From contig JBMOMW010000059.1 in NCBI GenBank assembly GCA_049325255.1, positions 585 through 64,584 on the forward strand: DNA of 64,000 bases. The letters are read 5' to 3'. Positions 1 through 64,000 of the stretch are shown here, piece by piece. A program made the position numbers and the translations under genes. Position 1 is the stretch's first letter; the number at the start of each line of letters is the position of its first letter. A model generated the notes under the pieces. It saw nothing but the letters and a program-made list of their open reading frames with translations. It was not told the DNA's origin and did no database searches. This stretch comes from Pseudomonadota bacterium. Its GTDB lineage: Bacteria; Pseudomonadota; Alphaproteobacteria; UBA11222.

Positions 1-486
1 ACCTTGCCCGACATTTCATCGGTCCATTTCAGATGCGCTACAAGCTGGCCAAAGGCCTCGGCCATTTGGCCGGTCTGTTCGCCGGCAGCCACAAGCGACT
101 GAAAGACATGACCAAACAGTTTGGGATGTGATCCGAAGGCGGCGCTCAGGCTGACGCCATCATTCACTTCACGGGTGATCCGGGAAAGTGCATCACGCAA
201 ACGTGGCGCCCCGGTTGAATCACGAACTTCGGCAAGGCTTTCCATCAGTGGCACGCCGGCACGCTGCAATTGTTCCAGATGAATGCTCATCTGGATGAGA
301 TCGCGCACTTTCACCCGCTGTTGCAGCAGCCTGGTCAGCCGCTTTTCGGAAACCGCTTTATACTCGATCAGATCGAGTCCGGCGGACTCGATCAGGCCAT
401 TCAGATCCTGTTCATTCGACGCAAAAACCGCGCCCCTGACGACCCTGCCATTCTGATTGATGGCGCGATACCGGTAGTCGGGCATG
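1..486 (-). CDS. GspF/PilC-family inner-membrane platform protein, N-terminal part (gene continues past window start)
   Basis: Absent from the ORF track because it runs off the edge. Hand translation of the minus strand from ATG 486-484 gives MPDYRYRAINQNGRVVRGAVFASNEQDLNGLIESAGLDLIEY...IHLEQLQRAGVPLMESL...LVAAGEQTGQMAEAF, typical of the T2SS/T4P platform N-terminal domain. It starts 7 nt after the ATPase stop. Confidence 0.8.
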
Positions 487-493
487 ATCCTGA

Positions 494-2335
494 TTACATC
501 CGCGCGGTCAGATCAGTGGATCGTATCAAAGTGGACAGCGATATATCCCCCTTCAACACCCGTTCAATCCCATCATCCGCCATGGTTCTGTGTCCATTCT
601 CGCGCAGATAATTGCGCATCGCAGTCCGTGTGGCGCGCATGGCGATTAATTCATCCAGGCCATCATCGACATAAATAATCTCGGCAATGGTGGTGCGCCC
701 CTTGATGCCGGTATGATGGCAGGCGTCACAGCCAGGCGCATCCCACAATATAAGCGGCTTGTCTGCATCCACGCCCAGCAGGCGGCATTCATCGGGGGTG
801 GCCTGCCGCTCAATCTTGCAGGCTTTGCAATTCAGTCCGGCCAGACGCTGGGCAAACACACCGGTAATATTGCCTGACAGCATGCCGGGGTCCAGCCCCA
901 GATCATACAGTCTTGGCAGCGCGCCCAGCGCATCATTGGTATGCAGGGTGGTAAACACCTGATGCCCGGTCATGGCGGCGCGCAGCGCCATTTGCGCGGT
1001 CTCATTATCACGCACTTCGCCGATGAAGATAATATCCGGATCCTGACGCAAAATATTCCGGATGCCTTCGCCAAACGTAAGCCCCTGGTTTTCGCGAATT
1101 TGCGTTTGCCGGATCAGCGGCAGTTCATATTCCACGGGATCCTCAAGGGTCATGATATTTACCCTGGGACTGCTGATGGCCGAAAGCATGGCGTAAATCG
1201 TTGTTGACTTGCCGCTGCCGGTCGGGCCGGTAACGATGATGATGCCTTCTGGGCGCTTCAGAATGCGCTCAATCGCATGGCGGCTGCCGCCGGAAAAACC
1301 AAGATCGTCAAGGCTCAGCACCGCCTTCGCCTTGTCCAGCACGCGCAGCACAATATTTTCGCCGCCGGTGGTGGGCAGGACCGAGACGCGAAAATCTATT
1401 TCACGGTTGCCAAAGCGCATGCTCAACCGGCCATCCTGCGGATGCAGCCGGTCGGCGATGTTCATGCCACAGATAATTTTCAGCCGGTGTGACATGGCCG
1501 ACCAGTGTTCCTTATGGAAGGTCCGCACCTGCTGCAATCGCCCGTCCAGCCGGTAACGCAACCGCACGAACAGTTCTTCGGGTTCAAAATGAATGTCCGA
1601 TGCGCCCAGCTTTACCGCGTCCAGCATCAGCGCATCCACCAGCCGCACCAGCGGATGTGAATAGCCGTCACGTTCGGTGGCGGCGTTGACATCAAATTCA
1701 CCGGTTTCCAGTTCGCGCAGAATTCCGGTCACGGACATTTCATAGCCAAAATTGCGGTCTATGGCGTTGACAAGATCATCTTCCATGCAGACGCGCGGTT
1801 CGATCTGAATCCCGCGCGGCAAATAGCGCCGCAACTGATCCATCGCCATCACATCAAACGGATCGGCCATCGCCACAACGGCCTTTTCATCCGTGATGGA
1901 AATCGGCAGCACCCGGTGTTGCATGGCGACATTGCGCGGCACCAGTTTAACGGCTTCCGGATCAATCAGCGCATCGCGGATGTTAAAGGATTCAAACCCC
2001 GTTGATTCCGCCAGCAGCCGGGTAAGCATGTCGTCGGTAATAAAACCGAACTCCACAAGAATGCTGCCGACCATTTTTTCAGGGGAACGGGATTTTTCGC
2101 GCAACGCCACATCCAGTTGATCGCGGGTGATCGCGCCAAGCTCCAGCAGCCGGTCGCCCATGCGGGCCTTGGGCTTGGCAGTCTCAAGGGGGGCTGCGGG
2201 CGCGGATGTTTTGGGCGCGCCCGCATTTCCATCACCAGCGGGCGTCTGTGCGCCACGCTTTGCCGCCGGGCGATCATCCAGCACCAGGCCGGTTTTACCC
2301 GACGGTGTTCCGAATTGCGCCTGTTTATCGTCCAT
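494..2335 (-). CDS. GspE/PilB/MshE-family secretion/pilus assembly ATPase
   Basis: 613-aa ORF with Walker A GPTGSGKST and a C-terminal tetracysteine CKACK...CDACHH. N-terminal T2SSE_N/MshEN-like helices (DRLLELGAITRDQLDVAL, VGSILVEFGFITDDMLTRLL) follow a roughly 58-aa Ala/Pro/Gly/Lys-rich extension. Confidence 0.93.
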   Translation of the reverse strand: MDDKQAQFGTPSGKTGLVLDDRPAAKRGAQTPAGDGNAGAPKTSAPAAPLETAKPKARMGDRLLELGAITRDQLDVALREKSRSPEKMVGSILVEFGFITDDMLTRLLAESTGFESFNIRDALIDPEAVKLVPRNVAMQHRVLPISITDEKAVVAMADPFDVMAMDQLRRYLPRGIQIEPRVCMEDDLVNAIDRNFGYEMSVTGILRELETGEFDVNAATERDGYSHPLVRLVDALMLDAVKLGASDIHFEPEELFVRLRYRLDGRLQQVRTFHKEHWSAMSHRLKIICGMNIADRLHPQDGRLSMRFGNREIDFRVSVLPTTGGENIVLRVLDKAKAVLSLDDLGFSGGSRHAIERILKRPEGIIIVTGPTGSGKSTTIYAMLSAISSPRVNIMTLEDPVEYELPLIRQTQIRENQGLTFGEGIRNILRQDPDIIFIGEVRDNETAQMALRAAMTGHQVFTTLHTNDALGALPRLYDLGLDPGMLSGNITGVFAQRLAGLNCKACKIERQATPDECRLLGVDADKPLILWDAPGCDACHHTGIKGRTTIAEIIYVDDGLDELIAMRATRTAMRNYLRENGHRTMADDGIERVLKGDISLSTLIRSTDLTARM

Positions 2336-2358
2336 TGGACCAGCCCTTACAGATAATG

Positions 2359-3192
2359 TTAGTTGCAGCCCGGCGTATTCGTGTCATTGCCATTGCCGTC
2401 CTGGCAATGATCGGGAATGCCATCATTATTTCGATCATTACCGCCACCGCCACGGCCGCCGCCAACCGCGGCTATCGGACAGTTATCATTATAGTCCGAT
2501 GACCTGGCGGCCAACACAGTGTCGTCAAAATAATTGGCGGCGCCGGGATTTGTCTGATAGGGCCCCTGGGTAATATCCTTGGCGCTGGGATTTGCGCAGG
2601 TAACATTGGCCGGATTTACTGCGCTGCCGGAGCAATTTTCGCGTTCCAGCGCACTGGCGGGATTTGCCGTCTGGCGGCCAATTGGCAGCCAGCCACCCAA
2701 ACCGTTGGATCCGTGACTGATCAGCACAAACAGGCTGGTGTCCGCCGATGGATTAAGGCGAAGCGTTCCCGCGCGTGCGTCATTCCCCTGACAGATTTTT
2801 GCTGCATTGGAATTAACCGGCTCAAGATCCGGATCGACATGGTAACTGATCAGGCGGCCGAACCGATCCGTGGCGTCATCCCTTGTAATACCCAGCGTCA
2901 CCCAGGGTACAACCCCATCATTATTATTGCCCGCGCACCCTGCCCGTGATGCGCCATCTCCATCCCCATTGGCGGGACAGGGCAGATGCCGCGTCAGAAA
3001 GACATGCGCGCGAATGGTTTTTTCGAGTTCAAGCAGTTGTGCGCTATTTGATTTAACATTTTGCAGCGCGGCGCCGTTACCCTTCAGCATGAGCGTGCCG
3101 AGACCGATAAAGGCGCCCGCCGCCAGGATCAGCGCCAGCAACATGGGGATGATGCCGCTTTCCGACCTTATCAGATGTTTCCACCGCATCAC
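2359..3192 (-). CDS. pilin-like membrane-anchored protein lacking the canonical prepilin cleavage motif; paralog of 3189..3998
   Basis: 277 aa with a 4-nt overlap onto the upstream pilin gene. It has one N-terminal hydrophobic helix (IIPMLLALILAAGAFIGLGTLML) but no G-F-T-L-x-E. It shares the blocks LPCP, VPWxTLG, GRxISYxV and SHGxNxxGGxLPxG with the neighbouring pilin. The C-terminus is GGGRGGGGNDRNNDGIPDHCQDGNGND. Confidence 0.6.
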   Translation of the reverse strand: MMRWKHLIRSESGIIPMLLALILAAGAFIGLGTLMLKGNGAALQNVKSNSAQLLELEKTIRAHVFLTRHLPCPANGDGDGASRAGCAGNNNDGVVPWVTLGITRDDATDRFGRLISYHVDPDLEPVNSNAAKICQGNDARAGTLRLNPSADTSLFVLISHGSNGLGGWLPIGRQTANPASALERENCSGSAVNPANVTCANPSAKDITQGPYQTNPGAANYFDDTVLAARSSDYNDNCPIAAVGGGRGGGGNDRNNDGIPDHCQDGNGNDTNTPGCN

Positions 3193-3998
3193 GGTTTACT
3201 GCATCCCAGCGCTATGGCTATCTGACTGCTTGTTCGCGCCCGTACAATGTCATCAAACCCCACAATGCTGTCACCGGCAGCCAGCTTTTCATAATAATAG
3301 ACGGTATTCGCAACGCCATTCCCGCCGGGGGTTTTTATGTTCGCCAATTCGGTCGTGGAGGCGCCGGCAACAGGCGTTAACGCCCCGCTGGGCAGATATC
3401 CCCCCGCACTGTTCTCACCATGGCTGACCAGGATATAGGCGGCTTTTGCAGCGCCTGCCGCACCGCCCGGTGGCGGGATGGCCGCATTATTGGCCCCGCG
3501 ATTTTCCAGTCTGCCTTTTGAAATTCCACTAAACCCCTTGCTGTTGCAATCCAGCGGCGGGGTTGCCGGTCCTGGCGGGGGCGGGACGTCTACCGTTAAT
3601 GTGTTGGTTACCGCATAGCTGATGCGCCGGCCCCAGCCATCCACCACATCTGATTCGGAAAGTCCAAGCGTACGCCAGGGTACGCCGCCTGAGGTAAAAG
3701 TCGAGGTGCAAAAACCGCCGCCGGGTGTTGTCGCCACGCCATTTGAAGCTGATCCCGGCCCCAATGTTGGGTCGGACGGGCATGGCAAATAATAGGTGGC
3801 GGCAAAAATCGTCAGCGCGTCTTCAATGATTTTAAGTTTGGCCCTGGTTTCGTTGCGCTTGTTATTGTCCAGAAGGGGTTGCAGCATCATGCTGCCGCCG
3901 CCCAGCAGCAGCCCCAGTATGGCGAGAACAATCGCCAGCTCTATCAGTGTAAAGCCGCGCGCGCGCTGTTTTTTCCACCACCCGTCAGACAGGTGCAT
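3189..3998 (-). CDS. prepilin-type N-terminal cleavage/methylation domain protein (minor pilin/pseudopilin, 269 aa)
   Basis: N-terminus MHLSDGWWKKQRARG|FTLIELAIVLAILGLLLGG is a class III signal peptide with Glu at +5. Confidence 0.85.
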   Translation of the reverse strand: MHLSDGWWKKQRARGFTLIELAIVLAILGLLLGGGSMMLQPLLDNNKRNETRAKLKIIEDALTIFAATYYLPCPSDPTLGPGSASNGVATTPGGGFCTSTFTSGGVPWRTLGLSESDVVDGWGRRISYAVTNTLTVDVPPPPGPATPPLDCNSKGFSGISKGRLENRGANNAAIPPPGGAAGAAKAAYILVSHGENSAGGYLPSGALTPVAGASTTELANIKTPGGNGVANTVYYYEKLAAGDSIVGFDDIVRARTSSQIAIALGCSKP

Positions 3999-4074
3999 TC
4001 TAACATCCCCCAGGACAAAAGGCCGGGAAATCCCCCGGCCTTTCCATTCATTTCAAGGCCTAAGCCTGGCCCGG

Positions 4075-4845
4075 TCAGTTCAGATCAATAATCAGATTGC
4101 AGGTGCTATTACCGCTGGCCGCCAGATAAGGAGCTGTCACCACGCCTGAAAAGCAGGTAGCAGCAGCGGATAACGTAGTGTTGGTAAACACCGAACCGGT
4201 ACCAGGCCGCCCATCGTCAAGCACACGGTCAATCTGCAACGCCTGATCCGGCCGCAGGGCCCCTGTGGTGGCAGCCGGCGCGGCCGGTGTCCCAGTCAAC
4301 CGCAGCACATGGCGTCCCGTTAACGGCTGAAAAAGAACATGAAAACCGCCCCCGGTTGCAGCGCTGGGAAAGCGGCTGCCAAAAGTAGCCGTGCTAGTGC
4401 CATCCGTATCTATATTACCGATGAAGCGGGCTGCGGCAAGTTGCTGCCAGAACGCAACATTTTCCGCAGCCGCGCTTACGTCATCTGAATAGGTGGCGTT
4501 GGCATTTGCGCCTACAACGCCGTTTCCGTTACCCGCAGCCGCAGGCAGGCATGGCGCCGCCGTACAATTGGGGATTATATTGTTTGCGCCGACCAAATCC
4601 CCTGGCAGGGCGCCATACTTATCCCTGAAGGCAGCGGTTGCCGCCTGATAGGACTGCGCTTGTGACACCACATTTTTAACTTGGGCGTTGCCGATCAGCT
4701 CCTGGCCTTTCAGAATGCCGCCAATGATCAGGCCAATGATGACCAGCACAATCGAAAGCTCCACCAGCGTGAAACCCTTTTGCGAGGATATTTCCGGCTG
4801 TACAGCTTCCCCAATCGAAATTTTGCTAACGGCTTGATTTTTCAT
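4075..4845 (-). CDS. prepilin-type N-terminal cleavage/methylation domain protein (probable major pilin, 256 aa)
   Basis: ORF is 4075..4890, but I place the start at ATG 4845 because of an upstream GGAG. The motif is ...EISSQKG|FTLVELSIVLVIIGLIIGG after a 24-residue leader. There are two Cys pairs (NCTAAPC and CFSG...STC). A 175-bp AT-rich region upstream suggests its own promoter. Confidence 0.85.
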   Translation of the reverse strand: MKNQAVSKISIGEAVQPEISSQKGFTLVELSIVLVIIGLIIGGILKGQELIGNAQVKNVVSQAQSYQAATAAFRDKYGALPGDLVGANNIIPNCTAAPCLPAAAGNGNGVVGANANATYSDDVSAAAENVAFWQQLAAARFIGNIDTDGTSTATFGSRFPSAATGGGFHVLFQPLTGRHVLRLTGTPAAPAATTGALRPDQALQIDRVLDDGRPGTGSVFTNTTLSAAATCFSGVVTAPYLAASGNSTCNLIIDLN

Positions 4846-5065
4846 GGTTATGGCTCCATTTCGTTCGAAAACTGAAATTTTATCTCTCACTTAACCTCAA
4901 CCTCACGATACGATCCAGGTAGTCTATAGTTACGAAATATAGGTAAAAATAACTAGCCTCTTTTTCGTGGTGGATGCAAATTCCACCATATTCGTGACGG
5001 CCATCACAGCATTAGAAGCTTTAATAAACCGTTAAGCTACACTGATTCGATGAATATTCATCAAT

Positions 5066-5779
5066 TTATCTGATTTCATCAGGAAAACCCAATCTGGTGT
5101 CAATATAGTTGCGAATAAAAAACTGCTCCGCCGGATGTAAATCGGGGGTAGTCATCAATATTGCCTCGAGTATGTCGCGTGCTGCTTCGCGCTCGCCTGC
5201 ATCCGCCAGCACAAACGCCGGAAGCTGGCGCGTCCAGACGGGCATGTTCCGCGCAGGCAATGCCGCCAACTGTTTTGCCAGCGCAAGCCCCAGAACAGGA
5301 TCCTTGACCCTATAGCGCGCCAGATACGCCCCATAGGCCAGCCAGCGCCAGTGCTGTTGCGGATTTTCCACAGCAAGCTGTTGCAGATAGCCGATAATCT
5401 GGCGCACCTGATCAGGATTGCGGCTTTGCCCAAAATAATAGGCGGCGAAGGAAGGGACATACTGGCTTTTGGGATCCATTTGGGACAACAGGGTGAACCA
5501 GTCCACCAGCCGGACATAATCATATGCCGCCAGCGGCGTAAGCTCGCCCGCCCAGTCCCCCATATTTTGCAAACCCAATCCCGCAGCGCGATAATAGAAT
5601 TGCGTATCGCCAAGCCCGGTCATCCGGGCGGCGGCGGGCGCCGGGGCAAGACTGACTCCGCTCCAGGGTATGCGGATCGAATGCGCCTGCGACCAGAACA
5701 GCGATTGCCCCGCCAGCGCTACAAGCAACGCTATAATATAAAAGCGCGGCACATGTCTGAGTTTTCCCTGCCCGCCCAT
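5066..5779 (-). CDS. membrane-anchored helical-repeat (TPR/Sel1-like) protein of the pilus operon
   Basis: Start is placed at ATG 5779, giving TGAGATG coupling to the upstream stop. There is an N-terminal TM helix (FYIIALLVALAGQSLFW). The rest is alpha-helical repeat-like sequence rich in A/L/Y/W with no catalytic motif. Confidence 0.5.
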   Translation of the reverse strand: MGGQGKLRHVPRFYIIALLVALAGQSLFWSQAHSIRIPWSGVSLAPAPAAARMTGLGDTQFYYRAAGLGLQNMGDWAGELTPLAAYDYVRLVDWFTLLSQMDPKSQYVPSFAAYYFGQSRNPDQVRQIIGYLQQLAVENPQQHWRWLAYGAYLARYRVKDPVLGLALAKQLAALPARNMPVWTRQLPAFVLADAGEREAARDILEAILMTTPDLHPAEQFFIRNYIDTRLGFPDEIR

Positions 5780-5780
5780 C

Positions 5781-6566
5781 TCATAACCGCCTGCGGCTGA
5801 AATCAATCATGGCGCCGGCCAGGATCAGTGGCGCGAACGCCAGACTTTGCAACACTGCCCAAACGACACCGGGCTCACCGCCATTCCATCCGTACACCAA
5901 CCATTCACTGCGGGTAAAAAAGTCCAGCCTGGGTATGATCAGGGAGATTAGCCTGAAGCCATAGCCCAGTAAAAGGTCAACCCCCCCGGCCTCTCCGGCC
6001 TTGTCCGCAAGAGCGCCCAGCAATCCGCTCATCCGCGCCAGCACATAAAAGCCCATACAGGCCAGCGTACACGCAACCGCACTGTTGAGGATCAGGCCAA
6101 AGAAAACCGCAGTCAGGATCATCAGCATGCTTTCCAGCGCCAGGCTTAATCCCCACGCCAGCAGGCCGTCCAGCGGCGGCCTGGCGCACAGCCATACAAG
6201 CGCGATGGCCACCGCCACACAAATGAAACCAACGATGACAAGGCTGGCGCTATAAACCAGCACGAAGGCGCCGCGCGAAATGGGCCGCGATAAAATCAGC
6301 GCAATCTCGCCTCCCGCCATGGCCTGGCGGATGTGAAACGAAACAAATAACACCAGCCCCGAGATAATCAGTACACGGCTGCCCGCGCCAAATAGCGCCG
6401 CCGCCATTTCGCGCTGTTCAATAATAGCGCTACTACTCAGGAAAATCACCAGCGCCGCGCCAACCGCCAGCATAACCGGCAAGGCCAGAAACAAACGGTC
6501 GCGCAGCGCCGTAATAAGTATGTATCGCAATAAGGTCGCGCCGATCCTGAATTGATCCGTGCGCAT
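5781..6566 (-). CDS. polytopic ABC-2-type permease-like membrane protein (no cognate ATPase nearby)
   Basis: 261 aa from MRTDQF with about 6 hydrophobic segments. The motif GGEIALILSRPISRGAFVLV resembles the ABC-2 family E-x-G-T-x-E-x-L-x-x-P-x-S-R signature. It lies 4 nt downstream of the secretin stop. Confidence 0.55.
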   Translation of the reverse strand: MRTDQFRIGATLLRYILITALRDRLFLALPVMLAVGAALVIFLSSSAIIEQREMAAALFGAGSRVLIISGLVLFVSFHIRQAMAGGEIALILSRPISRGAFVLVYSASLVIVGFICVAVAIALVWLCARPPLDGLLAWGLSLALESMLMILTAVFFGLILNSAVACTLACMGFYVLARMSGLLGALADKAGEAGGVDLLLGYGFRLISLIIPRLDFFTRSEWLVYGWNGGEPGVVWAVLQSLAFAPLILAGAMIDFSRRRL

Positions 6567-6570
6567 TTCG

Positions 6571-8559
6571 CTAGAAGGGCAGTGGACGGCGGTCACGCCC
6601 GAACGTCTTGTACAGATCAATATCGGCGGGGCTGGCGCCACTGTCTTCTATGATGGTGGCGCGCAGGAATATAACCAGTTCGGTCTGCCGGTTTGCATCA
6701 CTGCGGGCCTTGAACAGATTGCCAATGACCGGCAGGCTGGACGCCCCAGGCAAACCTGTATCCGTTGAGATTGCACTATCCTGCATCAGGCCGCCCATTA
6801 CAAGTACGCGCCCCGAACGCACCGTCACCACGCTGTCTATTTCCTGTACAGCAATGATGGGCACAGGCGATTGCACCGTATTGTTCGATGCAATGGAAAC
6901 GCCGGGATCATTGATCGTGCCGGTAATGCGCGTGATGGTTGGACGCAGGGTCATGCCAATCTCGTCTGTCTCACTATGGATCGATGGCTGCACGGTGATG
7001 ATAACGCCTTCGGGAACCGTGCGGATATTGCTGTCTACGGTAACCCTATCCGTATTGGTCGTCTCATTCGTTGTGCGTTCGAAATCCAGTTCAAAAAACA
7101 CCCGGTTCTCAACGACTTTCAGCACCGCGCTTTGGTTATGCTGCACTGTCAGGCGCGGACTTGACAGTGTGCGCACCGTGCCGAACTGTTGCGCCAGGCT
7201 GGCCACCGCATCGATGTCATTGCGATCCAGCGCCAGGGTTACGACCCCGGATGTTGCCGCATTCAACCCGTCAAACGGTCCCGATTGCGGCACGGCGACC
7301 GTATTTCCAAAACGCGCAGCACCTGTTGCCGCACCCAATACGCCCGCCCAATTGATGCCGCCTTCATAATTATCCGATAATTGCACTTCCAGAACTTTTG
7401 CTTCGATCAGCACCTGGCCTGCAATGGCGCGGCGCAGTTTGCGTAAATAGCCTTCGATCATTTTATGCTGGCGCTGGGTGCCATACACATTGATCAGGCC
7501 AGCAACCCGATTAATACTATAGGGGCGCTGGTTGGGGGGTGCTGTTGCCACTGCGGCAACGGCCGCCGCTGTTGCGGTTAGTGGAGCGGCGACATCCGCG
7601 GGAACAGCCGCACCGGCTGCGCCTGCCGTCTGTGTGGGATTCGCAAGCGCTGATCCCAAACCGGGAATATTTTCTAACTGCTGTGCAAGGCCTGAGGTGG
7701 CTGATGGTGTGCTGCCGGGTTGCGCCGCAATGGGGGTAAGCGGCAATGGGTTGGGCGCCCCGGATGACACATTCGCATCACTGGCCAACGTGGCGGCGGA
7801 ATCCTCTGTCAATAAACTTTTACGCTCTGCGCTACGGTTCATCAGCATGCTGACATTGGCTTCCAGTTCTTCCCAGAAATTGTTTTTTGACTCGCTGCTG
7901 ACTTCACTTGCGGAACTGTTGCCCTGGCCGCCGCTGCCTTCGCCGCCGACCACTTCGCCGCCCACCACATCAACCGTGGTGGAAACAGAGCTTTTGGTGT
8001 CGCGAATGACATTCAGATAATCGACGCGGTAACTTTGCAGATAGGGCAGATCGCGCTCAATGCGCAGCACATTACCGTTCAAATTATAACGCAGATCGGC
8101 CATGTCCGCGATACGCTCGATCACTTCCTCGAAGGGGCGCTGGCGCACGGAAAAAATCAGGCTGCCGGAAATGCGCGGGTCCAGTTCCAGCCCGACATTG
8201 GCCTGTTGCGCCAATTCGACCAGAACCTCGCGTATCGGCACATTTTCATTGACGGAAATCGTCACCGACCGGGCGTTGGCAGGCAGCGCGAGATTTGGCA
8301 TGGGCACAAGAGATTCAGCCTGCGGAATTGGCGGCGGCGCGGATGACCCGTCATTTTCCGGCGCGCGCGGTTTTAAAGCGTCGCGATAATCCCCCCGGTC
8401 CAGTCCGGCGCCACGATCCTGTTTATCAAAATTCGGCTGGGAAAGATTGCCGCAAGCGCCCAGTAGCGCCAGGCCTATGAATGCCGCGCGCCGCGCCATG
8501 ACTTTGACGGATCCAGTATTTGCGTAGGCAAAAAAGTCGGCAACAGTCATACGGACCAT
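6571..8559 (-). CDS. secretin (GspD/PilQ/MshL family), probable lipoprotein
   Basis: The C-terminal secretin domain reads LSSPRLTVQHNQSAVLKV...VVTVRSGRVLVMGGLMQD...LPGASSLPVIGNLFKARSD...ELVIFLRATII. A lipobox LALLGAC is present. An alternative start at ATG 8499 (MARRAAF) gives a standard-length lipoprotein signal. A long Ala/Pro/Ser/Thr linker sits mid-protein. Confidence 0.92.
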   Translation of the reverse strand: MVRMTVADFFAYANTGSVKVMARRAAFIGLALLGACGNLSQPNFDKQDRGAGLDRGDYRDALKPRAPENDGSSAPPPIPQAESLVPMPNLALPANARSVTISVNENVPIREVLVELAQQANVGLELDPRISGSLIFSVRQRPFEEVIERIADMADLRYNLNGNVLRIERDLPYLQSYRVDYLNVIRDTKSSVSTTVDVVGGEVVGGEGSGGQGNSSASEVSSESKNNFWEELEANVSMLMNRSAERKSLLTEDSAATLASDANVSSGAPNPLPLTPIAAQPGSTPSATSGLAQQLENIPGLGSALANPTQTAGAAGAAVPADVAAPLTATAAAVAAVATAPPNQRPYSINRVAGLINVYGTQRQHKMIEGYLRKLRRAIAGQVLIEAKVLEVQLSDNYEGGINWAGVLGAATGAARFGNTVAVPQSGPFDGLNAATSGVVTLALDRNDIDAVASLAQQFGTVRTLSSPRLTVQHNQSAVLKVVENRVFFELDFERTTNETTNTDRVTVDSNIRTVPEGVIITVQPSIHSETDEIGMTLRPTITRITGTINDPGVSIASNNTVQSPVPIIAVQEIDSVVTVRSGRVLVMGGLMQDSAISTDTGLPGASSLPVIGNLFKARSDANRQTELVIFLRATIIEDSGASPADIDLYKTFGRDRRPLPF

Positions 8560-8593
8560 ATTCTTGAAGCCCCCTTTGTTTCAGAGAGCAAAT

Positions 8594-8653
8594 GTTAATC
8601 AAGGAGCTTAATGTGTTAACTATTGAAGTTAATTATTAGTTAATCAGCGTTAA
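8594..8653 (-). promoter_or_regulatory. AT-rich upstream region of the secretin operon with five phased GTTAA repeats
   Basis: GTTAA occurs at 8594, 8615, 8628, 8639 and 8649, giving spacings of 21, 13, 11 and 10 bp. The region lies between the secretin start and the cinA-like stop. Confidence 0.3.
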
Positions 8654-8683
8654 GCTTCAATCTATGCAAAATCAAGCAGGGTT

Positions 8684-9172
8684 TTATTTGGCGCTTTGCG
8701 CCGCCAGCTCCGCAAGCAGGTCCAGGGCGGCTTTCGCAAATGCCCACATATTGGTCTCGCGGTCCGAATCTCCCGTGGCAAGCGTGATGGCCCGTTCAAT
8801 GGGTCCGCTGACCGCCACACAGGCATGTCCCGGCGGGTTGCCATAGGGGTTGCCGCTGGGGCCGCTGGCCCCGGTTTCACCAATGCCCCAAATGGTTCCC
8901 ATCTTTTCGCGGATGCTTCGCGCCTCGAACAGGGCAAACTCCTGGGTGGCGGATTTCATGCCTTTCGGGCGTTCCGGCAACAACGCCTTGCCGCCCTGTG
9001 CGGTGTAGATAATGCCGCCACCGATATAGAACGCCGATGCGCCAGGCACCGCCACCAGCGCCGCCGAGATCAGGCCGCCGCAGGAGGATTCGGCGACGGA
9101 AACTGTTTGCCTGTTGGCGATCAGCAAAGCAGCGGCGGGGCCGGACAGGGCGGCCAGTCCTGGATAAGTCAT
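8684..9172 (-). CDS. CinA C-terminal domain / nicotinamide-nucleotide amidohydrolase (PncC) family protein
   Basis: 162 aa. VSVAESSCGGLISAALVAVPGASAFYIGGGIIYT matches the CinA/PncC signature region. Confidence 0.8.
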   Translation of the reverse strand: MTYPGLAALSGPAAALLIANRQTVSVAESSCGGLISAALVAVPGASAFYIGGGIIYTAQGGKALLPERPKGMKSATQEFALFEARSIREKMGTIWGIGETGASGPSGNPYGNPPGHACVAVSGPIERAITLATGDSDRETNMWAFAKAALDLLAELAAQSAK

Positions 9173-9286
9173 GGGCGGTTTCCTCGCGTAAGATGGGGGC
9201 TGAATCCCTACAATTGCTTGACTCTACCCCAAAGCGCGCCTAGTTTCCTACCCGATCCATTACATTGAGGGTCGCAAAAGCCGTCC

Positions 9287-9321
9287 CACCAGTCAGCGAG
9301 GTTTCGCCCACTGGTGTTTTT
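9287..9321 (+). terminator. intrinsic-terminator-like hairpin plus U-run immediately upstream of ffh
   Basis: CACCAGT (9287-9293) pairs with ACTGGTG (9310-9316). An inner GCGA/TCGC stem lies between them, and TTTTT follows at 9317-9321. No plus-strand gene lies upstream. Confidence 0.4.
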
Positions 9322-9347
9322 CTGCTTTGTAACATGGGCCATGCTTT

Positions 9348-10799
9348 ATGTTTGAAACGCTTTCTGACCGGTTGACCGGCATCTTTGACAGCTTGCGCAA
9401 GCAGGCGTCATTGAGCGAATCTGACGTGGATACGGCCATGCGCGAAGTGCGCCGGGCGCTGCTGGAAGCCGACGTGGCGCTGCCGGTGGCGCGCGATTTC
9501 ATCGCCAAAGTGCGTGAACGCGCCATCGGGCAGGAAGTGGTCAAATCGATCACCCCGGGCCAGATGGTCATCAAGATTGTGCATGACAATCTGGTGGAAA
9601 TGCTGGGTTCTTCCTCGCAGGGCATTGATCTGAACGCCCCCTCGCCGGTGCCGATCCTGATGGTTGGCTTGCAGGGTTCGGGTAAGACCACCACGACGGC
9701 GAAACTGGCGCTGCGCCTGCAAACCCGCGATCGCAAAAAAGTATTGATGGCCTCGCTGGACGTTGCGCGCCCCGCCGCGCAGCAGCAGTTAAAGGTGCTG
9801 GGCGAACAGGCGAAGGTTGCGACCCTGCCGGTTATCGCCGGACAGATGCCGGTCGATATCGCCAGACGCGCCATGGAAGCCGGCCGTCTGGGCGGTTTCG
9901 ATGTCGTCATTCTGGACACCGCCGGACGTACCCATGTAGATGAAGCCCTGATGGCGGAAGTGGCCGCCGTGCGCACTGCAGTCAACCCGCACGAAACCCT
10001 GCTGGTCGCCGATAGCCTGACCGGACAGGACGCGGTGAATGTCGCCAGCAGTTTCAATGCGCGTACGCCACTGACCGGGATTATACTGACCCGCGTCGAT
10101 GGCGATGGACGCGGCGGTGCGGCGCTGTCGATGCGTGCGGTTACCGGCTGTCCGATCAAGGCTATCGGTGTTGGCGAGAAGCTGGATGCGCTGGAGGATT
10201 TTCATCCCGAACGCATCGCTGGCCGCATTCTGGGCCAGGGCGACGTGGTCAGTCTGGTGGAAAAGGCTGCTGAAAGTTTCGAAGTCGAAAAAGCCGAAAA
10301 GCTCGCCAAAAAAATGCAGAAGGGCGAGTTTGATCTCGATGATCTGGCCGAACAATTGGCCCAGATGCGCAAGATGGGCGGCATGCAGGGGCTGCTGGGC
10401 ATGCTGCCCGGCGTTGGCAAGATGAAGAACCAGATTGCCGCCGCCGGCCTCGACGACAAGCTGATCAAGCGTCAGGAAGCCATTGTGCATTCCATGACCC
10501 GTGAAGAACGCCGCAAGCCGAAAATCCTCAACGGTTCACGCAAGCGCCGCATTGCGATCGGTTCCGGCACATCCGTTCCCGAAGTCAACAAGCTGCTGAA
10601 AACCCATCGCCAGATGGCCGACATGATGAAACAGGTCGGCAAGAAAGGCATGAGGGGACTGCTGGGTGGGCTGGGCGGCCTGACCGGGATGGGTGGCGGC
10701 ATGCCCGCATTGCCACCGGGCCTGAGCGGATTGGGCGGCGGATTAAAGGATGGCGGCATGCCGCAATTACCGCCCGGATTTCCGGGCTTGAAACGCTAA
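9348..10799 (+). CDS. ffh: signal recognition particle protein Ffh
   Basis: 483 aa with N domain MFETLSDRL, GTPase motifs [10 protein letters not shown] and DTAGR, and a Met-rich M domain with a Gly/Met/Leu-rich tail. Confidence 0.97.
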
Positions 10800-10824
10800 T
10801 ATACTAAACAACCAGGGAATCACG

Positions 10825-11217
10825 ATGTCACTTAAAATTCGCCTTGCCCGTTTCGGCACCAAGAAACGCCCCTTTTACCGTATCGTAGTGGCTGATGTTC
10901 AGGCGCCGCGCGATGGCCGCTTTATCGAAAAGCTGGGCTTTTTCAATCCGCTGCTGCCCAAGGATCATGCCGAGCGCATGAAGCTCGAAGGCGAGCGCAT
11001 CAAGCATTGGATGAGCGTTGGCGCATTGCCGACCGATCGTGTCGCACGCATGCTGGGCGATGCCGGACTGATGGCGAAACCGGTTCGTGGCAACAATCCC
11101 GAACAGGGCAAGCCAAAAGCCAAGGCGCTGGAGCGCATCGCACAGAAAGCCGAAGCCGCAAGCAAGGCCGCCGCCGCAGCGGCGCCTGCGGAAGAAGCGG
11201 CGCCAGCCGAAGGATAA
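10825..11217 (+). CDS. rpsP: 30S ribosomal protein S16
   Basis: [24 protein letters not shown]... with an Ala/Lys-rich C-terminal extension, in conserved ffh-rpsP-rimM-trmD-rplS order. Confidence 0.96.
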
Positions 11218-11223
11218 ATCTGC

Positions 11224-11775
11224 TTGGCGCAATCCAATAATCGCATCTGTGTGGGCGCCATTATGGGCGCCCATGGGGTGCGCGGAGAAGTGCGCATCAA
11301 ATGTTTTACTGAACGGCCCAAAGATGTGGGCGCGTTCGGCCCGGTCCAGACGGAAGATGGCCAGCGGCGCTTTACGGTAAAAGTGACCCGCAGCGTGAAA
11401 GAAGGGGTCGCCGCATCGCTGTCCGGCATTGCTGACCGGGATGCCGCAGAGGCGCTAAAAGGGGTGCGGCTCTATGTACCCCGTTCAGCGCTGCCCGTGC
11501 TGTCGGCCGAGGCGGATGAATATTATCTGGCCGATCTGATCGGTCTGGCGGTGCGCTGGGCCGATGGGCCGCAGGAAGAAGGCAAGGTGATCGCGGTGCA
11601 TAATTTTGGCGCTGGCGATCTGGTTGAAGTGGCGCCAGCAGCAGTTTCGGGTATGAAACCGCAAACCCTGCTGTTGCCGTTTGAGCGCGAAGTCGTGACG
11701 CAGGTGAATGTGACTGAAGGCTATATAAGTGTGCTTTTACCACGCGAAGTGAGTGAGGAGGCAGAGGAGAAATAG
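11224..11775 (+). CDS. rimM: 16S rRNA processing protein RimM
   Basis: [19 protein letters not shown] matches the N-terminal motif and synteny agrees. The TTG start at 11224 is uncertain. Confidence 0.88.
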
Positions 11776-11777
11776 AG

Positions 11778-12518
11778 GTGCCTGAAGACTCCGGGACTGC
11801 AAAAGCCTGGTCAGCCACGGTGCTGACCCTGTTCCCGGACATGTTTCCGGGACCTTTGGGGCTCAGTCTGGCGGGAAAAGCGCTGGAAAAGGGCTATTGG
11901 CGGCTGGAAACGGTGGACTTTCGCGGCTATGCGCGCGATAAACACCGCTCCGTGGATGACAGCCCTGCGGGGGGCGGCGCCGGCATGGTGCTGCGGCCCG
12001 ACGTGCTGGCGGCGGCGATTGATGATGTCCGGTCCCGGGAAACTGCCCGGCGGCCATTGATCTATCTGAGCCCGCGTGGGGCGCCGCTGACCCAGAAGCG
12101 GGTGCAGACCCTGCGCGCTGAACCCGGTGTGGTGCTGATCTGCGGACGCTTTGAAGGTGTCGATGAGCGGCTGTTGCAGTCGCGCGATATTGAAGAAGTC
12201 AGTCTGGGCGATTTCGTCCTTTCTGGCGGAGAACCAGCGGCGCTGGCGCTGCTTGATGCGGTGGTTCGGTTGCTGCCGGGTGTGGCGGGAAATCCCGGCA
12301 CATTCGAAGAAGAAAGTTTCGAGAGGGGGTTGCTGGAATATCCCCATTATACAAAGCCCAGCGAATGGGAAGGTATGGCAATACCGCCGGTGCTGTTATC
12401 CGGCAATCATGCGCAGATAAAGGCATGGCGCAAGGCCAGGTCAGAAGAAATTACGCAGGCGCGCCGTCCGGATTTATGGCGGCGTTATATCGCGGGAACC
12501 GAGGAGAGTGAGTCATGA
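11778..12518 (+). CDS. trmD: tRNA (guanine37-N1)-methyltransferase TrmD
   Basis: [25 protein letters not shown] and VLSGGE motifs are present. GTG start. Confidence 0.93.
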
Positions 12519-12886
12519 ATTTATTGCAGGAACTGGAAGCCGAACAGATTGCCAAACGCACCGAAGGCAAAACAATTCCCGATTTTGGCCCGGGCGACAC
12601 GCTCAAGGTCATGGTGCGGGTGGTGGAAGGTACGCGCGAGCGCTTACAGCCATTTGAAGGCGTGTGCATTGCGCGTTCCGGCGGCATGACGCTGAATGCG
12701 AATTTCACCGTGCGCAAGATTTCCTACGGCGAAGGCGTGGAGCGGGTGTTCTCGCTCTATAGCCCGCTGGTTGATCAGGTTGTGGTGCTGCGCCGGGGCC
12801 AGGTGCGCCGCGCGAAACTTTATTATCTGCGTGGCCGCACCGGCAAATCCGCGCGCATTCTGGAAAAGAAAGTAGTTCGCAGTTAG
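12515..12886 (+). CDS. rplS: 50S ribosomal protein L19
   Basis: 123 aa. [31 protein letters not shown] matches L19. It overlaps the trmD stop with ATGA. Confidence 0.96.
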
Positions 12887-12907
12887 TTGACGCTGGAGGA
12901 AAGTGCG

Positions 12908-14314
12908 ATGGCTGGCCCAAGCACACTGTATGATAAAATCTGGCAGGCCCATCTGGTAAGTCAGCAGGCGGACGGAACCTGCCTGATCTATATTGACCGG
13001 CATCTGGTGCATGAAGTGACCAGCCCGCAGGCCTTTGAAGGCTTACGGATGACCGGCCGCAAGGTGCGCCGCCCGGAGGCGACGCTGGCCGTTGCCGATC
13101 ACAATGTGCCGACCACGGATCGCGCCAAAGGTATCGAAGACGAAGAATCACGCATTCAGGTTGAGACGCTGGAAGAAAACTGCGCGGCGTTTGGCGTGGA
13201 ATATCTGCCCATGTCCGACATCCGCCAGGGCATCGTGCATATTGTCGGACCGGAACAGGGCCTGACGCAACCCGGCATGACCATTGTCTGCGGTGACAGC
13301 CACACCGCCACCCATGGCGCTTTTGGCGCGCTGGCGTTCGGCATCGGCACATCGGAAGTGGAACATGTGCTGGCGACGCAGACGCTTATTCAGGCGCCCG
13401 CGAAAAACATGCGCGTCACGGTGGACGGAAAATTACCGGCGGGCTGCACCGCCAAGGATATAGTGCTGGCGATTATCGGAAAAATCGGCACCGCTGGCGG
13501 TACCGGCCATGTCATCGAATTTGCAGGCGAGGCCATCCGTGCACTGAGCATGGAAGGCCGCATGACGGTGTGCAACATGACCATCGAGGCGGGCGCGCGC
13601 GCCGGTCTGATTGCGCCAGATGAAACCACCTTCGCCTATGTGATGGGCAAGCCCCGTGCGCCCAAGGGCGGGCAGTGGGAACTGGCGGTCAAATACTGGC
13701 GCACCCTGGTCAGCGATGCGGGCGCAAAGTTTGACCGTGAAGTCAAACTGAACGCCGCCGATATTGCGCCACAGGTCACATGGGGCACCAGCCCGGAAGA
13801 CGTATTGCCGATCACGGGCTTTGTGCCCGATCCGGCAACTGAGCCGGACGCCGCGCGCCGCGCGTCGATGTTGCGCGCGCTGGATTATATGGGCCTGACG
13901 GCGGGAACGAAGCTGACGGATGTTAAAATCGACCGGGTGTTTATCGGTTCCTGTACCAATGGCCGTATCGAGGATTTGCGCGCCGCTGCCAAAGTGGCAA
14001 AGGGCCGCAAGGTCGCAGCGCATGTGGGTGCCATGGTGGTGCCAGGTTCGGGCCTGGTGAAAGAACAGGCCGAACATGAAGGATTGGATAAAATATTTAT
14101 CGAGGCGGGCTTTGAGTGGCGCGAACCGGGCTGTTCCATGTGTCTGGCGATGAATGCCGACAAGCTGGAGCCGGGTGAACGTTGCGCCTCCACCTCCAAC
14201 CGCAATTTCGAAGGCCGTCAGGGCCGTGGCGGCAGAACGCATCTGGTCAGCCCCGCGATGGCGGTCGCCGCAGCGGTTACGGGACATCTGACGGATGTCA
14301 GGAATTTGGAGTAG
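12908..14314 (+). CDS. leuC: 3-isopropylmalate dehydratase large subunit
   Basis: Start is moved to ATG 12908 after GGAGGA. LYDKIW...[21 protein letters not shown] and GSCTNGR aconitase-family motifs are present. Confidence 0.96.
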
Positions 14315-14320
14315 ATGAAT

Positions 14321-14454
14321 CGTCATCGCGAGCCGCGAAGCGGCCCCCGGGACCGGCCTTGGCCGGCCCGAGGACAGGCTCCGGCGATCCAGGAGCCACA
14401 AATATAGGCATTATCGTGTGACTCCTGGATTGCTTCGCTCCGCTCGCAATGACG
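14321..14454. repeat. MITE/REP-like palindromic element (134 bp) filling the leuC-DUF2442 gap
   Basis: The terminal inverted repeats are CGTCATCGCGAGCCGCGAAGCGG and GCTTCGCTCCGCTCGCAATGACG. An inner inverted repeat is ATCCAGGAGCC / ACTCCTGGAT. Related copies occur elsewhere in the window. Confidence 0.7.
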
Positions 14455-14718
14455 TTTGGAAGGTGTGGCGTGAGCATTTCGGCAATAAATCATGATGCGC
14501 GCGTTGATGACGTAAAAATCACCGCTGATCGCCTGGAAGTGAAATTGCGTGATGGGCGTCGTGTCAGTGCGCCACTGGAATGGTTTCCGCGCCTGCTAAC
14601 GGCGACGGAGGCAGAGCGTGCAGTTTGGGAGATATGCGCTGGTGGCTATGGTATTCACTGGCCGGGGATTGATGAGGATTTGAGCGTGGATGGGTTGCTT
14701 GCAGGCGCGCAGGGATAA
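14449..14718 (+). CDS. DUF2442 domain protein (orphan, no DUF4160 partner)
   Basis: ADRLEVKLRDGRRVSAPLEWFPRLLTATEAERAVWEI..GGYGIHWPGIDEDLSVDGLL matches my recollection of the DUF2442 pattern. The ATG at 14449 lies inside the MITE terminal repeat. An alternative GTG at 14470 is preceded by GGAAGG. Confidence 0.65.
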   Translation: MTFGRCGVSISAINHDARVDDVKITADRLEVKLRDGRRVSAPLEWFPRLLTATEAERAVWEICAGGYGIHWPGIDEDLSVDGLLAGAQG

Positions 14719-14730
14719 GGACAAACGGCA

Positions 14731-15336
14731 ATGCAGAAATTTGACAAACTGACAGGCGTTGCGGCGCCCTTGGCGCAGATCAATGTCGATACCGACATGA
14801 TCATTCCCAAGCAGTTCCTGAAAACCATCAAGCGTTCGGGGCTGGGCAAGAACCTGTTCGATGAAATGCGCTATACGCCAGATGGCAAGGAAAAGCCGGA
14901 TTTCGTGCTGAACAAACCTGCCTATCGCAATGCGCAAATTCTGGTGACCGGTGAAAATTTCGGTTGCGGGTCCAGCCGCGAACATGCGCCCTGGGCGCTG
15001 CTGGATTTTGGCATCCGCTGCATCATCGCCACCAGCTATGCGGATATTTTTTACAATAACTGTTTCAAGAACGGCATTCTGCCAATCATCCTGCCGCAGG
15101 CCGATGTGGACAAACTGATGCACGACGCCGAACGCGGCGCCAATGCTATGGTCAGTATCGATCTGGCGGCGCAGGAAATTCGCGGGCCCGATGGCGGGAT
15201 TGTAAAATTCGAAATTGATCCGTACAGAAAGCAATGCCTGATCGAGGGGCTGGACGATATCGGCCTGACCCTGAAACAGGGAGCCAGGATCGATCAGTTC
15301 GAACAGAAACGCGCCGCACAGCAGCCCTGGCTTTAG
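14731..15336 (+). CDS. leuD: 3-isopropylmalate dehydratase small subunit
   Basis: 201 aa with [17 protein letters not shown] motif and leu operon context. Confidence 0.95.
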
Positions 15337-15376
15337 AAATGAATCGGGCATTTGCAAAAAAATTGATGTCTCTATT

Positions 15377-15410
15377 CGTCATTGCGAGCGAAGCGTGGCA
15401 ATACAAAATG
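15377..15410. repeat. solo terminal repeat of the GTCATTGCGAGCGAAGCG element family
   Basis: CGTCATTGCGAGCGAAGCGTGGCAATAC lies between leuD and leuB and matches the ends of the 14321..14454 element. Confidence 0.55.
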
Positions 15411-15432
15411 CTATAGGAAGCCTGTAATCATC

Positions 15433-16545
15433 ATGTCCAGCAACAGATCATTATTAATCCTGCCCGGCGATGGCATCGGCCCCGAGGTCATGCGCGAAGT
15501 GCGCCGTGTAATCGACTGGTTTGGCAAGCGCCGCGCCATCAGTTTTGATATCGGCGAAGACATTGTGGGCGGCGCGTCGATTGATGCGCACAAAACGCCA
15601 CTGACCGACAAGGCGCTGGAAAAGGCCATGCAGGCCGATGCGGTGCTGTTTGGTTCTGTCGGCGGTCCGAAATGGGACAATCTGGGGTTCGACATGCGCC
15701 CCGAAGGCGGGTTGCTGACGCTTCGCAAGGAACTGGATCTGTTCGCCAATCTGCGTCCCGCGATCTGTTTTCCCGCACTGGCGGGCGCATCATCGCTGAA
15801 ACCGGAACTGGTAACGGGGCTGGATATTCTGATTGTGCGCGAACTGACCGGCGGCGTTTATTTTGGCGAACCGCGCGGCATCGAAACCCTGCCCGATGGC
15901 CAGCGGCGCGGCGTCAATACGCAAGTTTACACCACATCGGAAATTCACCGCGTGGCGCGCGTGGCGTTTGAGCTGGCGCGCAAGCGGCGCAATCTGGTGC
16001 ATTCGTCAGAAAAGGCCAACGTGATGGAATCCGGCCTGCTATGGCGCGAAGAAGTGACCAAGCTGCACAAGGCGGAATATGGCGACGTGCAGCTTCAGCA
16101 TATTCTGGCCGATAATTGCGCCATGCAATTGGTGCGCGAACCCAAGCAGTTTGATGTGATCGTCACCGATAACCTGTTCGGCGATCTGCTGTCCGATGTG
16201 GCGGCGATGCTGACCGGATCGCTGGGCATGCTGCCGTCCGCCTCGCTGGGCGCCAAAGACGCCAGCGGTAAAAGCAAGGCGCTGTATGAACCGGTGCACG
16301 GTTCAGCCCCGGATATTGCGGGCAAGGGGCTGGCCAATCCCATCGCGACGGTGCTGAGCTTTGGCATGGCGCTGCGCTATTCGTTTGATCTGCCAGGCGA
16401 CGCCGATCTGATTGATAAGGCCGTGGAAAATGTGCTGGCCGGCGGGTTGCGCACGGCGGATATCATGCAGCCCGGCATGGCAAAAGTATCGACAGGCGTG
16501 ATGGGCGACGCGATCGTGCGCGAGCTGGACAAACTCACTACTTGA
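15433..16545 (+). CDS. leuB: 3-isopropylmalate dehydrogenase
   Basis: Start is at ATG 15433 ([19 protein letters not shown]). LFGDLLSD and the isocitrate/isopropylmalate dehydrogenase signature are present. The upstream part of ORF 15382 is repeat sequence. Confidence 0.96.
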
Positions 16546-16596
16546 ATTTTAACCGCCGGGGGTTCATATGCGCCCGGTGAAACGGGAGCAGGAAGC

Positions 16597-17619
16597 ATGG
16601 GTTATAAAGTAGCAGTTGTAGGCGCCACCGGCATGGTCGGGCGCGAAATGCTGAATATTCTGGCGGAGCGGGAATTTCCCATCACCGAGGTCGTGGCGCT
16701 GGCGTCACGGCGCAGCATCGGCAAGGAAGTCTCCTTTGGCGCACGCACGCTGAAAACCCAGGCGCTGGAGAATTTCGATTTCAAGGGCACCCATATTGCG
16801 CTGTTCTCGGCGGGTTCATCCGTATCTGCGGAATGGGCCCCGAAGGCCGTGGCGGCGGGCGCGGTGGTGATCGATAATTCCAGCCATTTCCGCATGCATG
16901 CCGATGTGCCGCTGATCGTGCCGGAAGTAAACCCGGCGGCGCTGGCCGGTTACACCAAGCGCGGCATTATCGCCAATCCGAACTGTTCGACTGCGCAATT
17001 GGTGGTGGCGCTAAAGCCGCTGCATGACGTGGCGAAGATCAAACGTGTCGTCGTGGCGACCTATCAGTCGGTGTCGGGTGCGGGCAATCAGGGTGCGGAT
17101 GAATTGTTCCGCCAGACCCGCGCGGTGTTTGTGTCTGATCCAATTGAAAAAACCAAATTCACCAAGCAGATTGCCTTCAACCTTATTCCGCATATCGACA
17201 GCTTCATGGAAGACGGCTACACAAAAGAAGAATGGAAGATGATGGCCGAGACCAAAAAAATGCTCGACCCCAACATCAGGCTGACCGCCACCTGTGTGCG
17301 GGTGCCGGTGTTTGTCGGCCATAGCGAGGCGGTGAATGTCGAGTTCGAACGCCCGATCAGCGCGGACGAAGCGCGCGATATTCTGCGCGAGGCGCCCGGC
17401 TGCATGGTGATCGACAAACGCGAAGATGGCGGCTATATCACGCCGGTGGAATGCGTGGGCGAATTCGCCACCTATATTTCGCGCATCCGCGAGGACAACA
17501 CGGTGGAGCACGGCCTCAGCATGTGGGTGGTTTCCGACAATCTGCGCAAGGGCGCAGCGCTCAACGCGGTGCAGATCGCGGAAATGCTGATCACCAGACA
17601 TCTGGGCAAGGCGGCCTGA
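16597..17619 (+). CDS. asd: aspartate-semialdehyde dehydrogenase
   Basis: 340 aa with VAVVGATGMVG at the N-terminus and active-site NPNCST. Confidence 0.95.
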   Translation: MGYKVAVVGATGMVGREMLNILAEREFPITEVVALASRRSIGKEVSFGARTLKTQALENFDFKGTHIALFSAGSSVSAEWAPKAVAAGAVVIDNSSHFRMHADVPLIVPEVNPAALAGYTKRGIIANPNCSTAQLVVALKPLHDVAKIKRVVVATYQSVSGAGNQGADELFRQTRAVFVSDPIEKTKFTKQIAFNLIPHIDSFMEDGYTKEEWKMMAETKKMLDPNIRLTATCVRVPVFVGHSEAVNVEFERPISADEARDILREAPGCMVIDKREDGGYITPVECVGEFATYISRIREDNTVEHGLSMWVVSDNLRKGAALNAVQIAEMLITRHLGKAA

Positions 17620-17625
17620 GGGGCG

Positions 17626-19044
17626 CTATCGCGGCAGCAGGCTTTCACCCATCAGATATTCATCGACTGCCCGCGCGGCCTGGCGGCCTTCGCGGATGGC
17701 CCATACGACCAGCGACTGACCACGGCGCATGTCGCCAGCGGAAAATAATTTGTCTACGGATGTTTTGTAATTGATCATGCTGGCCTGCACATTGCCGCGC
17801 GGGTCCAGGGCCACGCCAAGTTCTTTCAGCATGCCGTCATGCACGGGGTGCATGAAGCCCATGGCCAGCAAAATCAGATCTGCGGGCAAAGAAAACTCCG
17901 TACCCGGAATTTCTTGCAGCTTGTCATCCAGGCGGATGCATTCGATCTTAACCACCTTGCCGTCTTTGCCAACAATGTTTTTAGTCGATACGCCCCAATC
18001 ACGTGTGCAGCCTTCGGCCTGACTGCTTGATGTGCGCATCTTGTTGGGCCAGTTGGGCCACACGACCGGCTTGTTTTCTTTTTCCGGCGGCTTCGGCATG
18101 ATTTCCAGTTGCGTAACCGACCTGGCCCCCTGGCGCAGCGACGTGCCGATACAGTCGGACCCGGTGTCACCGCCGCCGATCACGATCACATGTTTGTCTT
18201 TGGCGCTGATTTCCGGCAGCGGCCACACGGCCTCGCGCCCGACCCGGCGGTTTTGCTGCGGCAGGAAATGCATGGCGTAATGCACACCATCCAGATCGCG
18301 TCCCGGCACTTCCAGATTACGCGCAAACTCAGACCCGCCGGTCAGCACCACGGCGTCAAAATCTTTCAGCAATTGGCGTGCAGGCACATCGACACCCACT
18401 TCGGTATTGTGTCGAAAGGTCACGCCTTCGGCCTGCATCTGTGAAATGCGGCGGTCGATCAGATACTTTTCCATTTTGAAGTCGGGAATGCCATAACGCA
18501 GCAACCCCCCGATGCGGGCGTTCTTTTCGAACAGTGTCACATCATGTCCCGCGCGGGCCAGTTGCTGCGCGCAGGCCATGCCGGCGGGGCCGGAACCCAC
18601 CACGGCCACATGCTTGCGGGTGCGGCGCTGGGGAATTTCCGGTACGATCCAGCCTTCTTCCCAGCCCTTGTCGATGATGGCGCATTCAATGCTTTTAATG
18701 GCGACCGGCGCATCATCAATGTTCAGTGTGCAGGACGCCTCGCACGGCGCGGGGCATATGCGGCCGGTGAATTCCGGAAAATTATTGGTGGAATGCAGCA
18801 CGTCCAGCGCCTCGCGCCAGCGGCTCCGGTAGACCAGATCATTCCAGTCGGGAATAATATTGTTCACTGGACAGCCATTGTGGCAATAGGGAATGCCGCA
18901 ATCCATGCAGCGCGCGCCCTGGCGCACCAGTTCGGGTTCATCGAGCGGAATGACGAATTCCCTGAAATCCTTCAGCCGTTCCTCGACCGCCTTGTACGGG
19001 CGCTCCTGCCGGTCGAATTCCATAAAGCCGGTTACTTTACCCAT
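17626..19044 (-). CDS. gltD: glutamate synthase (NADPH) small subunit
   Basis: 472 aa with CMDCGIPYC and CPAPCE Fe-S motifs and [16 protein letters not shown] fold. It lies directly downstream of gltB. Confidence 0.95.
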
Positions 19045-19072
19045 GCGAATATTCCATCACTTCCAAATTCAT

Positions 19073-23692
<4,620 letters not shown>

Positions 23693-23979
23693 GCGACGCC
23701 TATTCAATTCAATTCTTGACCTGCCACCACACTAACCGGCATGCAGGGCGGGGGAAACTAGCGTAACCCACAATCCCAGGCAATCAATAGTCCGATTATG
23801 TGACGTTCTTTTTCCTGCCAGCACGCGGCAGACGACCGAATTGGCTAAATTCAGCCATTCAGCCTATCAAATTATGACAGCAATACCTACCTTTTTTTCA
23901 AAAGCGCCTTCAGATTGTGATGCACGGCCCCTGCTTTGCGGATAGACTGAAAAGAAACACCGCAGGGAAGGACGCCCGC

Positions 23980-24771
23980 ATGGACGAGAAAACCTATTAC
24001 CGCGACCATTGGGTCGAGGTGGAGCCGGAACGGCTTAACGCCTATACGGAAATGTTCAAATGGCGGCCGGAAATGGAGCCATTGCTGGCCCCCGCCGACC
24101 TGCAACCCGGCCAGACCGTGGTGGATTATGGCTGCGGCCCCGGTGGGCTTGCGCTGGAACTGGCCAGGCGGGCTGGACCAACCGGGCATGTGCATGGGGT
24201 TGATCTGAATGCGGAATTTGCCGGACTGGCGCGCAAGGCGCTGGCTGAGGCAGGCTTTGGGGCCACCAGCACGGTGCATCATGTGATGGACGACAAAGTC
24301 CCCCTGGGGAATGCGTCGGTGGACCGGCTGGTGTGCAAGAATGTCATGGAATATGTGCCCGACATTAACGCCACTCTGGCCGAGTTCCGCCGGGTGGTGA
24401 AACCCGGCGGCATCGCGCATATCATCGACAGCGACTGGGGCATGCTGGTGGTCGAACCGCTTGGCCACGAGAAGCTGGGCGAACTGTTCGAAGCCGCAAA
24501 GCTGGCCTATCACACGCCGCATGCCGGCCGCATGCTGTATAGCGGCATGAAAAAGGCCGGTTTCGCCAATGTATCGGTGAAAATCCTGGCCAATGCCGAC
24601 ACAAAGGGGCATATGCAACTGGTGCTGCATAATATGGTGAATTATGCCAAGATCGGCGGCAGGATCGACCCCAAACGCGCCGGCGCCATGCTGGCCGAGG
24701 TCAAACAATCCATTGCCGACGGTACTTATATGATGGTGCTGCCGCAATTTCTGGTTACTGCGCAGGGCTAA
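23980..24771 (+). CDS. class I SAM-dependent methyltransferase
   Basis: SAM motif I VVDYGCGPGGLALELA is present. Start is placed at ATG 23980 after GGAAGGA. Confidence 0.8.
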   Translation: MDEKTYYRDHWVEVEPERLNAYTEMFKWRPEMEPLLAPADLQPGQTVVDYGCGPGGLALELARRAGPTGHVHGVDLNAEFAGLARKALAEAGFGATSTVHHVMDDKVPLGNASVDRLVCKNVMEYVPDINATLAEFRRVVKPGGIAHIIDSDWGMLVVEPLGHEKLGELFEAAKLAYHTPHAGRMLYSGMKKAGFANVSVKILANADTKGHMQLVLHNMVNYAKIGGRIDPKRAGAMLAEVKQSIADGTYMMVLPQFLVTAQG

Positions 24772-24793
24772 CTCAAAAATAAAGGGGAACACC

Positions 24794-25213
24794 ATGACAA
24801 CAGCAAAAGTAAGCGTGGATATTAGGGCAAGCGCTGATCAGGTGTTTGCAAAACTGGGTGATTTCGCAGGCGTTGAAGGGCCAATGATCAAATCGAAAAA
24901 GATCACCGGCTCAGGCATTGGCTGCCTGCGCGATCTGACGCTGGCGAACGGCGCACGGGTGATTGAACGGTGCGATAATCACGACGCCAACAGCCGTACG
25001 CTGACCTACAGCATCCAGAATGACGATCACCCGCTGCCGTTCAGCGCCTATGTCGCCACCCTTATTGTAACCCCGACTGGCGCCAGCACCTGCCGGGTTG
25101 ACTGGTTCAGCAATTTCAACGCCAGGGGCGCAACGGAAGCCGAAGCCATCAAGGCCGCTCAGGGCATCTATACCGGCGCCATCAAAGGCGTGCAGATCGC
25201 GCTGGGGGTTTAG
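24794..25213 (+). CDS. SRPBCC (START/Bet v1-like) family protein
   Basis: 139 aa. The N-terminal VSVDIRASADQVFAKLGDF pattern is typical of polyketide cyclase/SRPBCC proteins. Confidence 0.6.
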   Translation: MTTAKVSVDIRASADQVFAKLGDFAGVEGPMIKSKKITGSGIGCLRDLTLANGARVIERCDNHDANSRTLTYSIQNDDHPLPFSAYVATLIVTPTGASTCRVDWFSNFNARGATEAEAIKAAQGIYTGAIKGVQIALGV

Positions 25214-25428
25214 AAAAAGTTTCCGGTCGATTGTTCATCCCCCCGCTGCAGGTCGCCACGCCCACTTTGCGGTGCGTGATGGCAGCGGGGGGAAGCGATT
25301 CTATCCAAAATCATCCCGCGCCAGGGATAACCATTCGTTCATCCCTTTCGGATTATATCTACGCAACGCCGTAACAGCCCCCCACCGGCATGGTGATCTC
25401 TGCGCATTATTCGTACCGGGAACCCGTT

Positions 25429-25878
25429 ATGAACAAAAATCCCCGCTTAAGGCAATGGCCCGCCGCATGTATGGCGGCTTGCCTGCTGGCGGCAACCCTG
25501 CCATCCACGACGCATGCGGAGCCTGCATCCCATGGCGAGGAGGGAGAGGGTATGGAACTGCTTGTGGCGCCGGATTATTTGCCGATGCCATCGCTTAATA
25601 TTCCGATGCTCAAAAAAAATCGTTTAACGGGCAGCCTGAGGGTGGATATGGTGCTGGATGTCGCCACGGATGAGGCCATGGGGGCAATAAACGAAAAACG
25701 CACACTCCTGATCGCTGGTTATGCTGATGCGCTGGGCAGATGGGCGGCGGCCTTTCAGGATGTGCGCGCCCCCGTGAATGTGATTGCCATCAAAAACCAG
25801 TTGCAGACTGTGACCAATGAAGTTCTGGGCCGCACCGACGCCATTGTGCTGCTGCAAGGCGCGATGATAAACCGCTGA
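25429..25878 (+). CDS. secreted hypothetical protein, weakly FliL-like
   Basis: Signal peptide is MNKNPRLRQWPAACMAACLLAATLPSTTHA. The body (LNIPMLKKNRLTGSLRVDMVLDV...IKNQLQTVTNEVLG) follows the FliL-family beta-alpha pattern only loosely. Confidence 0.35.
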   Translation: MNKNPRLRQWPAACMAACLLAATLPSTTHAEPASHGEEGEGMELLVAPDYLPMPSLNIPMLKKNRLTGSLRVDMVLDVATDEAMGAINEKRTLLIAGYADALGRWAAAFQDVRAPVNVIAIKNQLQTVTNEVLGRTDAIVLLQGAMINR

Positions 25879-25884
25879 TTCAAA

Positions 25885-27510
25885 TTACAGTGCGCGAAAT
25901 TTGACGATAAAACGCGCCCCAAGAACTTTTCCATCCGCGTCCTTTCGATTTTCGGCTGTCAGACTGCCGCCATAGGCCTGGGTGATTTGTCTCGAAATGC
26001 TAAGCCCAAGCCCTGAATGGCGTCCAAACGCTTCGCCGTGCGGGCGCTCTGTATAAAAGCGTTCAAATATGGTTTCGAGATTTTCTTCTGGAATGCCTGG
26101 CCCTTCATCTTCGATGATAACCTGCACGTCGCGCCCGGACCGCTTCAGGCTTACCGTAATCATGCCTCCCGGCGGGCTGAACGATGCGGCGTTTTCAAGC
26201 AGGTTGCGCATCACCTGGCCAATGCGTCCTTCACCCCCCATCACGATAAACCTTTCATGGGGTGATATATCAAGACGAATTTTCGGCATGTCTTCACGGG
26301 TTTCTGTAAAGATCTCGATCAGCGCGCTTAGCAGGCTGGCCAGTTCCACCGGCTCTACTGGCGCGCGCGATAGCTGCGCATCCAGCCGCGAGGCTTGCGA
26401 AATGTCGCTGATCAGGCGGTCCATCCGGCGCACATCGTCCTGCAAAATACCCAGCAATTTATCGCGGGTTGCCTGATCTTTTGCGCGCGGCATGCTTTCT
26501 ACAGCGCTGCTGATGGAACTTAGCGGGTTTTTGATTTCATGCGCGACATCGGCGGCAAAATGCTCATTGGCGTCGATGCGGTCATAAAGCGCGGCGGTCA
26601 TATCGGCGAGCACCGCAGACAGATCGCCAATTTCATCATTACGCCTGCTGAAATCCGGGATGGTGGAGCGCCCCCCCTTGCGGTTGCGCACATTTTCGGC
26701 GGCGTCAGCAAGCTGCCGGATCGGGCGCACAATCGTGCCCGCCATCACCACAGACATAATCACACCGATCAAAAGCGCGACCAGAAACACTTCCAGAATG
26801 GATCGCCGCTCCGCACTTACAATTTCATTAATGTCACCTGCCTCGGTGGTCAGCATCAGGCCGCCCAGCACCATCTTGAATCGCTGCACCGGCACAGCGA
26901 CGCTCAGAATCGGTTCGCCCATGCTGTTTTCACGCACCGTGTTCGCAGGGTACCCCCGCAAGGCCAGCGTTACCTCGACAAATTCGGCGCCGCGCTTATC
27001 TTCTATTTCGCGATAGAGCGGCCGGCGCCATGCAGATAATTTGCTGCTCAGGCTGGAATAAAACTGCTCGATACGCTCCGCGAGCCGTTGGCTGAGGCGG
27101 GGCGCTTCAAGGGTAAAACTGCGTACCGGTTCGGGTAATATTTTTTGACGGCTATCCACGATTAACAGGCCATCCGCCCGAAACAGCCGGGCGCGGGTCT
27201 GTGTCGGCAAAACCAGGCGGTTAAGAATTTGTGCTGCAATGGCAGGGTTGATCTGGGTGACATCAAGACCCCGCGCAGAGGTAAATGCGATGGCGCTGGC
27301 GATAATTTCAGCCTGCGTGGTCAGTGAGGCAATACGGGTTTCAATCAACCCGCTGCGAAACTGGTTGAGATAGAGCGCCCCGCCTGCAAACAATCCCAGC
27401 CCCACGACATTGACGATCAGAATTTGCCGGGTCAGCGATGAAAACGGCCTGCGCCTGCGCACCCGCATACCTAGCGCGGGCGGACGCCGCCACAGCAGCT
27501 TCAGACGCAC
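25885..27510 (-). CDS. chvG: sensor histidine kinase ChvG/ExoS/BvrS-type
   Basis: 541 aa with two TM segments, a HAMP region, H-box FAADVAHEIKNPL and an HATPase domain (NLLENA, DEGPGI, GLGLSI). It lies downstream of chvI and near pckA, as in other alphaproteobacteria. Confidence 0.85.
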   Translation of the reverse strand: MRLKLLWRRPPALGMRVRRRRPFSSLTRQILIVNVVGLGLFAGGALYLNQFRSGLIETRIASLTTQAEIIASAIAFTSARGLDVTQINPAIAAQILNRLVLPTQTRARLFRADGLLIVDSRQKILPEPVRSFTLEAPRLSQRLAERIEQFYSSLSSKLSAWRRPLYREIEDKRGAEFVEVTLALRGYPANTVRENSMGEPILSVAVPVQRFKMVLGGLMLTTEAGDINEIVSAERRSILEVFLVALLIGVIMSVVMAGTIVRPIRQLADAAENVRNRKGGRSTIPDFSRRNDEIGDLSAVLADMTAALYDRIDANEHFAADVAHEIKNPLSSISSAVESMPRAKDQATRDKLLGILQDDVRRMDRLISDISQASRLDAQLSRAPVEPVELASLLSALIEIFTETREDMPKIRLDISPHERFIVMGGEGRIGQVMRNLLENAASFSPPGGMITVSLKRSGRDVQVIIEDEGPGIPEENLETIFERFYTERPHGEAFGRHSGLGLSISRQITQAYGGSLTAENRKDADGKVLGARFIVKFRAL

Positions 27511-27539
27511 AAACAGGTCTTTAATATAGAGGGTAATTT

Positions 27540-28253
27540 TCAGCTGCGGGTTCCGGCTTCATTATAGCGATATCCTACCCCATACAGGGTTTCGATGGCC
27601 GAGAAGGAATCATCCACAACCTTGAATTTTTTGCGCAGCCTTTTGATGTGACTGTCAATGGTGCGGTCATCCACATAGACCTGGTCATCATAGGCCACAT
27701 CCATCAGCTGATCGCGGCTTTTGACGTGGCCAGGGCGTTGGGCCAGCGCCTGCAACAGCAGAAATTCTGTTACCGTCAGCGTGACATCCTCACCGTCCCA
27801 GGTGCAGGCATGGCGCTGCGGATCAAGCACCAGTTTTCCCCGCACCATGGGTTTGGCGGCTTCTGCGCCGGCTTCGCCACGCTCTGCATTGCTATCGGCG
27901 CGGCGCAATACGGCGCGGATGCGTTCGATCAGCAGCCGCTGTGAAAATGGTTTGCGGATATAATCGTCGGCGCCCATTTTAAGGCCCAGAACTTCGTCCA
28001 TTTCATCGTCTTTGGATGTCAGGAAGATAACTGGAAAAGTGCCTTTTACGCGCAGGCGGCGCAACAGTTCCATGCCGTCCATACGGGGCATTTTGATATC
28101 CAGCACGGCCATGTCGGGCGGATTGGCGTCCAGCGCAGCCAGGGCCGTTGCGCCATCCGTATAGGTGCGCACGTGAAATCCCTCGGCCTCCAGCGCAATG
28201 GTTACAGATGTCAGAATATTCTGGTCATCATCTACTAGTGCGATCATAGGCAT
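27540..28253 (-). CDS. chvI: OmpR-family response regulator ChvI/BvrR-type
   Basis: Start is at ATG 28253 ([14 protein letters not shown]). It has a receiver domain (DIKMPRMDG) and a winged-helix C-terminus (TVYGVGYRY-like: TLYGVGYRY). Confidence 0.88.
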
Positions 28254-28360
28254 GTCAGTTTGTGCCCCATTTGTTGAAACCTGGGTAAAGGTTGGCCGCA
28301 ACTAAGCCGGAATTATGGCAAAATATAGCTGATTTCATGTGCGTGGTTTATATATAATCC

Positions 28361-29110
28361 ATGCAGTCCAAAACCGCCTCCAATACATCCGATCTTTCCG
28401 CACAGGCCCGCGCACTTGTTCGTGGCGCGCGCACGGCTGTCCTCAGCACACTTCTGGCCGGGAATGGGGCGCCGTATGGCAGCCTGGTTCTCAGCGCCAC
28501 ATGTCCGGATGGCGCCCCGCTTCTTCTGCTGTCAAAGCTGGCGGTGCATACGGAGAACCTGCTGCAGGATCCCCGTGCATCCTTGCTGTATGACGCCACC
28601 GGCGCCCTGGAGAATCCATTGACGGGCGCCCGGCTCAGTCTTGTTGGCGCCATCCAGCCAGTGCCGGCTGAGAGCATGGCGATCTGCCGGACCCGCTTTC
28701 TGGCCAGGCATCCGTCCGCCGCCGCCTATGCCGATTTTGCTGATTTCAGTTTTTATCGCCTGCAACCGGATCGCGCGCATTTGGTGGCGGGATTTGGCCA
28801 AATTAACTGGATAGAAGGGGCGGATTTACTGCTTTCGCGGGATCAATGGGCACATATTGCAGAGGCCGAGACTGGCATTCTTGCCCATATGAACAAGGAT
28901 CATCATGACAGCGTCGCCCTCTATGCAGAGAATCTATTAGGACAGGCCCCTGGACCCTGGCGGATGACGGGGTGTGACCCGGAAGGCTGCGATCTGGCGC
29001 TGGCTGGCACATTGGTGCGCCTGGCATTTGCGGCTATGGCCTGCACGGCGGAGCAGGCACGCCAGGAACTGGTGCGTCTCAGTCATCTGGCGCGGACAAA
29101 AACCCCTTAA
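28361..29110 (+). CDS. HugZ-family / pyridoxamine 5-phosphate oxidase-like protein with DUF2470
   Basis: 249 aa. The N-terminal split-barrel pattern is ARTAVLSTL...PYGSLV. The C-terminal part reads HMNKDHHDSVALYAENLLG...WRMTGCDPEGCDL. Confidence 0.65.
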   Translation: MQSKTASNTSDLSAQARALVRGARTAVLSTLLAGNGAPYGSLVLSATCPDGAPLLLLSKLAVHTENLLQDPRASLLYDATGALENPLTGARLSLVGAIQPVPAESMAICRTRFLARHPSAAAYADFADFSFYRLQPDRAHLVAGFGQINWIEGADLLLSRDQWAHIAEAETGILAHMNKDHHDSVALYAENLLGQAPGPWRMTGCDPEGCDLALAGTLVRLAFAAMACTAEQARQELVRLSHLARTKTP

Positions 29111-29418
29111 TTTGAAGGGGTTTATGGTAAAGATTAGCGGATTATTAAAATATCCTGAATTAATGTGATTATGATTACTGCAAATTCCAATTTTTTTGGG
29201 CATACATGTGTCCCGTACAGGTAATCTTTCTTGCTACAGACTTGTTGGGCTATTATTTTGCACGGTGCTTTTTTTAACTGGAGAATGAAACAGGTTGTGG
29301 CCATTGCATAATTATTATTTCTGGCTGGCCGGTTAAATCCGGAGCCATTCTTTGATAGCTTAACCAGTATACGATCAGCCGTAGCGCTTAAAACGACTGC
29401 GGTGTCAGGGAGAGAAGA

Positions 29419-31023
29419 GTGAAACATTCAGGACGCTTTGTCAGCAAATCCGGTATCGAGAAACAGGGCATCACCAAGGCCCGCCTGGTGTACTGGAATG
29501 AGTGTCCAGCGACCTTGTATCAAATGGCTGTGGAACGTGACGAAGGCATGATTGCCGAGGGCGGCCCTCTTGTGGTGCGTACCGGCACGCATACCGGCCG
29601 TTCGGCGCAGGACAAATTTACGGTGCGCGACGCCAGCACGGAAAAGAATGTGTGGTGGGAAAATAACAAGGCGATGACGCCGGAACATTTTGCCACCCTG
29701 CACAAGGATATGCTGGCCTATACCGAAGACAGGGAATTATGGGTGCAGGATCTGTACGGCGGCGCGGATCCCAAGTCGCGTTTGAATGTGCGCATCATTA
29801 CCCAGCACGCATGGCATTCGCTGTTCATCCGGCATTTGCTGGTTGAGCCGGAGTTGCATGAACTGGCGGCTTTTACGCCAGAATTCACTATCCTGCATCT
29901 GCCTGACTTTGAAGCCAATCCTGCCAAACATGGCGGGCGCTGTGAAACCATGATCGCCGTGAATTTCGCTGAACGCACGGTGCTGATTGCGGGCACCAGC
30001 TATGCCGGTGAAATCAAGAAGGCGGTTTTCACCATTCTCAATTATCTGCTGCCGGAGCGTGGCGTCATGCCGATGCATTGTTCTGCGAATGTCGGCCCCA
30101 ATGGCGACACAGCCATTTTCTTTGGCCTGTCCGGCACGGGCAAGACGACGCTTTCCGCCGACGCCAGCCGCACCCTGATCGGCGATGATGAACATGGCTG
30201 GGCCGATGATGGCATATTCAATTTCGAAGGCGGCTGCTATGCCAAGATGATTCGCCTGTCGCCAGAGGCCGAGCCGGAAATCTATGCGACCACGCGCATG
30301 TTCGGAACGGTGCTGGAAAATGTCGTCATTGATCCGGTTACGCGCAAGCTTGATCTGGACGATGACAGCTATGCGGAAAATTCACGCGGCGCCTATCCGA
30401 CCACCTATATTCCCAACGCCAGCCGCACAGGCGTCGCTAAGGGCAGCCCCAGGAACATCATCATGCTGACCGCCGATGCGTTCGGCATCCTGCCCCCAAT
30501 CGCAAAACTGACCCCAAGCCAGGCGATGTACCATTTCCTGTCTGGTTACACGGCGCGCGTTGCGGGTACGGAAAAGGGCGTGACCGAACCTTCGGCCACA
30601 TTCTCCACCTGTTTTGGCGGCCCGTTCATGCCGCGCCATCCCAGCGAATATGGCAATCTGCTGCGTGACAAAATCGCTGCGCAACAGGTGGATTGCTGGC
30701 TGGTGAATACCGGATGGACCGGCGGCGCATACGGAACCGGCAAGCGCATGCCAATCAAGGAAACCCGCGCGCTGCTCGCTGCCGCGCTGGACGGATCGCT
30801 GGCCAAATCAGGCATGCGGATGGACCCGAACTTTGGTTTTCAGGTGCCGGTCTCTGTGCCGGGTGTGGACACATCCATCCTTGACCCGCGCGGCACCTGG
30901 CCGGACAAGGCCGCCTATGATGCACAGGCCCAAAAACTGGTTGCCATGTTCGTCAAGAATTTCGAAAAATTTGTGGATCATGTCGGCGAAGATGTCCGCG
31001 CCGCAGCGCCAAGCGCCGCGTAG
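29419..31023 (+). CDS. pckA: phosphoenolpyruvate carboxykinase (ATP)
   Basis: 534 aa with the kinase-1a motif [13 protein letters not shown] and [11 protein letters not shown] start. Confidence 0.95.
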
Positions 31024-31072
31024 GTAGCGCGTCTGCATCAAAGCGCTGCGTATTACATAGGGCGGGCGGTTA

Positions 31073-31609
31073 CTACTCCTCAAACTCCTCGCCGGGATAG
31101 ACGCCCCACAGCGTATCGCGGTGCATCCAGCCTTCGCTGTCTTCGAATCGAATGGCGCACCAGTCGCCATGACATTGGCTGATCTCACCGATGGCGCCCG
31201 CTTCCGCCATCAGAACCGGTTTACCCGCTTCGGCTTTTGCATAAGCGGGCGTCAGTTCCCCGGTTTTGCCGCTGGTAATCACCATTCCCATGCGCTTGCC
31301 GCTCAGCATGGTTTTGTGCACCCAGCCTACTTCGCCAGAGCGTTCGCGGATTTTGCGCCAATGCTCAAATTCCTCCACAATTTCTACCGGAAGGTGGCGG
31401 CGCTGCAAAATCCATGAAATAGGATACTGCCTTCCCGGTCCCATCCGCAGATTGACGCGCGCAGCGGTAATGCTGACAAAACGCGGTATCGGAAAACCGG
31501 ATACGCCGACGCCGGACTGTTCCGCAGCAGGCTTTGGGGCCGCCGCCGGTTCCGCCAGCACAGGGGAAGAAAACAGTAACGCCAATAAAATAAGGACCGG
31601 CCTGATCAT
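31073..31609 (-). CDS. SH3-like (DUF1058) domain periplasmic protein
   Basis: Start is at ATG 31609 (MIRPVLILLALLFSSPVLA signal). VNLRMGPGRQYPISWILQRRHLPVEIVEEFEHWRKIR fits a bacterial SH3 domain. Confidence 0.7.
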   Translation of the reverse strand: MIRPVLILLALLFSSPVLAEPAAAPKPAAEQSGVGVSGFPIPRFVSITAARVNLRMGPGRQYPISWILQRRHLPVEIVEEFEHWRKIRERSGEVGWVHKTMLSGKRMGMVITSGKTGELTPAYAKAEAGKPVLMAEAGAIGEISQCHGDWCAIRFEDSEGWMHRDTLWGVYPGEEFEE

Positions 31610-31771
31610 CAAAAACCGTTCTGGTTGCAAATAAGCAAATCGCATAAGCTGCTTATTGCCCGCAAGAGGCCGGGTGGTCAATGCGGTAGTTTGTTTCATG
31701 GGCCGAGTTCTGCTAGACAGACAGGATATAATCATGACCGCGCCAGGCGGTTAACTGCAGGTATCAGGCAA

Positions 31772-32755
31772 ATGACTACAAAACCCCTTGTCATTGTGAC
31801 ACGCAAACTCCCCGATGCGATCGAAACGCGCATGCGCGAACTGTTCGACGCACGGTTGAATCTCGATGATAAACCCATGACGCCGGCAGAACTGGCCGAG
31901 GCGTTAAAGATCGCAGATGTGCTGGTCCCGACCCTGACCGACCGGCTGGATAGCCGGCTTCTGGCCCAGGCGGGAGAAAAGCTGAAACTGATCGCCAATT
32001 TCGGCACTGGCGTCGATCACATAGACGTTGAATCGGCGCGTTCGCGCGGCATCATCGTCACCAATACGCCGGGTGTGCTGACCGAGGACACCGCCGATAT
32101 GACCATGGCGCTGATCCTGTCTGTGCCGCGCCGCATCACCGAAGGGCTGGATTTGCTGCGCGGCGGGGAATGGGGCGGGTGGGCGCCCACCGGGCTGCTG
32201 GGGCGGCGCATTTATGGCAAGCGGCTGGGCATTATCGGCATGGGGCGCATCGGCCAGGCGGTGGCGAAACGCGCCCGCGCCTTTGGCCTGCAAATTCATT
32301 ATCACAACCGCCACAGGGTCAATGCGGCGATAGAAGAAAGCCTGGAGGCGACCTATTGGGAAAGCCTCGATCAGATGCTGGCGCGCATGGATATTATTTC
32401 CGTCAATTGCCCGCATACACCGGCAACCTTTCATCTGCTGTCGGCGCGGCGTCTGCAATTGCTGCAACCGCATGCCTATATTGTCAACACGGCGCGCGGT
32501 GAAATCATCGATGAAAACGCCCTGACCCGCATGCTGATCAACGGCAAGATCGCGGGCGCGGGCCTCGACGTGTTCGAGCATGAACCCGCAGTGAACCCGA
32601 AACTGCTGGGGCTGAAAAATGTGCTGCTGCTGCCGCATATGGGCTCCGCCACCATCGAGGGCCGCGTGGATATGGGCGAAAAGGTCATCATCAACATCAA
32701 GACCTTCGTCGATGGCCACGCGCCGCCCGACCGGGTGATCCCGAGCATGCTGTAA
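31772..32755 (+). CDS. D-isomer-specific 2-hydroxyacid dehydrogenase (glyoxylate/hydroxypyruvate reductase-like)
   Basis: NAD fold LGIIGMGRIGQAVAKRA and the catalytic region NTARGEIIDE...LDVFEHEP...LPHMGSAT are present. Confidence 0.88.
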   Translation: MTTKPLVIVTRKLPDAIETRMRELFDARLNLDDKPMTPAELAEALKIADVLVPTLTDRLDSRLLAQAGEKLKLIANFGTGVDHIDVESARSRGIIVTNTPGVLTEDTADMTMALILSVPRRITEGLDLLRGGEWGGWAPTGLLGRRIYGKRLGIIGMGRIGQAVAKRARAFGLQIHYHNRHRVNAAIEESLEATYWESLDQMLARMDIISVNCPHTPATFHLLSARRLQLLQPHAYIVNTARGEIIDENALTRMLINGKIAGAGLDVFEHEPAVNPKLLGLKNVLLLPHMGSATIEGRVDMGEKVIINIKTFVDGHAPPDRVIPSML

Positions 32756-32767
32756 TTTATACTTGGA

Positions 32768-32806
32768 AGGCCCCGCGCAAAATTTTGCGCGGGGCCTAAT
32801 TTTTTG
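32768..32806 (+). terminator. rho-independent terminator after the 2-hydroxyacid dehydrogenase gene
   Basis: A perfect 15-bp stem AGGCCCCGCGCAAAA/TTTTGCGCGGGGCCT is followed by AATTTTTT. Confidence 0.85.
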
Positions 32807-32827
32807 CGTCAATACTCAATATATAGG

Positions 32828-32856
32828 TTGACTATCAATTATTCAGTTGATAATAT
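32828..32856 (+). promoter_or_regulatory. sigma70-type promoter TTGACT-17 nt-TAATAT with overlapping inverted repeat (putative ArsR operator)
   Basis: TTGACT lies at 32828-32833 and TAATAT at 32851-32856. ATCAA...TTGAT arms sit inside the spacer. The arsR-family ATG is only 6 nt past the -10 hexamer. Confidence 0.5.
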
Positions 32857-32862
32857 TACCGC

Positions 32863-33306
32863 ATGATCAAAAACCAGGCCATACTGCCCATTACCGGCAA
32901 TGAAGAAGCGCATGCGGACGAAATGCTGAGCCGCGCCTTCTTTGCCCTGTCGGACCCGGTCCGCCGCGCCATTCTGGAACGGCTGCGTGAGGAGCCGCTG
33001 CTGGTGTCGGAGCTGGCCGCGCCTTTCAACATTTCGTTACAGGCCGTCTCAAGGCACATTCAGGTGCTGGTGCGGGCGGGTCTGGTGCAACAAGAGCGCA
33101 CAGGACGCATCAGCACTTGCAGCCTGGATATTGGCCCCCTGTTTGACGCCGCTGTCTGGATCAACCGCTACAGTCATTACTGGCAGGCGCAATTTGATCA
33201 TCTGGTAACGGCATTGGAAGATATTGACCAGCGCCGCGCGCCGAAGCGCAAGCACCCAAGCGGGTCAGGCAGCCCGCCACCCAAAACTGGAAGGAAAAAG
33301 CCATGA
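32863..33306 (+). CDS. ArsR/SmtB-family transcriptional regulator
   Basis: LSDPVRRAILERLREEPLLVSELAAPFNISLQAVSRHIQVLVRAGLV is a winged-HTH motif. Confidence 0.88.
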   Translation: MIKNQAILPITGNEEAHADEMLSRAFFALSDPVRRAILERLREEPLLVSELAAPFNISLQAVSRHIQVLVRAGLVQQERTGRISTCSLDIGPLFDAAVWINRYSHYWQAQFDHLVTALEDIDQRRAPKRKHPSGSGSPPPKTGRKKP

Positions 33307-33872
33307 AATATACAGAAGCAACCGGAAAACTGAACAACTACCGTCAGCAGATTGGAGAAATCCGCCAGGCGATGCGCAAGGTTCAAAGCGAGATCGAACC
33401 TCAGGAAGTCATGGACTATAATTTCAAAACTCTTTTGGGCGAAGCATCTCTCTCAACTCTGTTTGGCGGTAAGGAGGATTTGTTCGTCATTCATAATATG
33501 GGCGCATCCTGTGCGTACTGCACCCTATGGGCCGATGGTTACAACGGCGCCTATGATCACCTGGCCGATCGTGCCGCCTTTGTCATCAGCAGTCCCGATG
33601 CACCCGATGTACAGAAGCGCTTTGCTGAAAAACGCGGCTGGCGATTTCCAATGGTCAGCCATCAGGGTACCAGCTTTGCCGCGGATATGGGCTATCGCAG
33701 TGAAAAGGGATCATTCTTACCCGGCGTTTCGGTGTTTCAACGCAATCATGGAAAAATCTACCGGGTCGCCGACACGTTTTTCAATGACTATGATGATTTC
33801 TGCGCTGTCTGGCATCTGTTCGACATGTTGCCCGAGGGTGCCAATGGCTGGCAGCCCAAATTCACCTACTGA
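33303..33872 (+). CDS. DUF899-like thioredoxin-fold protein
   Basis: 189 aa with a 4-nt overlap onto the arsR-family gene. The LFVIHNMGASCAYCTLWADG region resembles the DUF899 CxxC-type core as I recall it. Confidence 0.55.
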   Translation: MKYTEATGKLNNYRQQIGEIRQAMRKVQSEIEPQEVMDYNFKTLLGEASLSTLFGGKEDLFVIHNMGASCAYCTLWADGYNGAYDHLADRAAFVISSPDAPDVQKRFAEKRGWRFPMVSHQGTSFAADMGYRSEKGSFLPGVSVFQRNHGKIYRVADTFFNDYDDFCAVWHLFDMLPEGANGWQPKFTY

Positions 33873-33884
33873 CAGGAGGATAGT

Positions 33885-34520
33885 ATGACCATAGAAATTT
33901 TTGCCTTTCCCCTAAGCCCGCGCGCCTTCAAGGCGCTCGTGGTGGCAAATCATCTGGGTGTGGACTATACGCTGCATGTGCTTGATCCGCGCAAAGGAGA
34001 TTTTCAAAAGCCGGAATATGCCGCCATTAACCCGAACATGCGCATGCCAACCCTGAAGGATGGCGATTATATCGTCTGGGAGGCCAACGCCATTCAGCAA
34101 TATCTGGCGTTGCAAAAGCCCGATAGCGGCCTGTTGCCAAAGGATGAACGCGCGCGCCTTGATGTGACGCGCTGGCAGTTCTGGGATCTTGCCCATTGGG
34201 ACCCCATATGCGGCGTCTATATGTTTGAGAATATGGTGAAGCCAATGTTGATGGGCATCAACGATCCTGACACTGCGGCGCTGGCGATGGCGGAAGAAAA
34301 ATTCAACCGCTCCGCAAAAGTTCTTGACGGCGAGTTAAAGGGGAAAAAATTTGTAACCGGCGACAGTCTGACGGTCGCGGATTTTGCTCTCGGCTGTGGG
34401 CTGGTCCATGCGGAAACGGGGAAAATTCCGCTCGGGTCTTACCCGGAAATCAGCCGCTGGCTTGCTTCGTTGCGAGCCCTGCCCGCATGGCAAAAGACCG
34501 TGGCGCAGGCGCAGCAGTAA
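33885..34520 (+). CDS. glutathione S-transferase
   Basis: 211 aa with an N-terminal thioredoxin-like GST fold (FPLSPRAFKALV..., INPNMRMPTLKDGDYIVWEANAIQQYL) and an alpha-helical C domain. Confidence 0.85.
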   Translation: MTIEIFAFPLSPRAFKALVVANHLGVDYTLHVLDPRKGDFQKPEYAAINPNMRMPTLKDGDYIVWEANAIQQYLALQKPDSGLLPKDERARLDVTRWQFWDLAHWDPICGVYMFENMVKPMLMGINDPDTAALAMAEEKFNRSAKVLDGELKGKKFVTGDSLTVADFALGCGLVHAETGKIPLGSYPEISRWLASLRALPAWQKTVAQAQQ

Positions 34521-34529
34521 GTAATTGCC

Positions 34530-35336
34530 CTATCCCGGCCTATATTCCGCCGGATCAAGTGACGTAATCACCGCCTGTGCGCCGCACAGGCGGCATTGCG
34601 GATCGCGCCGCACCCTGATTTTGCGGAAGGTGGTGTCCAGCGCATCGTAAATCAGCAGATGCCCGGCCATGCTTTCGCCGATGCCGAGCAGTTCCTTGAC
34701 CACTTCGATGCCCTGTAATGTTCCCATGACGCCCGCGACCAGGCCAAGCGTGCCGGCCTCGGCGCAATTGGGGATGCTGCCCGCAGGTGGCGGCGCCGGA
34801 AAAATGCAGCGGTAGCAGGGCTTTTCGCTCTCATAGGCCCTGTAAGTGGATAGCTGGCCTTCAAAACGCCCAAGGGCGGCGGCGACCAACGGCTTTTGCA
34901 TCAAAAAACAGGCGTCATTGAGCAAAAATTTGGTGGGAAAATTATCGCAACCATCCGCCACCAGATCATAGTCCTTAATCAGCTCACGGACATTTGCGAT
35001 ATCGAGGCGTACCGCATGGCGCACCACTTTTACATCCGGATTAATATCGGCGATGCTTTCAGCGGCGCTATCGGTTTTCGGCCTGCCAATGTCGCGGGTG
35101 TTGTGGGCGATCTGGCGTTGCAGGTTGGAGAGCGACACCACATCGTCATCCACAATGCCGAGTGTGCCCACCCCCGCCGCCGCCAGATACAGCGCCAGCG
35201 GCGATCCCAGGCCGCCCGCACCGACCAGTAATACTTTAGACGCCAGCAATCGCGCCTGCCCCGCGCCGCCCACCTCCGGCAGCATGATGTGGCGGGCGTA
35301 ACGCTCAATCTGCTCGTCTGTAAGATTCTGTTTCAT
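34530..35336 (-). CDS. moeB: MoeB/ThiF-family adenylyltransferase
   Basis: Start is at ATG 35336 (MKQNLTDEQIERYARHIMLPEVGGAGQ). GAGGLGSP nucleotide motif and CxxC pairs are present. The upstream part of ORF 35435 is MITE sequence. Confidence 0.88.
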   Translation of the reverse strand: MKQNLTDEQIERYARHIMLPEVGGAGQARLLASKVLLVGAGGLGSPLALYLAAAGVGTLGIVDDDVVSLSNLQRQIAHNTRDIGRPKTDSAAESIADINPDVKVVRHAVRLDIANVRELIKDYDLVADGCDNFPTKFLLNDACFLMQKPLVAAALGRFEGQLSTYRAYESEKPCYRCIFPAPPPAGSIPNCAEAGTLGLVAGVMGTLQGIEVVKELLGIGESMAGHLLIYDALDTTFRKIRVRRDPQCRLCGAQAVITSLDPAEYRPG

Positions 35337-35360
35337 CTGGCTTGACCTATGTCTCAGCTT

Positions 35361-35447
35361 GTCATCCCGGACTTGTTCCGGGATCCAGGAGCCAAACGCA
35401 AAAGCCTCTATATGGAACCCTGGCCCCCGCAACAAGTGCGGGGTGAC
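35361..35447. repeat. MITE/REP-like palindromic element (87 bp)
   Basis: GTCATCCCGGACTTGTTCCGGGATCCAGGAGCC and its imperfect inverted copy ...GGAACCCTGGCCCCCGCAACAAGTGCGGGGTGAC form the ends. Each arm contains its own hairpin. Confidence 0.7.
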
Positions 35448-35465
35448 AAAACGGAGTCAGGCTAC

Positions 35466-36422
35466 TCACAGCCCCTCAAACAACGCGGTCGATAAATAAC
35501 GTTCCGCAAAGGATGGAATGATCACCACAATGGTCTTGCCTTTCATCTCGGGCCGCGCGCCTATTTCCAGCGCCGCCGCCACGGCCGCGCCTGATGAAAT
35601 GCCGCCGGGAATGCCTTCCATGCGCGCCAGCTTGCGGGCCATTTCAAACGAATTTTCATTGCCGATGGTGATCACTTCATCGACCAGCGATCGATCGAGA
35701 TTGTCGGGCACAAACCCCGCGCCGATGCCCTGAATTTTGTGCGGGCCGGGTTGGCCGCCCGATAATACCGGGCTGTCTTCAGGCTCCACGGCGATCATTT
35801 TCAGGCCGGGCTTGCGCGCCTTCAATACTGAACCCACGCCGGTAAAGGTGCCGCCGGTGCCAACACCCGATATGATCACATCAACCGTGCCGCCGGTGTC
35901 GTTCCAGATTTCTTCCGCAGTGGTGCGGCGATGGATTGCCGGGTTGGCGGGATTTTCAAACTGTTGCGGCATCACCGATCCCGGATGCTGCGCCAGTAAT
36001 TCCTCTGCCCGGGCGATGGCGCCGCGCATGCCTTTTGCGGCGGGCGTCAGGTCCAGTTGCGCACCCAGCAGCGCAAACATTTTACGGCGCTCAATCGACA
36101 TGCTGTCCGGCATCACCAGAATTAATTTATAGCCCTTGGCCGCACATGTGAACGCCAAGGCAATGCCGGTGTTCCCGGATGTCGGCTCAATGATCACCGT
36201 GTCCGGAGTAAGCTTGCCCCTGGCTTCCATATCTTCGATCATGGCAACGCCAATGCGGTCCTTGACGCTGGCCAGCGGATTGAAAAATTCCAGCTTCAGC
36301 AAGATATCCGCATCAACGCCCGCCTCTTTCGGCAAACGCTGTAGCCGGACCAGCGGCGTATCGCCAATGGTTTCGGTAATGCTGTTATAGACGCGCCCGC
36401 GACCGGGTTTTTTTTCGCTCAT
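35466..36422 (-). CDS. cysK: cysteine synthase A (O-acetylserine sulfhydrylase)
   Basis: 318 aa with the PLP lysine region [11 protein letters not shown] and the GTGGT loop. Confidence 0.94.
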
Positions 36423-36445
36423 GCTGTTTGTCTCCGGTTCATAAA

Positions 36446-36898
36446 TTAAATGTTGAAGTCTGCCTGTTTACGCTGTTCGGGCGCGACATGCGCCTTGTCC
36501 GCGCGCTTGCACAGATCCTCCACAGTGATACTGTCAAAACGGCGCATCATTTCGGCCTGCATCTCATCCCACAATGGATTGATGACCGTTTGGCCCAGCG
36601 CAGAGACAATTTCGGTCTTTTCGGTATCATTGTCATCTGTGTCGCCGATCACCCGGATAATTTCGCCAACGCTGATCCGCCGCCGTTCGCGCGCCAGTGT
36701 ATAGCCCCCGCGCGGGCCGCGCACGCCTTTCAGAATATTGGCATGCACCAGTTGCTGCATTACCTGTTCCAGATAACGTTGCGGAATACCCTGACGCTGG
36801 GTAACTTCGCGCGACTGCACCGGCGCCGGCCTGGCATTGTAGGCAATATCCACAACGGCCTCCAGCGCATAACGCATTTTTTTTGTCAGCCGAAGCAT
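36446..36898 (-). CDS. Rrf2-family transcriptional regulator
   Basis: [19 protein letters not shown]... is a typical Rrf2 HTH. It lies upstream of cysK on the same strand. Confidence 0.85.
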
Positions 36899-36913
36899 TG
36901 ATCCAACAACCTT

Positions 36914-37363
36914 TTATGAACCCGTAGAACCAAAACCACCCGCACCCCGCCCGGTTTCGGGCAAGTCTGCAACTTCAATGAATTGCGCCTGCGCGACGCT
37001 TGCTATCACCATCTGCGCAATACGCTCGCCGCGCGTGATGGTGAACGGCGCCTTGCCGGTATTCAGCAGAATAATTCCAATCTCGCCGCGAAAATCGCAA
37101 TCGATGGTCCCGGGTGAATTCAGCACCGTGATCCCGTGTTTTAGCGCCAGACCGGAACGCGGCCGCACCTGCGCTTCATATCCCGGCGGCAGCGCCATGG
37201 CCAGACCCGTGGGGATCAGCGCCCTTTCACCCGGCGGCAAAATCAATGGATCATCGGCGGATACAGCCGCGCACAGATCAAGCCCCGCCGCCCCCGGCGT
37301 GGCGTAGGCCGGCAGCGGCAAATCGGGATTATGCGGCAACCGGCGGAATGAAACGGTCAGCAT
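36914..37363 (-). CDS. dut: dUTP diphosphatase
   Basis: 149 aa with [15 protein letters not shown], GTIDxDFRGE and GGFGSTG motifs. Confidence 0.95.
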
Positions 37364-38571
37364 CAGCTTTTCGCGAAATGTTCGGCGATGCGCCGGGCCA
37401 GGCGGCGCGCCACTTCGATCTTGCTCATGGGCTGCCAGTCTTCCACACCATCTGCGGTCAGCAAATGCACGGTATTGAAATCGCCGCCCATGATGCCGGT
37501 CTCCGGCGATACGTCATTGGCGACAATCCAGTCGCAGCCCTTGCGCGCGCGTTTTTCTTTGGCATGTTTGATCACATCGCTGGTTTCCGCCGCAAAGCCA
37601 ACCACAAGGCGCGGCCGCATCCCATTTGCGGCGCTGAGGGTTTTTAGAATGTCCGGGTTTTCGGCCAGCGCCAGCTTGGGCGTACTGCCGTCATTGCGCT
37701 TTTTGATCTTGCCGCTGGATGGCGTCTCGGCACGCCAGTCGGCGACAGCGGCGGCGCAGACGGCAATATCAAAACGCCCTGCATCCTTGCAGGCGGCCAG
37801 CATGTCACAGGCGGTTTCCACCTTGCGCACACTAACGCCAGATGGCGGCGCTTCCTGCACCGGGCCGGAAACCAGCACGGTTTCCGCGCCAAGCGCGCTA
37901 AGCGCCGCCGCAATGGCATGGCCCTGCTTGCCAGATGAACGGTTGGCGATATAGCGCACCGGGTCAATCGGCTCATGCGTTGGCCCGGAAGTAACCAGGG
38001 CGCGCAATCCGTTCAGCCCCCGGCCGGTGGACGCAAGCATTGCCGTTACAGCAGTCACAATCTCGTCCGGTTCCGCCATGCGCCCCGGCCCATATTCACC
38101 ACAGGCCATATCCCCCTCATTGGGGCCAATGACTGTAACGCCGTCCCCGCGCAGGGTGGCCAGATTGCGCCGGGTAGCAGGATGGCCCCACATGCGCACA
38201 TTCATGGCGGGCGCAATCAGCACCGGCTTGTCAGTCGCCAGCAACGCCGTGGTGGCCAGATCATCAGCCTGCCCATGCGCCATTTTTGCGATCAGATCGG
38301 CTGTAGCGGGCGCCACCACCAGTAAATCCGCGTCGCGCGATAGCTGAATATGCCCCATCTCCGCTTCGTTCATCAGATCGAACAATTCGGTATAAACTTT
38401 ATCCCCGGACAGGCTGGCCACTGATAAAGGCGTCACAAACTGCGCCCCGCCCGCCGTCAGAATACAGCGCACACCGGCGCCCTGCGTCCGCAGCCTGCGG
38501 ATCAGATCCAGGCTTTTATAGGCCGCAATGCCGCCGCCGATAATAAGTAGAATGCGCTTGCCCGATAACAT
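37363..38571 (-). CDS. coaBC: bifunctional phosphopantothenoylcysteine decarboxylase/synthetase
   Basis: 402 aa with an N-terminal flavoprotein domain ([13 protein letters not shown]) and a C-terminal CoaB domain. Confidence 0.94.
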
Positions 38572-38645
38572 GTGTCTCGCCCGGATGCGTGTGGTGGGGT
38601 TTGGTGTAATCTACTATACGCACATGTAAATTGGAAGGGGCATCC

Positions 38646-40241
38646 CTAAAACCAGCTAAACACCAGCGCCAGAAGCGCCGCAGCGGCCACCCACCAGCCT
38701 ATGTTGGCGGAGCCGTTGCGGGCGGGCGGGGCCTCATCATGGTTCTCTTCGCCATAAAAGCGGCTGGCGGCGCGTTCGGCGCGTTCGATCAGATGCGGCA
38801 GGTTCGGCAGGGCGCGGGCGAGCGCGGCGGCGCCCTCGACGGCTTCCATCAGCCGCGCCTCCGGTCCCAGATGGTCCGCAACCCAGCCTGCTATCACGGG
38901 TTCTGACACTGCCCAGAAATCCACGTCCGGGTTCAACCCGCGCGCCACGCCTTCGACCACCACCATGGTTTTTTGCAGCAGCAGCAATTGCGGCTGGGTG
39001 CGCATGGCGAAGGTTTCGGTCACGCGGAACAGTTGCGCCAGCAGGCGGCTCATGGAAATTTCCGAGGCGCGCAGGCCAAAGATCGGCTCGCCCACCGAAC
39101 GCAGCGCCTGGGCAAACGCATCCACCGATTTGCCGTGCGTTACAAAGCCCGCCTCAAAATGCAGTTCTGCCACCCGGCGGTAATCGCGGCGCAGCAGGCC
39201 GTACAGAATTTCCGCCAGATAGCGGCGGCTGCGCGGATCGAGCCGCCCCATAATACCAAAGTCAACGGCGATGATGGCGCCATCGCGCGCCACAAACAGA
39301 TTGCCCTGATGCATATCCGCGTGAAAAAATCCATCGCGCATGGCCTGTTTCAGGAACAGTGTAATCACGCGCGCGGCCAAGGCTTTCAGATCGTGGCCCG
39401 CCGCAAGCAGCGCCGCGTTATCACCAATGGAAATGCCATCCATCCATTCCAGCGTCAGCACCCGGCGTGCGGTACGCCGCCAGTCAATGGCGGGCACACG
39501 AAATTCACCTGCCGCTATTTCCCTGGACATGTTTTCGGCCAGCTCGGATGCGGCGGCCGCCTCGTAGCGCAAATCCATTTCAAGCGCGACGCTTTCGGCC
39601 AGAATGCGCACCACTTCCGTCAGACGTAAACGGTGCAGCGCGGGCTGGGTGCGCTCGACCAGTTGCGCCGCCCATAGAAAACCGTCCAGATCGCGGGAAA
39701 AGGCCTGTTCCACGCCAGGGCGCAAAACTTTTACCGCCACCTGCTTGATAGTGGAAGTATCGTCCGTACCCGTCTTGTCCGCCACGCGCGCCTGATGCAC
39801 CTGCGCGATGCTTGCCGCCGCAATGGCGGGGCCAAACTCAATGAAATGATCGCCAAGCGCGCCGCCCAGCTCCTGTTCAATAGTCGCTTGCGCCTGCGCC
39901 TGCGCAAAAGGGGCCAGCCGGTCCTGCAGGCGCATCAGATCGCGCGCCAGTTGATCGCCAATCACATCGGGCCGCGTCGCCAGCATCTGCCCCAGCTTGA
40001 TATAGCTTGGCCCCAGATCCTGTAGCGCCTCGGCCAGCCGTTCGCCGGGTCGCATGCTGTCTGTTGCGGCAATGCGCGCCTCCCACGGCATCCGCAATCT
40101 GGCCAGCCAATGTGCGGCGCGGATCGCCAGCGGCGGCGCGGGCATATCTGCAAACGCAAACAGCGCATCATGGCGCGCCAGAACCCGCGTAGCCCGGATC
40201 AGGCGCAGGCTATTGTCAAATGCGGCAAAGGGGTCAAACAT
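38646..40241 (-). CDS. ubiB: UbiB/ABC1 atypical kinase for ubiquinone biosynthesis
   Basis: 531 aa with ABC1 domain motifs (AAASIAQVH, VAVKVLRPG, FHADMHQGN) and a C-terminal TM segment. It lies downstream of ubiE. Confidence 0.92.
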   Translation of the reverse strand: MFDPFAAFDNSLRLIRATRVLARHDALFAFADMPAPPLAIRAAHWLARLRMPWEARIAATDSMRPGERLAEALQDLGPSYIKLGQMLATRPDVIGDQLARDLMRLQDRLAPFAQAQAQATIEQELGGALGDHFIEFGPAIAAASIAQVHQARVADKTGTDDTSTIKQVAVKVLRPGVEQAFSRDLDGFLWAAQLVERTQPALHRLRLTEVVRILAESVALEMDLRYEAAAASELAENMSREIAAGEFRVPAIDWRRTARRVLTLEWMDGISIGDNAALLAAGHDLKALAARVITLFLKQAMRDGFFHADMHQGNLFVARDGAIIAVDFGIMGRLDPRSRRYLAEILYGLLRRDYRRVAELHFEAGFVTHGKSVDAFAQALRSVGEPIFGLRASEISMSRLLAQLFRVTETFAMRTQPQLLLLQKTMVVVEGVARGLNPDVDFWAVSEPVIAGWVADHLGPEARLMEAVEGAAALARALPNLPHLIERAERAASRFYGEENHDEAPPARNGSANIGWWVAAAALLALVFSWF

Positions 40242-40249
40242 CGCCGCGC

Positions 40250-40981
40250 TTATATCCGCCAGCCGGAATGAATGGCGGCGATGCCCGCCGACTGATTGCG
40301 GAATGTCACCTGCGAAAATCCCGCATCCGAGATCATACCTGCAAATTTCTGCTGATCGGGAAATTGCCGGATGCTTTCCGCCAGATATTGATAGGCTTCC
40401 CGGTTGCCGCCGATCAGCCCGCCCAGCAGCGGCATCAGCCTGAAGGAATAGAGATCATACAATGTGTCCAGCCCCGGCATTTCAACGGCTGAAAATTCCA
40501 GGCACAAAAACCGCCCGCCCGGTTTCAGCACCCGATAAGCCTCGCGCAGCGCCACATCAATATGTGTGACATTTCGAATACCAAAGGCAATGGTGTAGGC
40601 GTCAAACGCCCGGTCCGGGCAGGGCAGATTTTCCGCATTGCCCGCCAGCCAGTGAATGGGTGCATCGGGCGCGCGCTTGCGCCCCTCATTCAGCATACTG
40701 ACATTAATATCGCACACGGTGATTTCAGCCTGTCCCTTTACGCGGTCCAGAACCCGGCCCGCAATGTCGCCGGTGCCGCCCGCCACATCGATCATCTGCA
40801 AACCGGGGCGCGGGCGCAGCCAATCCACCATGGCAGCCTTCCACAGCCGGTGCATGCCCCCTGACAGCACATCATTCATCAGATCATAACGCGTCGCAAC
40901 TGCATCAAACACGCCGCCCACCAGGCGCTGCTTGTCGCCCTCGGGAACTTCCCTGAAGCCAAAATGGGTGGTTGATGTCAT
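40250..40981 (-). CDS. ubiE: ubiquinone/menaquinone C-methyltransferase UbiE
   Basis: Start is at ATG 40981 ([37 protein letters not shown]). SAM motif is DVAGGTGD. Confidence 0.94.
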
Positions 40982-41051
40982 GGCTGGACCATAGCGCAAG
41001 TTCGCTTTAGATTGAACCGTTCCGTTCATTCCGTCCGAAAGAGAAAATTCC

Positions 41052-42680
41052 ATGTCCACCACAACCGTCCAGCAATATGACGCGATCATCATCGGCGCAG
41101 GCGTTACCGGCCTGTATCAGCTTTACCGGCTGCGCGAACTGGGGCTGTCCGTGCGGGTGATCGAGGCGGCGGGCGGCGTGGGCGGCACCTGGTTCTGGAA
41201 CCGTTATCCGGGGTGCCGGTTTGATTCTGAAAGCGAATCCTATGCCTATTCATTTTCGAAGGAATTGCTGCAGGAGTGGGATTGGACCGAGCATTATTCA
41301 CCGCAGCCGGAAACCCTGCGTTATCTCAACCATGTCGCGGATAAATTCGATCTGCGTAAGGACATTCAATTTAACACGCGGGTGCGCGCTGCAAGTTTTG
41401 ACGCCGCCGCCAATTGCTGGGAGGTTGAAGCCGAATCCGGCGAGTGCGCCCGCGCGCGCTATCTGATTACGGCGCTGGGGCCGCTATCGGCGCCCATGAT
41501 GCCCAACATTCCCGGCATGGAAGATTTCAGGGGAACCGCGTTTCACACCTTCAACTGGCCCGCCGACCCCAAAGGCTGGGGCGGCGCGGATATTGGCTAT
41601 GCGGGCAAGCGTGTGGGCATTATCGGCACCGGCGCCACGGGCGTGCAGGTGATTCAGGAAGTTGCCAAAACCGCCGGAAGCCTTACCGTGTTTCAGCGCC
41701 GGCCCAACTGGTGCACACCGCTGGGCAACAGCCCGATCAGCGCGCAAGAACAGGCGAAAATCAAGGCCAGCTATCCGGAAGTTTTCGCAAAATGCAAAAC
41801 CTCTTTCGCCAGCATGGTGCATGATTCCGATCCGCGCTCGGCGCTCGAAGTTTCGGCCGAAGAACGCGAGGCGCTGTTTGAAAAACTCTATCCCGGTCCC
41901 GGGTTCAGCCTGTGGCTGGGCGCGTTTGGGGATATTCTTACCAACCAGAAAGCCAATGACCTGATCTCTGACTTTGTCGCGAAAAAAATCCGCCAGCGGG
42001 TCAGGGATCCCAAAATCGCGGAAAAACTTATTCCCAGGGATCATGGCTTCGGCACCCGCCGCGTACCGCTGGAGACCAATTATTACGAGGTTTACAACCA
42101 GCCCAATGTGACCCTGGTCGATATCAAGGAAACCCCGATTGAGCGCATCACGCCATCCGGCGTCAAAACCAGTGACCAAGAATATGAACTGGATATTCTG
42201 ATCTACGCCACCGGGTTTGACGCGGTGACCGGCGCCATCACCCGGATCGATATCACCGGAGAGGGCGGTGTAAAACTGAAAGACAAATGGGCCAACGGCC
42301 CGCGCAGCTATCTGGGCCTGCAAAGCGCAGGCTTTCCAAACCTGTTCACATTAGTCGGCCCACAGGGCAATTCAGCGCTGTGCAATGTGCCGCGCTGCGC
42401 CGAACTGAATGTGGAATGGGTCACGGATTTTATCCGCCACATGCGCAACAATCAGCAGACATGCTCCCAACCCAGCAAGGCGGCCGAAGACGCCTGGGTC
42501 GCACAGGTAGCCGAGGTTGCGGACGCGACCCTGCTGGCCAGAACCGATAGCTGGTACACCGGCTCCAACGTCCCCGGCAAGAAACGCACCTTCCTGATCT
42601 GGGCGGGCGGCAACCCGGCCTATCGCGAAATACTCGCCGATGTGGCGGCGAAGGGATATGCGGGGTTTGAGCTTAGGTAG
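41052..42680 (+). CDS. Baeyer-Villiger (flavin-containing) monooxygenase
   Basis: 542 aa with FAD GxGxxG (IIGAGVTGL), the BVMO fingerprint [12 protein letters not shown], and a second Rossmann motif GIIGTGATG. Confidence 0.88.
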
Positions 42681-43074
42681 CGCCACCCACCCGCGTGCGG
42701 TATGATTTGACAGCCTCGCTCAGGATTGGGAAATTATCCCTTATATGCCCATATACCCGGCGGGCGATCGCCGCATCATAGGTGTGCGGCGTATCGTTGC
42801 GGTCATTCAGCATTTGCAGCCATGCGGCTTCGTGATCAATCCATTGCGCCGTAAAGGCCTCACGCAGTACGGCGCGCGGCGTGGCGGCGGTGACGCCTTC
42901 CGCCTCCAGCATGCGTTTCAACGTTTTCCAGTTCAGTTCAAAGGCGAACTCGAAACGCTGGATCGTGCCATCGATGGCCAATGGATTGGTCTCGGGCTCA
43001 TCCAGCGCTTCCTTTAACCGGGTCACGGCCTGCTCCAGATTGCGCAGCGATTGTCCGATTTTATCTGCGCTCAT
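42673..43074 (-). CDS. hepT: HepT-like HEPN toxin (HI0074-family nucleotidyltransferase substrate-binding protein)
   Basis: 133 aa with R-x4-H motif (RNDTPH). It overlaps the upstream MntA-like gene by 14 nt. Confidence 0.8.
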   Translation of the reverse strand: MSADKIGQSLRNLEQAVTRLKEALDEPETNPLAIDGTIQRFEFAFELNWKTLKRMLEAEGVTAATPRAVLREAFTAQWIDHEAAWLQMLNDRNDTPHTYDAAIARRVYGHIRDNFPILSEAVKSYRTRVGGAT

Positions 43075-43375
43075 ATAGAAGCCGCCCTTCCGTCAGGATT
43101 CGTCCGGCCAGTTCGGGCGCTGCTTCGTCAAGGCGCACCACATCGATCTTGAGCAAAGTGTCCGCACCGTCAACGGCTTCGCAAATGTCCGCCCAGACAC
43201 GCGCGTCGGCCCCGGGGCAGGCGATTGCCAGATCAATATCAGAGCGCGGCGAAGCGTCGCCGCGCGCCCGCGAACCGAACAGATAAATCCGCTCGATTTG
43301 CGCAAAGCGCCGTAATTTCCGTACGGCGCTTTGCGCCGGACCGGTCTGGGAGCCGGAATGGATGACCGAATTCAT
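43061..43375 (-). CDS. mntA: MntA-like minimal nucleotidyltransferase antitoxin
   Basis: 104 aa with the GSRARGDASPRSDIDL nucleotidyltransferase motif. Confidence 0.8.
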   Translation of the reverse strand: MNSVIHSGSQTGPAQSAVRKLRRFAQIERIYLFGSRARGDASPRSDIDLAIACPGADARVWADICEAVDGADTLLKIDVVRLDEAAPELAGRILTEGRLLYERR

Positions 43376-43419
43376 TTGTGAATCATAGCTTATGCGCTTA
43401 AGCCGCGCTACAACGGATC

Positions 43420-44232
43420 ATGCCTGAATTACCTGAAGTCGAAACCATCCGCCGGGGGCTGGCGCCGCGCCTGACCGGGCGGCGGATATTGCGGGTTGAT
43501 CTTAACCGCCCGGATTTGCGGTTTGCGTTTGGCGATGGTTTTGCGCCCGCGCTGACCGGGCAGAAAATTCTGGGGGTGGACCGGCGGGCGAAATATCTGC
43601 TGATCGCGCTGGAGGGGGGCGGCGTTCTGCTGTCGCATCTGGGCATGACCGGGCGCTATAGTTTTGATCCCGAACCCAAAACGCATGATCATGTGGTGCT
43701 TCACCTTAATGACGGGGTGCGGCTGGTGTATAGCGACCCGCGCCGTTTTGGATTTATGGAACTGATCGCGCCGGGCGAACTTGCGCAAAACCGTTTTCTG
43801 GCTGGCCTGGGCATTGAACCGTTGGGCAATGAACTCAGCGGCGCGCATCTGGCGCACAAATTTGCGGGCCGCCGCACACCACTCAAGGCGGCGCTGCTGG
43901 ATCAGCGCATCATTGCGGGGCTTGGCAATATCTATGTCTGTGAGGCGCTGTTTCGCGCCGGGCTTTCACCACTGCGTCTTGCAGGCACGATCAAGGGTGC
44001 GCGGGCGGAAAAATTATCGCAGGCCATTCGCGAGGTGTTACAGGACGCCATTGCGGCGGGCGGCTCCACCTTGCGCGATTATGCGGCGGCGGATGGCAAG
44101 CTTGGCTATTTCCAGCACGGCTTTGATGTCTATGACCGCGAAGGGCAACCCTGCAAGAAATGCAAAAAAACCATTGCGCGCATTGCGCAATCCGGGCGCT
44201 CCAGTTTCTTTTGCCCGAAATGCCAGAAATAG
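43420..44232 (+). CDS. mutM: formamidopyrimidine-DNA glycosylase
   Basis: MPELPEVE at the N-terminus and a C-terminal zinc finger CKKCKK...CPKCQ. Confidence 0.96.
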
Positions 44233-44258
44233 TCGCCAATTTTCCTTGATTTTTCCTT

Positions 44259-44276
44259 TATAATGTTATTACATTA
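44259..44276 (+). promoter_or_regulatory. TATAAT -10 box overlapping inverted repeat TAATGT-N4-ACATTA (putative antitoxin operator)
   Basis: TATAAT lies at 44259-44264. The inverted-repeat arms are 44261-44266 and 44271-44276, about 26 nt upstream of the antitoxin ATG. I saw no good -35 hexamer. Confidence 0.4.
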
Positions 44277-44301
44277 GTGATAACGCAACGGGAGAGGCGT
44301 C

Positions 44302-44529
44302 ATGATTGAACTCAAGGTTCGCAAATTCGGTAATTCGCTGGGCGTCGTGCTGCCCAAGGAAGTCATCAACCGGCTGCACACCAAAGACGGCGCGCCGCTG
44401 TTCCTGATCGAGGCGGCGGATGGAACCTACCGGCTGACCCCCTATGATCCGGCGTTCGAGCAGAAAATGGCGAAGGCCGAAGACATTATCACGCGCTATC
44501 GTAACACGCTGCACACCCTGGCTAAATGA
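44302..44529 (+). CDS. AbrB/MazE/SpoVT-fold antitoxin (Phd-like partner of Doc)
   Basis: 75 aa. MIELKVRKFGNSLGVVLPKEVINRL is a swapped-hairpin beta-barrel motif. It has a 4-nt overlap with doc. Confidence 0.8.
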   Translation: MIELKVRKFGNSLGVVLPKEVINRLHTKDGAPLFLIEAADGTYRLTPYDPAFEQKMAKAEDIITRYRNTLHTLAK

Positions 44530-44933
44530 GCGAACCGGTCTGGATTGAGGAGCGTGATGCGCTGGCCCTGCATGACCGGTTGCTGGCATTGTTCGGTGGC
44601 GCTGCGGGGTTGCGGGATAGCGGATTACTGAAATCCGCGCTCGCCCGGCCACAACAGATTTTCGCTTACGCCGGCACCGCCGGCACGATTGATCTGGCGG
44701 CGGCTTATATTACCGGCATTGTGCGCAATCATCCCTTTATTGACGGCAATAAACGCACCGGCTTTGTGACGGGCGTTTTATTTCTGGAACTGAACGGCTT
44801 GCGCTTTACCGCCAGCGAGGAAAACGCCGCTCAGGCGATACTGAATCTCGCGGCGGGCACATTGGATGAAGCGGGGTTGATTGGTTTTTTGCGGGAAAAT
44901 GTGATCCGCAATTCTGAAACGGATTCAGTCTGA
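44526..44933 (+). CDS. doc: Doc (death-on-curing) Fic-family toxin
   Basis: 135 aa with Fic motif [11 protein letters not shown]. Confidence 0.88.
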
Positions 44934-45001
44934 ACGCCATACGCTGCCTGTCAGCGCTGAAATTTCATGCTATAGATACACAAACAAGAAGGAGCATCCG
45001 C

Positions 45002-45778
45002 ATGGCCTATGAAAATATCATCGTCGAAACCCATGGCCGCGTCGGGCTGATCCGGCTGAACCGGCCGGCCGCGCTGAACGCGCTGTGCAAGGCGCTGATG
45101 GATGAATTGACCCAGGCGATTGACGCATTCGAGGCCGATAACGGCATTGGCTGTATGGTCATCACCGGCTCTGAGCGCGCCTTTGCCGCAGGCGCGGACA
45201 TCAAGGAAATGCAGCCCAAAACTTACATGGGCGTGTTCATGGAAGATTTCATCACCGCCAATTGGGAACGCGCCGCGCGCGCCCGCAAGCCGGTGATCGC
45301 GGCGGTGGCGGGCTTTGCGCTGGGCGGCGGCTGCGAACTGGCGATGATGTGCGATTTCATTCTGGCCGCCGACACGGCCAAATTCGGCCAGCCGGAAATC
45401 AATCTGGGCGTGATGCCGGGCGCAGGCGGCACCCAGCGCCTGACCCGCTTTGTCGGCAAATCCAAGGCCATGGAAATGTGCCTGACCGGACGCATGATGG
45501 ATGCGGCAGAGGCGGAACGCGCGGGCCTGGTCAGCCGCATCGTGCCCGCCGCCGATCTGGTGGCCGAGGCGTTGAAGGTGGCCGCCGTCATCGCCGATAA
45601 ATCCCTGCCCATCGCCATGATGACCAAGGAATCCATTAACCGCGCCTATGAGGTGTCGCTGGCCGAAGGGGTGCGCTTTGAACGCCGCCTGTTCCATTCG
45701 CAATTCGCCACAAAGGACCAGTCCGAGGGCATGGCGGCGTTTATCGATAAGCGCCAGCCCAAATTCAGCAACGAATAG
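45002..45778 (+). CDS. enoyl-CoA hydratase (crotonase family)
   Basis: 258 aa. [19 protein letters not shown] and [17 protein letters not shown] match the crotonase signature. Confidence 0.92.
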
Positions 45779-45795
45779 CAGGACACACCCTCATT

Positions 45796-45885
45796 GTCAT
45801 TGCCCGGTTTAGCCGGGCAACCCACACCCCCAAAACCCAGGCCATTGGATGTGGCATGGATTACCCGGACAAGCCGGGTAATGAC
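45796..45885. repeat. MITE/REP-like palindromic element (90 bp)
   Basis: GTCATTGCCCGGTTTAGCCGGGCAACCCA and its inverted copy TGGATTACCCGGACAAGCCGGGTAATGAC form the ends. Confidence 0.7.
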
Positions 45886-45926
45886 ATCGTGAGGTTAAAG
45901 GCGCTTCAATCCGTTCACAAAATGAT

Positions 45927-47414
45927 CTATCCCTCACCCAGCAGCCTGTCCACCAATGCCTCGCAGCGCCCGCGTTCGGGCGCGCCGAATTGCTGAATTC
46001 TTACCGCGTAAGGATCGCCGCTGAAAAATATTTCGTAATGTTCCTGGCGGCTGCCAAATTCGGTGGCGACCGCGTCCCAGGCCAGCTTTTGCAATTGCAC
46101 TTTTTTGTGCGCTTCCATTTCGGGGCCGGCCAGCACGGCATTCAATGAAGCCGCAATTTCCGCATTGTCGAAATCGCCTTCGGTTGGCGTCATTACAAAC
46201 CCGCTCGATCCCACCCGCCGGATCACATCGCAGACCAGCGTATTGACCATCGGGAAAAACTGCCGCATGGCCGCGCCGCCGACAAAGCTGTGGAACGGAT
46301 GCACGCCCCGCGCCACTTCGAAAGTCTCGCTGTAATCCGCCTTGGCGCCCAGCAATTCCCTGGTGGCTTCGATGCGGCGCAGGGTTTCATTGGCCGCCGC
46401 CGTGATCAGCCCTTCGGCGATCTGCACATAGCCGACCAGTTCCCCCAGCATTTCCTGATAGCGCGGCATTTTATCGCGCCCGCTGACCGTGGCCAGCTTG
46501 CAGGCCAAGCCCGTCATGAAGCGCAGCTTTTCGGTGCCGCGAATGACCGCCTGCAATCCGACATGGCCGGGAAAGGCGACAATCAGTGCGTTATAGGCGC
46601 GGATATCGCCCGCCACAAACACCCGCTCCCACGGGATCAGCACATTGTCGAAAAACGCAATCGCGTCGCCTTCATCAAAGCGCCCTGACAATGGCCGGTC
46701 AAACCGGCTTCGTCCCTGATCATAGGTTTCACGCGCCACAAAGCGCAGCCCTTCGGCGGCCACTGGCACGGCGAAGGCGGCGCAATAGGCCTCTTCACCC
46801 GGCTTGCGCGGCATGAACGGACCGACCAGCAATTCATCGCTGACAGGGGCCAATGTGGACAGCATGCGCGCGCCATTGACGATAATCCCCGCACTGGTTT
46901 CCCTGACGATGCGCATGGAGGCTTGCGCATCGGGGCCTTTGGTGCGGTCGATCTGCGGATCAACCAATGTGTGCGTCATGCACACATCCTTATCGCGGCA
47001 ATGCGCGTAATAGGCGCTGGCGTTATCTGCGAATTTCTTGTCCTTCGCGCCCAGCACATGCGGCACCATGGCCATATCGGTAACCCAGGCGTTCATGAAA
47101 TCCGGCAGCCGCCCCATCAATCCGTAAGTATATTGCGAACGCGCCCGGTCGCCCGCCACGCGCGCCTCCATCAGCGCGCGGTCTGTGCCCGCGAGAAACG
47201 AATTGCTGACCAGCAGCCCGTCTTCCGGTGAGGCAAAGGTCAGCAGATCGCGCAGTCCCGCGTCATGATGCCGGTCATAATGGCGCGCCAGTTCCGCCAC
47301 CACGCCGCGAAAACCGTGATACTGCGTCACATCGCGCACCAGCTCGCCATTCACATGAATGCGCCGCCCGTCCTGCAACCCCTTGATATATTCCGCCCCC
47401 GTGCGCGCGCCCAT
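45927..47414 (-). CDS. 4-hydroxyphenylacetate 3-hydroxylase (HpaB) family flavin-dependent monooxygenase, oxygenase component
   Basis: 495 aa. It is collinear with E. coli HpaB as I recall it (TGAEYIKGLQDGRRIHVNGELVRDVT, SGRFDEGDAIAFFDNVLIPWERVF, KLAWDAVATEFGSRQEHYEIFFSG). No reductase component lies nearby. Confidence 0.85.
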   Translation of the reverse strand: MGARTGAEYIKGLQDGRRIHVNGELVRDVTQYHGFRGVVAELARHYDRHHDAGLRDLLTFASPEDGLLVSNSFLAGTDRALMEARVAGDRARSQYTYGLMGRLPDFMNAWVTDMAMVPHVLGAKDKKFADNASAYYAHCRDKDVCMTHTLVDPQIDRTKGPDAQASMRIVRETSAGIIVNGARMLSTLAPVSDELLVGPFMPRKPGEEAYCAAFAVPVAAEGLRFVARETYDQGRSRFDRPLSGRFDEGDAIAFFDNVLIPWERVFVAGDIRAYNALIVAFPGHVGLQAVIRGTEKLRFMTGLACKLATVSGRDKMPRYQEMLGELVGYVQIAEGLITAAANETLRRIEATRELLGAKADYSETFEVARGVHPFHSFVGGAAMRQFFPMVNTLVCDVIRRVGSSGFVMTPTEGDFDNAEIAASLNAVLAGPEMEAHKKVQLQKLAWDAVATEFGSRQEHYEIFFSGDPYAVRIQQFGAPERGRCEALVDRLLGEG

Positions 47415-47489
47415 TATGCTGTCTCCCTGATATGTTTGGATGAGCGTAGAACAGATTGCGACAAGATAGAATCAGTTTATAGCCCCATT

Positions 47490-47528
47490 CACAGTGTCAC
47501 CCCGGACAAGCCGGGTGATGACAGTGTG
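47490..47528. repeat. single-hairpin member of the CCCGGACAAGCCGGG repeat family
   Basis: CACAGTGTCACCCCGGACAAGCCGGGTGATGACAGTGTG is self-complementary. Confidence 0.6.
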
Positions 47529-47677
47529 AGTTTAGAGAAACGGCGGTCCTAGTGGGCTGCCGTTTTTCCGTTGCGGCATAGACCAAGGGCAGAAGGGGGG
47601 CTGACCCCTTTATGTTTTTCTGCCATTACCCCTCTTGTCGCCCCCACCCTCTCTCTGTCATTTCCCCATCCTCTCCT

Positions 47678-47763
47678 GTCATTGCCCGGCTTGTCCGGGC
47701 AACCCAGACCCCATCAGGGACCTCGCGTGTCGCATGGATCACCCGGACAAGCCGGGTGATAAC
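47678..47763. repeat. MITE/REP-like palindromic element (86 bp)
   Basis: GTCATTGCCCGGCTTGTCCGGGCAACCCA and its inverted copy TGGATCACCCGGACAAGCCGGGTGATAAC form the ends. Confidence 0.7.
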
Positions 47764-47828
47764 AGCAATAGGGAGAGAACAAACGGTTTGATCTAAATGC
47801 ATCATGATCTAAATAATTGAAATAAAAC

Positions 47829-47859
47829 GGCTGACAAAAAATTGTCGGCCCTTTTTTTT
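47829..47859 (+). terminator. strong orphan intrinsic terminator
   Basis: GGCTGACAA (47829-47837), loop AAAA, TTGTCGGCC (47842-47850), then C plus eight T. No protein gene lies upstream on either strand. Confidence 0.6.
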
Positions 47860-47902
47860 GGTTAAATCTGTGTGACAATGTTTACTTTCATGTCAGTTCG
47901 GA

Positions 47903-47931
47903 TTGACATTTGAATTAAAGCAGTGTAATTA
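47903..47931 (+). promoter_or_regulatory. candidate sigma70 promoter TTGACA-17 nt-TAATTA for the diiron oxygenase gene
   Basis: TTGACA lies at 47903-47908 and TAATTA at 47926-47931. This would give a 5-prime UTR of about 100 nt. Confidence 0.4.
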
Positions 47932-47941
47932 AAACACACGA

Positions 47942-47978
47942 GATGTGGCGACGGGACGATGTGGCGACGGGACGATGA
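47942..47978 (+). repeat. 16-bp tandem direct repeat (2.3 copies) GATGTGGCGACGGGAC
   Basis: Exact copies lie at 47942-47957 and 47958-47973, followed by the partial copy GATGA. Confidence 0.8.
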
Positions 47979-48042
47979 ACGGCCCCGGCTGCCTGCGGAC
48001 TTTGAGATGTTTCACAGAATTACAGCAATGAGGAGTACTGAA

Positions 48043-49155
48043 ATGGAAAACTTCAATATCGACGACGCCTATGAATGCGTGAAGTCGGATGATTTCCCGG
48101 CGATGCTGAACCCGGACCGCTACATGAAGCGTTCAAATGCGTTCGACAAGATCATTGCGGCGACCAATGATCATTTCTGGGATCCGATGGACCCGAAATA
48201 TGTCGATTTCTCGAAGAAGTTTGACATTGAAAATGAAATGATCATGCCGGAAACCTTCAATCTGGAACTGCGTACCGCCGTGGCCGACAAGCTGAATGAC
48301 AAGCAGAAGGTTCGCATGGTGAACGGCTCTGTACATTTCACACTTTCCGGTATTCTGCATGGCGAACAGGCGGCACTTAGCCTGTCTGCTGATCTGTGCC
48401 ACATCCTGCTGGATCCGGGGGCGCAGGAATATGCCGCCAATCAGGCTCGCGAAGAAGCCCGTCATGTGACCGGCTTTACCAATTATATCCGTTCCATGTG
48501 GGGCAAGCCGACGGTCATGGATCCGTTCCTGCTGACCCTGATCAATGAAATGGTCTACAGCCCGCTTGTCTGGAAAAAGATTGTCGGCCTGCAAATGGTT
48601 CTGGAAGGCCTGGCCATGGGCCTGTTCTCGAACTTTTACCAGTTCGCGAACGACCCCGTGCTGAAACAATTGTTGCAGTTCACCATGACCGACGAGGCGT
48701 TCCACCACAAATTCGGCAAGATCTGGGCGGACAAGACCGTGCCGTATCTGCCCGAACATGAACGCGAGCAGATCGAAGACTGGGCCTGGACGATTTTCAG
48801 CGCGCTGCTGAAAGGCAACAGCTTTGGTTTCGAGCACAAGAATGCGCTGTACACGGAACTTGGCCTGGACTGGAAATGGGTGCAGGCTGCGGTATTCGAA
48901 GCCATGACCGACAAGCGCCGCCGCGACAGCATGACAAAAAGCACGAGCGTGTTCCGCTCGCTGGTCAAGACGCTGCTGAAATCCGGGATCATCACGCAAC
49001 GCACCGCGCCCAATTATGCATCGTTTGTCGATCTGAAAGAGCTGCGTGAAGAAGGCGATTCGATGGTCGGCGACGCGATTGCCGAAGAAGGCATCAAGTT
49101 CCTCAAGGCGATCAACGAAGGCCGCGATCCACGCGCACTGGCGGCGGCTGAATAG
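48043..49155 (+). CDS. ferritin-like diiron-carboxylate protein (putative oxygenase), 370 aa
   Basis: Start is at ATG 48043 after AGGAG (7-nt spacer). The four-helix-bundle ligand pattern E...ExxH...E...ExxH is present as LHGEQAA, REEARH, VLEGLA and TDEAFHH. Confidence 0.6.
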   Translation: MENFNIDDAYECVKSDDFPAMLNPDRYMKRSNAFDKIIAATNDHFWDPMDPKYVDFSKKFDIENEMIMPETFNLELRTAVADKLNDKQKVRMVNGSVHFTLSGILHGEQAALSLSADLCHILLDPGAQEYAANQAREEARHVTGFTNYIRSMWGKPTVMDPFLLTLINEMVYSPLVWKKIVGLQMVLEGLAMGLFSNFYQFANDPVLKQLLQFTMTDEAFHHKFGKIWADKTVPYLPEHEREQIEDWAWTIFSALLKGNSFGFEHKNALYTELGLDWKWVQAAVFEAMTDKRRRDSMTKSTSVFRSLVKTLLKSGIITQRTAPNYASFVDLKELREEGDSMVGDAIAEEGIKFLKAINEGRDPRALAAAE

Positions 49156-49177
49156 TCGATCCGTCTACGGATAATCC

Positions 49178-49212
49178 AAAAATGGCCGCGCAGAAAAGTG
49201 CGGCCATTTTTA
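49178..49212. terminator. bidirectional terminator between convergent diiron and tetR genes
   Basis: AAAAATGGCCGC-loop-GCGGCCATTTTT has an A-run and a T-run flanking an 8-bp GC-rich stem. It overlaps the TetR stop codon. Confidence 0.7.
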
Positions 49213-49854
49213 TGCCTTGATCACCTTGCCCGGGTCAGACAATGGCAGGGCCGGGATGCCGCCGGTAAACAGTTGCGATGCGAATCGCGCGGCGGCTTCC
49301 ACATCCACGGGCATGCGCTGGATCATGGCGTCGCCAACTTCCAGCGCCACGCCGATAATCGCCGACACGAAATAATCGATATCAATGAATGGCAGCAGTC
49401 CGCGCCGGATCGCCTCTTCCACGTCATCGCGCAGACCGGCAATAATTTCCGGCGTATCCTGCTGCAAGCGCAACAGACCACTGTTGCGCCGCGTGATTTC
49501 ATACAGATCGCGGTTGATATTAATGATCTCGAAAAAGGAATGAAAGGTGCGATGCACGAAATCCGAAAATGATGTGGCGCGGCTGCGTTCAGCATGCAGG
49601 CGCGGGCGCACCTGCTGCGCCGTTTCATCGCGCAGCGCCTTGAAAATTTCTTCCTTGCCGCGAAAATAATTGTAAAACGTGCCGCTGGCCAGACTGGTGC
49701 GCCCGATAATGTCGCGCACTGTCGTCTCGCTATAGCCAAGTTCGCCAAACAGTGCGCGCGCCGCCGTCAGAATGGCGGCGCGATTGGCCTCTTTGGTCTG
49801 CTCCCGCTTGCCTGCGGGAACCGGTTTATGACTGGCGGACGGTTTCTTATCCAT
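49210..49854 (-). CDS. TetR/AcrR-family transcriptional regulator
   Basis: 214 aa. N-terminal HTH is ILTAARALFGELGYSETTVRDIIGRTSLASGTFYNYF. Confidence 0.88.
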   Translation of the reverse strand: MDKKPSASHKPVPAGKREQTKEANRAAILTAARALFGELGYSETTVRDIIGRTSLASGTFYNYFRGKEEIFKALRDETAQQVRPRLHAERSRATSFSDFVHRTFHSFFEIININRDLYEITRRNSGLLRLQQDTPEIIAGLRDDVEEAIRRGLLPFIDIDYFVSAIIGVALEVGDAMIQRMPVDVEAAARFASQLFTGGIPALPLSDPGKVIKA

Positions 49855-49877
49855 GGCTCCAGTTCACGCGCAGGCGG

Positions 49878-49899
49878 TGCAAATTGCAAATGCCATTTG
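49878..49899. promoter_or_regulatory. two overlapping palindromes upstream of tetR (candidate operator)
   Basis: TGCAAATTGCA lies at 49878-49888 and CAAATGCCATTTG at 49887-49899. Confidence 0.35.
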
Positions 49900-49900
49900 T

Positions 49901-49941
49901 AAAAGAAAATTCCCGGACCGGTAAAAACACCGGACCGGGAA
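49901..49941 (-). terminator. terminator after the FecR-domain gene
   Basis: The minus strand reads TTCCCGGTCCGGT-GTTTTT-ACCGGTCCGGGAA (one mismatch) followed by TTTTCTTTT. Confidence 0.6.
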
Positions 49942-49979
49942 ATGGCCAAATGCAGGATACAATCGAATGGCGCCCCCCT

Positions 49980-51707
49980 TTATGGAGCATCCAGCACGGC
50001 GGCAACCCCACCTGAAGAAGCGCTGTCGCCGAAGCGGTTCAGAACCCTGGGCGTCCCTGTCGCAGCGTCAATCTCCAGCCCAACCCATACATTGCCCGGT
50101 TGTCCAACCGTTGGGCTGACTGTTGCGCGAACAGTGCCATTGACAATCGTGCTGCCACCTGGTCCACGGGAAATTTGCCCGTTGGTGATATAGCGCATGC
50201 GGACATTGGCGTCATTGGCCAGGCCTGTGGTGCCGACCCCTGCTGCGCCTGCGCCAAAGTTAAACACCCCGGCGCGATAGGGCGCGCCTGCAGTCAGAGC
50301 CGATATGCCGACCACCTCGGACCCGCCAAGGCCGGTCTGGTCTTCATCCAGCAAGGCAAACGGCGCCGAGGTGAAGCTGCCCGTATTGGCGAAATTGATA
50401 TCCGTTCTTCCTCCGGAACTGTTGGGGTCATTGACAGACACATGCAAATCAACATCTGCAATATTTGACCAGATCATTTCGATGGCAAAAGGCAGCGCCA
50501 CACCAAATGGCAGGGCGCCAAGCGCATCATTCTGCGCCACCTGGGTCACATTTTCAATCGGCGTGGCGCCAGTTGGAGGCGGTGGCGGAGGAGGTGCAGT
50601 AGTTGTAGGCGGCGGCGCAGTCGTGGTGGGTGGCGGTGGCGCTGTTGTCGTGGGCGGCGGCGTTGTAGTCGGCGGCGGCGGCGCAGTCGTGGTGGGCGGT
50701 GGTGGTGGCGCCGTTGTAGTGGACGGTGGCGGCGCCATGTTTGCCTCTTGTTGAGAAGCGCCGCCAATGACCCCGCCATCCGACGCCAGCGTCGTGCTCT
50801 CGGTCGCGACGCCAAGGTCCGCCAGCACCCCGGCAACGGCCACTGAATCCATCCCCGTTTCAGCCACCGACGAACCGGATGTTGCTGCGGCATCTACTAC
50901 TGTAGGCCCGCTTTCGGATGCGCCGCCAGCGCTGTCCGATTCACCTTCACCTTCCGCCGGGGCGTCCGTGGTTGGCACGGGCGCCGTTAACTGACTTTGC
51001 AGCAGAAGGGTGAGACGCGGGGGGGTCTGAATGACCGGCCCTGGCGCCTGCCCCGGTGTGACAAAAGTTCCATATCCGGCGCGAAATACGTCTGTGCCGC
51101 CCTGCGGGGTCGTCACGGTCATGCCGCCCACCTTCAGGCCGCCGTCATTACGCCCGCCCGGGCCAAGCAGGCCGATAAACTGGGCGCCATCGGCCGATTC
51201 GGGGTCATCCATAATGAACAGCGCCGTGCCGCGCACCCCGATGGTGGCGTCACGGGACCTGATCGTGACAGCGGTTGGATTGGTGGCCGCCACCTTGCCC
51301 GACACATAGCGCAGCACGCCCTTGGTAAAATTTGCCGTCAGCCGGCCGGCCTGCGAAGAAGGATCATACACAAATTCGTCAATCACCAGATCGCTGTCCG
51401 GTCCAATGGTGAACACGGTTTCATCGAGTAGCAAGACCTGCATGCGAGAGGCCGCCGCACTGTTCACCCGGTCCCCCAGCAGCATATCCATGCCGGATTT
51501 CACGGCCTCCGGCGCCGGGCGTTCGCCCTCGGAAACGCGCAGATTGCCGATGACGCCTGCGGCCACCCCCGCCTGCTGGGCCGCCAGAACCGGCCCGCTC
51601 AGGACGCTCAGGCCCATTAGCGCCATGGCGCAGCCTCCCATCATGTCCAGAGCAATCCTGCGGCTCGCCATCAATGTCCCAAACTTGAATGTCCCAAACT
51701 TGCGCAT
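49980..51707 (-). CDS. secreted FecR-domain protein with Pro/Thr repeat linker and YfaP/DUF2135-like C-terminal domain
   Basis: Start is at ATG 51707 after GAGGAG. Signal peptide ends ...LSVLSGPVLA|AQQ. The FecR-like region is LLGDRVNSAAASRMQVLLLDETVFTIGPDSDLVIDEF. An acidic Ser/Gly segment follows, then (TTTAPPPP)n. The C-terminal part reads IWSNIADVDLHVSVNDP...LLDEDQTGLGGSEVV...APYRAGVFNF. Confidence 0.7.
   Translation of the reverse strand: MRKFGTFKFGTLMASRRIALDMMGGCAMALMGLSVLSGPVLAAQQAGVAAGVIGNLRVSEGERPAPEAVKSGMDMLLGDRVNSAAASRMQVLLLDETVFTIGPDSDLVIDEFVYDPSSQAGRLTANFTKGVLRYVSGKVAATNPTAVTIRSRDATIGVRGTALFIMDDPESADGAQFIGLLGPGGRNDGGLKVGGMTVTTPQGGTDVFRAGYGTFVTPGQAPGPVIQTPPRLTLLLQSQLTAPVPTTDAPAEGEGESDSAGGASESGPTVVDAAATSGSSVAETGMDSVAVAGVLADLGVATESTTLASDGGVIGGASQQEANMAPPPSTTTAPPPPPTTTAPPPPTTTPPPTTTAPPPPTTTAPPPTTTAPPPPPPPTGATPIENVTQVAQNDALGALPFGVALPFAIEMIWSNIADVDLHVSVNDPNSSGGRTDINFANTGSFTSAPFALLDEDQTGLGGSEVVGISALTAGAPYRAGVFNFGAGAAGVGTTGLANDANVRMRYITNGQISRGPGGSTIVNGTVRATVSPTVGQPGNVWVGLEIDAATGTPRVLNRFGDSASSGGVAAVLDAP
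50574..50735 (-). repeat. imperfect tandem coding repeats encoding PPPSTTTAPPPPPTTTAPPPPTTTPPPTTTAPPPPTTTAPPPTTTAPPPPPPP
   Basis: GGCGGYGG/GTNGTNGT units repeat with a period of about 21-24 nt on the plus strand. Confidence 0.85.
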
Positions 51708-51852
51708 AGTGATTCTCCTCAGCCCTTTAAGCGACAATACTTAACAATTATTAACTGAATCTTACAGATGAATATATTCTTGCTTGGTTAACCATTGAAA
51801 GGCATAAACAGCATATTGGCGATGTTTTTTTATCCTTTTTAGGGGGATCCGG

Positions 51853-53289
51853 GTGTACCGAAAGCTTGGAATCATTAGAGGGGCAGTGGCGTTATCTGGC
51901 TTGGCGGGTCTGCTTTGTTTGAACGGTGTGGCGGTGGCGCAGGTTACCCAGCAGGAAGCAGCCGAGGATGTGCGGAGCAAAACCCGTGAACAGGTGTCAC
52001 GCGCCACGCAAACCAAAAGCCTGACTGAAAAGGCGGGAGCATTACCCGGTATTGGCTATAATGAGGTGCTGGCGTCACCGGATGATCCGACGCTTAATCT
52101 GCGTTATGTCAAGGATCTGATTGCCAAGGGCAATGTCCAGTTGGCGGCGGCAACCACTGAACGCATTCTGCTGCAATATCCCGAAGCCGACGATGTGCGC
52201 CTGCTTTACGCCATCCTGCTGTATCGCATGGACGTGTTGGACGAAGCATCGGTGCAGCTTGATATTCTGGAAATGCACAAACCTTCGGGCGTCATTCAGG
52301 CGGAAATTGGCCGCTATCGCGATTTGATAAAACAGCGCCTGAACCCGCTGAAGCGCAGCGCTGCGGTAAGCGTTGGCATGCATTACGATACAAACCGCAG
52401 CACATTTCCGGACGATGGCGCATTTCTGGTGCGCGACTTTCCATTCTTGCTTCCGGGCGGCGAGACCGACGATTGGGGCCGCATCGCCATCGGTTCCGCC
52501 CAGATAGCGAAAGACACCGGCAATCAGAAATTGCAGCAGGTATTTGGCGATATGGCCGTGCTGTATGATGATCAGGTGGAAGTTGACGCGCTGGACGTGA
52601 ATGCGCTGTTGTTGAACGCCGGCTTTTTGTACAAAACCGTTTACGGCGATCTTCTGCCGCGTGTGCATGCAAGCTGGATCGAGCTGGATAACAAGAAATT
52701 CTCACATGACTATGCCGTTTCGCTGCGCGGGCAACGGCCCGTCTTCCAGTCCAAAATCAAGGGGTTTGCGCAGATCACCACCGGCTGGCGCAGATATAAT
52801 AATACTTCAGCCCTGCCATTCTCCAGCGAGCAGGACAGCAACTATCAGCGCGTCGAAATTGGCGGCGACCGGCAGATCGATGCGACCACCGGCCTCAGAC
52901 TTGCCGTCGCCTATAACAGTGTGGACGCCGACGAGGACTATGAAGGTTATGACAGCTATGAGGTTTCAGCCAATCTGACAAAGGTGCTGCCGCGCGGCAC
53001 GTTCATATTGGCCAGCATTTCTGTCGATAAGAAATTTTATGATGGCATGGACCCGTTCGTCTCGGTGAATACCCGCAAGGATCTGGATATGTCGGTCGAT
53101 CTGACCTATGGCGTTCCGGTGGGCACCATTGTCGGACTGATGAGTGAAAACCAGGCAGGACCAGAACCCTTGCGCCAGATCATGCTGAACCTGACCGCTG
53201 GCTACGAAGACTCGAACTCGAACCTGCCGAATTATCAGTATGATAATTACCGGGGCCAATTCATGTTCAACCGCAGTTGGGATTTCTAA
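51853..53289 (+). CDS. outer-membrane protein with N-terminal TPR region and C-terminal beta-barrel, DUF560/Slam-like (putative type XI secretion component)
   Basis: 478 aa, GTG start after AGGGGGA, and signal peptide ...LNGVAVAQ. A TPR-like helix pair (LRYVKDLIAKGNVQLAAATTERILLQYPEADDVRLLYAILLYRMD) is followed by alternating-hydrophobicity strands (GMHYDTNRS...). The C-terminus is GYEDSNSNLPNYQYDNYRGQFMFNRSWDF with a terminal Phe. The family assignment is from memory of the DUF560 pattern. Confidence 0.5.
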   Translation: MYRKLGIIRGAVALSGLAGLLCLNGVAVAQVTQQEAAEDVRSKTREQVSRATQTKSLTEKAGALPGIGYNEVLASPDDPTLNLRYVKDLIAKGNVQLAAATTERILLQYPEADDVRLLYAILLYRMDVLDEASVQLDILEMHKPSGVIQAEIGRYRDLIKQRLNPLKRSAAVSVGMHYDTNRSTFPDDGAFLVRDFPFLLPGGETDDWGRIAIGSAQIAKDTGNQKLQQVFGDMAVLYDDQVEVDALDVNALLLNAGFLYKTVYGDLLPRVHASWIELDNKKFSHDYAVSLRGQRPVFQSKIKGFAQITTGWRRYNNTSALPFSSEQDSNYQRVEIGGDRQIDATTGLRLAVAYNSVDADEDYEGYDSYEVSANLTKVLPRGTFILASISVDKKFYDGMDPFVSVNTRKDLDMSVDLTYGVPVGTIVGLMSENQAGPEPLRQIMLNLTAGYEDSNSNLPNYQYDNYRGQFMFNRSWDF

Positions 53290-53294
53290 AGCGG

Positions 53295-53373
53295 GATGAT
53301 TTCAGGTCCGTTCATAGCCTTGCCGTTTTTGCGAGGAGCGAAGCGGGTGTGGCTGGCTCAACCTGAAATCATC
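53295..53373. repeat. MITE/REP-like element with 13-bp terminal inverted repeats
   Basis: The ends are GATGATTTCAGGT (53295-53307) and ACCTGAAATCATC (53361-53373). The interior contains GCGAGGAGCGAAGCGGGTGTGGC, related to the GCGAGCGAAGCG family. Confidence 0.55.
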
Positions 53374-53378
53374 ATCCA

Positions 53379-53543
53379 CTAGGGATTACGTTTGCCCTTT
53401 CCATCGGAAATTTCTGGTTCTTCTTTCATGGCGAAATAACCAATAGTGCCGTCAAACGCGCCAGCAGCACCGCTGTTTTGTACGTACCAGTGCAGCGCCA
53501 GAATGATCATAATAAGGAAGAACAACCAGATAATTGCGGTCAC
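53379..53543 (-). CDS. 54-aa single-pass membrane ORF translationally coupled to the Wzy_C gene
   Basis: It falls below the ORF-track size cut-off and was translated by hand: (GTG)TAIIWLFFLIMIILALHWYVQNSGAAGAFDGTIGYFAMKEEPEISDGKGKRNP. Its GTG overlaps the upstream TGA as GTGA. Confidence 0.3.
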   Translation of the reverse strand: MTAIIWLFFLIMIILALHWYVQNSGAAGAFDGTIGYFAMKEEPEISDGKGKRNP

Positions 53544-54814
53544 GCATACGCCCTTTGCATTGTTGCAGCCGATGTCAATTTTAATTCACGCAATACGATT
53601 GCACGCAGGTTACAGACCAACGCCATGTTGAGCCATAGCCCAAACCAGAACTCCATCGAAAGCGCCATCACGCCAACGCCATAAACCAGCATGGAAAGCT
53701 GCAACATCCTTGCAAGATCGTTGGCCCATAAAAACCCGTTTTTGTTTTTTGTTAATTTTTTGATTCTGCTGCACCAAAGAAGTGTGATGGCCATCATCCC
53801 AAGAAATGCTCCAAACGCCAGGAACCCCTGACCAGCTAATATTTCCAAATAAGCATTATGGGTTGCACGTAAGATAGGGGTTCCAAGATGCGCGTTGTAT
53901 GTTGGGTAATATTGGTTATGTGCGCCAACTCCCAGAATGGGGTTCTCCAGAGCCAGTTTATAGGCAATTTCCCAAGCCTCGACCCGTCCGTTAAAGGAGC
54001 TGTCCTGTTCAGCATTGGAGATTGTGTCCATGCGCTGAAACCATGAATCGGGCATCAATGGCAATGCGCCGCCAATTGCGATGATAAAGATGATAAGGTT
54101 GAGCAGCTTGTTTTTGGAACGCGATATCAGCCCCAAAACCAATACCCCAAGTGAAATCAGTCCGCCGCGTGAATGCGTGCCAATAATGGCGACAATGCTG
54201 AGAGAAGATATCCCAATTGCCAGCATCCTTGCCCGTTTGTCGGCGCTCGTCCGGGCGAGATAGTAGGATAGCGGCACCAACATGGCCAACCCTACGGCGA
54301 GCTGATTATTGTCAGCGATGAGGGTTCCACCAGGGCCAGCGATATATCCGGCGCCGCCATTTGCAATCGTATACAAACCGCGCGTAACACCATAATAACC
54401 AACACTTATGACAAAAACCCATAATATGGCCTGGATTTTGACTTTGGTGTTCACCAGCCCCAGAACCGCGTATGTCATAAAAAGTACTGTTATTCCAACC
54501 CTGAACGGAGAATATGAAAGATCGCTGTCCAAAGAAAAAATCTGGGAAAGAATGACAAATGCGGTTAAGACAAAAAACAGGACAGTAAAGGCATTGGCCG
54601 CGGGGGGATTTTTGTCTTTGGTGGTGATAAGAAATATGACGGTTACTACACCCGCAATTAAATTTGAATAGCTCAATATTGCAGGGTTATAAGCTTCTGC
54701 TTGTGGCATCATCACAGAAAGCCAAACCCAGATAAGCAGGCTGACAAACCCTGCCTGCGTGTAAAGCGCAAATGCAATTCCCGTTATCACAAGCAATGTG
54801 ATCGTTTTTATCAT
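53540..54814 (-). CDS. O-antigen ligase / Wzy_C-domain polytopic membrane protein (WaaL/PglL/PilO-like)
   Basis: 424 aa with more than 10 hydrophobic segments. IGTHSRGGLISLG and ATHNAYLEILAGQGFLAFGAF resemble the Wzy_C core. The gene is markedly AT-rich (21 of 60 G+C at 53701-53760). Confidence 0.75.
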   Translation of the reverse strand: MIKTITLLVITGIAFALYTQAGFVSLLIWVWLSVMMPQAEAYNPAILSYSNLIAGVVTVIFLITTKDKNPPAANAFTVLFFVLTAFVILSQIFSLDSDLSYSPFRVGITVLFMTYAVLGLVNTKVKIQAILWVFVISVGYYGVTRGLYTIANGGAGYIAGPGGTLIADNNQLAVGLAMLVPLSYYLARTSADKRARMLAIGISSLSIVAIIGTHSRGGLISLGVLVLGLISRSKNKLLNLIIFIIAIGGALPLMPDSWFQRMDTISNAEQDSSFNGRVEAWEIAYKLALENPILGVGAHNQYYPTYNAHLGTPILRATHNAYLEILAGQGFLAFGAFLGMMAITLLWCSRIKKLTKNKNGFLWANDLARMLQLSMLVYGVGVMALSMEFWFGLWLNMALVCNLRAIVLRELKLTSAATMQRAYA

Positions 54815-55034
54815 GAGAATTCCTTCAGCCCATGATGACGGTCATGGCAGTTGGCAACACAGACGAGGGGTAAGGTTTTCACGGAATATCAACCACAAAT
54901 GGCATCTATCCATATTCCTGCTTGAGCGTGCCCGATTTCTGAAAAAGTAAATCCTCTAATCCGATAGCATATTTAAAGTTTAAGAAGTATAAAACCGGGA
55001 TAATTGCTGTCAAAGGCTTTGTGGCGGGACGAAC

Positions 55035-55301
55035 GTGACAGAAATTCTGTTTGATAAAATCTCCCGGTTGCTTGAATTACTGGTGCAGGCGCCGAATGGT
55101 GAGAGCCGGCGCGGAAAGCTCAATCTGATACGCATTTATCACGAGAATGGCGACTATTACTTACAGGGCATAGGGGTTAGCTCCAACCAGGAGCACCACT
55201 TCGCGCTATCGGAAGTAACCGAAATCATCGATGTTGAAAGCGGTGAAAATGTCGATATTGCCGAATTTCGCGCCGAACTGATGGCGCATCCGAAAACCTG
55301 A
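55035..55301 (+). CDS. hypothetical 88-aa protein, WYL-domain-like
   Basis: GTG start. KLNLIRIYHENGDYYLQGIGVSSNQEHHFALSEVTEIIDV resembles the Sm-like WYL beta-core (hydrophobic strand, YYL, then RxFxLxxI-like strand). Low certainty. Confidence 0.3.
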   Translation: MTEILFDKISRLLELLVQAPNGESRRGKLNLIRIYHENGDYYLQGIGVSSNQEHHFALSEVTEIIDVESGENVDIAEFRAELMAHPKT

Positions 55302-55892
55302 TCAGTTTTTTCCGCCGGTCAAAGCCATTTCCACCAGATGTCGCGATACGGCGGGCAGGGAAAGTTTCAGCGCCGCCTGCTGGCCGTGGGCTGACATTTT
55401 CGGCCAGGTCTTGGCGATGACATCCACGACCTTGGCTTGCGCATGTTTGGGGGCAAAGTCCGCCAGATGGTCTTCCAGAAACACCAGACAGGCCACATCT
55501 TCCAGACGCTGCGCCTCTTCGTCCTGTTTCAGGCGTTCCTTGCGCACCAACTGGCCGACACGCTGCGCCACTTCGTCTTCATATCCGGCCAGGCGCAGAA
55601 TTTCCGCCGCCAGCACCGCATGGCGGCGTTTTTCTTCGGTGCGCCATTGCAGATAACCGGCGCGGCCTTCGGGATAATCTGTACGCGCAAGCTCCCAGCG
55701 TTTTATATGCTGGCAACGCGCCGCAAGCCGCAGCGCTTCGGATGCGTCAGGATACACCGCCTGCAGCATTTCACTCATGCGCCTTGCATAGACAAGTTCT
55801 GCGGGGCGCAGTTCGCCCTCATCCATAATCTGATTGGGATCTTGTGCGTGCACCTTGTCCATCGCGGCAATGGCGTCATCGAAACGCGGCAT
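55302..55892 (-). CDS. DUF4202 domain protein, last gene of the nitrate assimilation operon
   Basis: 196 aa, 26 nt downstream of nasA on the same strand. The family assignment is from recollection of the conserved AARCQHIKRWE...YLQWR region. Confidence 0.5.
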   Translation of the reverse strand: MPRFDDAIAAMDKVHAQDPNQIMDEGELRPAELVYARRMSEMLQAVYPDASEALRLAARCQHIKRWELARTDYPEGRAGYLQWRTEEKRRHAVLAAEILRLAGYEDEVAQRVGQLVRKERLKQDEEAQRLEDVACLVFLEDHLADFAPKHAQAKVVDVIAKTWPKMSAHGQQAALKLSLPAVSRHLVEMALTGGKN

Positions 55893-55918
55893 AGTCTGGA
55901 CAACTCCGTGAAATTTTC

Positions 55919-58582
55919 TCAGGCGGCATCCTGACGGACGGCAATGCTGTTTAGCAAGGCCTGAATTTCAGGGCGGCACGAACCGCAATTGGCGCCCGCC
56001 TGCACCGCTGCGCCAACAGCGGCCACGCTCTCCAGGCCCTGCGTTATGATTGCATTGGTGATGGTCTTGCGGCCAACATTATAACAGGCGCATACCATGG
56101 GACCGCTGCCGCACGAACGCCCCGCTGGCCGACCATGTAGAATGGCGGCGCGTACATCCTGCGTCAGGGACCTATCCAAAAACAGCGATTCCAGCCAGTC
56201 GCTATCGGGCAGAATATTGCCGGGGCCGATAAACAGACAGGCCTCAATGCCATTCTGCCCGATATGGGCGGCGCGATAAACGCCGCGCCCGCGATCCTGA
56301 TATTCCACATTACTATTTGCAAGCGCCGCACTGAAACTTTTGCGCGCCCAAACATCTGCATGGGCCGGGTCATCATTTCCGGCCAGCCGGTAAATATGGC
56401 AACCATCGCCCGTGCGCCTGCTCCAGAAACCAATTCTATCCGGCGATATTTGCGCGCGTGAAAGCAACAGGCCAGACCAGCGAAATTCTGCGGCGCAAAT
56501 ACTGGCAGGCGTGCATTTGAATTCAGGCTGCCCTGAAACAGGGTCCGTCACGGGGGGGATCAGGCTGCTGATAACGGCTTCAGACGCGAATTGATCGTTC
56601 CAGTGAATGGGCGCGAACATCATGCCGGGACGCTGATCTTCATTTATGCGCACCCGCAGCACGGTTTTGCCAAGCGCTGTCTGGACATGCGCCAGCCCCT
56701 GTTCCGTCACGCCATATCTGGCCGCGTCGGCAGCGCCGATTTCTACATAGGGTTCCGGGCTGTGACGGCCAAGTTTGCCCACGGTCCCGGTGCGGGTCAT
56801 GGTGTGCCACTGGTCGCGCGCGCGCCCGGTGTTCAGCACCATGGGAAAATCCGAAACCGGCCAGAAAGCGGGAATGCCGGGCGTGGTTGCGACAAAGCGC
56901 GCACGCCCGTCCGGCGTTGGAAATTTCCCGTTCCCCAGCAGGCGATCCACACCCTTTGGCTGTGCGGCGGTCACCGGCCATTGCACGGGCTTCATCGCGT
57001 CATAGCCCGCATCATCCAGCGCCGCCAGCGCGCTGATGTCAAACAGCCGCGCGCCAGTATTTTCAAAGCCGGACAGTTGCGCATATTCGCGGAAAATATC
57101 AGCGGGTTTCGTATAGTTGAAAGCTTTTGCGTAACCCATGCGCTGCGCCACCTCGGTGATGATCCACCAGTCAGGTTTTGCCTCACCGGGCAGCGGCATA
57201 AAGCCGCGCTGACGGGAAATACGCCGTTCGGAATTTGTAACCGTACCGTCTTTTTCGCCCCATCCTGCGGCGGGCAGCAGCACATCCGCATATTTTGCGG
57301 TGTCCGTACCCGTGACGCAATCCGACACCACGACGAAGTCGCATTTGCCCAGCGCAGCGCGCACCGCATTGGCGTTGGGCAGGCTGACGGCGGGGTTGGT
57401 GGCCATGATCCATACGGCTTTGATTTTGCCATCGCCAATGGCGCGAAACATATCCACGGCTTTCAGGCCCGGGGCCTGCGCGATGTTGCGCGCGCCCCAG
57501 AATCTTGCGACACGATCAATGTCATCGGCATTGGAAAAATCCATATGGGCGGCAAGCTGGTTGGCAAGGCCGCCCACTTCGCGCCCGCCCATGGCGTTGG
57601 GTTGCCCGGTCAGCGAAAATGGCCCCATGCCCGGTTTGCCGATGCGCCCGGTCGCCAGATGGCAATTCAGGATGGCGTTGACCTTGTCCGTACCCTGCGT
57701 GGATTGATTGACGCCCTGCGAATACAGCGTCAGGGATTTTTGCGTCACCGTGAACCAGTCAAAAAATTTCGCCACATCGGCGGGCGCAAGACCGCAGGCC
57801 TCAGCAACGGCCCTGACCGTACCGCTTTGTTGCTGGGCCTGCGCCAAGGCCGCGTCAAATCCATTGGTGTGGGCTGCGATATAGTCCCGGTCCAGCGCGC
57901 CCGCTTCCTGCAAATAACAGAGAAGGCCATTGAACAGATGCACATCCGTACCCGGACGAAGTGCGAGATGCAGATCGGCGGCCTCCGACGTTGCTGTGCG
58001 GCGCGGATCAATATTGATGATGCGTAACCGGCCTGTTTCGCGGCGCGCCATCAGGCGTTGATACAAAACCGGATGGCACCATGCGGTGTTTGATCCAACC
58101 AGAACAACCAGATCGGCCAGCTCGAAATCACCGTAACAGCCGGGAACAATATCTTCGCCAAAGGCGCGCTTGTGGCCCGCCACACTGGACGCCATGCATA
58201 ATCTTGAATTGGTGTCGATATTGGCGGTGCCGATAAAGCCCTTGATCAATTTGTTGGCGGCGTAATAATCCTCGCTCAGCAATTGCCCCGAAACGTAAAA
58301 CGCCACCGCATCCGGGCCATGTTGCGCGATGATTGAACGAAATTGCGCCGCGACATGATCGAGCGCATGATTCCAGTCGATACGCCTGCCCTTGAGCATG
58401 GGGTGCAGCAACCGGCCTTCCAGATTAAAAGTTTCGCCAAGTGCTGTTCCCTTGGAGCATAGCCGCCCGAAATTGGCCGGGTGGTCCTGTGTTCCACTGA
58501 TGCTTATGGCCCCGGAATCGGCGACTTTGACATCGACGCCGCAGCCGACCCCGCAATAGGGACAGCTTGTGGCGCTTTTCAT
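55919..58582 (-). CDS. nasA: assimilatory nitrate reductase catalytic subunit (molybdopterin oxidoreductase with C-terminal BFD-like [2Fe-2S] domain)
   Basis: 887 aa with an N-terminal CPYCGVGCG 4Fe-4S motif, MopB and molybdopterin-binding domains, and C-terminal CACYNV...CGSC. Confidence 0.93.
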   Translation of the reverse strand: MKSATSCPYCGVGCGVDVKVADSGAISISGTQDHPANFGRLCSKGTALGETFNLEGRLLHPMLKGRRIDWNHALDHVAAQFRSIIAQHGPDAVAFYVSGQLLSEDYYAANKLIKGFIGTANIDTNSRLCMASSVAGHKRAFGEDIVPGCYGDFELADLVVLVGSNTAWCHPVLYQRLMARRETGRLRIINIDPRRTATSEAADLHLALRPGTDVHLFNGLLCYLQEAGALDRDYIAAHTNGFDAALAQAQQQSGTVRAVAEACGLAPADVAKFFDWFTVTQKSLTLYSQGVNQSTQGTDKVNAILNCHLATGRIGKPGMGPFSLTGQPNAMGGREVGGLANQLAAHMDFSNADDIDRVARFWGARNIAQAPGLKAVDMFRAIGDGKIKAVWIMATNPAVSLPNANAVRAALGKCDFVVVSDCVTGTDTAKYADVLLPAAGWGEKDGTVTNSERRISRQRGFMPLPGEAKPDWWIITEVAQRMGYAKAFNYTKPADIFREYAQLSGFENTGARLFDISALAALDDAGYDAMKPVQWPVTAAQPKGVDRLLGNGKFPTPDGRARFVATTPGIPAFWPVSDFPMVLNTGRARDQWHTMTRTGTVGKLGRHSPEPYVEIGAADAARYGVTEQGLAHVQTALGKTVLRVRINEDQRPGMMFAPIHWNDQFASEAVISSLIPPVTDPVSGQPEFKCTPASICAAEFRWSGLLLSRAQISPDRIGFWSRRTGDGCHIYRLAGNDDPAHADVWARKSFSAALANSNVEYQDRGRGVYRAAHIGQNGIEACLFIGPGNILPDSDWLESLFLDRSLTQDVRAAILHGRPAGRSCGSGPMVCACYNVGRKTITNAIITQGLESVAAVGAAVQAGANCGSCRPEIQALLNSIAVRQDAA

Positions 58583-58911
58583 TCCGCCGCCTGTTGCCGG
58601 GGTCTGGGCGCGATATAAATGCGCCCGCCGGCAAGCTTCACAGGAATGGTGCGCGCGCAGCCATCATCCGGGTCGGCGCCAACGCCGCTATCCAGATGGA
58701 ACACCTGATTGTGCAGCGGGCAGGCGACCGAGCGCCCATGCACGATGCCCTGTGACAGCGGGCCGTCCTTATGCGGACAGCGGTCCTCCAGCGCGAATAT
58801 TTCATCCTCCGCCGTGCGGAAAATTGCAATGTTCATGCCGGGTGTTTTTACGACGCGCGCACCCAGACGCGGAATGTCCGCAACAGTGCCAACTTCGAGC
58901 CATTCGGTCAT
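58579..58911 (-). CDS. nirD: nitrite reductase small subunit (Rieske-like)
   Basis: 110 aa. The CPHKDGPLSQG...CPLH region and ATGA overlap with nasA support the call. Confidence 0.92.
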   Translation of the reverse strand: MTEWLEVGTVADIPRLGARVVKTPGMNIAIFRTAEDEIFALEDRCPHKDGPLSQGIVHGRSVACPLHNQVFHLDSGVGADPDDGCARTIPVKLAGGRIYIAPRPRQQAAE

Positions 58912-58926
58912 TTTATCGGGCTCCGT

Positions 58927-61365
58927 TCAACTGACAAGCTCAAGTGATTTGAACTCATGCACATGCACACCCTGTGTGGCGCGTTCCGCCCACGGATCCT
59001 TCTGCACAAATTTCTGTGACATCAAAAACCGCGCATTCAGCCGCGCGCGGCTTTGCGGATCGTTAACGACCTTCTCTTTCACATGTTCAAGGCCGACACG
59101 TTCCACCCAGGGCGCGGTGCGTTCCAGGTAATGCGCCTCCTGCCGGTAAAGCTGCATGAAGGCGCCGCAATATTCCAGCACCTCCGCCTCGGTTTCGACC
59201 TTGCATAACAGATCGGTCACGCGCACCTTGATGCCGCCATTGCCGCCGACATGCAGCTCCCACCCGGAATCAACCGCGATCACGCCGAAATCCTTGATGG
59301 TCGCCTCGGCGCAATTGCGCGGACAGCCGGACACGGCCATCTTCACCTTGTGCGGGGTCCAGCTTCCCCAGGTCATCTTTTCAATCAGCACGCCCATGGA
59401 CAGCGAAGCCTGGGTGCCAAACCGGCACCATTCCGAACCCACACAGGTTTTGACGGTGCGCAGCGCCTTGCCATAGGCGTGACCCGACACCAGGCCACCC
59501 GCATTCAGGTCTCTCCAGACATCGGGCAATTGTTCTTTTTTGACGCCCAGCAAATCGATGCGCTGACCGCCGGTGACTTTTACGGTCGGGATATCATATT
59601 TATCAACGACATCGGCGATGGTGCGCAGCTCCTTCGCATTGGTCAGCCCGCCCCACATGCGCGGCACAACGGAATAGGTGCCGTCTTTCTGGATATTCGC
59701 GTGCGCGCGTTCATTGATAAAGCGCGACTGGTAATCATCCACATATTCTCCCGGCCAGTCACAGACCAGATAATAGTTCAGCGCCGGACGGCAGGTGGAA
59801 CAGCCATTGGCGGTCTTCCATTGCAGCTCCTGCATCAGGGCGGGAATGCTTTTCAGTTCCTTGGCCAGAATCAGGCGGCGCACATCGTCATGCGATAAAT
59901 CCGTACACTTGCAAAGCGGCTTGACGCCAGACCCGGCCGAGTACCCATCGCCAAGCGTCAGCACCAATAACTGCTCAACCAGCCCGGTGCACGAACCGCA
60001 CGAACCCGACGCTTTTGTCTTGGCGCGCACTTCATCCAGCGTGCTAAGCCCGTGATCATTGATCGCGGTAACGATCCTGCCCTTGCATACGCCGTTACAG
60101 CCGCAGATTTCCGCCGTATCCGGCAGTGCCGCAACGGCGGAGCTAGGGTTTTCCTGGGCGCCTCCGGCAAAGGCCTGGCCAAATATCAGACTGTCGCGCA
60201 GCGGCGAAATATCTTCGCCATCGCGCAGCATCTGGAAATACCATCCGCCATCGCTGGTGTCGCCATATAACACCGCGCCACGGATGCGGTTGTCTTTCAG
60301 CACCAGCCGCTTGTACACACCGCGTGACGCGTCGCGCAGAATAATGTCTTCGGTGCCTTCGCCATCCGAAAAATCGCCAGCGGAAAACAGATCAATGCCG
60401 GAAACTTTCAACCGCGTATTGGTGACAGAACCGGAATAGGCGGCCTGCGCATCATCGGCAAGCTGACCCGCCACCACTTTCGCCATGTCGAACAGCGGCG
60501 CCACCAGACCATACACGGCGCCGCGATGCTGCACGCATTCGCCCACCGCCAGGATCGCGGGATCAGAGGTGATCATATGATCATCCACCACAATGCCGCG
60601 CTCGCAGGTAAGGCCGGACGCTTTGGCAAGCCCGATGCTGGGCTTGATGCCGACCGCCATGACCACCAGATCGGCGTCGATGCGCCGGCCATCCTCCAGC
60701 AGAATGCCTTCGGCTTTATCCTTGCCGTAAATTTCCTTGCTGTTGGCCCTGGTATTGATTTCGATGCCGCGCGCTTCGAGTTCGCGTTGCAGCAGATAGC
60801 CCGCCGCTTCGTCCAACTGGCGCTCCATCAGGGTTGGCATCAGGTGAATGACGCTGACCTGCATGCCGTTGGCGCGCAACCCATTGGCGGCTTCCAGCCC
60901 CAGCAGGCCGCCGCCGATAACGATGGCGCGTTTATGGGTGCGGCTGGCCGCCAGCATCTTCTCCACATCCAGCACATCGCGGAAGGTCACCACGCCGGGC
61001 AGATTGGCGCCTGGAATGGGCAACATGAACGGGTCCGATCCGGTGGCGATCAGCAAACGGTCATATTTGGCCCGGATGCCACAAGCGCTGACTACCTCAC
61101 GCGTCTCGCGATCAATACATTCGATCTTCGCGCCCATATGCAGGACAATGGCATTGTCCGCATACCAGTCGCGGCCATTGATAACGATGTCCTCAAAACT
61201 CTTTTCCCCGGCCAGCAGGGGCGACAGCATGATGCGGTTGTAATTCACATTGGGTTCCGCACCAAACACGGTGATGTCATAGACGCCCGGCGCGCGTTCG
61301 AGCAACTCCTCGACCGCCCGCATACCCGCCATGCCATTGCCGATAACAACCAGCCTCGGTTTCAT
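58927..61365 (-). CDS. nirB: NAD(P)H-dependent assimilatory nitrite reductase large subunit
   Basis: Start is at ATG 61365 (MKPRLVVIGNGMAGMRAVEELL). It has FAD/NAD folds, a BFD-like domain and a sirohaem/4Fe-4S region (TGGQRIDL, CxxxxxC). The upstream 73 codons of the ORF look non-coding. Confidence 0.94.
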   Translation of the reverse strand: MKPRLVVIGNGMAGMRAVEELLERAPGVYDITVFGAEPNVNYNRIMLSPLLAGEKSFEDIVINGRDWYADNAIVLHMGAKIECIDRETREVVSACGIRAKYDRLLIATGSDPFMLPIPGANLPGVVTFRDVLDVEKMLAASRTHKRAIVIGGGLLGLEAANGLRANGMQVSVIHLMPTLMERQLDEAAGYLLQRELEARGIEINTRANSKEIYGKDKAEGILLEDGRRIDADLVVMAVGIKPSIGLAKASGLTCERGIVVDDHMITSDPAILAVGECVQHRGAVYGLVAPLFDMAKVVAGQLADDAQAAYSGSVTNTRLKVSGIDLFSAGDFSDGEGTEDIILRDASRGVYKRLVLKDNRIRGAVLYGDTSDGGWYFQMLRDGEDISPLRDSLIFGQAFAGGAQENPSSAVAALPDTAEICGCNGVCKGRIVTAINDHGLSTLDEVRAKTKASGSCGSCTGLVEQLLVLTLGDGYSAGSGVKPLCKCTDLSHDDVRRLILAKELKSIPALMQELQWKTANGCSTCRPALNYYLVCDWPGEYVDDYQSRFINERAHANIQKDGTYSVVPRMWGGLTNAKELRTIADVVDKYDIPTVKVTGGQRIDLLGVKKEQLPDVWRDLNAGGLVSGHAYGKALRTVKTCVGSEWCRFGTQASLSMGVLIEKMTWGSWTPHKVKMAVSGCPRNCAEATIKDFGVIAVDSGWELHVGGNGGIKVRVTDLLCKVETEAEVLEYCGAFMQLYRQEAHYLERTAPWVERVGLEHVKEKVVNDPQSRARLNARFLMSQKFVQKDPWAERATQGVHVHEFKSLELVS

Positions 61366-61552
61366 AATCGCACACCCTTTATGCCCAGAACATTCATCCT
61401 GATCCGGGTAACGCAACAATTGGGCCAAGTGTGCTGTCCCAAAAAAATGTGCAGAATATGGGGGTTTTAGGGTTCCTGACGAATAGCTGCCGGTTTTAAT
61501 GCCATATTTTAATGCATAACGCCCATTTGACGGGCAGGCTTGGGGACCGGCG

Positions 61553-61582
61553 AAAAAAACGGCGGATGATGAATCCGCCGCC
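61553..61582 (-). terminator. rho-independent terminator between the ferredoxin gene and nirB
   Basis: The minus strand reads CGGCGGAT-TCATC-ATCCGCCG followed by TTTTTTT. Confidence 0.8.
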
Positions 61583-61649
61583 AAGTTTACCTGAAACCAC
61601 CTTCCTTCGGCATGAAGCGTAAGGTGGGGAGAACACGAACTGGGCTATG

Positions 61650-61949
61650 CTAGGAATTCAAGGTTTCAGCCCAGGCCTGAAGCTCCTTGATACGCATATA
61701 GCCGCCTTCGCCTTCGACGACGCCTTCCTTGCGGGCGTCGTGAATGCAATCCACCGGACAGACCGGAACGCAAAAGCCGCAATCGATGCAGTCTTCCAGA
61801 ACGATCTTGAAACGGCCGCGAAAGTCGCCCGCTATCGCCTTCACCGCATCAACCTTGCCAGGGCACATTTCATCACAGGCGCCACAGCCGATGCAGGTTT
61901 CATCGATATAAAAATGCCCTGCGCGATGTTTTGTCACACGTTCTTGCAT
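61650..61949 (-). CDS. 2x[4Fe-4S] ferredoxin
   Basis: Start is at ATG 61949. Two CxxCxxCxxxCP motifs are present (CIGCGACDEMCP and CIDCGFCVPVCP). Confidence 0.88.
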   Translation of the reverse strand: MQERVTKHRAGHFYIDETCIGCGACDEMCPGKVDAVKAIAGDFRGRFKIVLEDCIDCGFCVPVCPVDCIHDARKEGVVEGEGGYMRIKELQAWAETLNS

Positions 61950-61956
61950 GCCGCGC

Positions 61957-62466
61957 CTACTGATCAAACCTTGTTTCGAGATGATGCGAGTCGTTGATGA
62001 ACTGCTGCATGGTCTGGTTATAGCGGAAGAAATAATCCCGCCGCAGCTGGTCTTCAGCGGTGACCGCAAATTGCGGTTCTCTCATGCTCAGATAATTCAG
62101 CGTAAAGGCATGATCCGGTTTGCCATGGTTTCTTGCGATATTTTCGATGACTTCTTTCCACACCGCCAATGGCGCTTCAAAAGCAAAATCGGAAATATCT
62201 TCGCGCACGGGACTGGCCATCGCCACTTCCGTCACATCATAAGTGTCGAAGGTAAGCCGCACGCTCCAGGGCTTGCCCGCATCACCATCCGTAACGGTGA
62301 ACTGCATCACACAATCCGTATAGCCAAGATGTTCATAACGCGCCAAATTATTGCGCATTACGGACACCAAAGCCTTAAACCAGGCCAGCGAGGGGAACGT
62401 CACCGGCCCCTGGCCCGCCGCCTGCGGCGCAGCCGCCACAGGCATTTCACTTTTCACATTTGCCAT
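61957..62466 (-). CDS. hypothetical protein, SCP2 sterol-carrier-like fold suspected
   Basis: 169 aa from MANVKSEM. SDFAFEAPLAVWKEVIENI...FTLNYLSMREPQFAVTAED resembles the SCP2 C-terminal pattern. Low certainty. Confidence 0.35.
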   Translation of the reverse strand: MANVKSEMPVAAAPQAAGQGPVTFPSLAWFKALVSVMRNNLARYEHLGYTDCVMQFTVTDGDAGKPWSVRLTFDTYDVTEVAMASPVREDISDFAFEAPLAVWKEVIENIARNHGKPDHAFTLNYLSMREPQFAVTAEDQLRRDYFFRYNQTMQQFINDSHHLETRFDQ

Positions 62467-62477
62467 TGTATTTATCC

Positions 62478-63680
62478 TCAGGCTGCGGCCGATCCACCCC
62501 AGGGAAGCTGCATGGGGATCGTGCAACGCGCCCGGCGGTCGAACCCGGTGCGGTCACAGCGTTGCAGATATTCCTCGATAAATACGGTCCACAGCTTGCC
62601 AAGGCCTTCCATACCCTTGTCGATGTTCTTGATGCCGCCGCCAAGCAGGATCGCAACCGGCTCATTCACCGTCGCCTCGCTGAACGCCGTCATGATGATC
62701 TGCTCGCCAAGATCGGCGAAACGGTGCAACTCTTCCTCGGCCTGCGCGCGGTTCGGGTGGTGGTCGAGAAAATATTTGAACTGCAGCACCCCATAGGAAA
62801 CGTGGCGCGCCTCATCCTGCATGCACAGGCGGAAGATTTCCTTGTCTGTATGTGTCTTGGCGATCATTTCGCCGGAGCGGAAAATCGACAGCACCAGACC
62901 TTCGCCGAGCAGATTGAGCAGGAAAGTGCCCATCACATGGTTGGGCGCATCCAGAATGGATTTCAGCGCCCATTCGAACCCGGGCGTCGCATGCATCAGT
63001 CCGCCGCCCATCAGGGCGCGCTTGCGGAACACTTCCTGGTGGCGGGCTTCGTCCATGATCTGGGTGGCCATGAAGCTTTTCACTTCCAGAAAGTCCTGCG
63101 GAATGCGGTAAAGCCATTTGGCGGGAAAATCGCCGGCGGCGAATTCAACCTCGGTCAGGAAGGTGGAAAGCTGGCACGACGCCTTGGCGATGTCCTCTGG
63201 CAATTCTTCAAGTTCACCCCATGGAATATCGCGGGTGGCGCTCCATTGCCGCGCCACCGCCTCTTCATACAGGGGCATGACGTTATCCGACCACACGTCA
63301 TATTTGTGCAGCACGTCATAGCTTTCCAGCACCGGCATCATGTTCTTGTAGGGTTCCCGGATGGAACCGCGCGGCGCGAAGCTTTTCCAGCTGACCATCT
63401 CGTCGATTTCGCCCGAGCCCCTGACCCGGTTGATGTCGTTATAGGTCAGCCCGCGTGAGGAAATCTTCGGCTTCTGGCTGCCCCATCCATTGGCCTCGCC
63501 ATTCATCCAGTGCAGCGAATAGCTGCCCGTGCTAAGGCGTTCGAAATTCTTCTGCAGGATTTCACCCCAGACCTGACCATGGGCATGAAAGTCCTGCTCG
63601 TATTTATCCAAGGCTTCGGAATTGCTGGGCGCAGCGCCCGGCAACGGCTTCAATTTGTCTACTACGACGTCTGTTCCCAT
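62478..63680 (-). CDS. ferritin-like diiron-carboxylate protein (putative oxygenase), 400 aa
   Basis: Ligand pattern is TEVE...MDEARHQ...GEGLV...QDEARHV. It is the first gene of a three-gene operon with the SCP2-like protein and the ferredoxin. Confidence 0.6.
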   Translation of the reverse strand: MGTDVVVDKLKPLPGAAPSNSEALDKYEQDFHAHGQVWGEILQKNFERLSTGSYSLHWMNGEANGWGSQKPKISSRGLTYNDINRVRGSGEIDEMVSWKSFAPRGSIREPYKNMMPVLESYDVLHKYDVWSDNVMPLYEEAVARQWSATRDIPWGELEELPEDIAKASCQLSTFLTEVEFAAGDFPAKWLYRIPQDFLEVKSFMATQIMDEARHQEVFRKRALMGGGLMHATPGFEWALKSILDAPNHVMGTFLLNLLGEGLVLSIFRSGEMIAKTHTDKEIFRLCMQDEARHVSYGVLQFKYFLDHHPNRAQAEEELHRFADLGEQIIMTAFSEATVNEPVAILLGGGIKNIDKGMEGLGKLWTVFIEEYLQRCDRTGFDRRARCTIPMQLPWGGSAAA

Positions 63681-63878
63681 GGAATGATCCTCCGATTATG
63701 TCCGCCTGATCACGGATTGCGTCAGGCTAGCAGGGCTGGATACACAAATCCTGTCTCTATTGAGTGACAAGTCAATAACTTGCTGATGGATTTGTCAATA
63801 GTTTTTTTGCGACCCTTGCATCAGTTAATCTCTTGCAATAGATCGACATAGGTTAAATGTTGTAGTACACATCAGGCC

Positions 63879-64000
63879 ATGAACATACAGACCGCACGCA
63901 GACGCATGAACCCCGATGACCGCCGCGCACAATTGCTTGTGTGCGGGGTGCGGGTATTTGCGCATCTGGGCATAGGCCGCGCCAGCCACGCCGAGGTTGC
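63879..64000 (+). CDS. TetR-family regulator, N-terminal fragment (continues past window end)
   Basis: Hand translation gives MNIQTARRRMNPDDRRAQLLVCGVRVFAHLGIGRASHAEV, which is the start of a TetR HTH. It is divergent from the diiron operon. Confidence 0.6.
   Translation, partial: MNIQTARRRMNPDDRRAQLLVCGVRVFAHLGIGRASHAEV

Follow-up and report, generated by a model that had tools for sequence, protein, structure and literature searches.

The window, which is the whole 64-kb stretch of DNA analysed here, carries a divergent pair of genes for an outer-membrane protein (OMP) related to Slam and for a secreted 575-aa protein with a FecR fold, and the two products clearly work together, because the co-occurrence of their genes is near-obligate. 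They would form a self-contained outer-membrane module, with an OMP that has diverged within the Slam / type XI superfamily and a 575-aa protein dedicated to it as partner. In related bacteria a CHASE2 cyclase gene usually stands beside the pair, which may therefore represent an outer-membrane arm, so far unrecognised, of a widespread signalling system.

Gene pair and genomic neighbourhoods

A sequence-only reading of this DNA had described a divergent pair with a 145-bp AT-rich spacer. The ORF list of the window bears this out, with one frame of 575 aa and one of 478 aa, and the spacer has 36% GC against 57.4% across the whole window.

49980-51707, minus strand: FecR-fold partner gene with a secreted 575-aa product (ORF; stop codon at 49980-49982)
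51708-51852, unstranded: divergent intergenic (putative promoter) region, AT-rich, 145 bp (GC content)
51853-53289, plus strand: Slam-like OMP gene, 478 aa (ORF; GTG start, AGGGGGA Shine-Dalgarno)

The partner gene starts at the ATG at 51707, which has a GAGGAG Shine-Dalgarno ahead of it. A TTG lies in frame at 51737 but is an improbable start, because orthologues with >90% identity begin at MRKFGT too. The intergenic region holds one putative sigma-70-like match, on the plus strand at 51751-51778. The neighbours of the pair in the window are TetR, an AurF-like protein and Wzy_C, and in the window clade the OMP and FecR genes are the sole genes conserved across otherwise unrelated contexts.

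The partner gene belongs to a FecR subfamily with the motifs LLLDETVFT.GP and ID.FVYDP that adjoins a Slam-like OMP gene. The census of gene neighbourhoods that had been suggested for this pairing finds a FecR homologue next to the OMP in 26 of 26 genomic OMP loci, and the OMP in 25 of the 26 well-flanked metagenome loci found via FecR. The co-occurrence spans Alphaproteobacteria, Elusimicrobia and other metagenome lineages and comes in two gene orders and unrelated contexts. That two unrelated envelope proteins share a promoter region by chance is thus extremely improbable and effectively refuted, the counts from both sides being far beyond chance; on its side is a locus (P0138) that encodes a FecR protein with the C-terminal domain described below and has no OMP nearby.

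A gene for a CHASE2 adenylate/guanylate cyclase is adjacent in 18 of the 26 well-flanked relatives, and among these 26 it never occurs without the OMP. The full OMP-FecR-CHASE2 cluster is found among loci L013-L026, in L030 and in many of L032-L111, and in two loci with the cyclase (L030 and L068) the FecR proteins carry the C-terminal domain. No CHASE2 or class III cyclase gene was found in the 64-kb window by tblastn and HMM searches, and near the pair in L001-L012 and L019 there is no CHASE2 + Guanylate_cyc gene. The adjoining cyclase in ~70% of well-flanked relatives, a link that the sequence-only reading missed, favours a sensory role for the pair over plain secretion.

The outer-membrane protein and its relation to Slam

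51853-51939, plus strand: OMP signal peptide, residues 1-29, cleavage between VAVA and QV (inferred by reading the sequence)
52057-52341, plus strand: periplasmic TPR-like region, residues 69-163 (AF2 helices)
52348-53286, plus strand: predicted 14-strand beta-barrel, residues 166-478, with the end motif ...SNLPNYQYDNYRGQFMFNRSWDF (AF2 model)

The OMP has the layout that had led to its comparison with Slam, with a signal peptide ahead of a TPR region and a predicted barrel of 14 strands after it. In the AF2 model (pLDDT 77) the N-terminus is disordered, helices occupy residues 69-163 and 14 long strands span residues 166-477, which is the number of strands expected of a Slam; the barrel strands have pLDDT mostly of 75-95. 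The top TM-scores of the model are with the 14-strand barrels CymA and OmpG. Six of its seven extracellular loops are short (5-10 aa), and such loops, as modelled, would suit a conduit better than a ligand-binding receptor. The motif-rich end that had been pointed out is present, since the C-terminus reads ...SNSNLPNYQYDNYRGQFMFNRSWDF, and its motif recurs in the bona fide Slam used as reference below. The OMP has 32 close homologues, and TPR_19 matches all 32 family members, TPR_Slam (PF24575) matches 7 of them weakly, and the invariant residues of the family lie mostly inside the TPR region.

The proposed resemblance to DUF560/Slam stands at the level of profile homology to a bona fide Slam and does not stand at the level of Pfam, where PF04575 fails and DUF2860 passes. 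The window OMP has no match to PF04575 (DUF560/SlipAM) at E<=10; in its close family 3 of 32 members match, all with E>=0.004, and 6 of 10 further relatives are sub-threshold with 13-19 bits against the cut-off of 22, a group that includes 5 of the 9 distant OMPs of L013-L026. With DUF2860 (PF11059) the OMP scores 30.1 bits (gathering cut-off 22.9), and the match, which is found in 17 of 32 family members, is limited to OMP residues 327-419, corresponding to profile positions 161-251 of 294.

The reference for profile comparison is a Slam (L112:4677-6047) that PGAP annotates as 'surface lipoprotein assembly modifier' and that adjoins a TbpB-like gene. In HHalign the OMP family profile matches it at a probability of 98.7% (P 4.3e-16), with 363 columns aligned colinearly between the TPR region and the final strand, and in hmmsearch it scores 63 bits; the window-clade profile alone reaches a probability of 86% (P 4.7e-6). 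As controls, FadL and OmpG give HHalign P values of ~0.1 and hmmsearch scores of 2.4 and -0.3 bits, respectively, and 20 shuffles give P >= 0.056. The motifs DTN.N and SN.P.Y...R...F are common to the OMP barrel and the PGAP-annotated Slam. An alignment at P 4e-16 with negative FadL and OmpG controls makes the OMP, by sequence comparison, a genuine though remote Slam homologue. Slam itself is an experimentally proven outer-membrane translocon for unfolded cargo (PMC9090332).

The FecR-fold partner protein

51579-51707, minus strand: Sec signal peptide, residues 1 to ~43, cleavage near VLA/AQ (inferred by reading the sequence)
50958-51575, minus strand: FecR-fold N-domain and following helix, residues 45-250 (AF2, Foldseek)
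50499-50957, minus strand: disordered linker, residues 251-403, acidic/Ser/Ala/Gly-rich and then with Pro/Thr repeats (AF2)
50574-50732, minus strand: PPPPTTT-type repeat spacer, residues 326-378 (imperfect 21-27 bp DNA tandem repeats)
49983-50498, minus strand: C-terminal beta-rich domain, residues 404-575 (AF2 pLDDT >92)

The four parts that had been read in the 575-aa protein are all recovered, with a signal that ends at VLA/A near residue 43, a FecR domain, a region disordered at about residues 252-395 and a C-terminal domain at 404-575. The signal peptide has an A-x-A-A-x-Q consensus that is kept in 48 partner homologues, and no lipobox in register is present in the partner protein. FecR (PF04773) matches with 27.7 bits (cut-off 24), pLDDT is >90 across residues 45-216, and Foldseek finds the FecR fold in the C-terminal cell-surface signalling domain of PupR (6ovk_R) and in the anti-sigma factor BDI_1681 (4m0n), with E 7e-5 and TM 0.5. 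The FecR N-domain is the best-conserved part of the partner family, for which 295 homologues were found. Over most of residues 252-395 pLDDT is <50, and all 48 partner homologues have a low-complexity linker, 64-155 aa long, that is Pro/Thr-rich only in the closest ones; the copy number of the PPPPTTT repeat varies between >90%-identical orthologues.

FecR domains are classically periplasmic, and Pro-rich linkers, such as that of TonB, span the periplasm. The partner could be a periplasmic sensory adaptor that never crosses the outer membrane and, by way of its long linker, bridges the TPR region to a periplasmic or inner-membrane target, either a CHASE2 receptor encoded elsewhere or peptidoglycan; the stimulus would then enter by the Slam-like barrel, acting as a receptor or channel in the outer membrane. 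As the PupR match illustrates, FecR folds bind proteins in the periplasm, and the CHASE2 sensor domain, whose gene adjoins in those 18 of 26 relatives, is periplasmic too. FecR-CHASE2 pairs are known without an OMP: in Burkholderia soluble LysM-FecR proteins partner CHASE2 kinases without any OMP (PMC5192318), because of which the whole partner may stay periplasmic. In S. meliloti, perception of an external protein signal by CHASE2 cyclases depends on NsrA, a protein of the outer membrane (PMC7529298). Such an adaptor is unlikely, though it keeps some weight, since the short extracellular loops of the model would make a poor receptor surface, homology to a proven translocon favours the passage of a polypeptide (PMC9090332), the very large, variable and adhesin-like C-termini of relatives are hard to fit in the periplasm, and the window pair has no gene for an output partner nearby.

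The C-terminal domain has the motifs W..DVDLH, LDEDQTG.GGSE and G.PYR..VFNF. The motifs of the earlier reading are present, with the first spaced as W-x4-DVDLHV and not with x5. No Pfam model matches this domain and no significant PDB relative was found by fold or by sequence, and its family comprises at least 3646 clusters at E<=1e-3. Its assignment to the YfaP/DUF2135 fold is not supported in the form proposed, since DUF2135 (PF09906) has no match at E<=10 in 48 FecR proteins with the C-terminal domain and, for 58 other proteins with this domain, is missing at E<=0.01 from the 25 families listed as most frequent. The one link left is to E. coli YfaP, which matches weakly in profile comparison, with an HHalign probability of 61% (P 7.8e-5, 73 columns) and 12.9 bits in hmmsearch. 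The C-domain family co-occurs with PKD, CarboxypepD_reg, SpaA, fn3 and T9SS sorting domains, a company typical of surface proteins. PKD-type and similar domains are found in periplasmic proteins too. The C-termini of the partner family are highly variable, from 60-100-aa tails up to >1000 aa rich in G/T/S/N, and a conserved FecR domain followed by a linker and a variable C-terminus is the layout of a docking domain with a passenger.

The AF2 model of the C-terminal domain has no match to a TbpB, hemophilin or fHbp fold in Foldseek, and the partner aligns with a TbpB-like cargo at HHalign P values of 0.02-0.3. These results bear on classical type XI secretion, in which the entire FecR-fold protein would be cargo released to the medium or the surface like hemophilin, and the cyclase of relatives would only regulate or sense. 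Slam homology and a gene arrangement with the cargo beside the OMP would agree with it, soluble, non-lipidated cargo exist, and marine cluster-3 T11SS OMPs occur without barrel-type cargo (PMC12282271, PMC8406197), so other cargo classes are expected. If the partner is cargo, it would be of a new class, as had been anticipated for the case that the two genes cooperate, since it has neither an 8-strand barrel nor a lipobox. Secretion of this kind is nevertheless quite improbable: the conserved domain of the whole family is a FecR fold, which has a known role in periplasmic docking and, once exported, could no longer serve a CHASE2 domain in the periplasm, the C-terminal 8-strand barrel targeting domain is absent from the partner, and the OMP falls outside PF04575.

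Proposed mechanism and comparison with known systems

The preferred reading is that, after Sec export and cleavage of the signal peptide, the FecR-fold N-domain would dock in the periplasm on the TPR region, the linker, which is long, disordered and Pro/Thr-rich, would be fed into the barrel and retained there, and the variable YfaP-like C-domain would reach the cell surface, with the FecR domain staying periplasmic. Docking of the FecR domain with passage of the linker and C-domain through the barrel has a little under an even chance of being correct. For docking speaks the match of the FecR fold to the PupR domain, a module that contacts an outer-membrane transducer on its periplasmic domain, and also that conservation peaks in the TPR region of the one protein and in the FecR domain of the other. 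The reading as a whole is favoured by Slam homology, near-obligate pairing, short loops, passenger-like C-termini, the surface-type domains that accompany the C-domain family and the CHASE2 cyclase adjacent in relatives. Against it count the absence of an 8-strand-barrel cargo domain, the failed PF04575 threshold, the classically periplasmic place of FecR domains, the lack of a cyclase near the window pair and its closest relatives, P0138, without an OMP nearby, and the periplasmic occurrence of PKD-type domains.

The FecR domain, on the periplasmic side, would in most relatives signal to the CHASE2 sensor domain of the adjacent inner-membrane cyclase, and the resulting trans-envelope sensor would be analogous to FecA-FecR. 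The window would hold a cyclase-less, divergently transcribed version, which either has its CHASE2 target encoded at another locus or merely displays its C-domain. It is a tentative and rather doubtful proposal that this so far unrecognised branch of the Slam superfamily acts as the outer-membrane half of a trans-envelope sensor, in which the barrel holds the linker, the surface C-domain senses or binds and the FecR domain relays to CHASE2 receptors (adenylate/guanylate cyclases), the cyclase having been lost or relocated in the window. If true, it would give the orphan CHASE2 domain its first input mechanism and a type XI OMP a role other than secretion.

Slam / type XI OMPs (PF04575; Slam1, Slam2, NilB, HrpB, HphB) share with the window OMP the order of signal peptide, periplasmic TPR region and C-terminal barrel of 14 strands, which in the window OMP is a prediction, as well as end-to-end profile homology with the DTN.N and SN.P.Y...R...F motifs and an adjoining partner gene. 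Known type XI cargo is recognised via a C-terminal 8-strand barrel (TbpBBD / lipoprotein C) and is often lipidated, whereas the window partner is not a TbpB-like lipoprotein or hemophilin and has its conserved domain at the N-terminus, with a FecR fold. The window OMP also differs in falling short of the PF04575 cut-off, which keeps it out of the published DUF560 networks, and in belonging to a family linked to CHASE2 cyclases, not to TonB or metal uptake.

A cluster of OMP, FecR and CHASE2 cyclase (with or without a phosphodiesterase) is mentioned in passing in Campylobacterota, where the OMP is called a 'TPR domain-containing protein' (PMC9239204). It has the same two protein families as the window, with the OMP beside the FecR-domain protein (PMC9239204), whereas neither the window nor its nearest clade has a cyclase or phosphodiesterase nearby, their pairs are divergent and not co-directional, and their FecR proteins have the extra YfaP-like C-domain. 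FecA-FecR-FecI and PupB-PupR have in common with the window a FecR-fold domain, which in the known systems touches the periplasmic domain of an outer-membrane protein, and a trans-envelope logic. The window partner lacks both the cytoplasmic anti-sigma domain and the transmembrane anchor of those systems, its FecR domain directly following a cleavable-looking signal peptide instead; there is also no adjacent ECF sigma factor or TonB-dependent transducer, the outer-membrane partner is Slam-like and the output in relatives of the window is a cyclic nucleotide.

In the S. meliloti NsrA-CyaK/CyaD1/CyaD2 system, CHASE2 cyclases also need an outer-membrane beta-barrel protein for activation by an external protein, and SMc02177, a FecR-domain extracytoplasmic protein, belongs to the same cAMP/Clr regulon (PMC7529298, PMC5498481). 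NsrA is described as far larger than the window OMP, with its barrel placed at residues 600-1200. YfaP / DUF2135, from the alpha-2-macroglobulin operon of E. coli, has the pattern W..DLDLH..P...LD.D.T.G.G.E...G.Y in common with the C-domain over 73 columns; the C-domain of the window, with ~170 aa, reaches well past the common region. RcsF in OmpA/C/F, TpsA-TpsB and the LapA-LapE retention module have a periplasmic domain held at a barrel, a linker in the lumen and a passenger outside, which is a conceptual parallel only, with no sequence relationship to the window pair. By analogy, the partner family resembles TpsA in combining a conserved N-terminal recognition domain with a variable passenger.

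The divergent pair and its neighbours

The sequence-only reading described a divergent pair formed by a secreted FecR-domain protein and an outer-membrane protein (OMP) resembling Slam/DUF560. Both open reading frames are located at the positions it gave and all the quoted sequence motifs are found, so the observation of the pair is confirmed, while its interpretation is partly supported.

Genes of the pair and flanking genes
47959-49854, convergent genes: AurF-like di-iron protein (398 aa, weak Pfam matches only) and TetR regulator
49980-51707, minus strand: FecR protein, 575 aa, ATG at 51707 behind GAGGAG
51853-53289, plus strand: OMP, 478 aa, GTG start behind AGGGGGA
53540-54814, minus strand: Wzy_C/DUF5935 protein, TIGR03097 at 292 bits

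The start of the FecR protein at MRKFGT is common to its >90%-identical orthologues. The intergenic region between the two genes has 145 bp and a GC content of 36%, against the window average of 57.4%. On the strand of the FecR gene, the TetR gene follows 125 bp downstream, and the two may be co-transcribed. Synteny of the TetR gene (loci L002, L003, L005, L006 and L007) and of the AurF-like gene (the first four of these) is restricted to the nearest relatives, and both genes were therefore rejected as parts of a conserved module. The TIGR03097 model describes a [quoted passage not shown], and the presence of such a gene beside a protein with a Pro/Thr linker is suggestive of O-glycosylation. 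The Wzy_C gene was rejected as a linker-glycosylating member of the module because it is absent from all 26 related genomic loci compared and has an atypical GC content (0.47 versus 0.574 in the window); this non-conservation argues for coincidence or recent acquisition. Elsewhere in the window, a 135-aa ORF at 44526-44933 (plus strand) has a motif resembling the Doc/Fic toxin family, a DUF4202 gene is found at 55302-55892, and three ORFs at 55919-61584 (minus strand) are similar to assimilatory nitrate/nitrite reductases (nasA-like, 887 aa; nirD-like, 110 aa; nirB-like, 885 aa).

The outer-membrane protein as a remote Slam homologue

The direct assignment of the OMP to DUF560 (PF04575, SlipAM) was dropped, since neither the Pfam nor the NCBIfam search gives a match even at E<=10. 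The Pfam models that do match are DUF2860, with 30.1 bits (cut-off 22.9) over residues 327-419 only, and TPR_19, below threshold. Among the 32 members of the close OMP family, DUF2860 is found in 17, TPR_Slam (PF24575) in seven (best E 5e-4) and SlipAM in three (best E 4e-3). SlipAM also gives colinear matches in six of ten further relatives, which comprise nine distant OMPs of loci L013-L026 and the OMP of L028 from the window clade, all sub-threshold at 13-19 bits against a cut-off of 22.

The AlphaFold2 model built from the family alignment (pLDDT 77) has a disordered N-terminus, five TPR-like helices at residues 69-163 and a barrel of 14 long strands (166-477), the strand number that had been expected for a Slam protein. 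With the TPR region placed on the periplasmic side, the first of the seven extracellular loops has 27 residues and the other six have 5-10; a turn on the periplasmic side, at 423-442, is long and helical. Foldseek matches in the PDB are generic barrels, with the 14-strand CymA and OmpG having the highest TM-scores, and no Slam structure is present among them.

A tblastn search of plasmids with the window OMP gives no match, and the same search with a distant member of the family retrieves a gene on plasmid pLA3 of Novosphingobium pentaromativorans, annotated by PGAP as “surface lipoprotein assembly modifier”. This gene lies immediately downstream of the gene for a “transferrin-binding protein-like” lipoprotein, making the two a textbook Slam-cargo pair. 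The OMP-family profile aligns with the pLA3 Slam over 363 columns (HHalign probability 98.7%, P 4.3e-16; 63 bits with hmmsearch), beginning at the first TPR and ending with the last strand. Within the alignment are a DTN.N motif that follows strand 1 and, at the C-terminus, the motif SN.P.Y...R......F, which had been picked out from the window protein. The profile of the window clade alone still aligns over 330 columns (86%, P 4.7e-6). As controls, twenty shuffles of the pLA3 Slam give P >= 0.056, and two true 14-strand barrels, FadL and OmpG, reach P ~0.1 and scores of 2.4 and -0.3 bits. By the profile alignment and the negative controls, the OMP is a genuine but remote Slam homologue that lies under the curated threshold of Pfam.

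The FecR protein and its C-terminal domain

The only Pfam match of the partner is FecR (27.7 bits, residues 79-165). At the N-terminus there is a putative signal peptide (cleavage site VLA|A), directly followed by the FecR domain, in place of a transmembrane anchor and a cytoplasmic anti-sigma domain. Reading the MGGC sequence of the signal peptide as a lipoprotein signal was also dropped, because its Cys precedes the hydrophobic core and the VLA|A site comes after. The AlphaFold2 model, built from 48 homologues (mean pLDDT 75), has a confident N-domain (45-216, pLDDT >90), a helix (230-241), a disordered region (~252-395) and a confident beta-rich C-domain (404-575, pLDDT >92). By Foldseek, the N-domain is similar to the C-terminal cell-surface signalling domain of PupR (6ovk_R) and to the anti-sigma factor BDI_1681 (4m0n), with E 7e-5 and TM 0.5. 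In the systems of these proteins, the fold has as its binding partner the periplasmic domain of a transducer in the outer membrane. A partner acting purely as a periplasmic adaptor is an unlikely alternative that still deserves attention. In a search with the whole model (49983-51707), the “Cell surface anchoring domain” 5ix9 is matched over 62 columns (E 3.7e-3, TM 0.74); the output does not give the matched part of the protein and the similarity is only a lead.

The linker is of low complexity in all 48 homologues, has 64-155 residues and is Pro/Thr-rich in the closest ones only. At the DNA level, the Pro/Thr spacer is formed by imperfect tandem repeats of 21-27 bp (window positions 50574-50736). 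The copy number of PPPPTTT varies among >90%-identical orthologues, with length differences of up to ~34 residues that could be natural variation or assembly collapse.

The C-domain had been likened to YfaP/DUF2135 on the basis of a W-x5-DVDLHV pattern. The DVDLHV element is present, with a spacing of W-x4 and not x5. Direct assignment to DUF2135 was dropped, as no Pfam or NCBIfam match is obtained even at E<=10, with 48 homologues scanned against Pfam, and neither fold nor sequence searches find a significant relative in the PDB. The C-domain profile aligns with Escherichia coli MG1655 YfaP, a DUF2135 protein, over 73 columns (HHalign probability 61%, P 7.8e-5), sharing the motif string W..DLDLH..P...LD.D.T.G.G.E...G.Y. 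The likeness to YfaP is consequently a fair lead, and membership of DUF2135 is not established. The C-domain also has conserved DxDxH, LDxD and E residues, which would be candidates for metal binding.

An exhaustive profile search retrieves at least 3646 C-domain clusters at 50% identity with E<=1e-3, and 1200 with E<=1e-10. In most cases the domain sits at the C-terminus of proteins of 450-1300 aa. It frequently closes proteins of 800-1000 aa that have no other annotation, and as many as 17 repeats occur in a single protein of 2612 aa. In a sample of 58 proteins it occurs with CarboxypepD_reg, PKD, PEGA, SpaA, fn3, VWA, FG-GAP and the T9SS Por_Secre_tail, and DUF2135 is absent from the families listed for them. 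It is thus a large extracytoplasmic family that has no Pfam model and of which many members carry domains typical of surface proteins. The single locus inspected for another C-domain protein (P0188) has no OMP.

Conservation of the pair and its possible mechanism

With one genome per species, the OMP-side census gives 26 loci, and a FecR homologue adjoins the OMP in all of them. From the FecR side, a metagenome scan left 80 loci, 59 of which have the OMP; among the 26 with enough flank, the OMP is present in 25 and a CHASE2 cyclase in 18, and no metagenome FecR locus has the cyclase without the OMP. The neighbourhood census proposed for this pair therefore finds the two genes together almost without exception, and coincidental adjacency is extremely improbable. 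In the window clade, formed by uncultured alphaproteobacterial MAGs with 46-96% identity, the two genes are divergent, are the only genes kept across loci and occur as two copies of the pair in several MAGs. In distant relatives (including Elusimicrobia, Hwanghaeella, Rhodospirillaceae, Brevundimonas, Caulobacteraceae, Hyphomicrobiales and Parvularculaceae) the OMP gene precedes the FecR gene on the same strand. Cultivable relatives with the full cluster are Hwanghaeella sp. 1Z406 and Brevundimonas denitrificans NBRC 110107. A gene of ~760 aa with CHASE2 and Guanylate_cyc domains adjoins 11 of 14 distant loci, often together with an HD-GYP/GAF or metallophosphoesterase gene, and no CHASE2 or class III cyclase is found within the 64-kb window. 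Among the 26 genomic loci, the C-domain is confined to the divergent-pair clade. The idea that it stands in for the cyclase was dropped because in loci L030 and L068 the C-domain coexists with both a CHASE2 cyclase and a divergent OMP. The window pair belongs to a widespread OMP-FecR-CHASE2 module, in a cyclase-less form with a YfaP-like domain.

The constant part of the partner family is the N-terminal FecR domain, the helix and the Pro-rich or low-complexity linker, while the C-terminus varies from tails of 60-100 aa to more than 1000 aa rich in G/T/S/N with no Pfam matches. Short FecR proteins in or next to CHASE2 cyclase loci (L018:2716-3756, L024:8357-9286 and L025:9179-10165) have a Pro-rich tail and a terminal Cys...Cys pair, which might form a small disulfide loop. 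A second FecR copy that lacks the C-domain lies between the FecR and OMP genes in two window-clade MAGs (L002:6787-7842 and L006:3461-4504), and two or three tandem copies occur in several CHASE2-linked loci (L041, L048, L057, L059 and L085). Different IS elements separate the two genes at L028:5558-7834 and L029:5253-7770, both contigs carrying the same FecR protein (P0091), and the L029 OMP gene is also broken in two, with products of 327 and 139 aa; decay of the pair seems to be under way in this lineage.

Five observations suggest that the barrel may handle the polypeptide of its partner: the OMP is a homologue of the Slam translocon, its partner is obligate and encoded next to it, conservation is highest in the TPR region and the FecR domain, the partner is laid out as a conserved docking domain, a linker and a variable passenger, and six of seven extracellular loops are short in the model. 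The analysis demonstrates homology, architecture and co-occurrence. We tentatively favour a threaded-sensor or display arrangement, for which we infer docking, threading, surface exposure and signalling: the FecR domain would stay docked on the TPR region, part of the partner would be exposed at the surface, and the periplasmic FecR domain would relay surface events to the periplasmic CHASE2 domain. The frequency of the CHASE2 cyclase makes sense if the FecR domain acts as such a relay. We know of no stimulus described for CHASE2 domains since the domain was defined.

Comparison with type XI secretion and CHASE2 systems

At present, type XI secretion is delimited by membership of Pfam DUF560 and by cargo whose C-terminus forms an 8-strand barrel. 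Export of the entire FecR partner by classical type XI secretion is doubtful, less probable than the adaptor role. The locus described here has a sub-threshold OMP of the Slam superfamily and a new class of partner, and the pair reveals a sizeable sister branch of type XI OMPs under the Pfam threshold. Its members come from Alphaproteobacteria, from Elusimicrobia and from many metagenome lineages, have a FecR-fold partner of different architecture throughout and are usually linked to CHASE2 cyclases. In reconstitution, Slam1 works as an outer-membrane translocon for TbpB in the unfolded state (PMC9090332). The networks published for DUF560 draw on members of PF04575. FecR is mentioned in neither of two T11SS papers (PMC8406197, PMC12282271), the first has no cyclase and the second no adenylate or CHASE term, and in none of the papers of our literature search does CHASE2 occur together with a term for Slam, T11SS or DUF560. 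Marine cluster-3 T11SS OMPs already hint at cargo of non-barrel type (PMC12282271).

A four-gene cluster of Campylobacterota with a CHASE2 cyclase, a phosphodiesterase, a FecR protein and one labelled “TPR domain-containing protein” is mentioned in a single sentence (PMC9239204), but its TPR protein was not recognised there as a barrel. Seen as a Slam-type barrel, such a “TPR protein” offers a concrete, testable model for how an external cue could reach a CHASE2 domain, and it widens the range of substrates to be sought in type XI systems. In Burkholderia, LysM-FecR proteins partner CHASE2 histidine kinases (PMC5192318). In Sinorhizobium meliloti, NsrA, a protein of the outer membrane, is required by CHASE2 cyclases, and the cAMP/Clr-regulated target genes of these cyclases include that of SMc02177, which has a FecR domain (PMC7529298, PMC5498481).
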